Program-made: the position numbers and the translations under genes
From: Phycisphaerae bacterium
Lineage (GTDB): Bacteria; Planctomycetota; Phycisphaerae; UBA1845; Fen-1342
DNA: 64,000 bases
NCBI GenBank assembly: GCA_963675745.2
Contig: CAXXWX010000026.1
Coordinates: forward strand, 448,001 to 512,000
Reading direction: 5' to 3'
Shown here: positions 1 to 64,000 of the stretch, piece by piece
Position numbering within the stretch: the first letter of the stretch is position 1
Layout of the letters: the number at the start of each line of letters is the position of its first letter
Notes under the pieces: model-generated
Databases searched by the model: none
Seen by the model: the letters and a program-made list of their open reading frames with translations, nothing else
What the model was told of the DNA's origin: nothing

Positions 1-178
1 TTGGCGCCGGGCGTCCGGAGACAGGCAGGGAATGTCGAGCAGGTAGGGCATATCGAGCAGGTAGAGCATATCGAGGGAAGCGAGACACGCCGCTTCAGGT
101 ACCCGGTGTCATGCCGACGGGTGTTCGCGGCGGCATGCCGCGCGGCCACCGTGTTGCCACATCGGCCGCTCGCGCAAC

Positions 179-213
179 GGCAGGTCTCGCTGCGCTCGAC
201 CTACCCTACAGCG
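179..213 (-). repeat. GTAG-type REP palindrome (class F)
   Basis: Minus strand reads GTAGGGTAGGTCGAGCGCAGCGAGACCTGCC (GTAG tetranucleotide then imperfect hairpin); degenerate direct copy at 2026-2060. Confidence 0.65.
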
Positions 214-236
214 TTATCGCCGGCGCTGGTGCTCGT

Positions 237-863
237 TCAACCTGAATCGCCGTCGGCCTCCTTCTCCTCCATGGCGGCGGCCAGCGGTGCGAGCAGGCGA
301 AAGGCCCGCCGGGCCAGCCAACGCATCGGGTTGACCGTGAAGACAGCGACAACGCCACCGACCAGCACGATGACCGCCCCGGCTTCGTTGAGTACGACCA
401 CCGCCGCCCAGCACACTCCGATGACAGCCAACGTGCTCACCGCTACGACAACGACCATGTACGCCTGATGATGCAACAGTGTGCGCCAGGCCCCCTCGAT
501 ATCTCGAAAGGCGTAGCCGATCGGCGGTACGAGGATCATCGACCAGAGCAACAGACCGCCCGTAAAGGCGCACACGGCGGCCTGGCTCGCACCGCCGATG
601 AGCACTGCCACACCGATCGCGACGAACACACCGATCGGGATAGCCGCGAGCAACCCGGCCCGGTGAAGTTCGCCCTGAATCTCCAATGCCCGGCGGTGTC
701 CGGCCAGCCGGGCACGCAGCATGGCCCGCGTCACCGTCGCGCCGCACTCCGGACAGCGAATCGGATCGCCCACCAGGCCGCGCAGGTTGTAGCCGCACCC
801 GGGCCCTGCGCAGCGGACGTCACAATCCAGCGGCTGATCAGGTTGCAGGGGCACACGATCCAT
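237..863 (-). CDS. Zinc-ribbon (CxxCGYNLRGL...CPECG) membrane protein with about 4 TM helices
   Basis: MDRVPLQ...CAGPGCGYNLRGLVGDPIRCPECG followed by hydrophobic segments; start chosen at ATG 863 because the longer ORF runs through the repeat and transposase. Confidence 0.75.
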   Translation of the reverse strand: MDRVPLQPDQPLDCDVRCAGPGCGYNLRGLVGDPIRCPECGATVTRAMLRARLAGHRRALEIQGELHRAGLLAAIPIGVFVAIGVAVLIGGASQAAVCAFTGGLLLWSMILVPPIGYAFRDIEGAWRTLLHHQAYMVVVVAVSTLAVIGVCWAAVVVLNEAGAVIVLVGGVVAVFTVNPMRWLARRAFRLLAPLAAAMEEKEADGDSG

Positions 864-957
864 GCCGCGAGTATAGCCGCGCGCGGCACAACCAGCGCGG
901 CGAGACATGCCCGCTTCAGGCGACGCGCGTCGGGTTATCAGCAGAATCGAGGGCGCG

Positions 958-1632
958 CACCGCCCCGAAGGGGCGCGGGCACTTGGCCACGGGTGGAGCG
1001 AAGCGCAACCCGTGGGCATGAGTCGCCACCCCGTGATTTCCGCCCCGCAGGGGCGGGGGAGCGCCTGTTCATCCGACGAGATAGCGCTCGTCATACTCCA
1101 CGCCGTGAGCCTCCAGCAACGCCCGCAGTTCGTCCACGAATCCCTGACGCCGATGATGAGACGCTTGACCACGAATGTACCGCTGCACCGTCTCGAATTG
1201 TGAAGGACTGACGGTGAACGCCGCGTAGCCCTCCTGCCAGGCGAAGCCGCGCATCGTTGAGAACGTTGTGTGCACCCAGCGCGAGGAGTTCGCTTTCAGC
1301 CGACGCATGAGCGTCGCGAGCGCTTCATCCGCACGCCATTGGATCAGCAGGTGAACATGGTCGGCCACGCCGCCGATCTCGTGTGCAATACCACGTTCGC
1401 TGCGAATGGTGCCGCCGAGGTAATCGTACAGCCGCGGCTGCAACTCAGCGGCGATCGCGTTGGCGCGGTGCTTGGTGCTGAAGACGATGTGGTAGAGCAA
1501 TCGTGTGTAGGTTCCTGGCACGGGCGCCTCCCCCGCCCCTTCGGGGCGGAATGGTGGTTGGGGACGCATCGTATCCACGGGTTACGCTGCGCTCCACCCG
1601 TGGCCATGCGCCCCCGCCCCTGTCGGGGCGGG
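958..1632 (-). mobile_element. IS200-like/REP-associated HUH transposase element with inverted multi-hairpin ends
   Basis: Ends 958-1055 and 1533-1632 are inverted copies of a GCCCC-N3/4-GGGGC hairpin + CCACGGGTGGAGCG(A/C)AGCG(C/T)AACCCGTGG hairpin + second GCCCC hairpin, enclosing only tnpA. Confidence 0.8.
1069..1521 (-). CDS. tnpA: IS200/IS605-family Y1 (HUH) transposase, RAYT-like
   Basis: YHIVFSTK, HUH motif DHVHLL, FAWQEGYAAFTVS, catalytic Tyr in RYIRGQ; GTG start at 1521 preceded by GAGG; 150 aa. Confidence 0.92.
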   Translation of the reverse strand: MPGTYTRLLYHIVFSTKHRANAIAAELQPRLYDYLGGTIRSERGIAHEIGGVADHVHLLIQWRADEALATLMRRLKANSSRWVHTTFSTMRGFAWQEGYAAFTVSPSQFETVQRYIRGQASHHRRQGFVDELRALLEAHGVEYDERYLVG

Positions 1633-1710
1633 ATCGGTGTCCGACAGGCTCACGGGCTACAAGCGGCGCGGGCGCTTCAACCCACAAGCTTCGAATAGTG
1701 CGACGTGTGC

Positions 1711-1992
1711 CACCGCCCCGAAGGGGCGCAGGCGCTTAGCCACGGGTGGAGCGAAGCGCAACTCGTGGGTATGAGTCGCCGCCTCCCGTAATCTCCGCCC
1801 CGGGAGGGGCGGGGGAGCGCCTGTTCATCCGACAAGATAGCGCTCGTCATACTCCACGCCGTGAGCCTCCAGCAACGCCCGCGGCGCCTCCCGCGCCCTT
1901 TCAGGGCGGAACGGCGGTTGGGGGCACATCCCATCCACGGGCTGCGCTGCGCTCCACCCGTGGCCATGCGCCGGCGCCCCTGTCGGGGCGGG
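1711..1992 (-). mobile_element. Internally deleted non-autonomous copy of the 958-1632 element
   Basis: Both ends retained plus the last 18 codons of tnpA (RALLEAHGVEYDERYLVG*, 1825-1882); the equivalent of about 1127-1522 is missing. Confidence 0.85.
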
Positions 1993-2025
1993 GTGCTCCA
2001 CAACACCGAGCCGGTACAGTGCGGC

Positions 2026-2060
2026 GGCAGATCTTTCTGCGCTCGACCTACTCTGCAGCG
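2026..2060 (-). repeat. Degenerate REP class F copy
   Basis: ggcagatctttctgcgctcgacctactctgcagcg vs ggcaggtctcgctgcgctcgacctaccctacagcg at 179-213. Confidence 0.55.
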
Positions 2061-2109
2061 CTGCTCGAAAGCGCTGGATTACAGACGGCCGAGCGTGTGA
2101 AATACGGGC

Positions 2110-3462
2110 ATGATTGATGACTTCGCAAATCGGCGCGTGACCGTGATGGGGCTCGGCGGCTTTGGCGGCGGCGTGGGTGTGACGCGCTGGCTGGTTGGGC
2201 GTGGCGCCAGCGTGACGGTGACCGATCTGGCCGAACCGGAGAAGCTCGCGGAGTCTCTCGCCGCAATCGCCGACCTTGACGTGACGCTGCATCTGGGCGG
2301 GCATGAGGAGGCGGACTTTCGCGACGCCGATCTGCTCGTCGTGAATCCCGCCGTCCCGCCCAACGTGCCATTCCTGCAAGTCGCCCGCGACGCCGGCGTA
2401 CCCATCACCACCGAAGTCAATCTCTTCGTCGAGCGTTGCCCCGCAACATGCGTCGGCGTCACCGGCTCGGTCGGCAAGAGCACGATCACCGCGATGACCG
2501 GCCACGTGCTTGAAAACGCTCAGCGCGAGCGGCGCGTCTGGGTCGGCGGCAACATTGGCCGCTCGCTGCTCGACGCCCTGCCGCAGATGGGCCGCGACGA
2601 TCTCGTTGTGCTGGAGCTATCCAGTTTTCAGCTTCATTGGACGCCATTGGTCAAATGGAGCCCGCACGTCGCCGTCGTCACGAACATCACGCCCAACCAC
2701 CTCGACTGGCATGGCACTTTCGCGGCGTATGTCGCGGACAAGCTCAATCTGCTGCGCTTTCAGGCCCCCGCGCGCGACGTAATTGTCATCGAGGATGTGC
2801 CGGACCTTAAACAGCATGTCGAATCGGCCGCCGACGAATCGGCTCCCGTGTGGCGTTACACTGCCGACGCTGACGACCTGTCTGCGATCAACCGGGCCGG
2901 GCAGCGACTGCGCTGGAAGGATGTGCGACCGGCCATCCCCGGTCAACACAACCGCCGCAATGCCGCCGCCGCTCTGACCGTCGCCGCCACACTGGGTATT
3001 GACCTGGATCGGGCGATCGCGGCGTTGGGTTCGTTTGAAGGATTGCCGCACCGGCTGCGGCGTGTCGCGATTATCAACGGTGTGACCTACTACGATGATT
3101 CCAAGTCCACTACGCCCGAGGCGGTTATCACGGCATTGAACGCGATCGACGGCCCGATCCTGTTGATCCTCGGCGGCTACGATAAAAGGACCGATCTGAC
3201 GCCGGCGATCGAGGCCGCCGCCCGGCGCGTCAAGTTCACGGCGTGCATCGGCCAGACCGGCCGCGGGCTGGCCGCCGCCCTGCGCGCGCGCGGCGCGGCA
3301 ACCGAGCTGTATGATGAGCTCACCGCGGCGGTCGCCGCCTGCCAGGCCCACGCCGTCGACGGGGACGTCATACTTCTGTCTCCAGGCTGCGCATCGTGGG
3401 ACATGTTCAAGGACTATCGTGACCGCGGTGAGACGTTCGCCCGCTGCGCCCGCGGCTCGTGA
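2110..3462 (+). CDS. murD: UDP-N-acetylmuramoyl-L-alanine--D-glutamate ligase
   Basis: GLGGFGGG N-terminus, VTGSVGKST P-loop, GGNIG, LELSSFQL, NHLDWH, DDSKST, GGYDK, LSPGCASWDMF. Confidence 0.95.
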   Translation: MIDDFANRRVTVMGLGGFGGGVGVTRWLVGRGASVTVTDLAEPEKLAESLAAIADLDVTLHLGGHEEADFRDADLLVVNPAVPPNVPFLQVARDAGVPITTEVNLFVERCPATCVGVTGSVGKSTITAMTGHVLENAQRERRVWVGGNIGRSLLDALPQMGRDDLVVLELSSFQLHWTPLVKWSPHVAVVTNITPNHLDWHGTFAAYVADKLNLLRFQAPARDVIVIEDVPDLKQHVESAADESAPVWRYTADADDLSAINRAGQRLRWKDVRPAIPGQHNRRNAAAALTVAATLGIDLDRAIAALGSFEGLPHRLRRVAIINGVTYYDDSKSTTPEAVITALNAIDGPILLILGGYDKRTDLTPAIEAAARRVKFTACIGQTGRGLAAALRARGAATELYDELTAAVAACQAHAVDGDVILLSPGCASWDMFKDYRDRGETFARCARGS

Positions 3463-3563
3463 AACCCGCCTAGGATTGCCCGCCGGCGCCGCCGCGCGTT
3501 ATAGTCTCAACCTGCTGTGTGATCACCGCGCAACAGAGCCCAGACGATGTGGGAGATACTGCA

Positions 3564-4413
3564 ATGTATGGACGGTTGATTCTTGGCTCGTGGGCCGTTC
3601 TGGCGCTGCACGCCGGTGTGGCGTGGGCCTCCGACGATGTCAGCGTGGCGCTTTACAAAATCACCGAGGTGCGCGAGACCAAGCTGATCAAGGATGACGG
3701 CGAAAGCATGACTTTCAGCTTTAGCGGCGCCAAGCCGGGATTGACGCTGACACTCGAACTCTCCGGCACCGTCGCCGCATCGGCGTCACACTACGGCCAC
3801 ATCAAGCTCGATAGCGCCAAAGACGATCAGGGCACCGCGGTGGAGTTGCGCACCGGCGGCTTCTCCATGAATGATCCGGTCAAGGAATTCGTGCGCATCG
3901 ATCGCAGCCAGATGTTCTTCGGCCGTGACGAAGAGGCGCGCAAGGACAGGCTGGAAATCGAAATCCCGCTGGAGCTGCCGGCGCGCAAGGCCGAGCGGCT
4001 CGCGGTCGTCGAAGGCACGCTCAAGCTGCGCGGCGGCGAAACGAAAGACGTTCTGCTAGCGAATGTGCGCGGCAAACCCGGCACGGTGCTCGAGAACAAG
4101 CTGCTCGAGGAGTCCGGCCTGAAAGTGCGCATCGCCAAGGCCGGCGACGGGATGCAACCGGACGACCCCGCCAAGGCGGTTTCAATCGACGTTAAGGGCA
4201 AGCTGGGGGCGCTGCTCAAGGTCGAGCTGGTGAGGCGCGGAGGGAGATGTGCTCAACGCGTCATCGATGTGGTTCGGCAGCGACGGACGCCGCACGTATA
4301 CGCTGGAAGCCGATGACAAGCTCGCCGACGACGTTCAGCTCAAGCTGACCGTGGTGCCGGACCTGCACGAGATCGAGGTGCCCTTTCAGCTCAAAGATGT
4401 GAAACTGCCCTGA
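3564..4413 (+). pseudogene. Secreted hypothetical protein with a +1 frameshift near 4233 (or sequencing error)
   Basis: Signal peptide (VAWA|SDD); removing one base near 4233 restores a frame ending ...EIEVPFQLKDVKLP* at 4413. Confidence 0.75.
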
Positions 4414-4440
4414 GCGCCGGCGCCGGGCCGGACGCTCGCC

Positions 4441-4565
4441 CGGTTTCAACAACAGTCCGTTGCCCACAGGCGGGTGGGGCGGGCGTCCCGCCCGCTTATG
4501 TACTGCTTTCGTCGAAGTCGGGCGAGACGCCCGACCCACCCCAACCGAGACGCCCGACCCACCCC
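4441..4565. repeat. REP cluster class C (GTGGGGCGGGCGTCCCGCCCGC plus inverted copies)
   Basis: Forward palindrome at about 4474-4495, inverted copies gggcgagacgcccgacccacc at about 4520-4540 and a partial at about 4546-4565, between convergent genes; 4441-4495 matches 52955-53009 at 52/55 nt. Confidence 0.75.
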
Positions 4566-4601
4566 GACAGTGTAAGCCACCGCGTCATTACTGAAACCGC
4601 T

Positions 4602-5267
4602 CTAGTCGATGAAGCTGCCGGCGCGAAGTCGGCGTCGCACCGCGCGCACCTGTTCCACGTTGCGCAGCGCATCCTGAAGCTCGTCGATCCGCGCGATCGG
4701 ACCGGTGACGCGCAGTTTGCCCAGGTAGATGGAGTCTCCGCGAAAGATGTTCCACCGCTCGCACACGAGCCCCATCGAGCGCACCAACTCCTCGATATGC
4801 TGGCCGGCTTCGCGCGTCGGCTCCAACTTGAGCTCAAAACGCGCCGTCGTGCGCCAGCGACTCATCCACTGTTCGACGTGAGCCAGCCCAAAGAGGATTG
4901 CCACCACAAACACCGTCGCAACGGCGCCCACCAGAAACAGCCCCGCGCCGAAGGCCATGCCCACGCTGGCCACCGCCCAGATGGTGGCGGCAGTGGTCAG
5001 GCCGATTACCTGGCCGCGAGATTGGATAATGGCCCCGGCGCCGAGAAAACCAACGCCCGTGACCACCTGCGCGGCGATGCGACCCGGATCGCTGATACCG
5101 GTGGTGGCGGCGACTCTCTCGGAGATCAGTGTGAAAACCGCCGCTCCGAGGCAGATAAGAGTGTTGGTGCGAAAGCCGGCGGGCTTGTCATGTAACTCGC
5201 GCTCGTAACCAATCAGCGCTCCGGCCACGGCCGCCGCCAAGAGCCGCAGAAGATCGGCCGGTTCCAT
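4602..5267 (-). CDS. MgtC/SapB family membrane protein
   Basis: IGYERE..KPAGFRT, DPGRIAAQVVTGVGFLGAGAI, GLTTAATIW. Confidence 0.92.
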   Translation of the reverse strand: MEPADLLRLLAAAVAGALIGYERELHDKPAGFRTNTLICLGAAVFTLISERVAATTGISDPGRIAAQVVTGVGFLGAGAIIQSRGQVIGLTTAATIWAVASVGMAFGAGLFLVGAVATVFVVAILFGLAHVEQWMSRWRTTARFELKLEPTREAGQHIEELVRSMGLVCERWNIFRGDSIYLGKLRVTGPIARIDELQDALRNVEQVRAVRRRLRAGSFID

Positions 5268-5410
5268 ACCCGTGTCACCTCGCAAAGAGTCCAGGTTCAG
5301 TGCCGTGGCGAATTATAGCGGCGAATCGCGCACATTTACACGGCGTCAGGCGTGCTGCTTGACGGCGCTAGGGCCGGCGATAAACTGCATGGTCCGGGCA
5401 GGATTTCGCG

Positions 5411-5484
<74 letters not shown>

Positions 5485-5608
5485 CTTCCCGACCGCCAAT
5501 GCGCGACTCAGACAACACGGCACGCGCTGTGCGCCGGCGACATCTTGTCGGCGAAACGTCCCCCTGTCGTCTGCCACTCACGCACAATCCACGATAGCAT
5601 GCGCGTTG

Positions 5609-7603
5609 ATGTCAGATACACCATCAGATTCACAGGAGCCGGCACCGCCGGCTGAGCCGCCGAGCGAGCCCCGCGCGGACATCGCTGACGCGGAAGTTAC
5701 GTCGGACGCCGATAGCGCGCCGACGGACGCCGCGCCCCCGGTGTTCGCCGATGTCTGGTCACGCACGGAACCGCGTTACCGCGTGCGCGCGTTTGTACTG
5801 CTGGTAGTCAACTTCATACTCTTCTGCGGCCTGTGCGTTTTCACGCATTGGCTACACTCGGCCAAGCTGTTCAGCTTCTCGTACGAGAGCTACATCTACC
5901 CCTTCCGGTTCTGGGGGCCAGAAACCCAGAGCCTCAATGACTTCCTGCTCGCGCCGATCAATGTGGTGCAGACGCCGATCCATGGCGTCGTGCTCGGACT
6001 GCTGGTCGCGTCAATCGTCGCCGTGCCGATTGTGGTGGCGATGCTCTACCGCTTTCCCGCGTCGGTACCGTTCGCGGCCGCAATCGCGGTGTTCGCACAC
6101 ATGCCGTGGATGGGCGTGACGCTGATGGCCGGCTGTGTTCTGGCGTCGCTGAAGCCGTTTAGATTGAGCTTTCGTTATGGCTCAGCCTTGCTGGGACTGT
6201 TACCCGTGCTGCTCTATCTGTACATGGCGACACGCGTCTCACCCGATCAATTGGGCATGTATTCGACACCCGAGCAACGTACCTGGCTGATTGCCCCATG
6301 GATTGTGGCGATTCTGGCGGCGGCCGCCATGCTGGGGCTGATCCTGCTGATCTCTTGGATCGTGAATTACCGCCCGGGTGCGGTTGCCCCGGTGCTGGCC
6401 GGAGCTTTGTTGCTGCCGAGCGTGATCTTCCACACACAGGTGGGCAGCGACGAGCTTGCCTACCGCGTGATCGAGGCCAACTATGGGCCGCGCTCGCCGC
6501 GCTTCAAGCCGGTCGAAGATGTTGGCACGGAAATAGTCCTTCTGATCCGGCAGTACCAGTTGCAGCCGGGTGATGTGATGCGGGCCTTGAAGGAAGGGTT
6601 GGGTGGCTTTCGCCGTCGTGCGATCCGGCACTACATGATCGAGCTGTTACAGGACCGCAGCGCCGCCAACCAGGCCTGCGAACGCTTCATCGTCGAGCAC
6701 CCGACCAGCCGGTACATTCCGTGCGTGTTGTATGTGCAGGCGCGCGCGTTGGACACGCGCCTGGCCGAGGAATCGCTGCTGCCCATGCACGCCGATTCCC
6801 TGCCGGTCCGCGAACTCTACACCGACTTCCCCCACCCCCAGTCAGAGCGCGCCTGGTCGGTGTTGTGGAATCAGTACGCCGACTCGCCGCTGGCCGTGGT
6901 GGCGGCGGTGCGCCTGGCGGAATTGCACGTGCGCCGCGGAGAAGTGGACGCGGCGCTGCTGCGCCTGCTGCCGGTGGTGAACCGCGCCCAGGCGTTTGCG
7001 CCGGTGCTGCCCACGACGACCCAGCCGTCATGGCGCGGCCTGCTGGCGTCCGCGCCGGCCGAGGCAAGCCTGGAGATCGAGCCCGAGCCCTATCTGCGTG
7101 ACGCGCGCGGCCTGCACCGACTCATAACCCTAAACCGCAACGATCCGAAGTACGCCGACGAGCCCTTGATCGCCTATCACAAGCTGAACGCCCGCCGCGC
7201 CGGATATCGCGCACAGTTGCTGGTGCTCATGGAGCAATTCCCCGACAGCTTCATGTACGACAACCTGCTGGAGGCCTGGGCCAGTTCGGCACCGGAGATC
7301 GATGAGCGTGCCTGGCTGCTCGAAGGCTGCATCGCACGCCTTCCCACCGGTGACCACTTTCCGAACGGTAAACCCATCGCCGACGCGTGGCGCGACGCGC
7401 TGCCCGAGGCGCTGTACCATCTCGCCGGGCTCGAGATCCAGGCCCTGCGCGAGAAGGATCCCGCGGCGCGCGCCCGCGGCATTGCGCGGCTGCGCGAGCT
7501 CATCAATCAGCACGGACGGACAATCTGGGCGCTGCGCGCCGCTGACGACCTCGCCCGGCTCGAACCCGGACCGCCTGATGTTCCCGAAACGGAGTCACCG
7601 TGA
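5609..7603 (+). CDS. Multi-pass membrane protein with C-terminal TPR-like helical domain
   Basis: About 7 hydrophobic segments then helical repeats (FIVEHPTSRY, YADSPLAVVA); GTGA overlap with ubiX. Confidence 0.7.
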   Translation: MSDTPSDSQEPAPPAEPPSEPRADIADAEVTSDADSAPTDAAPPVFADVWSRTEPRYRVRAFVLLVVNFILFCGLCVFTHWLHSAKLFSFSYESYIYPFRFWGPETQSLNDFLLAPINVVQTPIHGVVLGLLVASIVAVPIVVAMLYRFPASVPFAAAIAVFAHMPWMGVTLMAGCVLASLKPFRLSFRYGSALLGLLPVLLYLYMATRVSPDQLGMYSTPEQRTWLIAPWIVAILAAAAMLGLILLISWIVNYRPGAVAPVLAGALLLPSVIFHTQVGSDELAYRVIEANYGPRSPRFKPVEDVGTEIVLLIRQYQLQPGDVMRALKEGLGGFRRRAIRHYMIELLQDRSAANQACERFIVEHPTSRYIPCVLYVQARALDTRLAEESLLPMHADSLPVRELYTDFPHPQSERAWSVLWNQYADSPLAVVAAVRLAELHVRRGEVDAALLRLLPVVNRAQAFAPVLPTTTQPSWRGLLASAPAEASLEIEPEPYLRDARGLHRLITLNRNDPKYADEPLIAYHKLNARRAGYRAQLLVLMEQFPDSFMYDNLLEAWASSAPEIDERAWLLEGCIARLPTGDHFPNGKPIADAWRDALPEALYHLAGLEIQALREKDPAARARGIARLRELINQHGRTIWALRAADDLARLEPGPPDVPETESP

Positions 7604-8193
7604 AGCAGATAGTAATGGCCATCACGGGAGCGAGCGGCGCGCCGTATGCGCGCCGGCTGGTCGAGTGTCTCGCCAACGCCGACGCACACGTACACCTAGT
7701 GATCTCGCCGCACGGTCGTGAACTGCTCGGCCAGGAGCTGGGTATCCGCCGGCCGACCGCCGAAGCGCTCGCGGGTCGCGCCGCGGCCAACATCACGGAA
7801 CACGCATACAACAACCTCGGCGCCGCGATCGCGAGCGGCTCACTGATTACCGACGGCATGGTGGTCTGCCCGTGCAGCAGCAACACGCTGGGGGCAATCG
7901 CGGGCGGGCTCGCCGACAACCTGATCACGCGCGCCGCGGCCGTAACGCTCAAGGAAGCCCGCCGATTGGTGATCGTACCCCGCGAGATGCCCGTGAGTCA
8001 GATCGAGCTGGCGAACATGCTGCGACTCAGCCAGGCCGGCGCGGTCATTTGTCCGGCGAGCCCCGGTTTCTATCTACGGCCCGCAAACATCGACGCGCTG
8101 GTGGATTTCGTGGTCGGCAAAGTCCTCGACCTGCTCGCTGTTGGCCACGACCTGGACACGCGCTGGGAACCGGGTTCAGCGGACGATCGCTGA
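7600..8193 (+). CDS. ubiX: Flavin prenyltransferase
   Basis: AITGASGA, CPCSSNTL, RAAAVTLKEARRLVIVPREMP, PASPGFY. Confidence 0.93.
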   Translation: MKQIVMAITGASGAPYARRLVECLANADAHVHLVISPHGRELLGQELGIRRPTAEALAGRAAANITEHAYNNLGAAIASGSLITDGMVVCPCSSNTLGAIAGGLADNLITRAAAVTLKEARRLVIVPREMPVSQIELANMLRLSQAGAVICPASPGFYLRPANIDALVDFVVGKVLDLLAVGHDLDTRWEPGSADDR

Positions 8194-8200
8194 GTTTGTC

Positions 8201-9082
8201 ATGTCACAAATGATCGCGACGATGCGAACGTGGGGCGAAATGGTCAAGTTCGCCCATTCCGTCTTCGCCCTGCCATTCGCGTTGTTTGCAATGTTCCTGG
8301 CGGCGGCGCCCGCGCGGCCCTCGTTGTCGCAGTTCGCTCTGATCGTCATTTGCATGGTGACCGCCCGCAGCGCGGCCATGACGTTCAACCGGATCGTTGA
8401 TGCGCGTCTTGACGCGCTTAACCCGCGCACCGCCGATCGGTCGATTCCCGCCGGACTGATCACGCCGCGCGCCGCCTGGGCGTTCTTTGTCGCCAGCGCG
8501 GCGGGCTTCGTTGTCACCTGCGTTGGCTTTCTGTTGCTGCACGATAATCTCTGGCCATTAGCGCTGAGTGTTCCGGTATTGGCGTATCTGTGCTTTTATT
8601 CACTCACCAAGCGTTTCACGCGCTGGTCACACATCATCCTGGGATCCGGGATTGCCTTGTCGCCGGTCGCGGCGTGGATCGCGATCAGCCCGGACACGCT
8701 GGGGCTGGCGGCGTGGCTGTTGATGGCGGCCGTCGCCTCCTGGATCGGCGGCTTTGATCTGATCTACGCCTGCCAGGACGTCGCCTGCGACCGGCAGTTG
8801 GGGCTGCACAGCGTGCCGGCCAGCATGGGAGTCGGCGCCGCTCTGTGGCTGGCGCGGGTCCTCCATGTCATTACCGTCGCCGCGCTGGCCGCCGTCGGCA
8901 TCACGGCCCAACTTGGCGGGCTGTACTTCGCCGGTGTTGTCGGCGTTGCGCTCCTGCTGATCATCGAAAACGCGCTGGTCAGCCCGCAAAACCTGAGTCG
9001 CGTTAACCTGGCGTTCTTCACCGTCAACGGCATCGTCGGAGTCGTGTTTGGTGCCGTCGGCATTGTCGACGTGGTGCTGTGA
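8201..9082 (+). CDS. UbiA-family polyprenyltransferase (MqnP-like)
   Basis: VKFAHSVFALPFA, ARSAAMTFNRIVDARLDALNPRT, GFDLIYACQD, FFTVNG. Confidence 0.9.
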   Translation: MSQMIATMRTWGEMVKFAHSVFALPFALFAMFLAAAPARPSLSQFALIVICMVTARSAAMTFNRIVDARLDALNPRTADRSIPAGLITPRAAWAFFVASAAGFVVTCVGFLLLHDNLWPLALSVPVLAYLCFYSLTKRFTRWSHIILGSGIALSPVAAWIAISPDTLGLAAWLLMAAVASWIGGFDLIYACQDVACDRQLGLHSVPASMGVGAALWLARVLHVITVAALAAVGITAQLGGLYFAGVVGVALLLIIENALVSPQNLSRVNLAFFTVNGIVGVVFGAVGIVDVVL

Positions 9083-10836
9083 TGACGACCGGATCGAAGA
9101 CACCCCGCCGCACGGGTCACACCAGGCGGCGTAGTCAGGTCTGGAAGGTGCTCGTTCTGTGGATGCTCGCGATGGCACCCTTGCTGCGCTGGGGGCTGCC
9201 GACCAGCCGGCACGACGATCTGCTCTTCGGCGGCCCGAGCTGGGAAGCTGAGCAATACGCGGTCGACGAGGCTCTCGCCGCGCTGCGCGCGCGTGATGCC
9301 GGCGCGGACACCGACCTCAACGCGCTCGAGCCGTCCGCCGAGTTGATCAACCTCACGGCGGACCACGCCGGCCGCGCGGAAATCCTCCAGCGCTACCGCC
9401 TCTACTCGCGCCAGCCTGATGAGATGATCACATTCAGAGCATTGCAGCGGATGGACCCACGCCGCTTCGATTTTGATCCCAAGCTCTATCAGTATGGCGG
9501 TGGCTACATCTATCTCGTTGCCGCCGCCCTGGTCACGACTGCGATGCTGGGGATAACACAGCTCAGCGGTGACATCGGGATCTATCTGCAAAGCCCGGAG
9601 CTGTTTGCGCGCTTTTACGTCGTCGCGCGGTGCATCTCGCTGGTTTTTGGCGCGCTGATGTTGCTGGCGGTATATAAGCTGGCCACGCGCGCCGCCGGCC
9701 GTGGCGCGGGATGGGTCGCGCTGATCCTGTGCGCCGCCACGCCGGTCTTCATCTCCGACGCTCTCGAAGCCAAGCCTCACCTGCCGTCGGCGTGCATGGC
9801 GCTGTGGGCCGCGTGGTTCGCGCTGCGCTATCATGACCGCATGCGCCGCCGTGACGCGGTTCTGCTCGGCCTGACCGCCGGGTACGCCGCGGCGCTGGTT
9901 CTCACGGGTGTGGTTGTCGCGGCCTCCTGGCCCCTGCTGCTGATCGCGCTCTGGAAACGGTGTACGCACGGCTCCGATCGGTCACGGCTCTTCGTTGACC
10001 TTGCGATCTCTGTGGCGATCGCCGTCGGTGTTTACGCCGCGGCCAATCCATACGTGATTGCGAACTTGCTCGCCGGCGGCGCGCTGGGCAGCAATATGGC
10101 CAACTCGACCGCCATGTACAACATCGGGCAGATCCCTGCCGGCCTGGCCACAGTGACCCGGCTGCTGCTGGAAGCCGGCGGGCTGGGGCTTCTCCTGGCG
10201 GGCCTCGCCGGTTTCATCATCCTGGTCTACCGCCATGGCTGGCAGACACTCATCGCGGCAAGCGGCGGCGCCGTGTTGCTGCTTATCTGCGTGCTGCTCG
10301 GAGCCGGCAAACCGGCCGAATTCGCGCGGTTCCTGCTGCTGCCCACAGCGTTGTTGACGGTGGCCTCCGCCGGCTTGCTAGCGATGCTCGCCCGGCGCAG
10401 TGTGATCGCGACTCTGCTGGTCACGCTGCTCATCGGCGGCAGCTTGCGCACATCGGCATACGTACACTCGTTCATCGCGGACGCCGGGGTTACCGGCGAG
10501 TCGCGCTACCTGGCCGCCCAGTACCTGAGCGCTGCGGTGCCCGCCGACGCGACAATCGGCGTGGTGCAGGTTCCGGCGCCGTACTCCGTCCCCCCGCTGG
10601 ATTTCGCTCATCGTCGCATCGTGCTGGTCCCATCAGGGGACATGTCTCCCGAGACGCGCGGAGAGCTTCCCGAATGGCTCGTGCTCACGGCGGACGACGC
10701 AACGCGCCACCAAGCCGCGCCCTGGAGAGACTCATACGAGCTGACGCGGCAATTCGCAGCCGCCGAGCATCAGCGCAGCCCGATCACCTGGGCCAACAAG
10801 CCGGTGTTCGTCTACAAACTGAAGAACTCGCAGTAG
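9079..10836 (+). CDS. GT-C fold glycosyltransferase (ArnT/PMT-like)
   Basis: N-terminal TM, PDE motif, F..ARCISLVFG, AKP, many TM helices, soluble C-terminus. Confidence 0.7.
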   Translation: MMTTGSKTPRRTGHTRRRSQVWKVLVLWMLAMAPLLRWGLPTSRHDDLLFGGPSWEAEQYAVDEALAALRARDAGADTDLNALEPSAELINLTADHAGRAEILQRYRLYSRQPDEMITFRALQRMDPRRFDFDPKLYQYGGGYIYLVAAALVTTAMLGITQLSGDIGIYLQSPELFARFYVVARCISLVFGALMLLAVYKLATRAAGRGAGWVALILCAATPVFISDALEAKPHLPSACMALWAAWFALRYHDRMRRRDAVLLGLTAGYAAALVLTGVVVAASWPLLLIALWKRCTHGSDRSRLFVDLAISVAIAVGVYAAANPYVIANLLAGGALGSNMANSTAMYNIGQIPAGLATVTRLLLEAGGLGLLLAGLAGFIILVYRHGWQTLIAASGGAVLLLICVLLGAGKPAEFARFLLLPTALLTVASAGLLAMLARRSVIATLLVTLLIGGSLRTSAYVHSFIADAGVTGESRYLAAQYLSAAVPADATIGVVQVPAPYSVPPLDFAHRRIVLVPSGDMSPETRGELPEWLVLTADDATRHQAAPWRDSYELTRQFAAAEHQRSPITWANKPVFVYKLKNSQ

Positions 10837-11373
10837 CTACGCCGGCGCGGGCGCTGTGGCGGCGTGCTCGCGATATGACTGGAGCAGAATCCGGTGGCGG
10901 CGCTTGTGGGCGCCGAAGCCGAGCGCATCCATCTCCTGTTCGGCGCTATGCGGGTCAAGGCCGTCGATATGGACGCGGTACAGCGCGCAGAACATCAGTG
11001 TGCGCTGCTGCCCAAGCCGGCAATGAACCAGAACGGGGCCGCGCGCCGGATCGCGGCATATATCGAGAAACTGCTCAACTTGCGCGCGGGTTGGTGGGTT
11101 CTTGTGGTTGCAGGGGATCGTCACGAACGCAACACCGGCGGCGTCGCAAGCGCGCCGTTCGTCAGCTTCCCACGCGTCTGGATCGTCACCGGCGCGCGCG
11201 CCGCGCAAGCTGACCACGGTCCGCAAGCCATAGCGCGTGATGAGCTGCTCGAGTTGCGCCGGCGTAGGCTGGCCACAGCGATAGAGCCGGCCTTCGGCAA
11301 CCGTGCCAAGATGCCGCATGCCGTCGAACGGTGCTTTGAACAGCCGGCGGATGAACCGCGGTACGTTCACCAA
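10837..11373 (-). CDS. Cys-based protein tyrosine/dual-specificity phosphatase
   Basis: LYRCGQP, PVLVHCRLGQQRT (CX5R intact). Confidence 0.85.
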   Translation of the reverse strand: MVNVPRFIRRLFKAPFDGMRHLGTVAEGRLYRCGQPTPAQLEQLITRYGLRTVVSLRGARAGDDPDAWEADERRACDAAGVAFVTIPCNHKNPPTRAQVEQFLDICRDPARGPVLVHCRLGQQRTLMFCALYRVHIDGLDPHSAEQEMDALGFGAHKRRHRILLQSYREHAATAPAPA

Positions 11374-11414
11374 TGTGTCCTCCAGGCCGCCCGAGTCGCG
11401 GCGCGGCCCGGGGA

Positions 11415-12629
11415 CTAGCGGGACACAACCACGCGGAACGAGGTCTGGCCTTCGGCGACCTTCTGCCCCAGTTTATCCTTGATTGAGACATTTACCACAT
11501 ACTCGCCCGGACTCAACGTACCCGGCAGGTGTACCTCGCGCGCGATGAAGAAGTCGCTGCGCCGGCGGCGGCAACTGTCGGTGATGTCATTGTCCTTCAA
11601 CTCAACGACCGTGTCGCCCGCACGCGTCAGGACAGTGGTGGACATGGCCAGCTCACTGTGTACCAGGCCGTCGTCGCGCGCTTCGCTTACGAGATTGTCG
11701 ACCTCACAGTACGTGGCGAACGCAATCGGCGCCCCGCCGGTGAACTCGGGCGGATCATAAGGAACGTAGCTGCCAAACCCGTTCACGCGCCGACACAGCA
11801 CCAACGCCGGGATTGACAGTTCGCTGGTCTCACGCAGCGTGTCCAGCAGTGGCTCGATCTCCTCCAACGCGCGCGTGGAGCCCTCAGGCCAGTTGCCCTG
11901 ATGCGCCTCGCGCACGGCAATCTGCACGTCAATCAGCCGGCGGGCAAGTTCCTGTTGCTCCGCCGTGACCATTTGCAGCGGCTCGCGTGCCCCGCTGTAG
12001 TCACCGGCCAGCACCCGCGCCACACGCAGGTCGTACTGCGCGCGAAACGACTCATCGGTGTCCGCGCTGAAGTATTTTTCCAGCATCTCATCGAGCGATG
12101 CCGGCGGCAGCGCTGCAAACGCACCCTCGTTGGCACTCGCGTCCGGCGTGCGCTCGTTCGACGCGGCGGGCAACGGACCGATCGCACCGTTCACCGACAG
12201 CCCGACCAGCATGGGAGCCTCGGTCGCGGCGGTGGCGGCCGGCGGATCGTCCTCAATCACCAGTGCCGGGTCAGGAGTGGCAGCCGTCGCGCCACCATCA
12301 TCGGACGGAGCCGGGGGCACGATCGGACGCCGTGCGGACACCACCGGCGGCGGCCAGAAATCCGGTTCGCTATTGGGCTGCTGCGCCGCCCCATTCACGT
12401 TGTCGACATATTCGAGGACCAGTTGGTCCTCGGCCGACAACTGTGTTGCCGAATCGTCATCCGCCGGCGTCAGCTCATTGGCGGCGTGAACAGGCGCGGG
12501 GGACGATGATTCGCCCGATGAATCGGATCGGGCGTCGACCCCACCACTTCTCCAACCGAACAATTCGCACCCGGTTGCACTCAGCAACGCGAGCACACAC
12601 AGGACCACCAGGCACTTTCGCGCATCCAT
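11415..12629 (-). CDS. Hypothetical lipoprotein with C-terminal beta-sandwich-like domain
   Basis: Lipobox-like SATGC after a hydrophobic stretch; low-complexity middle; LCRRVNGFGSY...PGEYVVNVSIKD C-terminus. Confidence 0.7.
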   Translation of the reverse strand: MDARKCLVVLCVLALLSATGCELFGWRSGGVDARSDSSGESSSPAPVHAANELTPADDDSATQLSAEDQLVLEYVDNVNGAAQQPNSEPDFWPPPVVSARRPIVPPAPSDDGGATAATPDPALVIEDDPPAATAATEAPMLVGLSVNGAIGPLPAASNERTPDASANEGAFAALPPASLDEMLEKYFSADTDESFRAQYDLRVARVLAGDYSGAREPLQMVTAEQQELARRLIDVQIAVREAHQGNWPEGSTRALEEIEPLLDTLRETSELSIPALVLCRRVNGFGSYVPYDPPEFTGGAPIAFATYCEVDNLVSEARDDGLVHSELAMSTTVLTRAGDTVVELKDNDITDSCRRRRSDFFIAREVHLPGTLSPGEYVVNVSIKDKLGQKVAEGQTSFRVVVSR

Positions 12630-12677
12630 GCGGCACACTCCGGATCCATCCGCCCCCCGGTCCCCGCCCGCCTGTCT

Positions 12678-13679
12678 TCAGCCGGCATCCTCCGCCAGGT
12701 CGATCAAGACGCCCTCGACGCCTGTTTCTATCGACCGCGCGCCGGTCTTGGCTTGTGCATCGAGGTCGGCGAGCACGCCCAGCATGCGCGTCAGCCTTTG
12801 AAAGGACATTCGGCGCAGGATGGTCCGCAGCGCATCCACTTTGCCATACATTCCCACCTTGGGAGCGATGTCTTTGGGCGTCATTCCGGCGTGGTTCAAG
12901 CGCTGCGCATTGAGCCAGCTACGCAGTTTGTAAGCCATCCCGCCTACCGCACGGTACACGGCGTCCTTATCGGTCGTCAGCACCTGATGCCACAGCCGTA
13001 GAGCGTCGGCCAGGTGCCCCTCGGCCGCGGCGTCCATGGCCGCAAACACCTTCTCCTCGCGCGACTGGCCCACCAACTCGTCAACGTCCCGGGACGTGAT
13101 TTCCGAGCGTTCGCCGACGTACAGGCACAGTTTTTCAACCTCGCCAGCGAGCATGCCCTGTTCCTGGCCGACCAGGGCAACCAGCTTATCCGCCGTGGAG
13201 CGATCGATGCGTTTCTGCGCGGCACGCGCCTCGGTGGCGACAAATCCGGCCAACTCCGACGCGTAGAGCTTCTTGCACTCATGGATCTGGCCACCGGCAA
13301 CCTGGGCGGCCTTGTACAGCTTCGTGTTTCGCGGAAAGCTCCGGCACTCCATGATCAATGCCGCGGTCGGCGGTGGCGCGGCGAGCCAGCGTTCGAGCTT
13401 TTCCCGCGCGGCCGTGATGAAGCGATCAGCCGACCGAACCACGACGACCCGCCGATCCGCAAGGAACGGCAAGGTCGCCAGATCATCGGCGATCGCCGCG
13501 AATGTCGGGCCGCCCTGCTCGTCCGGCAGCGTGCCGTCGTATTCGCTGAGCACCATGGCGCGATCGATCTCGGGCGGCAAGAGGGCGTCGAGCGTTCGCT
13601 GGACAACGGCCTGTTTCTGGTATTCCTCTTCGCCAAACACGACGACGATCGGCGGGACTTTGGTTTTCGCTGTTGGCAT
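12678..13679 (-). CDS. holA: DNA polymerase III subunit delta
   Basis: VFGEEEY, LATLPFLADRRVVVV, GEVEKLCLY, ADLDAQAKTG. Confidence 0.9.
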   Translation of the reverse strand: MPTAKTKVPPIVVVFGEEEYQKQAVVQRTLDALLPPEIDRAMVLSEYDGTLPDEQGGPTFAAIADDLATLPFLADRRVVVVRSADRFITAAREKLERWLAAPPPTAALIMECRSFPRNTKLYKAAQVAGGQIHECKKLYASELAGFVATEARAAQKRIDRSTADKLVALVGQEQGMLAGEVEKLCLYVGERSEITSRDVDELVGQSREEKVFAAMDAAAEGHLADALRLWHQVLTTDKDAVYRAVGGMAYKLRSWLNAQRLNHAGMTPKDIAPKVGMYGKVDALRTILRRMSFQRLTRMLGVLADLDAQAKTGARSIETGVEGVLIDLAEDAG

Positions 13680-14939
13680 CTATGGCACGGAGGCGGAGAG
13701 CCGGCGGTCGCCATCGGGCGCGAAGAGCTTCAAGCGCTCGGCGACCTTGGCTCGGATGTCATCTTCCTCGTCCGTCACCTCGCCGGCCTTCTGCCAGGCA
13801 CTGATCGCCCGTGACAGGTTGCCCAACCGGTGTTCCATGTCACCGTAGTGCAGCCATGTCCTTCCGGACTCGGGCGCCTGGCGCAACAGCCGCTCAAGGT
13901 GCTCACGAGCCTCAGGGTAACGCCTCTGCGTGGCCGCGACCAGTGCCAGCCCTTCGATCGCGGCCTGGTTGGTCGGTTCGGCTTTCAGGGCGGCCTCAAA
14001 GTAACCCCGGGCATCGCCGGTCCGCTGTGTTCGATACACCACTTCCCCCAACGCCACCAGCACGTCGGGGTCGCCGGGAGCCAATCGCAACGCGTCTTTC
14101 AGTCGCGCCTCGGCGAGCGAGTAGCGACCTTCGCCGACATACTGCTCGGCCGACCGCCTGAGTGCCGCAACACGTGGCAGATCGCTCAGCGAGACTGTTG
14201 GCGGTGTGGCGGCCGCAGCCGCGGGCTCCGCCTGATCGGCCTTGCCGGCGAGTGGCTTGTCGTCATGATCGGCCACGCCCGGATCGGCGGGCAACGCCGG
14301 CGGCGCAAGGCGGAGGGTGCGAATCTCGCCGGTGGCGCGATTGCCGGCCAGGTCGGTTACGAGCAAGCGAATCTGGAGCTCTGTGCAGTCCGTCCGTGGC
14401 AGGGGCCACTCAGCGACGTCATCGCGAACCGTGATGCTGCCCCCGTCCAACCATACGGCCGTCGGAAAGGTCCTATAAAACAGTCGTACGCCATCCCCGT
14501 GCAGGTGTTCATCGATCAGTGTCACGTGCAAACGCAGGACCGACACGCCCAGGTCGGTCTTCCCCGACTCCACGCGGTGCAACTGAAGCAGCGGCGCGAT
14601 GGTATCAACGACCACGACGCTCTGTGGCTTGCTGCCCACCGTCGGGGGCGCGCCCGAGATGCCGGCCTCGTTCGCCAGAACCACGTAGAACCCGTAGCGA
14701 CCGTCAGCGGGCGCCTGGAATCGCACGCAGCCACGCTGGCTCGTGTCGGCCTGCACGTCACGCATCCAGGTGCGGCCGCGATCGGTCGTCAGCCACAGCC
14801 GTACATCGGTCACGCTGGCGGCGTTGGCCGTACGATAGGTCAGGACCACATCGTTGGAGTTGACGAAGCGCGGCGTCTCGGCGCCGGCCACGGCAACGCT
14901 CAACGCCGCGAATAGCAGCAGGTGGGCAGGTCTCGCCAT
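13680..14939 (-). CDS. Secreted TPR protein with N-terminal Ig-like domains
   Basis: Signal peptide MARPAHLLLFAALSVAVAGA; DGRYGF and VTDLAGN beta-domain motifs; C-terminal TPRs. Confidence 0.75.
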   Translation of the reverse strand: MARPAHLLLFAALSVAVAGAETPRFVNSNDVVLTYRTANAASVTDVRLWLTTDRGRTWMRDVQADTSQRGCVRFQAPADGRYGFYVVLANEAGISGAPPTVGSKPQSVVVVDTIAPLLQLHRVESGKTDLGVSVLRLHVTLIDEHLHGDGVRLFYRTFPTAVWLDGGSITVRDDVAEWPLPRTDCTELQIRLLVTDLAGNRATGEIRTLRLAPPALPADPGVADHDDKPLAGKADQAEPAAAAATPPTVSLSDLPRVAALRRSAEQYVGEGRYSLAEARLKDALRLAPGDPDVLVALGEVVYRTQRTGDARGYFEAALKAEPTNQAAIEGLALVAATQRRYPEAREHLERLLRQAPESGRTWLHYGDMEHRLGNLSRAISAWQKAGEVTDEEDDIRAKVAERLKLFAPDGDRRLSASVP

Positions 14940-15204
14940 CCTTGGCAGTCTCCGTGTCCTACACGTTGGGTATCGGAGACTGGTGCCCCGCGAGCACCGT
15001 TGCGTGCGCCCCTTCGCGCGGCCCATGCGCCCACCCGATAACACATCCGGCGGCAGTGCGGCCGGGGCCGCGTTTTTCGGGCCGCCAGCGGGTAGGATGC
15101 GCAAGAACCGACAGTACCAATCGCCCGGCCGTCGGAGCACCAGGCGCGATTGTGGCACAATCCGATTGTGGCCCACGGCAGCCGGGAACTTAAGCGGCGG
15201 GAGT

Positions 15205-16467
15205 ATGCACGGTATGACGCCAAACAACGACATTCAACAGGCGGTTGACGCGATCCAGGTGGTCGACACGCACGAGCACCTCGAAGAGGAATCACGTCGG
15301 CTCAAGCGCACGATCGACTTCGCCACGTTGTTTGAGCAATACGCCTCGGACGATTTGCGCTCGGCGGGCATGACGGAGCGCGAGCGCGAGCGCTGGCTGG
15401 CGCCCGATACGTCGCTCGACGAGAAATGGCGATTGTTTGAACCTCACTACCGTGCGGCACGCAACACGGCTTACTTCCGGGCCGTCGAGATTGCGGTCCG
15501 CGACCTGTACGGAATCGACCGCATCGCCGTCGATACGATCAGGCCGCTGTCCGAGCGTATCGCGCAGCGCAATCGTCCCGGCGTGCTGAAGTGGATTCTG
15601 CGCGAGCAGGCGAACATCGCGCTATCACAGGTGAACGCGGACGAGATCTTTATCCGCGAGGAGACAGATCGCGAGATATTCCGCCAGGATCTTTCGGTCG
15701 TCGCGCTGCTGGGCTGGCCGATTCCATTTGCGGAGCTGGAGCAGGCGGTGAATACGGCCGTCAAGAGCCTGCGCGGATATGGCGCGGCAATCGACGCCGT
15801 GTTCGCGCGCTACGCGCCGCAAGCCAGCGCGGTCAAGCAACAGAGCGCCTATTGGCGCATCCAGCGGTTTGACGACGTTTCAGATGTGACCGCCGAACGC
15901 GTGTTTGACCAGGCAATCCGCGATCCCGAGGCGGTCAGCGCGGATGACCGCAAGGCGCTGCAGGATTGGAGTTTTCACCGCTGCATCCGCAACGCGATCG
16001 AGCACAAGCTGCCCGTCAAGATCCACACCGGCTATCGGGCGGGTGTTAACAACATGGTGATGGAGGAAATCCGCGCGGCGCACCTGGTCAACCTGTTCAT
16101 GCAATATCCCGAGGCGAAGTTCGACCTCTTTCACATCGCGTATCCCGATACGTCGGAAGCCGTCGCGCTGGCCAAGCACTTCACCAATGTGTACGTGGAC
16201 ATGTGCTGGGCGTGGATCATTGACCTGGCGGCGGCGCGGCAGTTCCTGCGTCAGTTCCTGACCGCCGTCCCGGCCAACAAGCTTTTCGCCTTCGGCGGCG
16301 ATTTCACCGTCGCCGAGCCGGTATACGGGCATCTGCGTCTGGCGCGCGACGGCATCGCTCGTGTGCTGAGCGAGTTTGTCGAGGAGGGGTATTTGAACAT
16401 CAACGACGCAATCGAGATCGCCCAGCGCATTCTGCGTGAGAATGCGCTCGAGGTCTTTGGGGACTGA
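15205..16467 (+). CDS. Amidohydrolase-superfamily metal-dependent hydrolase
   Basis: VDTHEH, KIHTG, FHIAYP, NVYVDMCWAW, FGGD. Confidence 0.85.
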   Translation: MHGMTPNNDIQQAVDAIQVVDTHEHLEEESRRLKRTIDFATLFEQYASDDLRSAGMTERERERWLAPDTSLDEKWRLFEPHYRAARNTAYFRAVEIAVRDLYGIDRIAVDTIRPLSERIAQRNRPGVLKWILREQANIALSQVNADEIFIREETDREIFRQDLSVVALLGWPIPFAELEQAVNTAVKSLRGYGAAIDAVFARYAPQASAVKQQSAYWRIQRFDDVSDVTAERVFDQAIRDPEAVSADDRKALQDWSFHRCIRNAIEHKLPVKIHTGYRAGVNNMVMEEIRAAHLVNLFMQYPEAKFDLFHIAYPDTSEAVALAKHFTNVYVDMCWAWIIDLAAARQFLRQFLTAVPANKLFAFGGDFTVAEPVYGHLRLARDGIARVLSEFVEEGYLNINDAIEIAQRILRENALEVFGD

Positions 16468-16502
16468 CGCCGCGCAGGAGTGCCTCCGCGGCGCCGGTCG
16501 CG

Positions 16503-17468
16503 TCAACGCACGGTGTTGGGCGGCTCTTTTCCGTTGAGCACGGCGAGCACGTTTTCCGCCGCCATCGCTGACATCTTCTCGCGCGTCGCCGTCGTGGCAC
16601 TGCCCAGGTGCGGCAGCAGCACGGTGTTTGGCAGGTCGGCGAGGCCCGCGTACACACGCGGCTCATCTTCGTAAACATCAAGACCGGCCGCCGCGATTTC
16701 ACCGTCCCGCAGAGCGGCGGCCAGGGCGGCCTCGTCCACGATCGGGCCACGCGCCGTGTTGACCAGAATCGCCGTCGGCTTCATCAGCGCAAGCGCGGCC
16801 GAGTCGATCAGGTGGTGGTTCTCGGGCGCCATCGGCATGTGCAGAGACACAACATCGGATTCGCGCAACAACTCGTCGAGTTCAACCCGCCGGGCGCCGC
16901 ACCGCGTCTCGATCTGTTCATTGCGCCGGGGGTCGACGTAAACCACGCGCATGTTGAAGCCGACCGAACGCAGCGCGGTGGCCGTACCAATGCGCCCGGC
17001 CCCCACGATGCCGAGTGTGGCGCCGCTGAGTTGCAGACCGAGCAGTTGCGTGGGACACCAGCCGGGCCAGTCGCCGGCGCGCATAACGCGATCCCCGGCG
17101 GGTACGTGGCGCGCGGCGGCGAGGATCAGTGTCCAGGCCAGATCAGCGGTGGCATCGGTCAGCACACCGGGCGTGTTACTGACCTGTACGCCACGCCGCG
17201 CACACGCCGCGATGTCGATGTTGTCGAATCCAACGGCGTAATTGGCGACGATCTTCAACCCCGCGCCGGCGGCTTCGAGGAAACTCTCATCCACCCGATC
17301 GCTGAGCATGGTGATCACGCCGACGGCACCCCCTACGCGCGCGAGCGCGTCGGCGCGCGGCAGCGGCCAATCGGTGGCGAACTCGTCAACGCTGACGCCG
17401 GCTTCCGCGAGCATTGTGGCCGCGGGCGGCGGCATGCGGCGTGTGATGACAACGCGCTGAGGTGACAT
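16503..17468 (-). CDS. D-glycerate dehydrogenase/glyoxylate reductase
   Basis: NYAVGFDNID, NTPGVLTDATAD, GAGRIG, NTARG, LDVYEDEP, PHLGSAT. Confidence 0.92.
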   Translation of the reverse strand: MSPQRVVITRRMPPPAATMLAEAGVSVDEFATDWPLPRADALARVGGAVGVITMLSDRVDESFLEAAGAGLKIVANYAVGFDNIDIAACARRGVQVSNTPGVLTDATADLAWTLILAAARHVPAGDRVMRAGDWPGWCPTQLLGLQLSGATLGIVGAGRIGTATALRSVGFNMRVVYVDPRRNEQIETRCGARRVELDELLRESDVVSLHMPMAPENHHLIDSAALALMKPTAILVNTARGPIVDEAALAAALRDGEIAAAGLDVYEDEPRVYAGLADLPNTVLLPHLGSATTATREKMSAMAAENVLAVLNGKEPPNTVR

Positions 17469-17487
17469 GGACAGACGTTTCCTCTAC

Positions 17488-17606
17488 GTGGCGGCCGACC
17501 CAGGTGGCGGCCGTCATTGCCCAGGTTGCAACTGTGCGCCACGGTTCTATGAGCCACGTATGGGCTCACGCGTAAACAGAGCACGGCTCACAGAGCCGTG
17601 GCACAC
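17488..17606. repeat. REP cluster: class B variant plus class E inverted doublet
   Basis: gtggcggccgacccaggtggcggccg (17488-17513); gtgcgccacggttctatgagcc... (17534) inverted to cacggctcacagagccgtggcacac (17582-17606). Confidence 0.6.
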
Positions 17607-17631
17607 GTTGAAGATGTCCACCACACGGGGG

Positions 17632-18189
17632 CTACTTGGTCTTGAAGTAGATCTGGCAGCTCTCGCTCTGGTCGGCGGAGACGGTGAACACCAACAGGTA
17701 TTCGACGCCCGGCCTGAACTCGACACTGCTGACTTCGTTGTCCTTCTTGTCGAGGATCTTGAACTGGCCGCCGAGATTGCCCAAGTCGTAGTCAACGCCG
17801 GGCTTCATGTTCTGCTCGGCGTCATTCATGCCGCGCGGGAAGATCGTGTAGTCGGGCAGATCAGAGAAATCCGCCTCGAACTTCTGGTGGACCTGCATGG
17901 TGACGTGCTTGATGAATCCGAACTTCTTGGGCTCGATGATCTCATACTTGAAGGTCGGCGAACCGGTCACGCTTTCGCCAATCTCAAATGGAGAATAGCC
18001 CATGATTCCCTTGCGGAGTGTGTTCTGCTTGGCCTGCTTGCCGTCGAGGAAGATCCGCAGGTTGGTGTCTTTGCGCGTCAGATTCTTGCCAATGCCAAAG
18101 GCCGACCAGCCGGCGCTCGAGGCGCTGCAAGCGGACAGAAACAGGAGAGCCGAGGCACCGACGGTAAGGCCAACGAGTGCGCGTTTCAT
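17632..18189 (-). CDS. Hypothetical Lys-rich lipoprotein
   Basis: MKRALVGLTVGASALLFLSAC lipobox; strongly GC3-biased codons. Confidence 0.75.
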   Translation of the reverse strand: MKRALVGLTVGASALLFLSACSASSAGWSAFGIGKNLTRKDTNLRIFLDGKQAKQNTLRKGIMGYSPFEIGESVTGSPTFKYEIIEPKKFGFIKHVTMQVHQKFEADFSDLPDYTIFPRGMNDAEQNMKPGVDYDLGNLGGQFKILDKKDNEVSSVEFRPGVEYLLVFTVSADQSESCQIYFKTK

Positions 18190-18330
18190 AGCAGTTTTTC
18201 CCTTCGTATTGGTGTTTAGTACCACGAACCGACAGTCCGACTGGTTGGCACCAAGCCAGACCACGCCATCAACGAGGTAGTTTAGCGTGCGGGCGGCAAG
18301 CGACAAGCGCGCCGTCCGCGTCGCGTGCGG

Positions 18331-19560
18331 CTATGCCCAACCGGCGCGCTCGACGTCGCGCGCCACGGCGGCGGTGTGCGCCAGCAACGCCGCTGCCGCA
18401 TCGGACAGATCGAGATCGCGCCGATCCATCACAACCCGCGCAATGGTGATAGCCTTGTCCAGTCGATACTGCGTCATGCCGCCATCCGCGAGCCAGGCGA
18501 AGGACGGTACAAACTTCGGGACCGCGGTCTGCGGGAACACGTTGGACGCCACCCCCACCACGCACCCGGTCGGCAGAATCGTGCCGATACCGGTTTTTGA
18601 GTGATCGCCGATCATCGCGCCGATCAGGCACTCGGCCGTCTCCACCCCCTTGCCGTTCAGGAAGACGCGAATCGGGCCGTAGGTGTTCTTGAGATCACTG
18701 GTGATGGTATCGGCGCCGATGTTCACCCACTCGGCAAGGTAGCTGTGACCGAGGAACCCGTCATGCTGCTTGTTGCTGTAGCCGTGAATTATGCTGGCCT
18801 CGACCTCGCCACCCACGCGACAGACCGGCCCGATGGTCGTGCCCGCGCGAATCACCGCACCCGGTCGCACGATCGACTGCGGCCCAACGTAGCATGGCCC
18901 CTCGATCACGGCGTTGGGCAGAATGAGCGCCTCCCGATCGATCCAGATCGGCCCGTTCTCGGCGTCGAGCACAGCGCCCGGCTTGACCAACGCTGAGGCG
19001 GCGACGTGAATCTGACGATCGCTGAGCAGATGCGCCCCCGGATAGACGGTCCCGTCGATCACGCCGCCATCGCGGCACTGACGGGCGAGCTCGGCCTCGT
19101 TCGCCAGCGCGAGCTGCCACGGATATTCGATCAGCCGGATGCCGGCCGGCGGACGCTCGAGCCTGTAAACCTCGAGCCATTGCCCGAGTCGCGCCGCATC
19201 CAGGAACAGGTCGGCCGTCAGCGTCGTTGCCACCTCTCCGGGGATGCTGAGCGCGATCAGATGCCCGTTCTCACGCCAGCCCGTGCCGACCGGCGGCGGT
19301 TGCAGGTCGCTCGTGACGAACGCACGCGCGTTGATCAGGCACCAGTCGGCCGCCGGCGACGGACTAGGTAGTTCGTGGCGTTCGGCGAGCACCGCGGACA
19401 GTTCGGGGCGCGTCAGCAACCGGACGACCCGGCCCGGCAGATTGTCGGTAATCTTGTCGATCAGGCGATCGCGACCGCAGCACAGCTCGCACGCCGGCCG
19501 CAGCCAGGTCAGTGGCAGCAGTTGTTGGTAGCCGTCATCCTCGAAAAGCGCGATGTTCAT
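18331..19560 (-). CDS. GlmU-like putative sugar nucleotidyltransferase with hexapeptide repeats
   Basis: LLPLTWLRPACELCCG, LDAENGPIWID, NKQHDGFLGHSYLAEWVNIGA, SDLKNTYG. Confidence 0.85.
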   Translation of the reverse strand: MNIALFEDDGYQQLLPLTWLRPACELCCGRDRLIDKITDNLPGRVVRLLTRPELSAVLAERHELPSPSPAADWCLINARAFVTSDLQPPPVGTGWRENGHLIALSIPGEVATTLTADLFLDAARLGQWLEVYRLERPPAGIRLIEYPWQLALANEAELARQCRDGGVIDGTVYPGAHLLSDRQIHVAASALVKPGAVLDAENGPIWIDREALILPNAVIEGPCYVGPQSIVRPGAVIRAGTTIGPVCRVGGEVEASIIHGYSNKQHDGFLGHSYLAEWVNIGADTITSDLKNTYGPIRVFLNGKGVETAECLIGAMIGDHSKTGIGTILPTGCVVGVASNVFPQTAVPKFVPSFAWLADGGMTQYRLDKAITIARVVMDRRDLDLSDAAAALLAHTAAVARDVERAGWA

Positions 19561-19679
19561 CACGTACCTCTCGGTTCGCCGCCGCGCGGCCGCCGCGGGG
19601 GGTGATGGCGACGTTTCCGCGCGGCCCCTGCCAGACAAGAGTGTCGCCACCATCGTAGCGGCACGCTAAACTCACGACC

Positions 19680-20255
19680 ATGGCCAGTGGGCGAGGCGTC
19701 AGCCCGGTAAAGCTCTTTGTCGGCATGCTCGGCAGCGATGCCGATCTGCTGCGGCGCGCCGCGCACCTGCTCAGCCAGCAATACGGCCCGGTCGACTTTG
19801 CCAGCGAGCTGTGGCCATTTGACGAGACCGACTATTACGAACCGGAAATGGGCCCGGATCTGAAACGCCGATTCGTCAGCTTCCAGGATCTGATTCAGCC
19901 CGATCGAATCGCGGAGATCAAACGCGAAAGCTACGAAATCGAGCGACAGCTCGCCGACGACACGCTGGCCGCCATCCCGCGCCCGGTGAATCTCGACCCT
20001 GGCTACCTGGATCTTAGTAAGCTCGTGCTGGCAACGACGAAAGATGCATCGCACCGCGTATATCTGGGGGCGGGGATTTTCGCCGAGGTCACGCTGCGCT
20101 ACGCGCGCGGCGGCTGGCAGTTGCTGCCGTGGACCTACCCCGACTTCCGCAAGGACGAATATCACGAGCTGTTCCGCAAGCTGCGCGAGCGATATCGTTC
20201 ACAACGACAGGCACTCATGAATACCCAGACGCACCCCGACGGGGAGTTGCTGTGA
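19680..20255 (+). CDS. DUF4416 family protein
   Basis: TDYYEPEMG, RPVNLDPGY, LVLATTKDASHRVYL, WTYPD. Confidence 0.85.
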   Translation: MASGRGVSPVKLFVGMLGSDADLLRRAAHLLSQQYGPVDFASELWPFDETDYYEPEMGPDLKRRFVSFQDLIQPDRIAEIKRESYEIERQLADDTLAAIPRPVNLDPGYLDLSKLVLATTKDASHRVYLGAGIFAEVTLRYARGGWQLLPWTYPDFRKDEYHELFRKLRERYRSQRQALMNTQTHPDGELL

Positions 20256-21355
20256 ATCCAGTCGCGCTCGCAACCATCCTGGCCGCCGCCGGCGCTGTCA
20301 GCCTTGTGCTCGCACTAATCGGAACCAGGTTGGCCATCCCGTTGGCGCGGCGGATTGGCTATGTTGATCAACCAGGGGCGCACAAATCGCACACACTGCC
20401 CACCCCGTACGGCGGCGGATTGGCGATCCTGCTCGCGACCTGGTTGCCGCTGGCCGCCGTGGTCATCGTCAGTTGGCTGGTTTCGAGTGACTGGATCGCC
20501 GAGACATTTGGCGCGGCGTACGTGCCTTATTTCGGCGGCCTGATCGAGCGGCGGGGACAGGCGCTGGTGATTCTGGCGGGCGGCCTGGTCTTACACGTGC
20601 TCGGGCTGGTGGACGATGTTCATCCGCTGGGCCCCGTGCCAAAGCTGACCGTGATGTTCGCCGTGGCGCTGTTTGTGACCACGGCCGGCGAGGTGCGGCT
20701 GGCGGAATTCGCGGGCGCCTGGATCGCGACCATCCTCTCAGCCGTGTGGATCGTCGTGATCATCAACGCGTTCAATTTCCTGGACAACATGGACGGCCTC
20801 AGCGCGGGGGTTGCGTCGATCTGCCTGGGGTTGATTGTGGCCTGTGGAGTTCTGGCGGGGCAGGTGTTTGTTCCGGCGCTTGGCTGCGTGTTTCTCGGCG
20901 GCATCCTCGGTTTCCTGGTTTTCAATTTCCCACCGGCGCGCATCTTCATGGGTGACGCGGGGAGCCTGGTTGTCGGCTATATGCTCGCGGTGACGTCGGT
21001 CCTGACGACGTATTTCGAGTCAGGAAGCGGCGCCGCGCCTTATGCGCTGGCCATGCCGATCATAATCCTGGCCGTGCCGTTGTATGACTGCCTGTCGGTT
21101 ACGATGATCCGAGTGGCGGAAGGTCGTCACCCGATGCAGGGCGATCAACGGCACTTCTCACATCGGCTGGTCGACCACGGACTCTCACGCCGCTTTGCGG
21201 TGATGACGATCTACCTGGCGACCGCCGCCACCGGCTTGAGCGCGACGCTGCTGCCGGGCTGCGGGCTGCGCGAGACAATCACTATTCTGGCATTCGTCTT
21301 CATGGTGCTCGCGATCATCGCAATTCTAGAGATGCCGGTCGGCAAGTCGTCATGA
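20252..21355 (+). CDS. MraY/WecA-family undecaprenyl-phosphate GlcNAc-1-P transferase
   Basis: HKSHTLPTPYGGG, GLVDD, NAFNFLDNMDGL, FNFPPARIFMGDAGS, HFSHRL; GTGA overlap. Confidence 0.9.
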   Translation: MNPVALATILAAAGAVSLVLALIGTRLAIPLARRIGYVDQPGAHKSHTLPTPYGGGLAILLATWLPLAAVVIVSWLVSSDWIAETFGAAYVPYFGGLIERRGQALVILAGGLVLHVLGLVDDVHPLGPVPKLTVMFAVALFVTTAGEVRLAEFAGAWIATILSAVWIVVIINAFNFLDNMDGLSAGVASICLGLIVACGVLAGQVFVPALGCVFLGGILGFLVFNFPPARIFMGDAGSLVVGYMLAVTSVLTTYFESGSGAAPYALAMPIIILAVPLYDCLSVTMIRVAEGRHPMQGDQRHFSHRLVDHGLSRRFAVMTIYLATAATGLSATLLPGCGLRETITILAFVFMVLAIIAILEMPVGKSS

Positions 21356-23715
21356 TGCGTCAGACGGATAGCAAACACGCCGCCCCGGCACCACACGGCG
21401 GCGGGGCATTATTCGATCACCTGCTGTTCAGCATACTGCTCGTATTGCTGGGCGTGCGACCGATGATCGCGGAGGTCTTCGAGCGCAGCGAGCTCACCTT
21501 CCTCGCGGATGCAACGGCGACGGTTGCCGCGCCCACGCCGGCCACAACCGCCTGGCTCGACTTTGCGACGCTGACCGCCGCCCTGGTGGTTTTCGCGCGG
21601 CGCAGCGGCGGACGGCGTTGGCGCTGGTATTGGGTGGCGATGGCGCTCGTGACTCTCGCAGTGCTGATATCGTCGCTCGCCGCCGGCGAACAGCGCGTGG
21701 CGCTCAACGCCGGCATGAATCTCGTTGTGATACTGCTGGCGGGTGGCGCGCTGCTGCGCGTGATGCGCGCGCCGTGGATGCCGCGCGTGTTGATCTCAGT
21801 CGTGCTCGCCACAGGAGTCACCAGCGCGCTGCACTGCGCCGCGCAGAAATACGTCTACCAGGAGCAGACCGAGATACAGTGGCGCGAGATCAAGGCCCAG
21901 CTCATCGAACAGGGACGCGATCCCAACGACCCGATGCTGGTCAATTACGAGCGCCGCCTCGCATCGGCACAGCCGAACGGCTTTCTTTCGCACCCCAACA
22001 CAACGGCCTCGCTGTTGAGCATGTGGATTCTCGCGGCGGCCGGGCTGGGTGTTTCGCTCATGCGTGGCAACCAGACGAGCCGATCGACACGCCCACTCGC
22101 CTTGGCGCTGCTGTGCGGCGCCTTGGTGCTTATGCTGCTGGCGCTATGGCTGACGGGTAGTGCGGGGGCCGCGGCCGGGTTGGCGGCCGGTGCGGCATTG
22201 CTGGGGGCGATCGGGCTGTGGTCCGGGTTTGGCGCGCGGCGTGTCGCCGGCGTGACGATCGTGCTGACCGCTGCGTATGTGGCGTTGATCGTCGGCGGCG
22301 CCGCGTACGGCATCGTCAAGGGCACGCTGCCCCGCTCATCACTCGCGTTTCGCTGGAACTACTGGACCGCCGCCGCGCGGGCCTACGCCGAACACCCCCT
22401 CACCGGCCTGGGCCGCGAGAACTTCCACGACGCGTACATGCGCCACCGACCGATGGAGAGCACCGAAGTCGTGCGCAATGCGCACAACCTGTGGGTCACG
22501 GCGCTGGCCGAACTCGGACCGCTCGGATTGTGCGGACTGGCGCTGCTGGCCGTGGGTACACTCGTGGCGCTGTTGCGGCGGCTGGCGCAACCGGACGAAC
22601 CCGCGGGCGCCGGCGGCCAACCAGGCCGGCTGATGCCGGGCGTGATCGCCGCCTCAATACTCACACTGCAACTGATCCTCTCCGGCACCGCCGGCAGCGG
22701 TATCGCCAGCGGAGCGCTCTGGTCGGTGATGGTGCTCTGGCTGACAGAGATCGCCGCGGTGTGGATAGTCGTGTTTGCGGCGTGTAACAGGCTGTTGAGC
22801 AACGACGTGACGACCGGGCGCTGGAGCGCGTCTGGTTGCGTCGCCGCCTTCGGCGCCGTCCTGGTTCACAATCTGGTTGGTTTCTCGTTGTGCCGGCCGG
22901 CCGGGCTGTCGGCGCTGGTGCTGCTGGTTGTATGGGGCTTGGCGTCACCGACCCCAGTTGCCGCTCGGCAACAGTTGTTCCGCCGGGCCTGGGGCCGGCA
23001 CCGCGCAATAGCTATGGCAGTGATGATATTGGCGAGCGCATGGCACCTCTGGGCGATCGCGATTCCGACCGCGCGCACGACTTACGGACTTTCCAGGCTA
23101 CGCGCCGCGCTGCACGCCGCCCGCTCGCTCGCGGATGTGGAAACGGCCGCAAGCGCGGCGCTGCGCACGGTGTTGGCGGACGAGTGGGACGCGGATCTCC
23201 CGCGGGCGGTAGCGCGTGAGTACGCGCGGGTCGCAGCCGCAAACGGGTTAACGCCGCAGCGACGGCTGACGTGGTGCGCCATAGCGCGCGACATGGCATC
23301 GATTGCGTTGCAGCGTAATCCGGCGTCCCACGCGACATACCGTCTGCAGGCCCGCCTGGCGGATCAGTTTGCCGAGACATGTCGCGGACTGTGGGAAGAG
23401 CAAGAGGTGGCGCGCGAACTGATCGCCGCCTGCTCTTATTGGGAATCCGCGACGCGCCTGCATCCGACTGACCCGCGTACGCGTATCGACGCGGCCGCCG
23501 CACAAATGCGCGTCTGGCGAAACCTGGGCCGGCGCGACAGCGGTGAGCGCGCGCTGCAACACCTGATAGCCGCGCTCAAGATCGACGCGACGCGCCCGCC
23601 GGAGGAGGTCCTGCGTTTGCGTCCCGCGGAACTGCGGCAGATCGACGCGTACATGAAAGAGCTGCGCGAAGCCGGAATCAATGGCGAGACTGCGGACTTG
23701 CCTGGGGAACCATAG
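21352..23715 (+). CDS. O-antigen ligase (Wzy_C/WaaL-like) family protein with C-terminal TPR-like region
   Basis: HPN, SLAFRWNYW, HPLTGLGRENF, NAHN motifs; many TM helices. Confidence 0.85.
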   Translation: MMRQTDSKHAAPAPHGGGALFDHLLFSILLVLLGVRPMIAEVFERSELTFLADATATVAAPTPATTAWLDFATLTAALVVFARRSGGRRWRWYWVAMALVTLAVLISSLAAGEQRVALNAGMNLVVILLAGGALLRVMRAPWMPRVLISVVLATGVTSALHCAAQKYVYQEQTEIQWREIKAQLIEQGRDPNDPMLVNYERRLASAQPNGFLSHPNTTASLLSMWILAAAGLGVSLMRGNQTSRSTRPLALALLCGALVLMLLALWLTGSAGAAAGLAAGAALLGAIGLWSGFGARRVAGVTIVLTAAYVALIVGGAAYGIVKGTLPRSSLAFRWNYWTAAARAYAEHPLTGLGRENFHDAYMRHRPMESTEVVRNAHNLWVTALAELGPLGLCGLALLAVGTLVALLRRLAQPDEPAGAGGQPGRLMPGVIAASILTLQLILSGTAGSGIASGALWSVMVLWLTEIAAVWIVVFAACNRLLSNDVTTGRWSASGCVAAFGAVLVHNLVGFSLCRPAGLSALVLLVVWGLASPTPVAARQQLFRRAWGRHRAIAMAVMILASAWHLWAIAIPTARTTYGLSRLRAALHAARSLADVETAASAALRTVLADEWDADLPRAVAREYARVAAANGLTPQRRLTWCAIARDMASIALQRNPASHATYRLQARLADQFAETCRGLWEEQEVARELIAACSYWESATRLHPTDPRTRIDAAAAQMRVWRNLGRRDSGERALQHLIAALKIDATRPPEEVLRLRPAELRQIDAYMKELREAGINGETADLPGEP

Positions 23716-23735
23716 CAACCCGGTGAGCCAGACAA

Positions 23736-23815
23736 GTAGCGGCCTGCGCCTCGCAGGCCGTTGGCGCGCAATGGCGCTGCCGATGCTCCACGGCCGGCGG
23801 GGCGCCGGCCGCTAC
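23736..23815. repeat. REP class B inverted doublet (REPIN-like)
   Basis: GTAGCGGCCTGCGCCTCGCAGGCCG (23736-23760) and inverted CGGCCGGCGGGGCGCCGGCCGCTAC (23791-23815) between convergent genes. Confidence 0.8.
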
Positions 23816-23880
23816 TTCGCAACGTGTCTATGCCAAACAGCTGGGGACGCTAGGGAACCAGCGAAGGAGTCGAGCACTCT

Positions 23881-24183
23881 TCAGGCCTGAATATCAAGGC
23901 CACCTTCCGACTCCGGTGGTTCCTCGGTCGCTTCATCAGGTTGCTGTTCTTCCGGCGACTCGGAGAACGGCCGGCCCTGGCTGCCCGCGCCTTCGCCATC
24001 CGGATTGACCTGCTTGTCGCCATCCGCCGTGTCGATGACGTTCTGAAGGCGATCGGCGAATGAGGCGTTGTCGGTGGCCTTGGCCTGGTCGGCGCTCTCT
24101 TTGTTCTTGGCTTCCGCCTGCCGGTTGGCCGCGGAGGTCCCGCCGACGATGGATGAGCCAAGTCCGGTCGGGATCGAAGACAT
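23881..24183 (-). CDS. Small acidic hypothetical protein at the end of the flagellar operon
   Basis: GGAGG RBS upstream; ends GGLDIQA, resembling the C-terminus of some small flagellar-operon proteins. Confidence 0.65.
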   Translation of the reverse strand: MSSIPTGLGSSIVGGTSAANRQAEAKNKESADQAKATDNASFADRLQNVIDTADGDKQVNPDGEGAGSQGRPFSESPEEQQPDEATEEPPESEGGLDIQA

Positions 24184-24206
24184 GCCGGCGCCTCCTCTGG
24201 CAGCGC

Positions 24207-25061
24207 TCAGCCTTCCGAGGCGAATTCGCGTTTGCGCGCCTGGAGTTTGTCGCGCAGCGTCGCGATGATCGCCGAGTGCATCTGGCTGACGCGCGACTCC
24301 GATAGATCGAGTGTGTCCCCGATCTGCCGCATGGTCATTTCTTCGTAGTAGTACAAGACGACGATCAGGCGTTCTTCGCGGCTGAGCCCGTGCGTAACCA
24401 GGTCGCGCACGTCCTTCTTCTGTGCTTCGAGCACCGGATCGACGCTCTGATCATCCTGAAGCACGTCGATTTCATGCACTTCGCGAGTGGATTCGTCATC
24501 CGCAAACCGCCGCGACAGCGACACCTGCACGGTGGCGGTCGCATCGCGGATCAGCTTTTTGAATTGGGTCGCCGTCATCTGCAAGCGCCGCGCGATCTCG
24601 TCGTCGCAGGGCATGCGTCCCAACTCGACTTCCAGGGCGCGCGTCGCGTGGTTCAATTGATGGGCGCGGTGCCGCACCAGGCGCGGCACCCAATCCATGC
24701 TGCGCAACTCATCCAGGATCGCGCCACGGATGCGCGGCGCGCAATAGGTCTCGAATTTCACGCCGCGCTCGAGCTCAAACGCATCGATGGCATCCATGAG
24801 GCCGAAGATCCCCGCGCTCATCAGGTCATCAACATCGACCTCGTCAGGGAGTTTGGCGCCTATGCGTTCGGCGTTGTAGCGGACCAGGTAGAGGTAGTGC
24901 TCCATGAGCTGATTGCGCAGGAGTTCATCGTCTTCGTTTTGTTTCAATTTCCGCCACGCGGCCTGCACGGCGGCGTCATCGGCGAAACTGCGGACCGCGG
25001 GAGTGCGGGTCACGCGACGGTAACGACCAACAGGGAGCCTGCGCTCTGTCATGGGCCTCAC
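24207..25061 (-). CDS. fliA: Flagellar sigma factor (sigma28)
   Basis: DDLMSAGIFGL, KFETYCAPRIRGAILDELRSMDWVPR, LYYYEEMT..IG..LDLSESRVSQMH. Confidence 0.95.
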   Translation of the reverse strand: MRPMTERRLPVGRYRRVTRTPAVRSFADDAAVQAAWRKLKQNEDDELLRNQLMEHYLYLVRYNAERIGAKLPDEVDVDDLMSAGIFGLMDAIDAFELERGVKFETYCAPRIRGAILDELRSMDWVPRLVRHRAHQLNHATRALEVELGRMPCDDEIARRLQMTATQFKKLIRDATATVQVSLSRRFADDESTREVHEIDVLQDDQSVDPVLEAQKKDVRDLVTHGLSREERLIVVLYYYEEMTMRQIGDTLDLSESRVSQMHSAIIATLRDKLQARKREFASEG

Positions 25062-25366
25062 TGTGTCTCGGCTTCGCCGGCCCGGTCGACGACGGTGTCA
25101 TCGGACCGGGGCGTGGCGTTTGCCGCTGCGGTAACCTGGCGTTGAGCCAGATGACTCTTTTCTATCCCCGTCTTCCTGGACAACAGATAATCACGCAGCA
25201 CCGCTCTGGTAAGCCAGACCGCCACCTGGGCGGCGATCGAGGCCACAAACATGCACACCAGGGCCCTCGTCAGAACCGTCGTCGGCGCGTTTCCCGCGCG
25301 GAGCCCGGCCACGATAGTGAGGGCGAAAACCAGAAGAGCGACCTGTGCGCTGATGCTTTTGACCAT
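25058..25366 (-). CDS. Small 2-TM hypothetical protein upstream of fliA
   Basis: MVKSISAQVALLVFALTIVAG...; GTGA overlap with fliA. Confidence 0.65.
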   Translation of the reverse strand: MVKSISAQVALLVFALTIVAGLRAGNAPTTVLTRALVCMFVASIAAQVAVWLTRAVLRDYLLSRKTGIEKSHLAQRQVTAAANATPRSDDTVVDRAGEAETQ

Positions 25367-25389
25367 GTGCTCGTTGTTCCTGTAGTACC

Positions 25390-25416
25390 CTATCGGTTGC
25401 CGCCGGAGTGGCCTTA
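25390..25416 (-). promoter_or_regulatory. Putative sigma28 promoter
   Basis: Minus strand TAAG-N15-ACCGATAG vs consensus TAAA-N15-GCCGATAA, about 24 nt upstream of ATG 25366. Confidence 0.55.
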
Positions 25417-25650
25417 GCCCCGGGCAACGACCCGGGGCACAGACTGTCCACACGCCGCCTCAGTCGCTGGTTGAGGAGCCTGGATCGCGGGATTTGACGG
25501 ATTTTGCGCGAGAACAGTCTTGCAGAATCCCCCTTGTCGCTGGTGACGGCGCTGCCCTCTCCCTCGGGCACTCCCCTTCGTGGATATCCCTATCAAGGCT
25601 CGATATAGACTCTCGCGCCGCATAACAGTCACGCTCCGTCGGACTGCCAG

Positions 25651-26793
25651 CTATGTTGTGTTAGCTAAGATTAGGTCGGTAAAGCGGTTAACGCAAGCTT
25701 CCTGGATGTCGCTGGGGACTTTTTGGCCATTGGTCACATACGACAGGCTCAGCTTCAGCTTGTCCATCACGTTCAGAATCACGCCGAGTCCGATAGCGTC
25801 ATCCAGGTGGGTAAGGACCACGCGCGAGACTCCCAGCGCGGCGAATGACTGAGCGATACGCTCCTGGGTTGTGGGGGTCAGCGATGCCGGCGCCACCAGG
25901 TGTACCTCGTGAGGCCGACAGGCGCGCAACAACGCTCCCAGCCGCGCGAAGCGGCCGTCATCGCGCAAGCCGACGCCGGGCGTGTCGATCAGGATCAAGT
26001 CAACCGCCCCAATCTCGCCCAGGCGTTGCTTCACCTCTGCCACAGTCTGGGCGGTGTACACCGGGACGCCCACCAGTTGCCCATAGCGCTGTAGCTGCTC
26101 GTGGGCGGCCAGGCGGTGCATGTCGAGCGAGAGGATCACAACTTCCTTTTTTCGGCGCAATTTGAAATTGGCGGCCAGCTTCGCCAGTGTCGTGGTTTTT
26201 CCACCGCCGGGCGGCCCAACCAGCGCCATACGCCGGGTGTCGCCCGGTTCCAATTGCAGCCCACCCACTGTCGGCAGCATGCGCTGGATGAATTCGCGCA
26301 CCGTTTGAGTCAATGAAGTGTTATCGGCGGCGCCCGTAACGCGCGCGTTTTGCGCGGCTTGAGCGACCAGTCGACGAGCTAACTCGTCGGCCACGTCGTT
26401 CTGCACCAGTTGCGTGTAAAGCGCCTCGCGCTGGTCCGCATTGCCGCCGGTGGGAATCGCACTCGGCCACTGGTACGCGCTGACCATGTCTTTCGCGGGG
26501 TGGCACAGGCGTCCCGCCTGTGGATTCACGGGCGAGATGCCCGTGCCACCGGTGTTGCGGGGTGCATCAGCCGCCGGTACGGCGCGTTTGGCATCGCGAG
26601 ACGTTGGCTTGCCAGCCACAGCGGTCGCCGGCGGCGCCGCCGTGATCTCAATCTCACGCCGTCCAACCAGACCGCCCAGACCACCGCTGGCATCGCGCGT
26701 GCCCAGAATGACGGCGTCAGCGCCAAACTCCTGCTTGACCGCGGCCAGCGCGGCGGCCATCGACGATCCGCGAAAAGTCTTGATGTCAACCAT
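25651..26793 (-). CDS. flhF: Flagellar biosynthesis SRP-type GTPase
   Basis: IKTFRGSSMAAAL..VKQEFGADAVIL, GPPGGGKTTTLAKLAA, DTPG, GQKVPSDI. Confidence 0.9.
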   Translation of the reverse strand: MVDIKTFRGSSMAAALAAVKQEFGADAVILGTRDASGGLGGLVGRREIEITAAPPATAVAGKPTSRDAKRAVPAADAPRNTGGTGISPVNPQAGRLCHPAKDMVSAYQWPSAIPTGGNADQREALYTQLVQNDVADELARRLVAQAAQNARVTGAADNTSLTQTVREFIQRMLPTVGGLQLEPGDTRRMALVGPPGGGKTTTLAKLAANFKLRRKKEVVILSLDMHRLAAHEQLQRYGQLVGVPVYTAQTVAEVKQRLGEIGAVDLILIDTPGVGLRDDGRFARLGALLRACRPHEVHLVAPASLTPTTQERIAQSFAALGVSRVVLTHLDDAIGLGVILNVMDKLKLSLSYVTNGQKVPSDIQEACVNRFTDLILANTT

Positions 26794-28867
26794 TGATGCT
26801 CACCACTCCATGGGCTTGCACTTCAACCCCTCTGACGACCTCGTGCAGAGCCAGCACCGGCGTCTGCGGCAATACGCTTTCAACAATGCGCCGCACCCAC
26901 AGGCGTGTTTGCGGCGAACAGAGCACGACAACCGTGGCCCCGCCGGCGGCCGACGAGGCACTCTCCACCTGCTGGCGCGTCTTCTGCGCGAGCTCGGATT
27001 GTTTATCTGGCGGCAGGATGAGGGTGGAGCCGTGGTCAAGGCGTTGGATGTTGCCCTGTACATAGTCTTCGGTGGTCGGGTCGAGCGTCACGCAGTGCAG
27101 CACGTTGTTCCCGTCTTTGTATTGCGCGCAGGTGACGCGCGCCAGTGTATTGCGCGCGTACTCGGTGAGTATTTCGACATCCTTGGTCTTGGGGGCCCAG
27201 TCACCGAGCGTCTCGAGGATCGCCTCGAGGTCGCGAATCGGGACGCGCTCGCGCAGCAGGCTCTGCAAGACCTTCTGCACGTCGCCGACGCTGAGCAGAT
27301 TGGGGATGACCTCCTCGACGACCGCCGCATTGCTCTCCTTGACGTGGTCGATCAGTTTCTGCGTCTGCGCCCGCGTGAGCAGGTCGGCGGCGTATGACTT
27401 GATGACCTCGGTCAGGTGTGTTGCCAGCACGCCGCTGGGTTCGACGACCGTGTAGTGCAGGCGTTCGGCGCGCTCGCGATCATCGCGGACAATCCAGGTG
27501 GCCGGCAGGCCAAAGGCCGGCTCCTTGCCTTGAATCCCGGCCAGAGTTTCTTCGGCCAGCCCGGAGTCGATGGCGAGCAATTGGTCGGTGAACACCTCGC
27601 CGCGCGCGACTTCCTGACCGCGCAGCAGCAACACGTATTGGTTGGGCTCCAGTTCGGCGCTGTCGCGGATACGCACGGGCGGCACGATGAGACCCAGCTC
27701 GACGGCCGTCTGCTTCCGAATGGACCCGACGCGGTCGAGCATGTCGCCGCCACGCGCCCGATCGACAAGCCCGACCAGCCCATAGCCGATCTGCAACTCG
27801 AGCGCGTCAACGCCCAGATGCGACTCGATGCGCGGCGGCTTGGCCGTTTCGCGCGCGCGCTGCTCGTTGACCCGTCGCAAGTCGGCCTGCTGGTGTGAGC
27901 GCTGGAGGAAGAACGCCAGCGTCCCGCAGCCACAAGCCAACGTGAACAGCGGGATCTTCGGTAGTGGCGTGAGAGTCATTGCAATCAGAAACGCGCCGGC
28001 CATCGCCAGGGCGGTTGGCTTCGAGAGCAACTGCCCGAGCACCTCTTCGCCCATGTTGGTCTTGCCGGTGCTGCGCGTGACCAGCATGCCGGCCGCGATC
28101 GAAACGATGAAGGCTGGAATCTGGCTGGCGAGCCCGTCGCCGATCGTCAGACGCGTGTAGACGTCGAGGCATTGCATGACCGGCATGCCACCTTCGAACA
28201 TGCCCACGTACAGTCCGCCGAGGATATTGACCATGGTGATGACGATGCCGGCGATGGCGTCGCCGCGCACAAACTTGCTGGCACCATCCATCGCGCCATA
28301 AAAGTCGGCCTCGTCGGCGATCTCCTGGCGCCGGCGGCGCGCCTCGGACTCGTCAATCATGCCGGCGTTCAGATCGGCGTCGATGGCCATCTGCTTGCCG
28401 GGCATGCCGTCCAGTGTGAAGCGCGCCGCGACCTCGGCGATACGCGTCGCCCCCTTGGTGATCACCACAAACTGGATCACCATGATGATCAGGAAGATGA
28501 TCACGCCGACCGCCAGCGAGTTGCCGGCCACGAAACGTCCGAAGGTCTCGATCACCTGGCCTGCGGCATTGGTGCCGTTGGCGCCGTTGGTGAGGATCAG
28601 CCGCGTGGTCGCCGTGTTGAGCACCAGGCGCAGGAGCGTCATCGCCAGCAGCATGGAGGGGAAGCTCGAGAACTCCATCGGCGACCGCAGATACATGACG
28701 GTCATGAGGATGATCGTCGAGACCAGGATGTTGGCGACGAGTAGAAAGTCGAGCGCCGTACTCGGCAGCGGAATGAGAATGACGAAGATGAGAGCCGCCG
28801 CCGCCGCCGGGAACAACATCCCGCGGTTTCTAACGATAAAGCGGACTAGGGGGCTATTCTCGAACAT
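26786..28867 (-). CDS. flhA: Flagellar export gate protein
   Basis: FVVITKGATRIAEVAARFTLDGMPGKQMAIDADL, FYGAMDGASKFVRGDA. Confidence 0.97.
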   Translation of the reverse strand: MFENSPLVRFIVRNRGMLFPAAAAALIFVILIPLPSTALDFLLVANILVSTIILMTVMYLRSPMEFSSFPSMLLAMTLLRLVLNTATTRLILTNGANGTNAAGQVIETFGRFVAGNSLAVGVIIFLIIMVIQFVVITKGATRIAEVAARFTLDGMPGKQMAIDADLNAGMIDESEARRRRQEIADEADFYGAMDGASKFVRGDAIAGIVITMVNILGGLYVGMFEGGMPVMQCLDVYTRLTIGDGLASQIPAFIVSIAAGMLVTRSTGKTNMGEEVLGQLLSKPTALAMAGAFLIAMTLTPLPKIPLFTLACGCGTLAFFLQRSHQQADLRRVNEQRARETAKPPRIESHLGVDALELQIGYGLVGLVDRARGGDMLDRVGSIRKQTAVELGLIVPPVRIRDSAELEPNQYVLLLRGQEVARGEVFTDQLLAIDSGLAEETLAGIQGKEPAFGLPATWIVRDDRERAERLHYTVVEPSGVLATHLTEVIKSYAADLLTRAQTQKLIDHVKESNAAVVEEVIPNLLSVGDVQKVLQSLLRERVPIRDLEAILETLGDWAPKTKDVEILTEYARNTLARVTCAQYKDGNNVLHCVTLDPTTEDYVQGNIQRLDHGSTLILPPDKQSELAQKTRQQVESASSAAGGATVVVLCSPQTRLWVRRIVESVLPQTPVLALHEVVRGVEVQAHGVVSING

Positions 28868-28996
28868 CCCTGCTCATCAGCGCGGGCTCCGCCCGCCGCG
28901 GTCGGATCGGCACGCACAGATTGCGCCCCTCGCGCAAGACGCGCCGACACTTCCACGATCGGCCGCGCGTCGGGGTAATCTGTCGCGCGGCCCCGG

Positions 28997-30061
28997 CTAA
29001 CCGGCCTTCACTGCGCGATTTGAAAGTTGATAGACATATGCCAGCAATTCCGCGACCGCCTTGTAGAACGTGGGGGGAATCTCCTGGCCGACTTCGCACT
29101 GCGCATAGAGTGCGCGGGCCAGCGGCGGCCGCTGGACCACCGGGATGGCATTTTGCTGGGCAAGCTGGCGAATACGCAGGGCCAGCAGCTCGCGCCCCTT
29201 GGCCAACACGCGCGGGGCCGCCATCTGAGATTCGTCGTATCTCAGGGCCACGGCATACTGCGTCGGATTGGTCACCACCACATCCGCCTTCGGCACCTCC
29301 GTCTGCAGCCGCCGCATCGCCACCTGCATCTGCACGTCCCGCTGGCGGCGCTTAATGTGCGGGTCACCATCCATCTTTTTGAGCTCGTCGCGAACCTCCT
29401 GCTTGGTCATCTTCAGGCTGCGCTCCAGATTCCAACGTTGATACGCATAGTCGGCCAGGCCCAGCAGCAGCAGAACCAGTGCGAGGCGCAGCGCCAGCTT
29501 ATAGAGCGTATCGCCGGCGGCGAAGAGTATGCCCCACGCGTGCAAGCCCCCAGTGCCAAGCACGTCCGCAAGGTCGGCGCGGATGGTGTAGTACGCGACG
29601 GCCGCGACGATGGCCAGCTTTAGAATGCCCATGCCCAGGCGCATGGCGGCCTGCCCCGAGAACATCTGCTTGGCACCCCGCAACGGGCTGAGGTTGTTCA
29701 GATCGGGCCGCAGTTTCTTCGCGGTCAGCAGAACGCCAAACTGCATCGTCACGCCCGCCGCCGTGATGATCATCAGAACGGCGATGAACGGCCCGAGCAG
29801 CATGAGGGCGTGCCAGGCAATGCGGGAGACCGGCACCGCCAGATCGCCGGCACTCGTAATCGGCTCACCGCCGATTTCGTTAATCATGCCGAGCATGTGA
29901 CCCAGCATGCCCTTGCCCATCATCCCCAGCAGGACGATGCCTCCGGCCAGACCGATGCCGGCGGTCAGATCCTGGCTGCGCGCCACGCGGCCATCTTTGC
30001 GCGCCTCCTGGCGCCGGCGCGGCGTTGGTTGCTCCGTTCTCTCGCCGGCGTCCTCAGCCAA
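28997..30061 (-). CDS. flhB: Flagellar export switch protein
   Basis: RTEQPTPRR, LKMTKQEVRDE, VVVTNPTQYAVAL, PPLARALY. Confidence 0.95.
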   Translation of the reverse strand: MAEDAGERTEQPTPRRRQEARKDGRVARSQDLTAGIGLAGGIVLLGMMGKGMLGHMLGMINEIGGEPITSAGDLAVPVSRIAWHALMLLGPFIAVLMIITAAGVTMQFGVLLTAKKLRPDLNNLSPLRGAKQMFSGQAAMRLGMGILKLAIVAAVAYYTIRADLADVLGTGGLHAWGILFAAGDTLYKLALRLALVLLLLGLADYAYQRWNLERSLKMTKQEVRDELKKMDGDPHIKRRQRDVQMQVAMRRLQTEVPKADVVVTNPTQYAVALRYDESQMAAPRVLAKGRELLALRIRQLAQQNAIPVVQRPPLARALYAQCEVGQEIPPTFYKAVAELLAYVYQLSNRAVKAG

Positions 30062-30114
30062 TCCACAACCTCCATTCAGCGCGGCACATCAGAATCGGCC
30101 ACGGCCGCCCGACG

Positions 30115-30891
30115 CTACGGGCTCACCATGGCGTATAGACCATCGAGGGTCTGTTCGAGCACGTCCAGGAACGCGGCCGACGCCGCCGGCAGCGAAATCG
30201 CGATGATCGCAAACCCGATCAGCGACTTCATCGAAAAGCCCAGCGTCATGATGTTGAGCTGCGGCACCGTTCGCGCTACAAACCCCATCGCGAGGTTCAC
30301 CAGAAACAACGTAATCACCGCCGGAGCGGCGACTCTCACCGCGATCTCCCCCCCCAACGCCAGCGTGGTCAGGAGCAGCTCTGTTCCGATCGGCGTCAGA
30401 TCGGGACCACTCAAAAGCGGGATGCCGCGAAACGTTTCGAGGCTGGCGGCCACGAGTGCCCGGTGTCCCCCGGCCACCAGAAAGACCACCGAACCGAACT
30501 GGAGGTAGAAGCTGCTGAGCACGTTCATCTGGTCGGAGCTGTTGGGGTCGGCCACCTGGCCAAAGGCCAGCCCGGACTCTTGCGCCACCAACAGACCACC
30601 CATTTGCAGCCCCAGGAAGCAGACCGCCGCGACCAGCCCCATCAACCCGCCGATGAGCAGTTCGCGTCCCATGCCGACGGCCAGGCCGGCCAGCGTATCG
30701 GGGAGGGCGGCGGTAACAGCGGCATATGGCAGCGCGATGACCGCCAGCGCTATGACAAGCAACCCGCGCGCCTGCATCGGGATGCCCAACGAGCCCAGGA
30801 TCGGCTGGAACATGATCAGCGCACTCAGTCGCGCGAAGACCAGCGCGACCAGCGGGATGTTCGTGTAATAGCCGATCAGCTCCCAGGGCAT
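30115..30891 (-). CDS. fliR: Flagellar export protein FliR
   Basis: Hydrophobic; GGH, GFVARTVPQLN; position in operon. Confidence 0.9.
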   Translation of the reverse strand: MPWELIGYYTNIPLVALVFARLSALIMFQPILGSLGIPMQARGLLVIALAVIALPYAAVTAALPDTLAGLAVGMGRELLIGGLMGLVAAVCFLGLQMGGLLVAQESGLAFGQVADPNSSDQMNVLSSFYLQFGSVVFLVAGGHRALVAASLETFRGIPLLSGPDLTPIGTELLLTTLALGGEIAVRVAAPAVITLFLVNLAMGFVARTVPQLNIMTLGFSMKSLIGFAIIAISLPAASAAFLDVLEQTLDGLYAMVSP

Positions 30892-30914
30892 CGTGCACCC
30901 GCGTCAGCGCGCCG

Positions 30915-31169
30915 TCAGAAACCGGCAAACATAACTTGCGTGTACTCCAGCAGCCGCATGGCCAGCCACGGCGCGAAAAAGACGGCGGCGGCGACCATGG
31001 CGAAGATCTTCGGCACCAGGCTCAGTGTCTGGTCCTGCAACTGCGTCAACGTCTGCACGAGGCTGATCAGCAAGCCGACCAACACCCCGGTCCCCAGCAC
31101 CGGCAGCGCGATCTTGAGCGCCGTCAGCAGCGCCTCGCGCGCCACATCCAAACCCTCGGCCATGTCCAT
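30915..31169 (-). CDS. fliQ: Flagellar export protein FliQ
   Basis: GLLISLVQTLTQLQDQTLSLVPKI. Confidence 0.93.
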   Translation of the reverse strand: MDMAEGLDVAREALLTALKIALPVLGTGVLVGLLISLVQTLTQLQDQTLSLVPKIFAMVAAAVFFAPWLAMRLLEYTQVMFAGF

Positions 31170-31223
31170 CGCACGTACTCCCAGGTGCGGCCGCGACAAC
31201 ACCGCGCGCAAACGCTGCCCCTC

Positions 31224-32072
31224 TTAGACCACACTCTCCATCAGCGACCCCACCACCAGGTGCCATCCATCGGCCAGCACAAACAGCAGCAGCTTGAACG
31301 GCAGCGATATCAGCACCGGCGGCAACATCATCATGCCCATCGACACCAGCACGGTCGCGATCACCATGTCGATCACCAGAAACGGAAGATAGACGCGAAA
31401 CCCGATGACAAACGCCGTCTTCAGCTCACTCAGCAGGAACGCCGGTATCAAGGCAATCGTGTCAACCTCGCCGCGTGTCAGCACCTGGTCGGCGGGCACG
31501 GCCGCCTGGCTGGCGTACTCCTGCATCATGTAGATGTCTTGCTCGTTGCTGGCCGCTTCGATCTGCTCGAACATGAAGGCGCGCATCTCGCCGTTGGCGA
31601 CGGAGAGTGCGTCGAGCTGCGCCATGTCACCGCGGATGTATGGCTGGATGGCCTGCTCGTCGATGCGCTGGAACGTCGGCGCCATCACGAGGATCGTGAG
31701 GAATAGGGCCAGGCCCGCGATCACCTGCGACGGCGGCAGTGACTGCGTGCCCAGCGCCTGCCGCAACAGCGCCAGCACCACAATCATGCGCACAAAGCAG
31801 GTCATCATCAAAACGATGCTGGGCACAACCGCCAGCACCGTCATGAGAACCAGGATCTGCAACGAGCTGGTCAGCGACTCCGGGCTGTTGGCCTTGGGAA
31901 GAACGCCGGAGACGTTCGGAATGTAAAACGGATCTGCCGGCGCCTCCGCCGCGGATGGCGTCGTGCCGACCTCGTCAATTTGCGCCGCCGCCGTTGGCGC
32001 GAGGCTCCCGACGACCAGTGCGCCCAGGAGCAGCGCGGCTCGAACCGCCCGAGATGGTCGGGTCAGCGTCAT
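31224..32072 (-). CDS. fliP: Flagellar export protein FliP
   Basis: LRQALGTQSLPP, SELKTAF, SMGMMMLPP..ISLPFKLLLFVLADGW. Confidence 0.96.
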   Translation of the reverse strand: MTLTRPSRAVRAALLLGALVVGSLAPTAAAQIDEVGTTPSAAEAPADPFYIPNVSGVLPKANSPESLTSSLQILVLMTVLAVVPSIVLMMTCFVRMIVVLALLRQALGTQSLPPSQVIAGLALFLTILVMAPTFQRIDEQAIQPYIRGDMAQLDALSVANGEMRAFMFEQIEAASNEQDIYMMQEYASQAAVPADQVLTRGEVDTIALIPAFLLSELKTAFVIGFRVYLPFLVIDMVIATVLVSMGMMMLPPVLISLPFKLLLFVLADGWHLVVGSLMESVV

Positions 32073-32878
32073 CCAAGCGCCCCCATGCGCGTCCGCAGCC
32101 GGTCCAACGTGCCCGCCAGCGCTTGCTTCGCATCCGCAACCGCTGATCGGCCGTCACTTGTGATCAGGCCGTGTACATCGTCATCCGTACCGGCGTAGGC
32201 GCCTGATTCGCCGGTCAGACAGCCCTGGAAGGCGGCGGCGCGACTGTCATCCGGCTCATCGACGGACAGGCCCAGCAGGCGCGCGGCAAGAGCCTCGTCC
32301 TCTATGACGTTCAGCACATTCATGGAGTCCGGCCCAACGCCGACCAGCACCAGGCGCGGCCCCAACCGCACCAGGCACAGCGATTGTTTCGGGGACAGCG
32401 GCGCACGCGCGACGACCTCGATCAGATGGGCTCGACGCGCCTTGCCGAGCAGCGTCATCCGCGTACCCGCGCTGCCGATCAGACGATAGCCCCACATCAG
32501 CAACAGGACGAGCCCCACAACAGCGGCCAGCGAGCCGAGCGTTCGCCACCACCCGACACGATGCTGTGACCCGCTGTCGACCACCACCTTGTTTCCAGAA
32601 AGCGACGGACGGGACACGGCCAACGACTCCGACGAGTCGGCGTGTGCGGCCTGGATCGGCGCGTCAGACCTGTCGGGCGCGGGTTGGGAAGTCGGAGTAA
32701 CTGCTGAAATCGGTGACCGCGGATCAGGAGAGAACCACGTGTCGTCGTCAGCCAGGCTGAGAAGGTCGTGGTCGCCGCGTGCGGCGGTTTCGGCGGGTGG
32801 GCTGTCCGCCAGCGCGACTGCCGCCAACAGACCCGCGACCCAGCAGACAATTGCCATCCTTGGCATGCTCGGGCACAT
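32069..32878 (-). CDS. fliO: FliO/FliZ family protein
   Basis: Signal-like N-terminus, TM helix, IEVVARAPLSPKQSLCLVRLG; between fliN and fliP. Confidence 0.75.
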   Translation of the reverse strand: MCPSMPRMAIVCWVAGLLAAVALADSPPAETAARGDHDLLSLADDDTWFSPDPRSPISAVTPTSQPAPDRSDAPIQAAHADSSESLAVSRPSLSGNKVVVDSGSQHRVGWWRTLGSLAAVVGLVLLLMWGYRLIGSAGTRMTLLGKARRAHLIEVVARAPLSPKQSLCLVRLGPRLVLVGVGPDSMNVLNVIEDEALAARLLGLSVDEPDDSRAAAFQGCLTGESGAYAGTDDDVHGLITSDGRSAVADAKQALAGTLDRLRTRMGALG

Positions 32879-32889
32879 GGGCGCTACGC

Positions 32890-33489
32890 TCAGGAAGCCG
32901 GGATCGGCGACAGAATGTCGTTAATGCGGACGCAGAAATTCTCGTTGAGCACGAGCACCTCGCCGCGCGCCACAAGCTGTTCGTTGACAAACACGTCGAC
33001 CGGGTCACCGGCGAGCTTGTTTAATTCCACAACCGAGCCGACGCCAAGTCGCAGGACGTCCTCAATGTACATCTCGGTGCGTCCCAGCTCGATTTTGACG
33101 TTCAGTTCGACGTCGTCTAGCAGCTCCAGGCCAGCCAGCTCGTCCGATTCGGTCCCGCCGTCGAAACTGGGCATCTCGAACTCAGCGGCTTGATCGGTGC
33201 CCAGCCGATTGAGCTCGCCGCCCACCAGTGTGGGCTCACCATCGTCTGAGTCCACCTGATCGGCCGCCGCAGGCGAAGGATCGGCGCTGGCGGCGGTCGG
33301 CTCGTCGGCTGTTTCCGCCACCGGTGTGGACACGGCTGCTTCGTCGTCCGTGGCCGGCGCGCCGGCTTCGGTCTGGTCGGCGGGCTCGGCAGCGGCATCC
33401 GGCGAGTCGTCGGGCGTGGCCTGGTCTTCCTGGGACTGGTCAACCGGCTCTTCGGCGGGAACCTGCGTGTCGTTGTCTTCGTCAGCCAT
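32890..33489 (-). CDS. fliN: Flagellar motor switch protein FliN with long acidic N-terminal extension
   Basis: DVELNVKIELGRT, GSVVELNKLAGDPVDV, ARGEVLVLNENFCVRI. Confidence 0.92.
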   Translation of the reverse strand: MADEDNDTQVPAEEPVDQSQEDQATPDDSPDAAAEPADQTEAGAPATDDEAAVSTPVAETADEPTAASADPSPAAADQVDSDDGEPTLVGGELNRLGTDQAAEFEMPSFDGGTESDELAGLELLDDVELNVKIELGRTEMYIEDVLRLGVGSVVELNKLAGDPVDVFVNEQLVARGEVLVLNENFCVRINDILSPIPAS

Positions 33490-33585
33490 CTGGGGCACAT
33501 CCTTTTGCAGAGGTTAGGTCATCCTGACCGGGACACGTTACTCGTGTCACCTCACGTGCGACGGCGCGGCGCGCCGCGCGGGCTG

Positions 33586-34119
33586 TCAGCCGGTACGGAT
33601 CGGCACGCAACGGGGAATCAGCACTTTTCTGACGATCTCTGTATCGCGCAGCACATCCGAGAGGGCGTGTTCGAACTGGGCACGCAGCGTTTGCAGATCA
33701 TCCTCGCTCAGCACTCGCGGCGTAGCGGCCCGCATGATCTGGGCGGCCCGGTCAGAGATCTCCCCGATGCGTCCGTCGATCATGGTCTTGAGCTCTTCAA
33801 AGCTCTCGTCACTCTCGGCCGGCACAACCACCGTAACGTCGAGGTCGTAGATAATCGTCTGACCGCTCTTGGTATTGGGAACGCGGAAACCGCGCAGGAG
33901 TTCGATCTCCTTGGTGGCCACGTCGCCGTCGGCCGACGCGTCGTCAAGCACGTGCTTGTCGGCCCCGAAGGCATCCTCGGTCCCGCCGCCCATGAATTTG
34001 ATGACACCGAAGAACAAGGCGGCCTCCGCGATGGCCACGCCGGCCACCAACCCAACGGTGAACATCGATCGCTTCGAGCCTGTCTTCTGCTCGGGACTCG
34101 GTGCGGATTCTTCAGCCAT
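33586..34119 (-). CDS. fliL: FliL-like flagellar basal body protein
   Basis: Single N-terminal TM then soluble domain; position before fliN. Confidence 0.65.
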   Translation of the reverse strand: MAEESAPSPEQKTGSKRSMFTVGLVAGVAIAEAALFFGVIKFMGGGTEDAFGADKHVLDDASADGDVATKEIELLRGFRVPNTKSGQTIIYDLDVTVVVPAESDESFEELKTMIDGRIGEISDRAAQIMRAATPRVLSEDDLQTLRAQFEHALSDVLRDTEIVRKVLIPRCVPIRTG

Positions 34120-34258
34120 GGTGTGCGGCCCCTTCAGTTGCGTCAGTACCAGTGCCAAACCGTCCCTCACGTTATCGACGATTGCGCGTGAGAGGTTCAC
34201 CGGTGCGACGAAGGTGTGGGGCGGCGGCAGGTGTTATCAGACACCTGCGCCGCAAACG

Positions 34259-34274
34259 GCAGCGCTTGCGCCAA
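34259..34274 (-). promoter_or_regulatory. Possible sigma54 promoter upstream of fliL
   Basis: Minus strand TTGGCGCAAGCGCTGC: GG-N10-GC spacing, imperfect. Confidence 0.3.
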
Positions 34275-34341
34275 GCGGGTCGGTTTTGCGCTATGCACCG
34301 GAAGTGACGCCCCGCACGGGCCGCCGGATGCGGACGCGCTC

Positions 34342-34536
34342 TCAGGCAACCTGGAAGGTCCGCACTGAGCGGCCATACTCAATCGCGCGGGACACAACCT
34401 CATCCAGATCTTCCTTGACGACGTATTGCTCGCCGCCGAGCAACGTGATCAGCGTGTCGGGTGTGCGCTCGATGGTCTTTATCTGCTCGGCGTTCAGCAC
34501 GAACTTCCGGTCATTAAGGCGCGTCAGTTGGATCAT
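34342..34536 (-). CDS. flbD: FlbD (SwrD) family flagellar protein
   Basis: MIQLTRLN...FVLNAEQIKTIERTPDTLITL. Confidence 0.9.
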   Translation of the reverse strand: MIQLTRLNDRKFVLNAEQIKTIERTPDTLITLLGGEQYVVKEDLDEVVSRAIEYGRSVRTFQVA

Positions 34537-34556
34537 TGCCTGCTCCCTCGTCGGCA

Positions 34557-36239
34557 CTAGCGAATCAGCAGCAATAGCTGGTTGAGCAAGTCGCTGCTGA
34601 CACTGATCACGCGGCTGGATGCCTGAAAGCCCGTGCTGGCATTGACCAGTCCGATGAATTCCTGGCCCAGGTCGACGTTTGACATCTCCAGCGCCCCGCT
34701 GCGAACCCAGCCGGCGCCGAATTGCCCCGGAACCGTAATCGCCAGCGCCCCGCCGTTCGGGCCGGCCGAGAAGAGGTTCTCGCGCTCGGCTACAAGCCCT
34801 TCGGCATTAGGGAATACCGCCAGCGCCACCTGGCCGAGCGTGCGCGACAGACCATTCGAGAATGTCCCGCTGACAACACCGGTCTTGTCAACCGAATATC
34901 CACTGAGCGTTCCGGGCGGGTAGCCGTCCTGCTCGTTGAGGATCACGTTTGACGTGGCGGTGGAGAGCCCGTGGATACCGTTGAAATCGATGGCGAATGA
35001 CAGCGGTGTGGCGGCTCCGGTCTGGTCGAGATCGAGCGTGATCTGGTTACCGATGACCTCGCGCACATTGCCGTTGGTGTCAAAGGCCACCGTGCCCGTG
35101 CTCAGGGCGCGCGTCTCACCGCTGGCCTCGGGGGATTCCACAAAGAACCGCCAGACCGGGCCCAGGTTCGGTTTGTCTTCGAGTGCGAACGTCACCTGCA
35201 CCGAGACCGGCGTGCCCAGCGAGTCATACACCGTGAATCCGGTGAAGAGTGACGAGCCGTTGGCCGCCGCGTCCTGCGTGAACTGGAACGGCAGAGGCGT
35301 GGTTGCGTTCGTGCTGGTCATGTCGTTGTTGGCGATTGTGATGCTGTTCTGAGTGCCGGCATTGCTGCGTACCACCAGCGCCCCGTTCTCGACCAGCACG
35401 CCCGGATCGCCCGGAACGCCGGCGATATCCTGAACGCCCAGCACATTCTGTAACCAGGTGGCGTAATCGCCGAGCGTCGTTCCATCGGTGCCCACGACAA
35501 ACGTCTCGGCGGGCAGCTCGCGATCGCCTTTGGCCACGCCCGAGAGCGTGATCGTGTCACCGTCTACGAAGAGCAGCGTATCGGGCGCGTCGGCGGAACG
35601 CAGGTCGGTCAGCGCGGTTGTGTCGGTGGCCGCCGCCCCACCGCCGGCCACCAGCGCCTGTGACGAGGTCTGGGACGATTGTGCGGACACCGCCCCCTCA
35701 GCGCTCAGGTCACCGTCCAGCGAGACATTCTCGGTCGCATGTGCCACGGTCGTCGAGCCAAGCGGCACGACGATATCCTGGATCGTGGTGGGGTTTATGT
35801 TATACGCGTCATCGACGCCATAGCCTTGCACGCGGTATCCGTCGGCGCTGACGAGTTGATTGATGGCATCGAGTGAAAAGGCACCGTCGCGCGTGAAGCG
35901 TGTGTCGTTTTCAGCCGTCTGGAGAATGAAGAACCCATCCCCCTCGATAGCCAGGTCGCCGACGAGTCCGGTAGTCTCGATCGGCCCGTCGCCAAACATC
36001 TGCTGCGTGGTTCCGACGATCACGCCGTGCCCGACCTGCATCGGGTTAACGCCACCCAGCTCGTCGCTCGGCGCCGTACCGGCCTGCAGCGTCTCGTAGA
36101 ACTGCGTCTGAAAGAGCGTGCGCGAGCCCTTGAATGCGGTTGTGTTGACGTTGGCGATGTTGTGGCCGATGGTGTCGATCCGCGTCTGGTTGGCACTCAG
36201 TCCGCTCAGGCCGGTGTACATCGCTGATGACAAACCCAT
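34557..36239 (-). CDS. flgE: Flagellar hook protein
   Basis: GLSGL..IGHNIANVNT, DLAIEGDGFF, TRDGAF, LEMSNVDL. Confidence 0.93.
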   Translation of the reverse strand: MGLSSAMYTGLSGLSANQTRIDTIGHNIANVNTTAFKGSRTLFQTQFYETLQAGTAPSDELGGVNPMQVGHGVIVGTTQQMFGDGPIETTGLVGDLAIEGDGFFILQTAENDTRFTRDGAFSLDAINQLVSADGYRVQGYGVDDAYNINPTTIQDIVVPLGSTTVAHATENVSLDGDLSAEGAVSAQSSQTSSQALVAGGGAAATDTTALTDLRSADAPDTLLFVDGDTITLSGVAKGDRELPAETFVVGTDGTTLGDYATWLQNVLGVQDIAGVPGDPGVLVENGALVVRSNAGTQNSITIANNDMTSTNATTPLPFQFTQDAAANGSSLFTGFTVYDSLGTPVSVQVTFALEDKPNLGPVWRFFVESPEASGETRALSTGTVAFDTNGNVREVIGNQITLDLDQTGAATPLSFAIDFNGIHGLSTATSNVILNEQDGYPPGTLSGYSVDKTGVVSGTFSNGLSRTLGQVALAVFPNAEGLVAERENLFSAGPNGGALAITVPGQFGAGWVRSGALEMSNVDLGQEFIGLVNASTGFQASSRVISVSSDLLNQLLLLIR

Positions 36240-36373
36240 GGTCGTTCCTCGTTATGGCGCGGTGCGCCGCATCTGACTACTCTCGGCCACCTCGCGCGAC
36301 CGGCGCGGCGCCGGCCGTCACACAGTCACCAAACCGCGACCCTGCGCCCGAAGCCTGTCTGGCGGAATCCGCG

Positions 36374-36952
36374 CTAGAGACGCAGTGTGCCGTCCAGTTG
36401 CAGCCAGCTCGGCTTCGCCGTGTTTTCCTGCTTCGCGGCACTGTCTGCGCTCGCGTCGGCGGAGTTGTCGTCGTCCGCCGTCTCATCCGCACCCGCCAGC
36501 GCTTCAACTCCCATCCGCTCCAACCCTTCGAGCGTAGAGATCAACTCCACATCCTGTGCGCCGATCGTCTGGCCAGTATCCAGCTCCAGCACCACCTGCC
36601 CGTCAGCCGCGAACTTCACCGCGGTGACAACACCTGACACGAGCTGCACGGAGCCGTCCGACTGCTCGACCTGGCCCTCGACATACTTGCCCACCAGGTC
36701 CGCGGCTCCCAGGTTGCGCTGCTGGTCGGTCATGAGTTGCAGTGTGTCTGTAAGCTGCCCGGACAGCTCAATACTGCGAATCTGAGAGACCTGGCTGATC
36801 ATGTCAGCGGTCTTCTGCGGCTCGAACGGATCCTGATTCTTGAGCTCGGTGACGAGCAGCTCGAAGAAGTCCTCGCTGTTCATGCTGCCGAAGCTGCTGT
36901 CCGAAGTCTGCGCAGCGGCCCCAACGCCCGCCGCGATCGCACTGGTCTGCAT
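36374..36952 (-). CDS. flgD: Flagellar hook capping protein
   Basis: EDFFELLVTELKNQDPFEP, LVGKYVEG. Confidence 0.9.
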   Translation of the reverse strand: MQTSAIAAGVGAAAQTSDSSFGSMNSEDFFELLVTELKNQDPFEPQKTADMISQVSQIRSIELSGQLTDTLQLMTDQQRNLGAADLVGKYVEGQVEQSDGSVQLVSGVVTAVKFAADGQVVLELDTGQTIGAQDVELISTLEGLERMGVEALAGADETADDDNSADASADSAAKQENTAKPSWLQLDGTLRL

Positions 36953-37001
36953 TGCCCTGACCCTGTCAGCATGGGGCCCGCGCAAGCGGCGCTCCGCGCG
37001 C

Positions 37002-38300
37002 CTACGCTACAATGTTCACCAGCGACTCCGCCGCCGGCCCTGGTTCTGGGAGGCCATCCGTGGCCACTTCGCGGTCGTCAGGTTCCGACGCCGCCTGGTG
37101 GGAGTCCATTCCCGCGGACGAATGCTCCGCATTCGCGTGTGCCGCGCCCTGGTGACCCTCCTGGTCGGTCGCGGCCTGCTGCGATCCATCGGAGTCGAGC
37201 GAGACATCGGCGGTTGCGACGAGAGGTCGCAGCTCGACCCGCTCCAACTGGATCCCGGCGGACTCCATTCCTTGCCGGAGTGATTCCACATGATCTCTAA
37301 GCAAGCGGTGTGCCAGTTTGTTGTCCGCTTCGATGCTCAAGGTGACGGATTGCTGCTGGGTTTGCAGTTCGACGCGTATTTTTCCCAGCGCGGGCGGGTC
37401 GAGGCGTATTACCGCGCGCGCCCGATCGTGCCCAATCTGCGTGCGCACAAAGCGCATGATCCGCTCGATGTTCGCGTCATTCTTGCTCGCCGATGTATCC
37501 GGCGCCGGCTTGGCGCGGACCGCCGACACGGCGGCCGGACGCGCCGCGTCTCGGGCCGACTGTGGGGCGCCGACCGTATTGGTGAGTCGGCCGGCCGCGG
37601 ACTGGACCGAGGACGTCGACGGCGCGGTGCGTGACACGGCCACGGTCGCCGATGAACTCGTTGGCGCTGCCTCAACGCTCGAAACCGCGCGGGCGGTGGG
37701 TACCGCGAACGTCTGTGGTGTCGCCGGCCGGCCCGCGGTGTCACCTGTCTGAGCGCGCGCCGGCGTGCTGCCCGGCAATGAGATATCACGGGTGGCCGAA
37801 CGCGGTGATTCGACAACCTCACGCCGATGCGCGCGCGCCGGCGGCGCCTCTGATTTGCCAGCCTGGGAATCCCCCTCGGCTTCAGAATTCTGGGCGGGCA
37901 CTGGGGGAGACTGTGGCGCGGGACGCGGCGCCGACGCGCGATTCTCTTGCCGACTCAGCGAGGCATCTTCGAGCGCCTGCTGAAAGGCCGCCTGCTCGCG
38001 CACAATGCCCTGACGCTGGGCCAGCCCCCCCTCACGCCGCTCCCAGGCGCGGCTTCCGACTTCCATGCCGCGTTCCGACTGCATGACGTCGGCGAACATC
38101 TGGGCCGCCCCCGAAGCGGCGTGCTCGTCATTGGCGCGCGCCTCGCGCTCGCGGCGCTCGTCGGGAGACTCGCGATCGCTCCGGCCGGGATCGAGCGGCT
38201 GAAGGCGAATTCCCATCAGTTGCCCTGCGACCGGGAGCAGCGCGTGCGCGGCGCCGCCCGCTGCAAGGCCGCCCGCAACGGGTGGCCGATTGACCTGCAT
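37002..38300 (-). CDS. fliK: Flagellar hook-length control protein
   Basis: Low-complexity N-terminal part; C-terminal IRLDPPALGKIRVEL...LRQGMESAGI. Confidence 0.8.
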   Translation of the reverse strand: MQVNRPPVAGGLAAGGAAHALLPVAGQLMGIRLQPLDPGRSDRESPDERREREARANDEHAASGAAQMFADVMQSERGMEVGSRAWERREGGLAQRQGIVREQAAFQQALEDASLSRQENRASAPRPAPQSPPVPAQNSEAEGDSQAGKSEAPPARAHRREVVESPRSATRDISLPGSTPARAQTGDTAGRPATPQTFAVPTARAVSSVEAAPTSSSATVAVSRTAPSTSSVQSAAGRLTNTVGAPQSARDAARPAAVSAVRAKPAPDTSASKNDANIERIMRFVRTQIGHDRARAVIRLDPPALGKIRVELQTQQQSVTLSIEADNKLAHRLLRDHVESLRQGMESAGIQLERVELRPLVATADVSLDSDGSQQAATDQEGHQGAAHANAEHSSAGMDSHQAASEPDDREVATDGLPEPGPAAESLVNIVA

Positions 38301-38311
38301 GCCAACACCTG

Positions 38312-39013
38312 TCAGCCGGTGTTGCCGCCAGTCTTCCCTGACTCAGGGGCAAACGAATCGAGTTCCAGCAAACGCAGCCGCTCCAGCAGCCCGTTCATGA
38401 CTTGGGTTTCCTCGGCAGTTTTGAACTGATCGAGGATCCGCTGACGCCGCGAGGGTGACAACGCATTCAGCATGCGCACGGCGTCGGCCGGCTCCTTGTT
38501 CCACATGAAGATGAAGTGTTCCTTGGCCTGCTTGGGCGCCATCTTCTCGACGGTCTCCAGCGCGGCCTTGAAGCCCTCCTCCACCACGGCGTTTCGCAGA
38601 CGATCCTGCTCCCCGATCCACGCCTGACGCCGCGCGTCAAACTGCTCGCCGCGTGTGATCAGCTCCTGGAGAGTCTGGTCGAGCAGCTCCTTGCGTGCCG
38701 CCAGATCACCCATGGCGCGCTCGAACCGGGCGTCGAGCAGTTGCTGCTCGTCGAGTTGCGCACGCAGCGCGTCGGCGGTGCGTTGACCGGTCGGCAACGG
38801 CTGATCCTGCTGCGGATCGGCCGCATCGGCACCCTCGGGGTCGTTCGGTTCGGCAAACAGGTCATCATGCTGACCACGCAGCGTCTCGACCATCACGTTC
38901 CAGCGCTGGGGCGTGAGATGGTCGGCGCTAACCAGGTAGCCCACGATCCCGCTCGTGGAGAGGATCGTGGCGATGCAGAAGACCGCTATTGCGCTGTAGA
39001 GTTTTCCCATCAT
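38312..39013 (-). CDS. MotE/FlbB/YlxF-like flagellar protein
   Basis: N-terminal TM, coiled coil, EKMAPKQAK...ALSPSRRQRIL; between fliJ and fliK. Confidence 0.6.
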   Translation of the reverse strand: MMGKLYSAIAVFCIATILSTSGIVGYLVSADHLTPQRWNVMVETLRGQHDDLFAEPNDPEGADAADPQQDQPLPTGQRTADALRAQLDEQQLLDARFERAMGDLAARKELLDQTLQELITRGEQFDARRQAWIGEQDRLRNAVVEEGFKAALETVEKMAPKQAKEHFIFMWNKEPADAVRMLNALSPSRRQRILDQFKTAEETQVMNGLLERLRLLELDSFAPESGKTGGNTG

Positions 39014-39042
39014 CGCTAATCACTCGGCGGCCGGAGCGCAGC

Positions 39043-39510
39043 TCACGGCGCGCGAAACAGCGTCGTCGAACTCCCGTGCAACCGGCGCGCCACTTCATCG
39101 GTCTCGGCCTGGGTCTGCTTACGCACCTGGTGCTGATGGGCCTGCCAGCGCCGCTCGCGCAGCTTCTCTATGATGCGGACGTTCTTGTGCGCCTCGCGCC
39201 AGGCGTCCTGTAATTTCTCGAGTTCCGTGCGCAGCGCGGCCTTTTGCAGCTCCGCGCGGGTAATCACGCCTTGCTGGTGCGCGATCCATGCCCGCCCGCG
39301 CACCACGCCCGTCGTATCAAGCGCCGCCTGGCGCTGCCGCCCGAGCAGGGCCTGACGCTCGCGCTCGATAGCGGCGATGGCCTCATCACGCTGGCGTTCA
39401 GTCCGCGCAATCTCCGCCTGTTTCGCGGCAACTTTGCGCTCGGCGTCCTGCTCGCGCAGCTCGCGCACACGCAACAGTGTCGCCAATCGGAATACGAAGC
39501 GCTTCGCCAC
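39043..39510 (-). CDS. fliJ: Flagellar export chaperone FliJ
   Basis: FVFRLATLLRVRE, IEKLRERR...EQAETDE-like C-terminus. Confidence 0.85.
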   Translation of the reverse strand: MAKRFVFRLATLLRVRELREQDAERKVAAKQAEIARTERQRDEAIAAIERERQALLGRQRQAALDTTGVVRGRAWIAHQQGVITRAELQKAALRTELEKLQDAWREAHKNVRIIEKLRERRWQAHQHQVRKQTQAETDEVARRLHGSSTTLFRAP

Positions 39511-39516
39511 GCGGGA

Positions 39517-40959
39517 CTACTCCTTCTGAGCCCGGGCCTCGACTGGCCGACGTTTCTCCGCACCGGTCGCCGGCTGTTTCTTGATGATTGAATCACGCGT
39601 TTGATTGATCGCCGCGGCCAGTGACATGAGCTCCGCCCGGCTTTGCTCGAAGTCAGCGCCGCTGCCGCGATCCTGGCGCAGGTATTCATCGATCAGCTCG
39701 CGGGTTTGGACGGCGACGTCGTAGTCCGCGTTGGCTCCCGGCACGTAGGCGCCGATGCTGACCAGATCCTCGATCTCGTGCCAAACCGAAAGCACCTGGC
39801 GCACGCTCGCGGCCGCCTCCCGCTGTGGCGCGTCCACGACATCGTCAGCCACGCGGCTGATGCTGCCCAGCACGTCAATCGCCGGATAGTGCCCGCGGTT
39901 AGCCAGTCGGCGGGCCAGCCAGATGTGGCCATCCAACACGCCACGGGCGGCGTCGGCCAGTGGCTCATCGATGTCGTCGCCTTCGACCAGTACCGTGTAG
40001 ATGCCGGTGATGCTGCCACGTTGCGTGCGCCCGGCGCGCTCCAGCAGTCTGGGCAGCATCGCGAAGACGCTGGGAGGATAACCCTTGGCCGTCGGCGGCT
40101 CGCCCGCCGCCAGGCCGATCTGACGCTGGGCCATGGCGAAGCGCGTCAGTGAGTCCACCATCAGCAACACATCGAGGCCCTGGTCACGGAAGTATTCGGC
40201 GATGGCCGTCGCGTGCAGACATACGCGCACGCGCAGGGCCGGCGGGGCGTCAGATGTGCAGACCACAACCACGCTGCGGGCCAGGCCCGACGGGCCCAAC
40301 TGCTCGCGCACAAAGTCTCCGACCTCGCGGCCGCGCTCACCCACCAGGACCACCACATTCACATCCGCGCGCGTGTGCCGGCAGATCATCCCCATCAGGA
40401 TGCTCTTGCCCACACCGGTGCCGGCGAAGATGCCGAATCGCTGGCCGCGCCCAGCGGTGAGCAGCCCGTCAATCGCGCGCACGCCCAGCGCCAAAGGTTC
40501 TTCAATCGGTCGCCTCTGCATCGCCGGTGGCGCATCGCAGATCAGCGGATAGCGGACATTGAGCAGTGGCGTCGGACCGTGATCCAGTGGCCGGCCCTGC
40601 GCATCAATCACACGCCCCAACAGGTCAGCGCCGACCGGCACGCGCGCCGGCCCCGACCGGCAAATCACCGCGTCTCCCGGCGCAACCCCCGTTGACTCAC
40701 CAAACACCGACAGCAATGTCTGCCCGGCCAGCAAACCAACACTCTCGGCTTCGACGCTCCCGTGTCGGCGCGTCCGGATCTCGCAACGCGCGCCAATCGG
40801 CACCGGCAAGCCGGTGGCACCGATCGTCATTCCCCGCACCGATGCCACCTCGCCGGTTATCGACTCGCTGATTGTCCCGGCCACCTCGTCCGCCAGGGCC
40901 TCGAACAAGCCTACGGCCGGATCGGTGCCATCAATCGTCTCGGCGTGAGCGCGCATCAA
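39517..40959 (-). CDS. fliI: Flagellar export ATPase
   Basis: GIFAGTGVGKS, GERGREV, DSLTRFAMAQR, GEPPTAKGYPPS, YPAIDVLGSISR. Confidence 0.96.
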   Translation of the reverse strand: MMRAHAETIDGTDPAVGLFEALADEVAGTISESITGEVASVRGMTIGATGLPVPIGARCEIRTRRHGSVEAESVGLLAGQTLLSVFGESTGVAPGDAVICRSGPARVPVGADLLGRVIDAQGRPLDHGPTPLLNVRYPLICDAPPAMQRRPIEEPLALGVRAIDGLLTAGRGQRFGIFAGTGVGKSILMGMICRHTRADVNVVVLVGERGREVGDFVREQLGPSGLARSVVVVCTSDAPPALRVRVCLHATAIAEYFRDQGLDVLLMVDSLTRFAMAQRQIGLAAGEPPTAKGYPPSVFAMLPRLLERAGRTQRGSITGIYTVLVEGDDIDEPLADAARGVLDGHIWLARRLANRGHYPAIDVLGSISRVADDVVDAPQREAAASVRQVLSVWHEIEDLVSIGAYVPGANADYDVAVQTRELIDEYLRQDRGSGADFEQSRAELMSLAAAINQTRDSIIKKQPATGAEKRRPVEARAQKE

Positions 40960-41672
40960 TCATCCCCCCCCGCTCCTTCTTCGCCGGCCTCACCGCGCAA
41001 GGCCGCCGCCACCCGCTCCAACTGAGTTTCTATCCGCGCATCGATCGTCACGCCTCGACCGCGCAGCACGCACCCACCGGAACCCACGTCCGCGTCAGCC
41101 ACGACCGTGACGTGGTCGAGGCTCTCGCAATGCGTCACGAACTCCGCGACCCATTCGGCCAGATCGTCGCGGTCGCGCGGATTAACGTGCAGGTCGAGGT
41201 CGCCTTGTTCACCACACATCTCCAGCAGACAACGGGCATTGGCCTTGGCCGCTTCAATCAGCGCCGGCGGCTCGAGTTTGCAGACACGCGTGGCGATGGC
41301 GAGCGCCAGTTCGATGGTGCCGGTTTCCGCGGCGGCGAGCAAACGGTGTTTGCGCGCGTCAAAATCGGCCAGCGCGCTGCTTAGCACGTTGATCACGCGC
41401 TGGGCCTGTTCGCGTGTTTCGGCAAACACGGCGTCACGTGCTTCCCGCTGCGCCTCGGCGGTCCCGGCCTCATAACCTTCGCGCTGGCCGCGTTCCGCGG
41501 CTTCCCGCTGAAGCTGGGCGATCTGCTCGCGCGCGTCGAGACGGGCTTGCGCAATCAGGGCGGCCGCCTGGGCGCGGGCGTCGGCGATTAACTTCTCGGC
41601 GCGCTTCTCGAGATCGTGAAATGAGAACGGGCTTGTGGTGGCGAGTTGCTCGCGTTTGATCACGCAGCCCAT
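40956..41672 (-). CDS. fliH: Flagellar assembly protein FliH
   Basis: GxxxG repeats (GQREGYEAG), VNPRD, GGCVL..IDARIETQL. Confidence 0.85.
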   Translation of the reverse strand: MGCVIKREQLATTSPFSFHDLEKRAEKLIADARAQAAALIAQARLDAREQIAQLQREAAERGQREGYEAGTAEAQREARDAVFAETREQAQRVINVLSSALADFDARKHRLLAAAETGTIELALAIATRVCKLEPPALIEAAKANARCLLEMCGEQGDLDLHVNPRDRDDLAEWVAEFVTHCESLDHVTVVADADVGSGGCVLRGRGVTIDARIETQLERVAAALRGEAGEEGAGGDD

Positions 41673-41745
41673 CGGCAGCGCCTCCTGGCCCGATCCGTGC
41701 TCGCCGGCAAGTGGGAGCGGCTTGATGCCCTCACGCGGCAGAACA

Positions 41746-42798
41746 CTAGACAATCATGTCCTTTTCCGAGCCCTTGCCGCTGATGACCACCTCGCCGGCG
41801 TCCTCCAGACGCCGAACGATGTCGACAATCGCCTGCTGGGCCGCCTCGACGTCGCTGACGCGTACCGGCCCCATGAATTCCATCTCTTCCTTGATGAGCT
41901 GTGCGGCGCGCTCGGACATATTCTTGAAGAGGTGCTCCTTGAGCTCGTCGCTGGCGGTCTTCAGCGCCATGGCCAGCTCCTCGTTGGCGACGTCCTTGAG
42001 AACCGCCTGGATACCCTTGTCGTTGACGTGCAGGATGTCCTCGAACACAAACATCAGTCGGCGGATTTCTTCGACCAGGGTGGGGTTGTCCTGCTCCAGG
42101 CCTTCGAGGATGGCCTTTTCCGCGGCGCGGCCCGCCAGGTTGAGAATCTCGGCCACCGCCGGCACGCCGCCAACGCGTTCAAACCGTTCTGAAACCAGGC
42201 CCGCCAGGCGTTTCTCCAGTCCGTGCTCGACCTCCTTGATCACGTCCGGGCTGGTCTGGTCCATATTGGCAACCCGGCTGACCACGTCGATCTGGCGATC
42301 TGTATCCAGCCCCACCATGATCTCGCTGGCCATGCCCGGCGGGACGTGAGAGAGCACCAGCGCGATCGTCTGCGGGTGTTCCTCTTGCAGGAACATCAGC
42401 AGGTTTTCTTTCTCGGTCTTCTGGAGAAAGCTGAATGGCTGCTTGTGAACCTGGTGTTCGATGGTCTCAATGATGCGCCTGGCTTCATCCGGCGGCAGCG
42501 ACTTCAACAATAATGAACGCGCCCAGGGAAGCCCCCCCATCTTCGAGAACTGCCGGTCCTGGATCAGCTTGTAGAACTCGCGCACAACCTCCTGGCGCAC
42601 ACTGCTCGTAACACGATCCAGGGCCACGATCTCGCGCGAGAGATCCTCGACAAACTCAGCCGGCAACGCCTTCATAAGCTTGGCGGCCGCATCCTGGTCC
42701 AGCGCCAAGAGCACAATGGCGGCCTTTTGCTGGCCGGTGAGATCCTCGACCTTTGTTATCCCGGCTTCCTCGCCAGACCGTCCCATTGCCATCACCAT
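41746..42798 (-). CDS. fliG: Flagellar motor switch protein FliG
   Basis: KAAIVLL, EHPQTIALVLS, MFVFEDI, NMSERAA, GPVRVSDVEAAQ. Confidence 0.96.
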   Translation of the reverse strand: MVMAMGRSGEEAGITKVEDLTGQQKAAIVLLALDQDAAAKLMKALPAEFVEDLSREIVALDRVTSSVRQEVVREFYKLIQDRQFSKMGGLPWARSLLLKSLPPDEARRIIETIEHQVHKQPFSFLQKTEKENLLMFLQEEHPQTIALVLSHVPPGMASEIMVGLDTDRQIDVVSRVANMDQTSPDVIKEVEHGLEKRLAGLVSERFERVGGVPAVAEILNLAGRAAEKAILEGLEQDNPTLVEEIRRLMFVFEDILHVNDKGIQAVLKDVANEELAMALKTASDELKEHLFKNMSERAAQLIKEEMEFMGPVRVSDVEAAQQAIVDIVRRLEDAGEVVISGKGSEKDMIV

Positions 42799-42808
42799 TC
42801 ACCGGGGG

Positions 42809-44533
42809 TTAGTCGTGGTTCTCCACCCAGCGCTCCATCAGGCCGGCCACCACGCTTGGATCCGACTCGGTCAGATCCGCGACTTGCTGCATCATCTTCT
42901 GCATCTGCACCACGGATTCCTCAACCTCTTCGGCTACCAACACACCGTCCGTGGCACGCGACTTTCTAAACGTCGGCGAAGTTTCGTCGTCGTCATCTTC
43001 CGCGTCGCCGGTGGCCCCCGAGGCACGCGGTGAACCGGCCTTCTTATCCTCGGTGGCTGACTGTCGGGCCATCTCGATCGCCTCCTTGGGTAAGCCGAGC
43101 TCCATCGCGTACGCCTCACCCGCCTTCGAGCGGCGCGCCATCCGCAGCATGATTCCCAGCGACATCAGCGCCAGCAGGCCCAATCCAGCCTGTGGTCCAT
43201 AACGTTGGGCCAGGTCGGCAGCGCCGTCGAGTGAGCTCGCCGCGGCCGTAGGCACATCACCCGGCACGCGGTAATACCAGTGCAAGGCGATCGAGTGTTC
43301 GTCTATGCGCGTCTCCTGCCCCCAGATAAGCATGCGAACCTGGTCGCGAATGCGTGGCTGCTCCTGTTGGAAGACCTGCTCTAGCTGCTCGTACGTCGGC
43401 TCCGCACCCTCTTCCACATCGGGGTTCATGCGCGCGTAGATATTGCTCAGGTAGTAGTCCGACAGGAATATCGCCGCGGTTATTTCCTCGACGCCGCCAC
43501 TGGGGGTCTTCTCGATCTTGGTCTCGAGTCCGGGGGTGCCGCGTGTTTTCGTGGTGTCCTGGTTGGTCTGCTCGCGTAGCCCGGCGTTGGCCACGGCCCC
43601 GGTCCCCGTGTTGGCGCGCACACCCGGCTCGCCACTGACCTGGCCAATCGTCGAGGTCATGCTGGTCGTTTCGGTTTCGATCTCGACGGGTGTGGTCGGT
43701 GACTCCGTTGTCATCTGCCGGCTGGTGGCATTCAGTTTAACGGTCACCTCAGCCCGGGCATGCGGGTCGGGCATGTGCCGCAGGATTTTCTCGGTGATCT
43801 TGAGTTCGCGCTGTAATTGCTCGCGGTAGAGACGAGACGCGCTGCCGTCGGCGTCATCCTCAGGGTTCCAGGCCCGCCGACCGCGGCTGTCCAGCACATC
43901 AACATCTTCCGCGCTCAGACCACTCACGGCCCCCGCGACCAGGCGCGCCGCGGCTATGGCCAGGCTCCTTGCGACCGGGGTGCCGTCTTTCATGGTCAAG
44001 GTCACGCTGGCCGTACTGTGATATTCGTGACGGGCCACCAGCGTGCGCTTCGAATTGAGATTGAGGAAAACGCTGGCCTGCTTGACGCCATCGAACGTGC
44101 GCAACACGCGCACCAACTCCTGCTGGAGCGCGACTGTCCACCGGCGCCGATTCTCCTCCTGGGAAATCCACGGATTGGATTCCTGCACCAGGGCTGTAAA
44201 CCCCGAGCTGATGTCGGCGGGCATGCGGTTGTCTTGCTGCAGGCGCGCCAGCAAGGCCGGGCGGTTGGCCGACGCGCTGACATAGACACGCGAGCCTTCG
44301 ACGCTCACGGGCTCGTTCATCGCTTCGAGCCCGGCGCGGATAGTCGCCAGTTCCTCAGGCTGTAAATCCTGCCCGAGCAGGGCCACCATCTCCGGCTTGG
44401 CCGCCCACTGCGCCATCCACACGACCGACGCCGCAATCAGCACGGCGGCGAGCACGATCGCCAGGCGTTGCGACAGCGTCATGCCTTGAAGCTGCGCCGC
44501 GACTTGCGCGAGGATTTTCTTGAGTGACTCCAT
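42809..44533 (-). CDS. fliF: Flagellar M-ring protein
   Basis: Two TM segments, ALQQELVRVL, TASVTL, LVAGAVSGL, GEPGVRAN. Confidence 0.85.
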   Translation of the reverse strand: MESLKKILAQVAAQLQGMTLSQRLAIVLAAVLIAASVVWMAQWAAKPEMVALLGQDLQPEELATIRAGLEAMNEPVSVEGSRVYVSASANRPALLARLQQDNRMPADISSGFTALVQESNPWISQEENRRRWTVALQQELVRVLRTFDGVKQASVFLNLNSKRTLVARHEYHSTASVTLTMKDGTPVARSLAIAAARLVAGAVSGLSAEDVDVLDSRGRRAWNPEDDADGSASRLYREQLQRELKITEKILRHMPDPHARAEVTVKLNATSRQMTTESPTTPVEIETETTSMTSTIGQVSGEPGVRANTGTGAVANAGLREQTNQDTTKTRGTPGLETKIEKTPSGGVEEITAAIFLSDYYLSNIYARMNPDVEEGAEPTYEQLEQVFQQEQPRIRDQVRMLIWGQETRIDEHSIALHWYYRVPGDVPTAAASSLDGAADLAQRYGPQAGLGLLALMSLGIMLRMARRSKAGEAYAMELGLPKEAIEMARQSATEDKKAGSPRASGATGDAEDDDDETSPTFRKSRATDGVLVAEEVEESVVQMQKMMQQVADLTESDPSVVAGLMERWVENHD

Positions 44534-44679
44534 TCGGGCAACTCCCGGTCGGCTCCGCCAACCGCCCACCCCGCTGTCGCGCGGGCACGACCCCGCGGAT
44601 CATCAGTCGCACTCTCAAGCGTCGTCCGCCGGGAGCATCCCCTGATGCGGCCCGGCGCTACCGGTTCGTATGCCGCGCG

Positions 44680-44991
44680 CTAGACGCGCACCTGGCGAAG
44701 CTCTGAGTAGGCGTCCACCAGCTTGTTGCGAATCTCCATCAAGAGCGTGAAGGCCACCTCGGCCTTGCGCGCCGTGGCGAATACCTCGGTGATGTTCTGT
44801 GACTCGCCGGTCAAAAGACGCTGCACACTGTCGTTCGCATCCGCCTGCATCTCGCTGACTTCGGCCAGTTGCGACTTAAGCGCGGCGGCAAAGTCGGTCG
44901 CAGCGCCCCCGGACGGCTTGGCCGCCGCGCCGGCGGCCCCCCCTCCACCACCAACCGGTCGTACGCCCTGGGTAGAAATCGGATCGATCAT
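44680..44991 (-). CDS. fliE: Hook-basal body protein FliE
   Basis: KAEVAFTLLMEIRNKLVDAYSEL. Confidence 0.93.
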   Translation of the reverse strand: MIDPISTQGVRPVGGGGGAAGAAAKPSGGAATDFAAALKSQLAEVSEMQADANDSVQRLLTGESQNITEVFATARKAEVAFTLLMEIRNKLVDAYSELRQVRV

Positions 44992-45022
44992 GGTCAGCAA
45001 TCACACGCCCGCGCGGGGGCTA

Positions 45023-45421
45023 TCAGGCAAACAGCCTGATCGTATCCCGCATCAGTGTCTTTGAGATATTCAGGACGGCCAGGTTTGCCTCATAGGCGCG
45101 CGTGGCCTCCATCGCGTCGATGTATTCCATCGTGATATTCACGTTCGGCAGTTGAACGTACCCGTCGGCGCCGGCATCCGGATGCGCGGGGTCGTGACGA
45201 AGCTGGAACGGCGCCTGATCCTCGCGAACCTTCGTTACGTGTACTCCCGGGCCCCCGTCCGGGGCACCGGTCATAAACTCGACGAAACGCCGGCGATACG
45301 GCGTGCTGCTGCCGTCTTCCTGGCGCGTAACATGCGCGTTGGCAATGTTGCCGGCTATCACGTCCAGCCGCGTGCGCTGCGCAACGAGTGCCGATGTGCT
45401 GATGTCAAAGGCGTCAATCAT
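45023..45421 (-). CDS. flgC: Basal-body rod protein FlgC
   Basis: QRTRLDVIAGNIAN, PYRRR, HPDA..GYVQLPNV, RAYEAN. Confidence 0.93.
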   Translation of the reverse strand: MIDAFDISTSALVAQRTRLDVIAGNIANAHVTRQEDGSSTPYRRRFVEFMTGAPDGGPGVHVTKVREDQAPFQLRHDPAHPDAGADGYVQLPNVNITMEYIDAMEATRAYEANLAVLNISKTLMRDTIRLFA

Positions 45422-45855
45422 CCGCTCTTGCCTCTTATGGCGGTCAGTAAGGCACCGTAGCGAGTCTGTAGCAAGTTCAGTGCCATCTGATGATCGAGTG
45501 CGTTGCGGGTCACTTCGGACATCAGTGTTTCCAGCCGGGCGTTTGTTCCGTCGTGAAAAAGCACGTTCGGGGCGCTTGTGACAGCGGGTCGCACGGATAC
45601 CCGACCGTCAGGTCCACCGCAAAATTGCGCGTTTCCGCGCAAGTCCAGTCGTTGCAGCCGATCATCGCGCGAGCGCTTTAGCGCCTCGCTGAGCGACTTC
45701 TGAAACGCCGAGCGATCCAGTTGGCGGGCGCGGTAGTCGGGCGTGTCGATGTTGGCGATGTTCTCGGCGAGAACGCGGTGCCGCTCCTCGGTGAACATCG
45801 CGGCCAGTTCGACGGCGCGCGTCGTTCGAGATGCCAGAATGCCGTCCAGCCACAT
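45418..45855 (-). CDS. flgB: Basal-body rod protein FlgB
   Basis: RHRVLAENIANIDTPDYRAR, HDGTN. Confidence 0.92.
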   Translation of the reverse strand: MWLDGILASRTTRAVELAAMFTEERHRVLAENIANIDTPDYRARQLDRSAFQKSLSEALKRSRDDRLQRLDLRGNAQFCGGPDGRVSVRPAVTSAPNVLFHDGTNARLETLMSEVTRNALDHQMALNLLQTRYGALLTAIRGKSG

Positions 45856-45895
45856 ATCGCCACACCACCGCCGTGTCACACCCCATCGCGAGCGA

Positions 45896-45912
45896 AGCAA
45901 TCCGCGTACCAG
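45896..45912 (-). promoter_or_regulatory. Sigma54 (-24/-12) promoter upstream of flgB
   Basis: Minus strand CTGGTACGCGGATTGCT, matches TGGYAC-N5-TTGC, 40 nt upstream of the flgB ATG. Confidence 0.75.
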
Positions 45913-45920
45913 CCAGGGTG

Positions 45921-47327
45921 TCAGCGGATGGACACGGACTGACGACGGGGCGCAAATTCCTCCAACGTGCCCTCGTCACGCCATTTCTTCAGTTTGAGCC
46001 CCAGCGTCCGCAGACCAATCCCGAGTGCGCGGGACGTCTTCTCGCGATGGCCGTTGAAACGCCGCAACGCGTGCATGATCAGGTCACGCTCGGCGTCGGC
46101 CAGGATGCGCCCATCGCGATACTCCAGCGCTTCTATAGGCGCGGCGGCGGTCTTGATCGGTCCGGCCAGCAGCGGCGCGACGGCGTTCGCGCCAACCTCC
46201 TGGCCGGATTCGAGCACGCACACGCGTTCACACAGATTCTGGAGTTCGCGCACATTCCCCGGCCACGCGTACTCGCCCAACAGGGCCAACGCCTCACGCG
46301 TGAACTTCGGCCGCGGGCGGCCTTCACGCTCACAGACGCGTCCAACAAAATGGTCCATGAGCAGTGGCGTATCTTCGGGCCGTTCCCGCAACGGCGGAAC
46401 CTCGATCGGCAATACGCTCAGACGGTAATACAAATCGGCCCGGAACTTCGCCTTGGCCGACCAGTCGCGCAGGTCGCGGTTGGTTGTCGCGATTACGCGC
46501 ACGTCGGCGCGACGCGTTACCGAGCTGCCGACGCGCTCATACTCGTGCTCCTGCAAGACGCGCAGCAGCTTCGCCTGGAGCGTCGGCGCAATCTCGGAAA
46601 CCTCATCGAGCAGCAGCGTCCCGCCATCGGCCAGTTCGAAGCGCCCCTTACGCAGGCGGTCCGCACCGGTGAACGCGCCCTTCTCATGGCCGAACAGCTC
46701 GCTCTCGAGCAAGGTCGGGGACAGCGCCGCGCAATTCACGCACAGCATCGGCTTGTCGGCGCGCGGCGAGGCGGCGTGAATGGCACGCGCGATGAGCTCC
46801 TTGCCGGTACCGCTCTCACCGGTGATCAGCACCGTGGCCGTGCTCTGAGCCAGACGCTGGACCTTTTCGAGCACGGGCTTCATGGCGGGCGAATGTCCGA
46901 TCAACTGCCGGTCGCGCATCATGTCTTCGAGCGTGCGGCGCATAGCCTCGTTGTCGCGCACCAGGTCCCGGTCGCGCACCGCCCGCTCAATCAGAATCGC
47001 CAGCTCCTCGGAATCGAAGGGCTTCTGGATGTAGTCAAACGCGCCGAGCTTCATGGCCTCGACCGCCGTTGCAACCGAGGCGTGCGCGGTCATGAGCACA
47101 ACCGGCACATCGATGCCCAGGCGGCGCATCTCGCGCAGCAACCCGACGCCGTCCATGCCCGGCAGCCGCAAGTCTGTCAGCACGACGTCGAATGATCGCT
47201 GGCGGATGCTGGTCAGCGCATCCTGGGCATTATCGAAGGCGAATACCTGGTGGTCCTGGGCGGCGAGTGTCGCCTGGACCGACTCACGCATCAGGGCCTG
47301 ATCGTCAACTACACACACACAAGCCAT
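45921..47327 (-). CDS. Sigma54-dependent response regulator (FlrC/FleR/NtrC-like)
   Basis: REC domain (VVDD, TDLRLP, KPF), GESGTGKE, GAFTGA, WPGNVREL, C-terminal HTH. Confidence 0.93.
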   Translation of the reverse strand: MACVCVVDDQALMRESVQATLAAQDHQVFAFDNAQDALTSIRQRSFDVVLTDLRLPGMDGVGLLREMRRLGIDVPVVLMTAHASVATAVEAMKLGAFDYIQKPFDSEELAILIERAVRDRDLVRDNEAMRRTLEDMMRDRQLIGHSPAMKPVLEKVQRLAQSTATVLITGESGTGKELIARAIHAASPRADKPMLCVNCAALSPTLLESELFGHEKGAFTGADRLRKGRFELADGGTLLLDEVSEIAPTLQAKLLRVLQEHEYERVGSSVTRRADVRVIATTNRDLRDWSAKAKFRADLYYRLSVLPIEVPPLRERPEDTPLLMDHFVGRVCEREGRPRPKFTREALALLGEYAWPGNVRELQNLCERVCVLESGQEVGANAVAPLLAGPIKTAAAPIEALEYRDGRILADAERDLIMHALRRFNGHREKTSRALGIGLRTLGLKLKKWRDEGTLEEFAPRRQSVSIR

Positions 47328-47350
47328 AATTCGTTCCCTTTCACTCCTGG

Positions 47351-48250
47351 CTAGGCCGCACTGATCCCTGGTTGGTCAGCCGGCGGGACTGCCGTTTGGT
47401 CGTTGTCGCTGGGCGTCGGAAATTCGATGGTGAATTCGGCGCCGCCCTCGGCGCGGTTGCGCGCCACGAGCGTTCCGCCGTGTGCCTCGATGAGCCGGTG
47501 CGCGATGGTCAGCCCCAGCCCGGTACCCTGTTCCTTGGTGGTGAAGAACGGGTCGAAAATGCGATCGAGAACCTCGGGAGCCAGACCGGTCCCACGGTCG
47601 CTCACGCGCACGCTCACAAAGCCACCGTCGGCGCAGCCCGCGTGTACGTCGACGATGCTCTGCGGCATGGATGCCTGGGCCGCATTACTGATCAGGTTCA
47701 CGATGACGCGTTGCAGACCATCCGGATGGCCCATCACGCTGGCCTGCGGATCGTCGAGTGTCAGCTCGAGCGTAACGGCGTGATCGTGCAACACACCGTC
47801 GCAGACGTCGATGGCTCGTTCAATGATCTCGCGCAGCGAGCACGCGGTGCCACGACCACCGCGCGGGGCCAGCGCCAGCGTGTCGCGAACCACGCCATCG
47901 ATAGCCGCAATGCCCGTCTCGATCTTGTCGATCAGTTTCAGCGCCTCGGCCGCGTGCCGGCCGCGAACCTCGCCGCGCAACAGCCCGCTATAAAGCTGGA
48001 TCGCGCCGAGCGGGTTACGGACCTCGTGGGCCACTCCGGCCGCCAGTTCACCGAGCGCGGCGAGCCGCCGGCGCCGCTCCAGCTCGCGATCCTTCGAGGC
48101 CAGCTCCCGGCGCAGGCGTTCGACTTCGCCGCGTAGCGTCTCGTGCGTGGCCTGGAGGCGTTGCGCGACGTCCATATACTCGCGCAGCACATCACTTAAC
48201 GCGTCGGGCGTCTCAGCATTCAAATCTTGCGTAGCGGTTTGCGCTACCAT
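47351..48250 (-). CDS. Cytoplasmic sensor histidine kinase (FlrB/FleS-like)
   Basis: AHEVRNPL, NLISNA, DRGTG, FDPFFTTK, GTGLGL; no TM segment. Confidence 0.9.
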   Translation of the reverse strand: MVAQTATQDLNAETPDALSDVLREYMDVAQRLQATHETLRGEVERLRRELASKDRELERRRRLAALGELAAGVAHEVRNPLGAIQLYSGLLRGEVRGRHAAEALKLIDKIETGIAAIDGVVRDTLALAPRGGRGTACSLREIIERAIDVCDGVLHDHAVTLELTLDDPQASVMGHPDGLQRVIVNLISNAAQASMPQSIVDVHAGCADGGFVSVRVSDRGTGLAPEVLDRIFDPFFTTKEQGTGLGLTIAHRLIEAHGGTLVARNRAEGGAEFTIEFPTPSDNDQTAVPPADQPGISAA

Positions 48251-48354
48251 CGCATCCTCTTGCCGGGATGATCGGCGTCCGGTTTTTCACGTCCACTTGG
48301 ACCCCGGCCCCGGCTCGAACACCGGCCTGTAACCGGGGCCACACACCCCACAGA

Positions 48355-48819
48355 TCAGCCGCTGATATCTGCGGTCGGATTACCGCGTGTGCGGTTCTGC
48401 TTGGCATACGCCGCATTGGCCGTGCGTCCGCCGGTAACACTGTTGGCCTCCGCGGCGATCATCTGTTTCTTCACCGAGAGCAAGGCGCCGTCCTCCCGGT
48501 CGGCCTTGAGGATCACCTGCAACGTCTTGTTGATCTCCTCGAGGATCACGCCGGCCTGGTTCCGCAAATCCTCGGGCAGCGAACCATAGGTGCCGCCCCA
48601 ATTGCGCCGATACGGGGCAAGCTGCATGTTGAGCTGTGCGAGCCGGCCGACGAGGTTCTGACGCTCGCGCAACAGGTCGAGCAGCTTCTCGGGCTGGTCG
48701 CCGGAGATGAGCCCGCGCTGCTGGTCCGCCAACTGGCGCAGTCGCCGGTACAAATCGCGTTGCTGAGTAAGCAGCTCCATCAAGCGCTGCGCGTCGATCG
48801 CTTCGGAAGTCTCTCGCAT
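48355..48819 (-). CDS. FlgN-like flagellar export chaperone
   Basis: Helical; LMELLTQQRDLY...LLRERQNL; ends ANAAY. Confidence 0.6.
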   Translation of the reverse strand: MRETSEAIDAQRLMELLTQQRDLYRRLRQLADQQRGLISGDQPEKLLDLLRERQNLVGRLAQLNMQLAPYRRNWGGTYGSLPEDLRNQAGVILEEINKTLQVILKADREDGALLSVKKQMIAAEANSVTGGRTANAAYAKQNRTRGNPTADISG

Positions 48820-48856
48820 ATCGGGGCTCCTGTTAGTGGCTTCCTGCCCGTTGCTA

Positions 48857-51226
48857 TCAATCGGTCAGCATCTCTCGAAAGAGATGCGATGAGGCCACGG
48901 CGGTCAGGTATTCGTCCCACTCACCGCGGTCGGTTCCTTCACCAAGCTCTCTAAATGCCTGGTCCGGGATGTTGCGCAGCAGCCACTGCGCGCGCACGAC
49001 GGCCCGAGCCGCCTCCGACATCTCCCCCAGCCGCAGGTGGATGTTGGCAAGTTGCACCTGTGCGGCCAATGAAGCCGGCTCTTGCTCGTAACGCACTGCG
49101 GCCTGTTCATACGCCTCCAGCGCCTCCCGCAGCGCGTCAACGGTGCTCAGCGCCAGCAGACAGTCGCCGCGGTTGAACCGGGCCAGCCGCTCGAGTGTTG
49201 CCGCACTTGGTCCCTGCTCACCCGGCGCGGGGATCTCGCCCAGAAACGCCTGATACAAGTCGGCGGCCAACCGCAAGCGCCGCTGAGCCTGCTGTTCGTA
49301 CGCCTCGGGATTCTCGCTGTCGGCCGCTTCGGCGCGCAGCGCCAGCGCGCTGCGCCGGTATGTTTCAGCCAGCAGAAATCGAGCCTTCGCGCGCTGGCTG
49401 CCATTCGGGTAGAGCGTGTCGAGGGCTTCGAGTTGCGCGATGGCGTCGGCGTAACGCCCCTCGCGGTAAAGCAGTTGACAACGCCGCAATAAGGCGGCGC
49501 GGAATTCCTCGGCCTCCGGACCGAAGTGCTTTCCGTCCAGCAGACCATCCAGCATCTGCTCGGCTTCTTCGTAACGCTCGGGGCCCAGAGCAATCAGGCA
49601 ATCCGACGCGTGCAGCATCGCCCGAGCCGCCTCGGGAAGTGCGGGGAGCTCGTCGATGAGCCGGCGATAGGCCGCCACCGCGTCTTCGAGTAGCCCATCC
49701 ACCTGGTACCCACGGCCCAGGTTCAGCAGCGCCTCCGCCAATCGCGGATCGTCATCGACCAGGTTCACGAAGCTGGTGAGCATACGCCGCGCGTCTTTCA
49801 CCAAGCCGCAGCGGTCGTATTGCTCCGCGGCATCCCAGAGCAGTGTCTGGTAGCGTTCACCATCCTCAACGGCCAGGGGGGCCGCCGTCTCGAAGCTGCG
49901 CGCCGCTGAACAGCGATACTCCGCCTCTTCGACCCCCGGCGGCATCTGGTCGGCAGCCTCGACGTATGTCCGGCCGAGACGCTCGTAGAGCACCGATCTG
50001 ATCTGCGGCATGCTCTCGGGCGTAAGCTCGACCGCCAGTTTCAGGTATGCCAGTGCCGGCACCAACGCCCGCCGCTCGTGCTGACGCTCAAACAGCTCCA
50101 CCAACGCCACGCGCAAGGCCGTTCGTCCACGCTGGGTCAGCGACGGCCGCACGGCGGTCTCCGCGGCGGCGTCGCGAAGGGCCTGCAATGCGGCCGAGTG
50201 TCGCTCGAGCATGCTGAGCGCCTGCCCGCGACCGACAGTCGCCGAGATCCACACATCGTCCTCGGGGTGCATCTCCAGCGCGTCGCTGAAAGCGCGCAGC
50301 GCATCGCGCGGTCGCAGTTCGGCGAGCTCCAGCTCGCCGAGCAGGCAGCGGTTCAAAGCCGGCAGATTCCCATGCTCAGCCAGCGCTTCCATCGGCAGCG
50401 GCGAGGCTTGCAGCCATTCATCCACCCACTGGATCACCGGCGCCGCTTCGTCCATGCGCCCTTCGGCCACAAGCAGCGATGCTTCGAGGTATTCCGAATA
50501 GGCCTTCAGATCGGAGCTCTTCAGACGATCGCCGAAGCGTTCCAACAACTGCCGGGCCAGCGCCTGATCGCCGACGGTGAGAGCATCATCAAAGGCGCGG
50601 CGTAGAGCCCACCAGGTGTCGTGGGGATCGGCGCCCTCGTCGGCCAGTAGCGTGTACAGGTAGCGCCGACGCTCGGCGGCGTCATCGGGTCGTCCCCCCA
50701 GCAGGGCAACCAGGCGGCGGATCATCCGCCGACGCGCGTCCGCTGTCGGGTCTTGGTCGAGCGCCGCGCGATAGCCCGCAATGGCGTCGTCCGCGCGCCC
50801 GCACCAGTCGCGCGCGGCGGCAATGCGCTGGAGTCGCTCCGCAGTCGGCGGCATCCCCATCTGCTCGGCCTGCTCGTGGTGCTCGACGAGCAGCGCCAGA
50901 TTCTTGGGGTTGGGGACGTCGCGCCGAGACTCACGCTGATATATCAGGTTGGCGAGGAAATCATGCAGCCGTGCCTGCTGAAGCGCCGGCAGCGGTGGAT
51001 TGTTGGCGAGCAGGTTCGCCGCCGCGTCAGCCGCATCGCTTTCCTCTCCAGCGCTGGCCAGAAGCTGGATGTCCGCCATCAGGGCTTCAAAGCGAGGCGG
51101 CACTGGCGGCGGTCGCAGGCGATACAGCGCAACGCCGATCATCGCAGCGGCCGCCAACGCGACCGGGACCTGCCAACGACCCGCCAGAAACTCGGCCAAA
51201 GCTCGGCCAGTTCGCATGTTGCTCAT
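48857..51226 (-). CDS. Large TPR protein with N-terminal membrane anchor
   Basis: WQVPVALAAAAMIGVAL TM; many TPR motifs (EALLNLGRGY, ARFLLAETYR). Confidence 0.8.
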   Translation of the reverse strand: MSNMRTGRALAEFLAGRWQVPVALAAAAMIGVALYRLRPPPVPPRFEALMADIQLLASAGEESDAADAAANLLANNPPLPALQQARLHDFLANLIYQRESRRDVPNPKNLALLVEHHEQAEQMGMPPTAERLQRIAAARDWCGRADDAIAGYRAALDQDPTADARRRMIRRLVALLGGRPDDAAERRRYLYTLLADEGADPHDTWWALRRAFDDALTVGDQALARQLLERFGDRLKSSDLKAYSEYLEASLLVAEGRMDEAAPVIQWVDEWLQASPLPMEALAEHGNLPALNRCLLGELELAELRPRDALRAFSDALEMHPEDDVWISATVGRGQALSMLERHSAALQALRDAAAETAVRPSLTQRGRTALRVALVELFERQHERRALVPALAYLKLAVELTPESMPQIRSVLYERLGRTYVEAADQMPPGVEEAEYRCSAARSFETAAPLAVEDGERYQTLLWDAAEQYDRCGLVKDARRMLTSFVNLVDDDPRLAEALLNLGRGYQVDGLLEDAVAAYRRLIDELPALPEAARAMLHASDCLIALGPERYEEAEQMLDGLLDGKHFGPEAEEFRAALLRRCQLLYREGRYADAIAQLEALDTLYPNGSQRAKARFLLAETYRRSALALRAEAADSENPEAYEQQAQRRLRLAADLYQAFLGEIPAPGEQGPSAATLERLARFNRGDCLLALSTVDALREALEAYEQAAVRYEQEPASLAAQVQLANIHLRLGEMSEAARAVVRAQWLLRNIPDQAFRELGEGTDRGEWDEYLTAVASSHLFREMLTD

Positions 51227-51446
51227 CCAGAGCGGTAACCGGGGCATCCTGCCTGGCGGCGCGGACTCCGTCCTTTCTGTCAGGCCCTGACAGACAGCCG
51301 CCACGAATAACTAAGACACTCTATCGGCCGAATGCACGGGATGGCCGCACCGAAAGCCCCGGGCGTCGTATGGTGGATAGCGGTGGTTACAGATTGAGGC
51401 TCGGCGCAGCCGATACTGATGCAGGCGTCCCGAGACGGGGCTGACT

Positions 51447-52850
51447 ATGTCCGATAATCGAGCAGACGTGGTGCTGCTCACGACAGACGAAACCGTCATT
51501 TCCGCGGTGATCCGCAGGCAGCCGCCCGGCGCCCGCCTCATCACGCTGGCACCTGGGCATCTCGAGGACCAGACGGTCGGTCCCTGCCTCGAAACCGAGG
51601 CCTGCTGGGTCGATCTCGACGACACCCGCCCGGTTGATCTGCCTGACGCTCATGCGTACGTCTTCTTCCATTCCGACGACAGCGTGACCCGCGAAACGCA
51701 TCCCAGGGGTATCCTTGTCCGCAAGCCCCTCACCGACACCGCGCTGGATGTGCTCTGGGCACAGGCCACGTTGCCGGCACGCCGCGTTGATGAGCGCAGC
51801 CTGCCGGAGTGGATCGTCGAGTTTCATGAACAGCACCTGCCGGAGTTCTGCCGTCGGTGCGTCAAAAGCCTGCCGCAGCACCTCGGCTACCGCCGCGTGT
51901 CGCTGTATCTGCACGAACCGGAGCAGGATCTGTTAAGGCTGGCCGAGTGCAACCACCCGGAGCGTGTGGCCCTGGCTGTCCCCATGACGACCACGCCCGC
52001 GCCGCTGATGGTGGATGTCGTGCGCAGTGGGCAGATGTTGATTTCCAGCGATGTTGATGCTGAATTCAACATACGCCAGTTGCCGACGCGCGGCCGCTGC
52101 CGGCGTGATGACGATCGAGCCTGCCTGATAGCGCCGCTGTACAGCAATGGCGAATTGCAGGGTGTGCTCAATTTCAGCGAACGCGCCGATCGCGAAGCCG
52201 GCCGGAAATCGCTGCCCCTCGACGCGATCTTCCGCTTCCTCGGCCGCGCGCTTCAGCACGCCCGCGATCATGATCGCGCTCGAACCGAGGCGACCATGGA
52301 CGGGCTCACCGGGCTCTTTAATTACCGCTGGATCGTCGAGACGCTCGAACGTGAAATCAGGCGTGCCCAACGGTACGGCACGCAAGTCTCGATCGTGCTG
52401 CTCGACATCGACGGACTGAAGGCGATCAACGACACGTGGGGCCACGCCGCCGGCGACGATCTGCTACGCCATGTATCCGGCAAAATCACGAGCGAGCTGC
52501 GGCGGTTTGACTCGGCGGCACGTATCGGAGGGGATGAGTTCGTAATCCTGCTGCCCTCGTCCGACCTGCCCGGCGCCCGGAGAGTCGGTGAGCGCGTACG
52601 CACCTCCATACGTTCAGATCCGGCCATGTTCCGCGGCGAGCCACTGGCGGTGACAACCAGTGTCGGCGCAGCGGAATGGCGTGCCCCCTGGACCGCCAGA
52701 GCTCTGATCGAGGCCGCGGACCAGGCCATGTACGCCGCCAAACGCAGCGGTGGCGATGCCTGCGCGTGCGACGTAGATCTCCCCGCGTCAGACCCACAAG
52801 CGGCCCTATCGGCGGCGCGCCTGCCCAGCGCGCGCGGACACACGCATTAG
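51447..52850 (+). CDS. GAF-GGDEF diguanylate cyclase
   Basis: DGLTGLFN, DIDGLKAINDTWGHAAGD, RxxD I-site RRFD, GGDEF, ADQAMYAAK. Confidence 0.92.
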   Translation: MSDNRADVVLLTTDETVISAVIRRQPPGARLITLAPGHLEDQTVGPCLETEACWVDLDDTRPVDLPDAHAYVFFHSDDSVTRETHPRGILVRKPLTDTALDVLWAQATLPARRVDERSLPEWIVEFHEQHLPEFCRRCVKSLPQHLGYRRVSLYLHEPEQDLLRLAECNHPERVALAVPMTTTPAPLMVDVVRSGQMLISSDVDAEFNIRQLPTRGRCRRDDDRACLIAPLYSNGELQGVLNFSERADREAGRKSLPLDAIFRFLGRALQHARDHDRARTEATMDGLTGLFNYRWIVETLEREIRRAQRYGTQVSIVLLDIDGLKAINDTWGHAAGDDLLRHVSGKITSELRRFDSAARIGGDEFVILLPSSDLPGARRVGERVRTSIRSDPAMFRGEPLAVTTSVGAAEWRAPWTARALIEAADQAMYAAKRSGGDACACDVDLPASDPQAALSAARLPSARGHTH

Positions 52851-52881
52851 CGCGGCCTTTGAGAACTTCCATCACGCGGCG

Positions 52882-53009
52882 GTGTATCACGGCTCTGTGA
52901 GGCGTGAGGTTCGCGTCAAGACCGCGTCATTCAAGCCCAGCGGCACGCCTAGCGCGGTTTCAGCAACAGTCCGTTGCCCATACGCGGGTGGGGCGGGCGT
53001 CCCGCCCGC
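52882..53009. repeat. REP class E copy and 55-bp class C repeat
   Basis: gtgtatcacggctctgtgaggcgtg (52882-52906); 52955-53009 nearly identical to 4441-4495. Confidence 0.7.
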
Positions 53010-53042
53010 CTAGGTACGCGAAACAAATAACGCCGGTTTCAC

Positions 53043-53083
53043 TTGACAGACGCCGATTAATGTATTAGTGTTATAATACATTA
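53043..53083 (+). promoter_or_regulatory. Sigma70 promoter overlapped by a YtrA-type operator
   Basis: TTGACA (53043) N17 TAGTGT; perfect inverted repeat TAATGTATTA-N6-TAATACATTA (53058-53083) in an AT-rich patch. Confidence 0.75.
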
Positions 53084-53228
53084 GTTAACTAGGACACAGG
53101 TACGACCGGCGACATGACGACGCTCAGGCAGACGACAAGAAACGCGACACTCCGGTGCATCGGCAATCCCTGGCGGGGATCGCCGGCACTGAGCCGCCGA
53201 CACAGGCGCGGCGCACAGGTGAGCAATC

Positions 53229-53609
53229 ATGCACTTCGAGCTTGATCCCAAGAGCGGCGTGCCGTTCTACCGGCAGATCATTGATCAAATCCAGTTCGCC
53301 ATTGCCGACGGGCGTATCGGCAGTGGTGATCGGTTGCCGACCGTCCGGCAACTCGCCGTCGAGCTCAAAATAAACCCGAACACGGTCGCGCGGGCGTATC
53401 AGGAGCTCGAAATCAAGGGCATTGTCAACACGCAGATGGGCAGTGGCACGTTCATCGGCAACGGAAAAGTCGAAATCTCGGAGATCGAGCGCAAACGCAT
53501 GCTCGACCAGATCTGCACGGAACTACTGTCACGCGCGTCCACCTACGGCTTCACGCTGGCCGAGGTGATTGCCGCTCTGCGCGAACGCGAGGAAGAACGG
53601 CCGGGATGA
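53229..53609 (+). CDS. GntR-family (YtrA subfamily) transcriptional regulator
   Basis: PFYRQI, LPTVRQLAVELKINPNTVARAYQELE, GSGTF; short C-terminus. Confidence 0.93.
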   Translation: MHFELDPKSGVPFYRQIIDQIQFAIADGRIGSGDRLPTVRQLAVELKINPNTVARAYQELEIKGIVNTQMGSGTFIGNGKVEISEIERKRMLDQICTELLSRASTYGFTLAEVIAALREREEERPG

Positions 53610-54124
53610 TCAACGCGTTCGGACATTACGACACGACACGCGGCTTGCCGCATATCCAGCCGCTCCGCTCGCGGTTGCGGCGAATGCGGCGACCAGTCCT
53701 CCAGGCGCTGCTCGTGGCGGCCGCGGGCGCAATTGTCTGGCTGAGCCGCTCCACGAATGGCACCGGGGCGGGAGAAGGTGTGCTGTCGTCGGCCGGCACA
53801 TGGCTGAGTAAACCGCAGCCTCTGTTGCCAAGGGCCATCTGTGACGGCCGCGACGAGCACCCGTCGACCACCGAAGCGAGCAGTCGCTGCAAACTGACCA
53901 TCCGCCTGCCGATGTCGGACGGTCGCACGTTTGCGGCGGTTGAGTGCAACTATGAACGGGTTTTACGAATGCCGCCGTCGGCAACCACCGACGCACCGGA
54001 ACGGGCCACCGCGAGCCACCCACGATGGGTGTGGCTGGTGTGCGCGCTCGTGCCAATTCTCCTGGCCTGCGTGCTGGTACCGGAGCCAGAGCAGCCCATC
54101 AACTCGAGGAGGCCCAAACCGTGA
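53606..54124 (+). CDS. Hypothetical membrane protein
   Basis: ATGA and GTGA overlaps with both neighbours; two hydrophobic segments. Confidence 0.5.
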   Translation: MINAFGHYDTTRGLPHIQPLRSRLRRMRRPVLQALLVAAAGAIVWLSRSTNGTGAGEGVLSSAGTWLSKPQPLLPRAICDGRDEHPSTTEASSRCKLTIRLPMSDGRTFAAVECNYERVLRMPPSATTDAPERATASHPRWVWLVCALVPILLACVLVPEPEQPINSRRPKP

Positions 54125-55269
54125 TTGAGAACACACAGAACATCTTGGGTCGTTCGCTGGAGAAATTCGCGATCAGCTCACGCGCGGATTACCGCTTCGC
54201 ACCGTTTAACGCGCTCTTGATGCTGGCAGTCATGCTGGCCGGCCTGGTGACGCACGTTATCGTGTATGAGTTCGAAGTGGCCGCGGTCATCTACGCCATC
54301 GGCGCCGCCCTCGTGCTGCTGGGGACGTTCAGAGTACACCAGATCTGGGAGAGCGTGGTGATTGGCGGCGCCATGGTGGCGCTGGCCGGTTACCTGCTGT
54401 TCGACCACCTCGGCATACCGCCCCGTGTGCTGGTCGGGTCCACCGCTCTGGCCACCATCATCGCACCTAGTATTCAAATCGCGTACCAGTGGGAGCGCGG
54501 CGTGCTCTTGCGTTTCGGGAAATTCAAGGGCATCCGGGGAGCCGGGATCTTCGCGGTCGTGCCCGTGGTCGACAAGGTGGCTCAGTTCGTCGATCAGCGC
54601 ATCCGCGTGACCGACTTCCGCGCGGAGACCACACTCACCAAGGACACGGTGCCGGTGAACGTGGACGCGATCGCCTTCTGGATGGTCTGGGACGCGGAAA
54701 AAGCCGTGCTGGAAGTCGAGGACTTCACCACGGCGGTCACGCTGTCAGCCCAGACCGCTCTGCGGGACGCAATCGGCCGAAGCGAGCTGGCGGAACTGCT
54801 GTCGCACCGGGATCGTCTGGGCAAGGAGATCCAGGAAGTGCTGGACGCCAAGACGAACCCCTGGGGCATCACGGCCCAGTCCGTCGAGATCCGCGACATC
54901 ATCATTCCCAAGGCGCTCGAAGACGCCATGAGCAAACAGGCGCAGTCCGAGCGCGAGCGCCAATCGCGCATCATCCTCGGTACGGCGGAGACGGAGATTG
55001 CCGAGAAGTTCGCCAAGGCGTCGGAAGCCTACCGCGATAACCCCGTCGCCCTGCACTTGCGTGCGATGAACATGGTTTACGAAGGCCTCAAGAAGAAAGG
55101 CTCGATGGTCATCGTGCCGTCCACGGCCGTCGAGACGATGGGCCTCGGTGCGCTGGGCGGCCTGACAGCGTTGGGGCAACCACGCGCCGACATGTCCGCG
55201 GAGGCCGCACTGAGTGAGCCCGACCGACCGGAGGCCGGTCCCACAGACACTTCGGCCACGCAGCCTTAG
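54121..55269 (+). CDS. SPFH/stomatin (slipin) family protein with extra N-terminal TM helices
   Basis: ERGVLLRFGK, TKDTVPVNVDA, AQTALRDAIG, VEIRDI, PVALHLR. Confidence 0.9.
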   Translation: MIENTQNILGRSLEKFAISSRADYRFAPFNALLMLAVMLAGLVTHVIVYEFEVAAVIYAIGAALVLLGTFRVHQIWESVVIGGAMVALAGYLLFDHLGIPPRVLVGSTALATIIAPSIQIAYQWERGVLLRFGKFKGIRGAGIFAVVPVVDKVAQFVDQRIRVTDFRAETTLTKDTVPVNVDAIAFWMVWDAEKAVLEVEDFTTAVTLSAQTALRDAIGRSELAELLSHRDRLGKEIQEVLDAKTNPWGITAQSVEIRDIIIPKALEDAMSKQAQSERERQSRIILGTAETEIAEKFAKASEAYRDNPVALHLRAMNMVYEGLKKKGSMVIVPSTAVETMGLGALGGLTALGQPRADMSAEAALSEPDRPEAGPTDTSATQP

Positions 55270-55285
55270 ACGCGCCCCCAAGACT

Positions 55286-55355
55286 GCGGCACCGGCTTTC
55301 AACTGTGGCACTGGTTTTCAACCAGTGCGTATCACCGGTTGAAAACCGGTGCCAC
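55286..55355. repeat. REP class D inverted doublet (possible bidirectional terminator)
   Basis: GTGGCACTGGTTTTCAACCAGTG (55305-55327) and CACCGGTTGAAAACCGGTGCCAC (55333-55355), partial third copy at 55286. Confidence 0.75.
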
Positions 55356-55374
55356 ATGGGTTTTGGGATAGCTT

Positions 55375-56184
55375 CTACTGTGTGATGCGGTGCAGGTGCG
55401 CGACGCTGTCGATGCGGCTGAGTAATTCGCGGTCGGCAATCGGCCGCTCAGACGCCGCCGGAACGAACAACGTGAACCCGGCGTGCAGCACGTGGGCGTA
55501 GTCGCAAATGTCGCGCAGCGCGAAACGATGCACGGTCGATGTCATCAGCGGGTGCGGCGTCGAGTAAACCGCCGAGACGACGTGCTCGGGCGGGTAATAG
55601 CGCAGCAGGTGTGTCCGCAGGCGCTCGAGGCGAACCGGTTTCGAGACGCGTGTCGTGTGCAGACACGTTTCCACGGTGCCAATCTGCCAGATGAGGGCCG
55701 GAACGTCGGGTTGCAACGGCCGACGCCGCAAGAGCAGGTCCGTGGCCTCGTACATCTGTAGCCCCGTGACACACGGATCGATCATCAACTCCGCGAACAA
55801 GCTGTCCATCGCCGAGATGCCCGGTAACACGCGAACCGTAAGATTCAGCAGCCCGGCCATGTCGCGGATCAGGAAGGGTGCGTAAACGCCGACGATCGGG
55901 TGCCCGTGCATCGCAAATGTGACCGGCGGGTGATCCAGGGCTGCGTCAATGACACGCGCGGCCATGTGGTGATAGGCGCCCAGCCGGTGCTCGCCGTCCC
56001 GATAGCTCGTCTCGAAGAGCCCCGTAACGCGCGGGCATAGGGTCTCCAGGAACGGACGCGTCGCCACGCCCGTATCCACGTAGAGCACTTCATTTGAACG
56101 GCGGATGGCCCGCTCGGTCTGGCGTGTGATCTGGTCGACGTTCAGGACGCCGAGCCCGACGATGTAGATATCAACCACGGTCAT
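55375..56184 (-). CDS. Borosin-type alpha-N-methyltransferase (OphMA/SonM-like, tetrapyrrole methylase fold)
   Basis: IVGLG..QIT, SY..GEHR...Y..MA, HGHP (cf. YGHP), LPGISAMDSLFAELMIDP, EATDLL, IWQIG, YYPPEH, TLFVP. Confidence 0.85.
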   Translation of the reverse strand: MTVVDIYIVGLGVLNVDQITRQTERAIRRSNEVLYVDTGVATRPFLETLCPRVTGLFETSYRDGEHRLGAYHHMAARVIDAALDHPPVTFAMHGHPIVGVYAPFLIRDMAGLLNLTVRVLPGISAMDSLFAELMIDPCVTGLQMYEATDLLLRRRPLQPDVPALIWQIGTVETCLHTTRVSKPVRLERLRTHLLRYYPPEHVVSAVYSTPHPLMTSTVHRFALRDICDYAHVLHAGFTLFVPAASERPIADRELLSRIDSVAHLHRITQ

Positions 56185-56845
56185 CCCCCTCTTGCAGGGC
56201 GTGGATCAACCCGAGCAACTTCTCGTACCGCCCACCGGCATCGCTGGCACGGACGGCCCGCGCGGCTGCCTTCGCCGCCGCCGAATCGACATGATGATTC
56301 CACGGTGGATTCGCCGCAGCCGGCGGCTTCGGCTTGTCCGAAACGGCGTCGAGCGGCTCGATCGCGGCGGAATACGCCACCGTCAGCCCCTCCTCCCCTG
56401 AGGCGACGACCGTGGGCGTGAAGCGGACAAGCCACTCGATCTCCGGCGGTGCCCCGCTGCTCGGCTGGTCAGCGCGCGCATCGCGATCTGCGGGCCATGT
56501 GTGCAGAGAAGCCGCGTACGCGACATTTGCGCCGGCCCCCGGCGTCTGGGCCACCTGCGGAGCCAGTCGCAGCAGCAGCTTGACTTCGGGCAACTCTGGC
56601 GACGGCGCAGCATCCGCCTCCTGAGATTCGCGCTGTGGCGAGTCTTCCGCCGCCGCGTGACCATGCCCCACCGCGCCCCCCAGCAGGCCCAGCAGACGCT
56701 CGTCACGGCGGATCAGGATGTCCCGCTCTTGCTCGCTGAGGTCATAGCCTTCGAACGCCCGCTCCGGATCGGTCAGCGCCAACTCACAAAACGCATCGTC
56801 CAGCGCCGTCCGAACCAGAAAGTCAGCCACCGACTTGCCCGCCAT
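56171..56845 (-). CDS. Putative split-borosin precursor (LigA/BBD-like N-terminal domain plus repeated core region)
   Basis: FLVRTALDDAF..LALTDPERAFEGYDLSEQERDIL..RD; GAGG RBS; overlaps methyltransferase start by 14 nt; 224 aa. Confidence 0.72.
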   Translation of the reverse strand: MAGKSVADFLVRTALDDAFCELALTDPERAFEGYDLSEQERDILIRRDERLLGLLGGAVGHGHAAAEDSPQRESQEADAAPSPELPEVKLLLRLAPQVAQTPGAGANVAYAASLHTWPADRDARADQPSSGAPPEIEWLVRFTPTVVASGEEGLTVAYSAAIEPLDAVSDKPKPPAAANPPWNHHVDSAAAKAAARAVRASDAGGRYEKLLGLIHALQEGDDRG

Positions 56846-57094
56846 CTGTATTGCCCTCACACGTAAGCGTGCGCTGTGCGTCTGACATTGTCGGATGATC
56901 ACCGCACTATAACGGCACACCCGGCCGCGGGAAGTCTCGGACCGGTGGAGCACCAACTGGCAAGGGAAGAGCTGGTTGGCGTCAGAAAGGCAGGTGAACA
57001 GAACGCACGCAGCGGCAACGCCGCCACACGTCATCACCATCGCGTACGAGGGCATTGGTGCGGCCGGATACCAACACGGCGGCCCGGCAAACCC

Positions 57095-57339
57095 CGCCCC
57101 GGAGGGGCTTGGGCAAATAGCCACGGGTGGAGCGCAGCGTAACCCGTGGATAGTAACGATCCCCAATGAACCTCCGCCCTGAAAGGGCGGCGGAGGGACA
57201 GCCGATTGGAGTACCGCCGGGTTCCTCGGCAACTCCGTTCCACCGCCCTTCCAGGGCGGGATGCGCGACAAGAACACACCCGGTCCACGGGTTGCGCTGC
57301 GCTCCACCCGTGGTTACACGCCCACGCCCCATTGGGGCG
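57095..57339. mobile_element. Transposase-free REPIN/MITE of the 958-1632 family
   Basis: GCCCCGGAGGGGC...CCACGGGTGGAGCGCAGCGTAACCCGTGG...CGCCCTGAAAGGGCG, about 54 nt spacer, then the inverted set ending CGCCCCATTGGGGCG. Confidence 0.82.
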
Positions 57340-57546
57340 ACGGCGCGGCTGCGACTGGTCGGGACGCTGGTCATGACCGTCGGATCGGCGTTGATCATCT
57401 TTGCCCGGGCCGCGACCGGTGCGGGCTAGGCAACGGCGTCACGGTGGGCGCTCCGCCGAATCACGTACGACGACACGGACGCCGCGCGGGCGATTACTCG
57501 CTAGAATTGACCAACGGCCCACAATAGACCGCCACACGGAGCAGCC

Positions 57547-58704
57547 ATGCCCCCTCGCAAAAAGACTCGCCAGGTTCTGGTCGGAAATGTCAGGCTCGGC
57601 GGCGATGCGCCGATCGTGCTTCAATCCATGACCAGCGGCCACACGCACGCGATCGATGCCTGCATCGCCGAGGTGCAGAAACTCGCCGCCGCCGGCGCCG
57701 ATCTGGTTCGCGTCGCCGTCCCCGACAAGAAGGACACAGAGGCCCTGCGGCAGATAATCGCCGCCAGCCCGGTGCCGATCGTCGCCGACGTACACTTTCA
57801 TTTTCAGCGCGCCCTCGAAGCGATCGAAGCGGGCGCTCACAAAATCCGCCTGAACCCCGGCAACATTCAGGACCGCGCCAAGGTCGAGCAGGTCATCGCC
57901 GCCTGCAAGGAACGCGGCATCCCGATCCGCATCGGCGTTAACGAAGGTGGTATCGTCGAGCGGCGCGACAAAGACCTGCGCGCGGCGGAGCAGCAGATGC
58001 TGCGCGGCGACCATCACGCCGGCTTGATCAAACTGATGCTCGACAAGCTGGCGGAGTATCTGCGGATTTTCGACGACAACGACTTTCACGACCTGGTGAT
58101 CAGCGCCAAGGGCATTGATCCGCGGCTCGTGATCGATGTCTACACCGCGATCAGCGAGCGCTGGGACTACCCCCTGCACCTGGGCGTAACGCACGCCGGC
58201 ACACCCGACACGGGGCGTATCCGTACGATCGCGGCGTTGGGGACGCTGCTGGCCAACGGCATCGGCGACACGATCCGGATCAGCTACGCCGCCGACCCGG
58301 TGTACGAGGTTGAGGACGGCAAGGAGTTACTGTGCACGCTCGGGCTGCGGGCACGAACGACGCCGGAGCTGATCGCCTGCCCGTCGTGCGGACGCATCGA
58401 GGTGGACTTGTTCAAGCTGGTCGAGGACGTCAAGCGCACGATCCTGACCGAGATCGGGCTGCCGATGAAGATCGCGGTGATGGGATGTGTCGTCAACGGC
58501 CCCGGCGAATGCGAAGGCGCCGACGTGGCGATCTTCGCCGGCAAGGGACGCGGGATCATCTATGTCCAGGGCCAACAGAAGGCGACCGTGACCGAAGACA
58601 AGATGCTCGAGGCGCTGCTGCACGAGTGTCGGGAGTTCGCGCGCCGAGTCGAGCGCGGCGAAGCGCGGCTCATCAACGCCCCAATGGACATCACGGCCCC
58701 GTAG
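57547..58704 (+). CDS. ispG: (E)-4-hydroxy-3-methylbut-2-enyl-diphosphate synthase
   Basis: QSMT, VADVHF, RLNPGNI, RIGVN, GIGDTIRIS, IACPSCGR, AVMGCVVNGPGE. Confidence 0.96.
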   Translation: MPPRKKTRQVLVGNVRLGGDAPIVLQSMTSGHTHAIDACIAEVQKLAAAGADLVRVAVPDKKDTEALRQIIAASPVPIVADVHFHFQRALEAIEAGAHKIRLNPGNIQDRAKVEQVIAACKERGIPIRIGVNEGGIVERRDKDLRAAEQQMLRGDHHAGLIKLMLDKLAEYLRIFDDNDFHDLVISAKGIDPRLVIDVYTAISERWDYPLHLGVTHAGTPDTGRIRTIAALGTLLANGIGDTIRISYAADPVYEVEDGKELLCTLGLRARTTPELIACPSCGRIEVDLFKLVEDVKRTILTEIGLPMKIAVMGCVVNGPGECEGADVAIFAGKGRGIIYVQGQQKATVTEDKMLEALLHECREFARRVERGEARLINAPMDITAP

Positions 58705-58836
58705 CGGCCGACGTCCCCGTCGGCCGTCCAAACACCGAAGGACGGTTCCACACATGTAGCGGCCTGCGCCCCGCAGGCCGTCGATGCGCGAAGAGGTCTG
58801 CGATATCGCCACGGCCTGCGAGGCGCAGGCCGCTAC
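58701..58836. repeat. REP class B cluster
   Basis: GTAGCGGCCGACGTCCCCGTCGGCCG (58701-58726); GTAGCGGCCTGCGCCCCGCAGGCCG (58756-58780) inverted with 58812-58836. Confidence 0.82.
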
Positions 58837-58894
58837 GGAGCATTACATCGGACCATTGAGTATTGCGCGGAACGTTGGCTCAACGGGCGGGCAA

Positions 58895-58965
58895 CTGGGG
58901 ATAGAGGATTCGAACCTCTACTAACTGATCCAGAGTCAGTCGTGCTACCATTACACCAATCCCCA
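58895..58965 (-). tRNA. tRNA-Gln(CTG)
   Basis: TGGGGAT/ATCCCCA acceptor stem, anticodon arm ACTGA-CTCTGGA-TCAGT, T arm AGAGG-TTCGAAT-CCTCT. Confidence 0.95.
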
Positions 58966-58983
58966 CGACCAGAACAGTTTACG

Positions 58984-59054
58984 GCCGGGATAGAGGATTC
59001 GAACCTCTACTAACTGATCCAGAGTCAGTCGTGCTACCATTACACCAATCCCCA
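58984..59054 (-). pseudogene. Duplicated tRNA-Gln(CTG) with disrupted 3' acceptor strand
   Basis: Identical to 58895-58965 except the 3' end reads ATCCCGGC instead of ATCCCCAG. Confidence 0.7.
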
Positions 59055-59162
59055 CGACGAGAACAGTTTACGGCCTGAACGGCCGGCGATCAACACCGTG
59101 TGCGCTGCTCTTGAGCGGGGCGGAAATCGGACTGGTGCCGGCGCCGCCGCTGATCGGCGCGC

Positions 59163-59666
59163 TCACAGCCAGCCGGCGATCGGCTGGACATGGCGGGCAA
59201 ACTCGCGCGTGGGCATGTTCACCGTGCCCCACTTGGGCGAGCGCATGCGTGCGTGAAGCTGATAATCGTCCAGCGGCACACCGGCAAACACGTAGCGCTC
59301 CTCCCGGAAGACATGGACGATGTCGGGTGGCGGCTCAGCTTCGACTTGCAGCCAGTAGGCGAAAACGAGCAGCGCCCGGAAACCGTCGCCGAACACACCC
59401 TGCCACTGGGCCAATCCGTCCAGATCATCCTGCGTCACCCAGTTTTCCCAGGCGGGCTTGCAGGTGCGCTTGCGGGCGGCCCAGCGCCGCCCTTTCACGT
59501 CGACCAGCCAGTTGGTGTTGCTCTGTGAGTAAACGATGAAGTCGAAGCTCTTGAGTTTGGCGTCGCGAAAGGCGGCCCGCTTGGCCTCGTCCACGGCGAC
59601 GTAGGGAACCTGTCGAGCGCGGAGATAGTCCTCGAAAGCGGCCTCGTAATGAACGTGCGATTTCAC
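59163..59666 (-). CDS. HYExAFE family protein (PD-(D/E)xK nuclease-like)
   Basis: N-terminal HYEAAFEDYLR, YVAVDEAKR, FDFIVY...LVDVKGR, WENWVT..DL. Confidence 0.85.
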   Translation of the reverse strand: MKSHVHYEAAFEDYLRARQVPYVAVDEAKRAAFRDAKLKSFDFIVYSQSNTNWLVDVKGRRWAARKRTCKPAWENWVTQDDLDGLAQWQGVFGDGFRALLVFAYWLQVEAEPPPDIVHVFREERYVFAGVPLDDYQLHARMRSPKWGTVNMPTREFARHVQPIAGWL

Positions 59667-59841
59667 GCCGACCCCTCGCTAGCCTCGCAGAGTGGGAACC
59701 GGCGCATTATGCGGCCGGCGCTCGTGATCGCCAAGTGAAGCCCGCCCAGCGCCTTGCCAAATGCGCGGCCAGCCCGGATATTCCGGCCTCGCGGGCGAAA
59801 GCCCGCCCTATGTGATCGAAGCAGATATGTGTGGAGTTCTC

Positions 59842-61395
59842 ATGGCACAGAGCACAGACAACCCGGCCGAGTCCGGCGACCTGGCCAATCACTACGAACG
59901 GCAACGCGCGGAGGTTCTCGCGCGCCGCGCGGCGGATTGGCGCAACGGGGCCATCGTCTACCAGGTGATCGTGGATCGCTTTGCCCCCGCGCTCGACCTC
60001 GACGCCAAACGACAGCTCTATCCCGCGCCCAAACGGCTACGTGAGTGGCACGAGAGCCCGGCGCGTGGCGAGAAGCTCGACGACGTGCAGGTTTGGAGCC
60101 ACGAAGTCGACTTCTGGGGTGGCGATCTTCAGAGCCTGCGCGGCAAGCTGGACTACGTCGAGGAAATCGGCGCCGACGTGCTTTATCTCAACCCGATCCA
60201 TAGCGCCTACACGAACCACAAGTACGACGCGCTGGATTACTTCGCCGTCTCGCCCGAATACGGCACGCGCGATGACGTAAAGGCCCTGGCCGACGATTGC
60301 CATCGCCGCGGGATGAAGCTGGTGCTCGATGGCGTCTTCAACCATGTCGGGCGCGCATCGGAGTGGTTTCAGCAGGCGATCAATGACGCAGACAGCCCGT
60401 TGCGCGAGTGGTTCTACATCGGCGATCAGTATGAGTTCGGCTATCGCGGCTGGGCGAATGTCAAAAACCTGCCCGAGCTGCGCCTCGAAAACCCCGCCTT
60501 GCAGGCCAGGATATTCGGCGACGCCGATTCGGTGGTACAAGGCTATCTGCGCGACGGCGTTGACGGTTGGCGGCTTGATGTCGCCTTTGATATTGGTTTT
60601 GTGATCCTCGACAAACTAACCACGGCCGCCCACGCGGCCAAGCCCGGCTCGCTCGTCGTCGGCGAGATCTGGAGTTACCCCGAGGAGTGGGCTCCGGCGC
60701 TAGACGCCGTGATGAACTTCCACGCGCGTCAGATCATTCTGCACCTGGCGCGCGGGCATATGTCAGGCGCGCACGCGGGCCGCCTGCTGGAGCGCATGAT
60801 CACCGACGCGGGCCTGGACGCGATCCTCAAAAGCTGGATCATCCTCGACAACCACGACACGCGCCGGCTCAAGGCCGAACTGCCCGAACGTTGGCAACAG
60901 CGCCTGGCGCAGGCGCTTCAATTCACACTGCCGGGCTCGCCGTGTGTTTACTACGGCGTCGAGCTGGGCATGGATGGCGGGGACGATCCTTGTAACCGAG
61001 GTCCGATGCGCTGGGAGCTGGTCAGCGATAACAATGCGGATTTGCAGTGGATGCGGAAGCTGGTCGCGCTGCGACGCGGCAACCGCGCGCTGAAGTTGGG
61101 CGATTTCCGCCTGCTGGATTCCGAGCGGACTCTGGCGTTCATGCGCCGCACGGACCGGCTTCACGAGACGACTATTGTGGTCGCAAACGCGACCGACGGG
61201 GAACTGACCGACGTGATCCCGCTACGCGACTCCAAGCTGATGAACTGGGACAAGCTGCGCGACGAGTTGAGCGGAGTCGAAGCGATGGTGTTCTCAGGAA
61301 TGCTGCGCGTCACCGTGCCGCCGCGGACAGTCCGCGTGTTTCGGCCGATTATCGCGGACACGGGTGAATACTCGGCCCACAAGCGCGTGCAGTAG
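59842..61395 (+). CDS. GH13 alpha-amylase/cyclomaltodextrinase-like glycoside hydrolase
   Basis: YQVIVDRF, GGDL, YLNPI, DGVFNH, DGWRLDVA, GEIW, DNHD; GGAG RBS. Confidence 0.92.
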   Translation: MAQSTDNPAESGDLANHYERQRAEVLARRAADWRNGAIVYQVIVDRFAPALDLDAKRQLYPAPKRLREWHESPARGEKLDDVQVWSHEVDFWGGDLQSLRGKLDYVEEIGADVLYLNPIHSAYTNHKYDALDYFAVSPEYGTRDDVKALADDCHRRGMKLVLDGVFNHVGRASEWFQQAINDADSPLREWFYIGDQYEFGYRGWANVKNLPELRLENPALQARIFGDADSVVQGYLRDGVDGWRLDVAFDIGFVILDKLTTAAHAAKPGSLVVGEIWSYPEEWAPALDAVMNFHARQIILHLARGHMSGAHAGRLLERMITDAGLDAILKSWIILDNHDTRRLKAELPERWQQRLAQALQFTLPGSPCVYYGVELGMDGGDDPCNRGPMRWELVSDNNADLQWMRKLVALRRGNRALKLGDFRLLDSERTLAFMRRTDRLHETTIVVANATDGELTDVIPLRDSKLMNWDKLRDELSGVEAMVFSGMLRVTVPPRTVRVFRPIIADTGEYSAHKRVQ

Positions 61396-61467
61396 CGTGC
61401 GGCTTGCCGCATTGTCTTACTGAATACCACACGAACACACGCAGCCCCGCCTCCGGAGGATTCTGTC

Positions 61468-62262
61468 GTGGACGAATCAGGTGGATATGCCGAGCAATTC
61501 GTTTCGGAGTTCTACGACCAGGTAACAACGTACGACGATCGGCCAGACGTTGCCTTCTGGGTCGATTACGCGCGCAAAGCCGCCGGTCCGGTGCTGGAAC
61601 TCGGCTGTGGCACGGGGCGTGTACTGATCCCAACCGCACGCGCGGGCTGCGAAATTACCGGGCTCGACCTGGCTGAACCGATGCTGAACGAGTGCCGTCG
61701 TCGGCTGGCCGCGGAACCGGACGACGTGCGCGAACGCGTCGAGCTGGTGTCAGGCGACATGCGCGACTTCGAGCTCAAACGACAGTTCAAGCTGATCACG
61801 ATCCCCTTTCGCCCGTTCCAGCACTTGGTGACCGTCGAAGACCAGATGGCTTGTCTGGCGTGCATCAGGCGACATCTGGCCGACGACGGCCGCTTCATTC
61901 TCGATCTCTTCAATCCGTCCATCCCCCACCTCGCCGATCAGGCCCGGCTGGAGGAGTACGGCGACGAGCCGGAATTTACCATGCCCGATGGCCGACGGGT
62001 GGTGCGTCGCGAGCGCGTACGTTCGCGCGATTACCACAACCAGGTCGCTCAGTGCGAGTTGATCTACCACGTCACCTATCCCGATGGCCGCACCGAGCGT
62101 CTCGTACACCGCTTCCCCATGCGCTATCTCTTCCGCTTTGAGACCGAACACCTGTTGGTCCGCTGCGGGTTCAGTGTCGAGAGCCTGTTCGGCGGCTACG
62201 ACAGGCAGCCATATGGTGAGGAATACCCCGGCGAACTGGTCTTCGTCGCAAGAAAGGCGTAG
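61468..62262 (+). CDS. Class I SAM-dependent methyltransferase
   Basis: VLELGCGTGRV, GLD, GDMRDF, GRFILDLF. Confidence 0.9.
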   Translation: MDESGGYAEQFVSEFYDQVTTYDDRPDVAFWVDYARKAAGPVLELGCGTGRVLIPTARAGCEITGLDLAEPMLNECRRRLAAEPDDVRERVELVSGDMRDFELKRQFKLITIPFRPFQHLVTVEDQMACLACIRRHLADDGRFILDLFNPSIPHLADQARLEEYGDEPEFTMPDGRRVVRRERVRSRDYHNQVAQCELIYHVTYPDGRTERLVHRFPMRYLFRFETEHLLVRCGFSVESLFGGYDRQPYGEEYPGELVFVARKA

Positions 62263-62324
62263 CGGCCGAACCCCGTGTCGGTCGTTGTTCAGACGGAAGT
62301 GGCGGCCGACGTCTTCGTCCGCTG
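62259..62324 (+). repeat. Degenerate REP class B copies
   Basis: GTAGCGGCCGAACCCCGTGTCGGTCG (62259) and GTGGCGGCCGACGTCTTCGTCCGCTG (62299). Confidence 0.55.
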
Positions 62325-62388
62325 AGGAACGCATGCGTCATCCGGCACCCCACCGCCGCCGCCGGCACACGATATGGAGCATTGAGTC

Positions 62389-63162
62389 ATGACGGACCCA
62401 GCGAACCTCAAGCCACTTGTCGTACGCATGAATTCCTTCGGCGTGAAGCTGGTGCTGGTGGATGTGGTCCACGGTCGGCGTCTGCTGCTGAATGACAGCA
62501 CGCGGCATGGCAGCCAGGCGCTGGACGCCGGCGCGCAGCCCGAACCGCTCGACTACTACCACCGTGAGGGACCGCTGGCCGACGTGTTCGCGGCGCGTAA
62601 CGCCATCGATCCCGGCGGTGCGGTGGGCATCATCGGCCTCGGGGTCGGCGCCATGGCCGCATATGCCGAACGCGGACAGCGATTCACGTTTTTCGAGATC
62701 GATCCGGCGGTGGCCGAGATCGCCAGTGACTCGCGCTACTTCGGCTTTCTGAGCTCCTGCCGCGGCCAGTGTGAAACACGCGTGGGCGACGGATTGGAGC
62801 TACTGAATGACACCACGCCGGGCCAGTTCGGCCTGCTGATTCTCGACGCATTCAGCGCCGACACCGTGCCCGAGCACCTGCTGACCAGCGCGGCGATTGA
62901 TGTGTACGCGTCCCGACTCGCCGAAGGCGGCTGGCTGCTGTTTCACACATCCAACGTACACATCGAACTGGCCCCCATTGTCGCCGGTCTGCTGAACGCC
63001 GCGCGATTGCACGGCCTGGCACGCGACGACCTGGCGATAAGCGACGAGGAACGCGCGCGTGGCAAACTGCCATCGCAATACATCATCGCCGCGCGCCAAG
63101 CCGCAGACCTGGGCTCCCTGACCACAAACCCGGCCTGGCACGCGCTGCCAGGCATTCAGTAA
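62389..63162 (+). CDS. Stand-alone spermidine-synthase-like methyltransferase domain
   Basis: NSFGV, HGSQ, YYHREGP, IGLGVG, FEIDP, GDG, LDAFSAD..PEHLLT. Confidence 0.8.
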   Translation: MTDPANLKPLVVRMNSFGVKLVLVDVVHGRRLLLNDSTRHGSQALDAGAQPEPLDYYHREGPLADVFAARNAIDPGGAVGIIGLGVGAMAAYAERGQRFTFFEIDPAVAEIASDSRYFGFLSSCRGQCETRVGDGLELLNDTTPGQFGLLILDAFSADTVPEHLLTSAAIDVYASRLAEGGWLLFHTSNVHIELAPIVAGLLNAARLHGLARDDLAISDEERARGKLPSQYIIAARQAADLGSLTTNPAWHALPGIQ

Positions 63163-63252
63163 TCCACCTCTCCGAATGGCGGCCTGCGCGCCGCGGGCTA
63201 TCGGAGCGGCGCGGCGTTTTGTGTGTTCGTTGGCCGACGAAAACGTCGGTTG

Positions 63253-64000
63253 CTACTTTGTCTTTCCCGGCCGCCAGACGGGGTCGTGCTCGTCGATCTT
63301 TGCCGGCTCGAACCAGCGGGTCAGCGTCATGCGCTGCTGGGTGTTGAAGGCGATGCCTTCCTTGCCCTGGATGTGCAGGTCGCCAAAGAACGAGCCCCTC
63401 CAGCCGGTGAACGGGAACCACGCCATCGGCGCCGGCACGCCGACATTGATTCCGATCATGCCGGCGCTGAAGCGGTGCTTGAATTCGCGCGCGGCCCGGC
63501 CATCGCGTGTGAAGATGACGGCTCCGTTGCCGTATTCGCACAGCGAACCGAGCTCAAATGCCTCTTCAAGCGTGTTAACGCGGGCAACCGAGAGCACCGG
63601 CCCGAAGATCTCCTCCTTCGCGACGCGCATGTGCGGCTTGACGTGGTCGATGATCGTCGGGCCGAGAAAGAACCCGTCGGGGGCGTCAGGCACACTGACC
63701 GAGCGGCCGTCGAGGGCCAGTGTGGCCCCCTCTTCGGTGGCGCCGTCAAGGTAACCCCGGACGCGATCGAGATGCGCGCGGCTGATCACCGGCCCCATGT
63801 CGACTTCCGCATCGGTATCGGTCCGGCCGGTCTTCATGGCCGCGGCGGCCTCGCACAGCCGGCCGACAAACTCGTCGGCCGCGGCCCCCACCGGCACAGC
63901 CAGGCTGCCGGCCATGCAGCGCTCGCCGGCGCAACCAAAGGCCGAGTGCTTCATCCCCCGCACGGTCGGGTCCATATCGGCGTCGGGCATAATGATGACG
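63253..64000 (-). CDS. mmsA: CoA-acylating methylmalonate-semialdehyde dehydrogenase (5' truncated by window edge)
   Basis: SAFGCAGERCMA, EEIFGPV, YGNGAVIFT, GINVGVPAPMAWFPFTGW. Confidence 0.9.
   Translation of the reverse strand, partial: VIIMPDADMDPTVRGMKHSAFGCAGERCMAGSLAVPVGAAADEFVGRLCEAAAAMKTGRTDTDAEVDMGPVISRAHLDRVRGYLDGATEEGATLALDGRSVSVPDAPDGFFLGPTIIDHVKPHMRVAKEEIFGPVLSVARVNTLEEAFELGSLCEYGNGAVIFTRDGRAAREFKHRFSAGMIGINVGVPAPMAWFPFTGWRGSFFGDLHIQGKEGIAFNTQQRMTLTRWFEPAKIDEHDPVWRPGKTK

Follow-up and report, generated by a model that had tools for sequence, protein, structure and literature searches.

A probable split-borosin-type gene pair in a planctomycete genome, with a partner protein predicted to carry duplicated beta-hairpins

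Two overlapping minus-strand genes within a 64,000-nucleotide stretch of a planctomycete genome (the whole of which is referred to here as the window) are best explained as a split-borosin-type cassette, in which a free backbone methyltransferase would methylate the protein encoded directly upstream of it, and we consider this explanation a fairly probable one. The pair would act like a split borosin and its membership in that family is probable; the defining chemistry is a prediction, and one of the signature residues is replaced.

The gene pair

The frame of the methyltransferase (55375..56184, minus strand; 269 aa as read), a borosin-type SAM-dependent backbone alpha-N-methyltransferase of the TP_methylase fold, is overlapped at its start by the gene of the partner, a putative precursor (56171..56845, minus strand; 224 aa), just as an earlier note made from the sequence of the window had described, and the two lie in different frames separated by a stop. 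To judge from a GAGGGGG site 6 nt ahead of it, and from the GTG or ATG that relatives have there, translation of the methyltransferase probably begins at the GTG at 56178, which would give a 267-aa protein and an 8-nt overlap with the partner; residue numbers follow the 269-aa reading frame of 55375-56184, not the 267-aa start. Contigs of two sequencing runs on one sample, probably the source sample and thus not independent, span the gene overlap, and a promoter search of the locus gave no convincing candidate.

Below the convergent 3' ends lies a palindromic repeat (55304..55356, unstranded), which is not locus-specific, the genome holding about 25 copies of it (with both arms searched, blastn gave up to 49 hits), and a second dispersed inverted repeat with 56-nt arms lies upstream of the partner gene (57095..57339, unstranded; about 40 matches genome-wide). 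The genome belongs to Planctomycetota, as had been supposed, and probably to Phycisphaerae; within it, the partner is the only match of a profile of the borosin-binding domain (BBD), and the methyltransferase is the only TP_methylase found.

The methyltransferase and its family

The borosin motifs that had been read from the enzyme are present in order (G10/G12, QIT, Y61/R67/Y71, HGHP, PGISAMD, EAT, WQIG and TLFVP); the "xGHP" of the earlier note is there as well, but its wording hides that the borosin tyrosine is a histidine here. The stretch aligned with the DCLFAD motif reads DSLFAE. The proposed borosin-type assignment agrees with a PDB sequence search in which 25 of 25 matches were borosin methyltransferases (E 4e-20 for dbOphM to 2e-15, with SonM at E 7e-16), and with the clade profile (61 rows), which reaches E 3e-44 and scores dbOphM at 155 bits, SonM at 122 bits and one YabN-like domain at 50 bits. 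The predicted structure (pLDDT 91) is closest in fold to MroMA (Z 18.4) and SonM (Z 18.1), tetrapyrrole methylases reaching 13.2 at most, and the top rows listed by Foldseek were all borosins; the rmsd of 17 Å on SonM, and of 12-17 Å to nearly all two-domain matches, is probably due to how a monomer model places the domains. Identity to SonM is about 26%, and to OphMA 25-26% by structure alignment.

Residues Y61, R67, Y71, E146, W166 and Q167 are kept, and sequence alignment equates Y61/R67/Y71/Q167 with Y66/R72/Y76/Q172 of OphMA, so that the oxyanion-hole tyrosine pair and the catalytic arginine (Y66/Y76/R72 there) have their counterparts in Y61/Y71/R67. Over 71 rows, R67, Y71, E146 and Q167 are each conserved in 71 and Y61 in 70. 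The dN/dS of the enzyme gene is 0.15 over four disjoint planctomycete pairs and 0.13 over 14 disjoint Acidobacteria-type pairs; the gene is therefore under purifying selection and not decaying.

A 140-row FastTree, built from single-domain representatives with at least 215 aligned positions, places the enzyme among 113 rows that are set off from 27 "classic" ones; two of the latter were tested and match OphMA and SonM at 1e-47 to 1e-62. An IQ-TREE of 57 chosen rows (SonM and OphMA not in it, and no outgroup beyond the classic rows) separates the classic rows from the clade with 100/100 support and resolves an 18-row subclade at 99/99. As far as these trees go, the enzyme belongs to a clade separate from the classic rows; with its missing YGHP tyrosine and its three-part partner as well, the pair is not a SonM/SonA orthologue.

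The partner protein

The partner matches 65 proteins (query included), 61 of them over at least 90% of its length, at 46-58% identity, and the named relatives are mostly from Phycisphaerae. In the model of the partner (mean pLDDT 74, pTM 0.37), disordered linkers connect a helical bundle (6-64), two beta-hairpins (88-116 and 136-164) and, towards the C-terminus, a helix pair (189-219). The BBD-like N-terminus that the earlier note had suggested is upheld by the fold comparison: the putative BBD (residues 5-58, a LigA/NHLP-like helical bundle; 56672..56833, minus strand), compared with 48,161 chains, has as its top four matches the SonA BBD (Z 5.7, rmsd 2.4, 51 aligned), DesB, the MroMA BBD and LigA; the scores are middling, yet all four belong to the expected family, and the domain sits on the gene adjacent to the enzyme. 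Residues 5-55 are also matched, weakly and short of the cut-off in each case, by Frankia_peptide (E 4e-5) and Os1348/NHLP (E 1e-6), and the N-terminus compares at 97.8% with that of natural BBD-NMT fusions.

Predicted hairpin 1 (residues 83-117; 56495..56599, minus strand), the candidate methylation region, and its duplicate, predicted hairpin 2 (residues 134-165; 56351..56446, minus strand), align with each other in hhalign at 97.6% (E 5e-12); the duplication exceeds the 99th percentile of shuffles in 61 of 61 cases, and the invariant residues of the hairpins alternate on one face. Among planctomycetes, dN/dS is 0.23 for the BBD, 0.29 and 0.33 for the hairpins and 0.28 for the helix pair, as against 0.60-0.97 for the linkers. 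As modelled within the whole partner, the middle domain has no significant Foldseek match, and its VIA scores do not exceed Z 4.0 (unrelated beta-sandwiches). The Atlas search returned nothing at 0.8 or above.

The C-terminal two-helix "follower" (residues 181-219; 56189..56305, minus strand) is conserved and common to split partners across the clade, and the pairs of the non-Tyr and Tyr-type split partners are homologous (score 26.8, shuffle maximum 12.2), single Tyr-type partners falling mostly below the threshold (1/11 above it); its profile has no PDB match under E 0.3. SonA is a short precursor that ends in a free core; the partner, by contrast, is 224 aa long and ends in this helix pair. 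Its variable part is the middle, which in different members of the clade consists of two hairpins, a single one, poly-Thr or poly-Pro; borosin cores are likewise variable.

At five loci (L014, L021, L025, L026 and L030), what separates the BBD of the partner from its helix pair is a poly-Thr, poly-Pro or PPTE-repeat stretch. At another (L082), the partner is split over two frames, with the BBD in one and the helix pair in the other, and the enzyme is intact.

Distribution and gene coupling

The pairing of the two genes is conserved: a BBD lies directly upstream in 91 of the 91 loci with enough upstream DNA, many of which are close kin and a few near-identical (of 115 loci, three duplicates and one distant type were dropped, and 20 of the remaining 111 end too close to the gene). 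Separate genes account for 82 of these loci, fusions for seven, and two are short or broken. Within the order, 10 of 279 genomes carry the pair, each with a full-length partner; none of the three other genomes of the genus does (one of which is only 68% complete), and a phylum sample of 400 genomes gave the pair in 1, besides one distant type. It is found in Acidobacteriota, Woeseiaceae, Myxococcota, Actinomycetota and Verrucomicrobiota as well; the pair is sporadic and not planctomycete-specific. In line with the earlier note, a planctomycete borosin was not seen in the literature searched, but the same pair in other phyla means that lineage is not where the novelty lies.

That the locus is a minimal one of two genes was borne out, no neighbours being conserved beyond close kin among 3,349 clustered ORFs and 46 scanned flanking ORFs of the ten planctomycete loci. 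Two of these ten have a nearby peptidase, which is encoded on the opposite strand and belongs to another family in each; the cassette is not in front of ispG in three relatives (two of the three stretches are short), and viral contigs gave one marginal 31-residue match.

Several features of the surroundings may be recorded. Facing the pair, in convergent orientation, are a GntR gene, a 172-aa ORF without a Pfam match and an SPFH gene (53229-55269 of the window). A search of three same-genus genomes did not recover the SPFH gene, and the stretch upstream of ispG may therefore be a variable region. GGDEF genes are common in borosin clusters, and a GAF-GGDEF gene (51447-52850) lies 2.5 kb downstream of the pair, with no match in related loci. 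Two tandem tRNA-Gln(CTG) genes (58895-59054), forming an 89-nt near-perfect duplication, are found 2 kb from the cassette.

Elsewhere, one Myxococcota-labelled genome (G682) holds two paralogous pairs (L141 and L142), and in another planctomycete (L033, G223) a 1,080-aa frame of different architecture encloses a distant borosin-like domain (28% identity). Cultured carriers in the wider clade include Streptacidiphilus neutrinimicus and Hamadaea tsunoensis. The broad clade includes Streptomyces and Haloarcula members, among them a locus on the Haloarcula sp. CBA1115 plasmid NZ_CP010533.1 (L130:3734-6885) with a 71-aa BBD precursor, a methyltransferase and then, directly downstream, a prolyl oligopeptidase, an arrangement that recalls OphMA/OphP and makes it a candidate archaeal, possibly cyclic, borosin.

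Fused relatives

The order BBD, core and methyltransferase in one chain (the type 0 layout) is not that of the present locus, where two frames are divided by a stop, whereas seven related loci fuse the BBD to the NMT in frame. Among the best 150 of the 50%-level representatives, 28 single-domain proteins above 240 bits have N-terminal extensions longer than 95 aa, 27 of these with a BBD match, and representatives with such long extensions are scattered over the tree; the clade includes several separate type-0-like fusions. With split and fused (type-0-like) forms side by side, it is well suited to a clean study of how fused borosins arose.

The seven loci (L076, L091, L097, L108, L109, L110 and L112) encode in-frame BBD-hairpins-NMT fusions without the helix pair and form one clade; at L097, the frame stays open for about 280 more codons on the upstream side. 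It was considered that the helix pair is lost at every fusion, as 43 of 43 Acidobacteria-type split partners have it and none of the seven fusions does; these seven, however, being one clade, count as one event, and the idea has weak support, since 13 other fusions, picked by eye, keep the pair (profile 97.8%), against three picked by eye that lack it. At the C-terminal side, the clade member P0356 carries a DUF6065 fusion (P0192 apparently the same), and P0190 and P0228 look, by eye, like fusions to a 2OG-Fe(II) oxygenase.

Proposed mechanism and product

By analogy with characterised borosins, the partner would dock on the methyltransferase via its N-terminal BBD, and a deprotonated backbone amide would attack SAM, methylation being iterative and catalysed by the Tyr61/Arg67/Tyr71 oxyanion network. 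The target would be the middle of the partner, most likely the hydrophobic strands at about 88-97, 107-116, 136-145 and 153-164, so that threading through the active site would require local opening of the hairpins. A folded follower or a second tether is the likely role of the C-terminal helix pair. What speaks against this explanation is that the strands are predicted to be paired (in the model) and are conserved like a folded domain, whereas known borosin cores bind as free peptides in an extended or helical form. The dependence of OphMA on Tyr98, the lack of any hydrophobic middle in two subclade fusions (P0189 and P0202) and the middling BBD scores count against it too.

As to the end product, the chances seem about even between peptides that housekeeping proteases excise, the Shewanella case, and an intact protein in which methylation alters the beta-sheet pairing. 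Duplicated units between Pro-rich linkers recall multi-core precursors and hence peptides, while the one-face conservation of the hairpins and the folded follower point the other way. The earlier note had suggested, for a locus with no adjacent protease, that the product may be a modified protein; the absence of a protease does not favour this, as the son cluster, which has no protease either, still yields a released 16-mer, shewanellamide A (PMC10549244). The idea itself is kept on another ground, namely that the modelled hairpins look folded and are under selection.

A bolder version, which we regard as unlikely, is that a folded protein, in place of small peptides, has become what this borosin subfamily modifies: the enzyme, with its rebuilt substrate pocket, would grip its partner at both ends, by BBD leader and helical follower, and methylate the duplicated hairpin strands, the removal of backbone hydrogen bonds serving as a structural switch. 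If true, it would provide a natural backbone methyltransferase for beta-structured substrates, and enzymatic backbone N-methylation acting on beta-hairpin strands or a folded protein, beyond free peptides, would matter for peptide engineering.

The same hairpins, predicted to be folded, with invariant residues alternating on one face and selected like the BBD, would also suit a partner that is not a substrate at all: an adaptor or activator, held to the enzyme by its BBD and C-terminal helices, whose hairpin domain recruits another cellular protein or peptide for backbone methylation. Such a role, for which the subclade fusions P0189 and P0202, having no hydrophobic and thus no core-like middle, and the activation of SonM in trans by a BBD towards a free peptide (PMC11751858) can be cited, seems improbable to us, as no third gene is conserved, the alternating conserved hydrophobic residues equally fit the i/i+2 methylation of SonA, and the same slot holds plain low-complexity cores in the wider clade.

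A rebuilt pocket without the YGHP tyrosine

His93 of the enzyme occupies the position of Tyr98 in OphMA and Y93 in SonM, and the YGHP signature is accordingly incomplete. The replacement is a property of the whole subclade, in which the tyrosine is found in 0 of 43 rows (His in 21, Gln in 13, Ser in 4, Pro in 2, others in 3); of the classic rows 26 of 27 have it, and of the remaining rows 62 of 70. According to the alignment, the i-2 pocket Ile44/Tyr63/Tyr98 of OphMA has become Thr38/Phe57/His93, a remodelling that would suit a different substrate register, and Phe104 of OphMA is Gly99 here, a position that would correspond, by spacing, to F99, the "bottom lock" Phe of SonM; the Phe is kept in 10 of the 43 subclade rows, Gly or Ala being found in most.

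The same tyrosine is essential in OphMA and dispensable in SonM: OphMA Y98F and Y98A show no methylation in vivo, with Y98A more than 100-fold slower in vitro (PMC6108569), and in SonM Y93F kcat is down only about 2-fold (PMC8429565). The YGHP tyrosine is a detection signature and not class-defining chemistry.

It is nevertheless conceivable, if quite improbable, that the subclade enzyme has lost or altered backbone methylation, serving as a SAM-binding scaffold or performing a different transfer, with the complex being structural or regulatory. The tyrosine, on which OphMA depends, is after all absent from 43 of 43 subclade rows, where its position drifts (H, Q, S, P, E or T) and Gly/Ala has mostly taken the place of the adjacent Phe; what speaks against loss is that Arg67, Tyr71, Tyr61, Glu146, Gln167 and the SAM-binding Gly/PGISA motifs are all kept, that dN/dS stays at 0.13-0.15, and that SonM does without this very tyrosine.

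An enzyme of the YabN/MazG type, or a tetrapyrrole methylase of the cobalamin pathway, next to an unrelated upstream gene is hardly credible, for although the best NCBIfam match is YabN (NF052436, E 2e-16) and database names of relatives include "precorrin methylase" and "YabN", that match reaches 60 bits against a cut-off of 525 and covers only the N-terminal half of the model (positions 1-232 of 486) with no MazG domain, four classic borosin-like proteins match the same model at 46-55 bits, no other TP_methylase was found in the genome, a BBD partner is always adjacent, and the PDB matches, the clade profile (with its 50 bits for a YabN-like domain) and the fold scores all group the enzyme with borosins, on the very test that the earlier note had proposed.

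To our knowledge, all solved borosin enzymes belong to one branch, in which the YGHP tyrosine is kept; a widespread sister branch with a naturally rebuilt pocket is therefore a direct test of the need for this tyrosine, as well as of what sets the register of methylation, a matter that the borosin literature leaves unsettled.

Comparison with known systems

More than 2,500 borosin clusters have been catalogued and type 0 fusions characterised (bioRxiv 2024.01.09.574750), and internal cores as well as precursors of up to 600 aa are known (bioRxiv 2021.12.24.474128). Literature searches for borosins or backbone N-methylation in these lineages, and for borosin followers, listed no dedicated paper, in keeping with the earlier note, which knew of no characterised borosin in this lineage, though mining supplements may include these genes; the available part of the supplements of PMC8429565 has no planctomycete or acidobacterial term.

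The nearest published description may be the divergent 20-member bacterial and archaeal cluster of Imani et al. (Streptomycetales, Halobacteriales; bioRxiv 2021.12.24.474128), with a similarly low identity to OphMA (28.5% mean), which is probably this broad clade, the taxa and the identity fitting a set known by its description; its text is without the tyrosine loss, the hairpin partner or planctomycetes, and the accessible parts of PMC11395268, PMC11751858 and PMC12710340 add nothing on this cluster. The type 0 borosins SkoAM and FpeAM (bioRxiv 2024.01.09.574750) have a BBD-core-methyltransferase order that matches the gene order here and the many in-frame fusions of the clade, but they are fused whereas this locus is split, and neither name is among the 29 fused-protein-profile matches or the cluster look-ups.

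The best sequence matches (E 4e-20) are to the fused fungal type I enzymes OphMA, dbOphMA and MroMA (PDB 5N0Q, 6MJF, 7TWM; PMC6108569), which share with the present pair the equivalents of Y66/R72/Y76/Q172 and the BBD fold. They differ in that the pair is not fused, the i-2 pocket I44/Y63/Y98 corresponds to T38/F57/H93, and there is no OphP macrocyclase.

Closest in organisation is the type IV split borosin SonM/SonA of Shewanella oneidensis (PDB 7LTC, 9CGW; PMC8429565 and PMC10549244), in which, as here, a free methyltransferase of about 265 aa with the Tyr/Arg/Tyr set stands beside a BBD partner in a locus with no protease. Unlike that system, the present pair has no conserved GGDEF or efflux neighbour, carries His and Gly where SonM has Tyr93 and Phe99, and belongs to a separate clade at about 26% identity; and where SonA is a protein of about 71 aa with a C-terminal core, the partner described here is 224 aa long, with a duplicated predicted hairpin and a helical follower.
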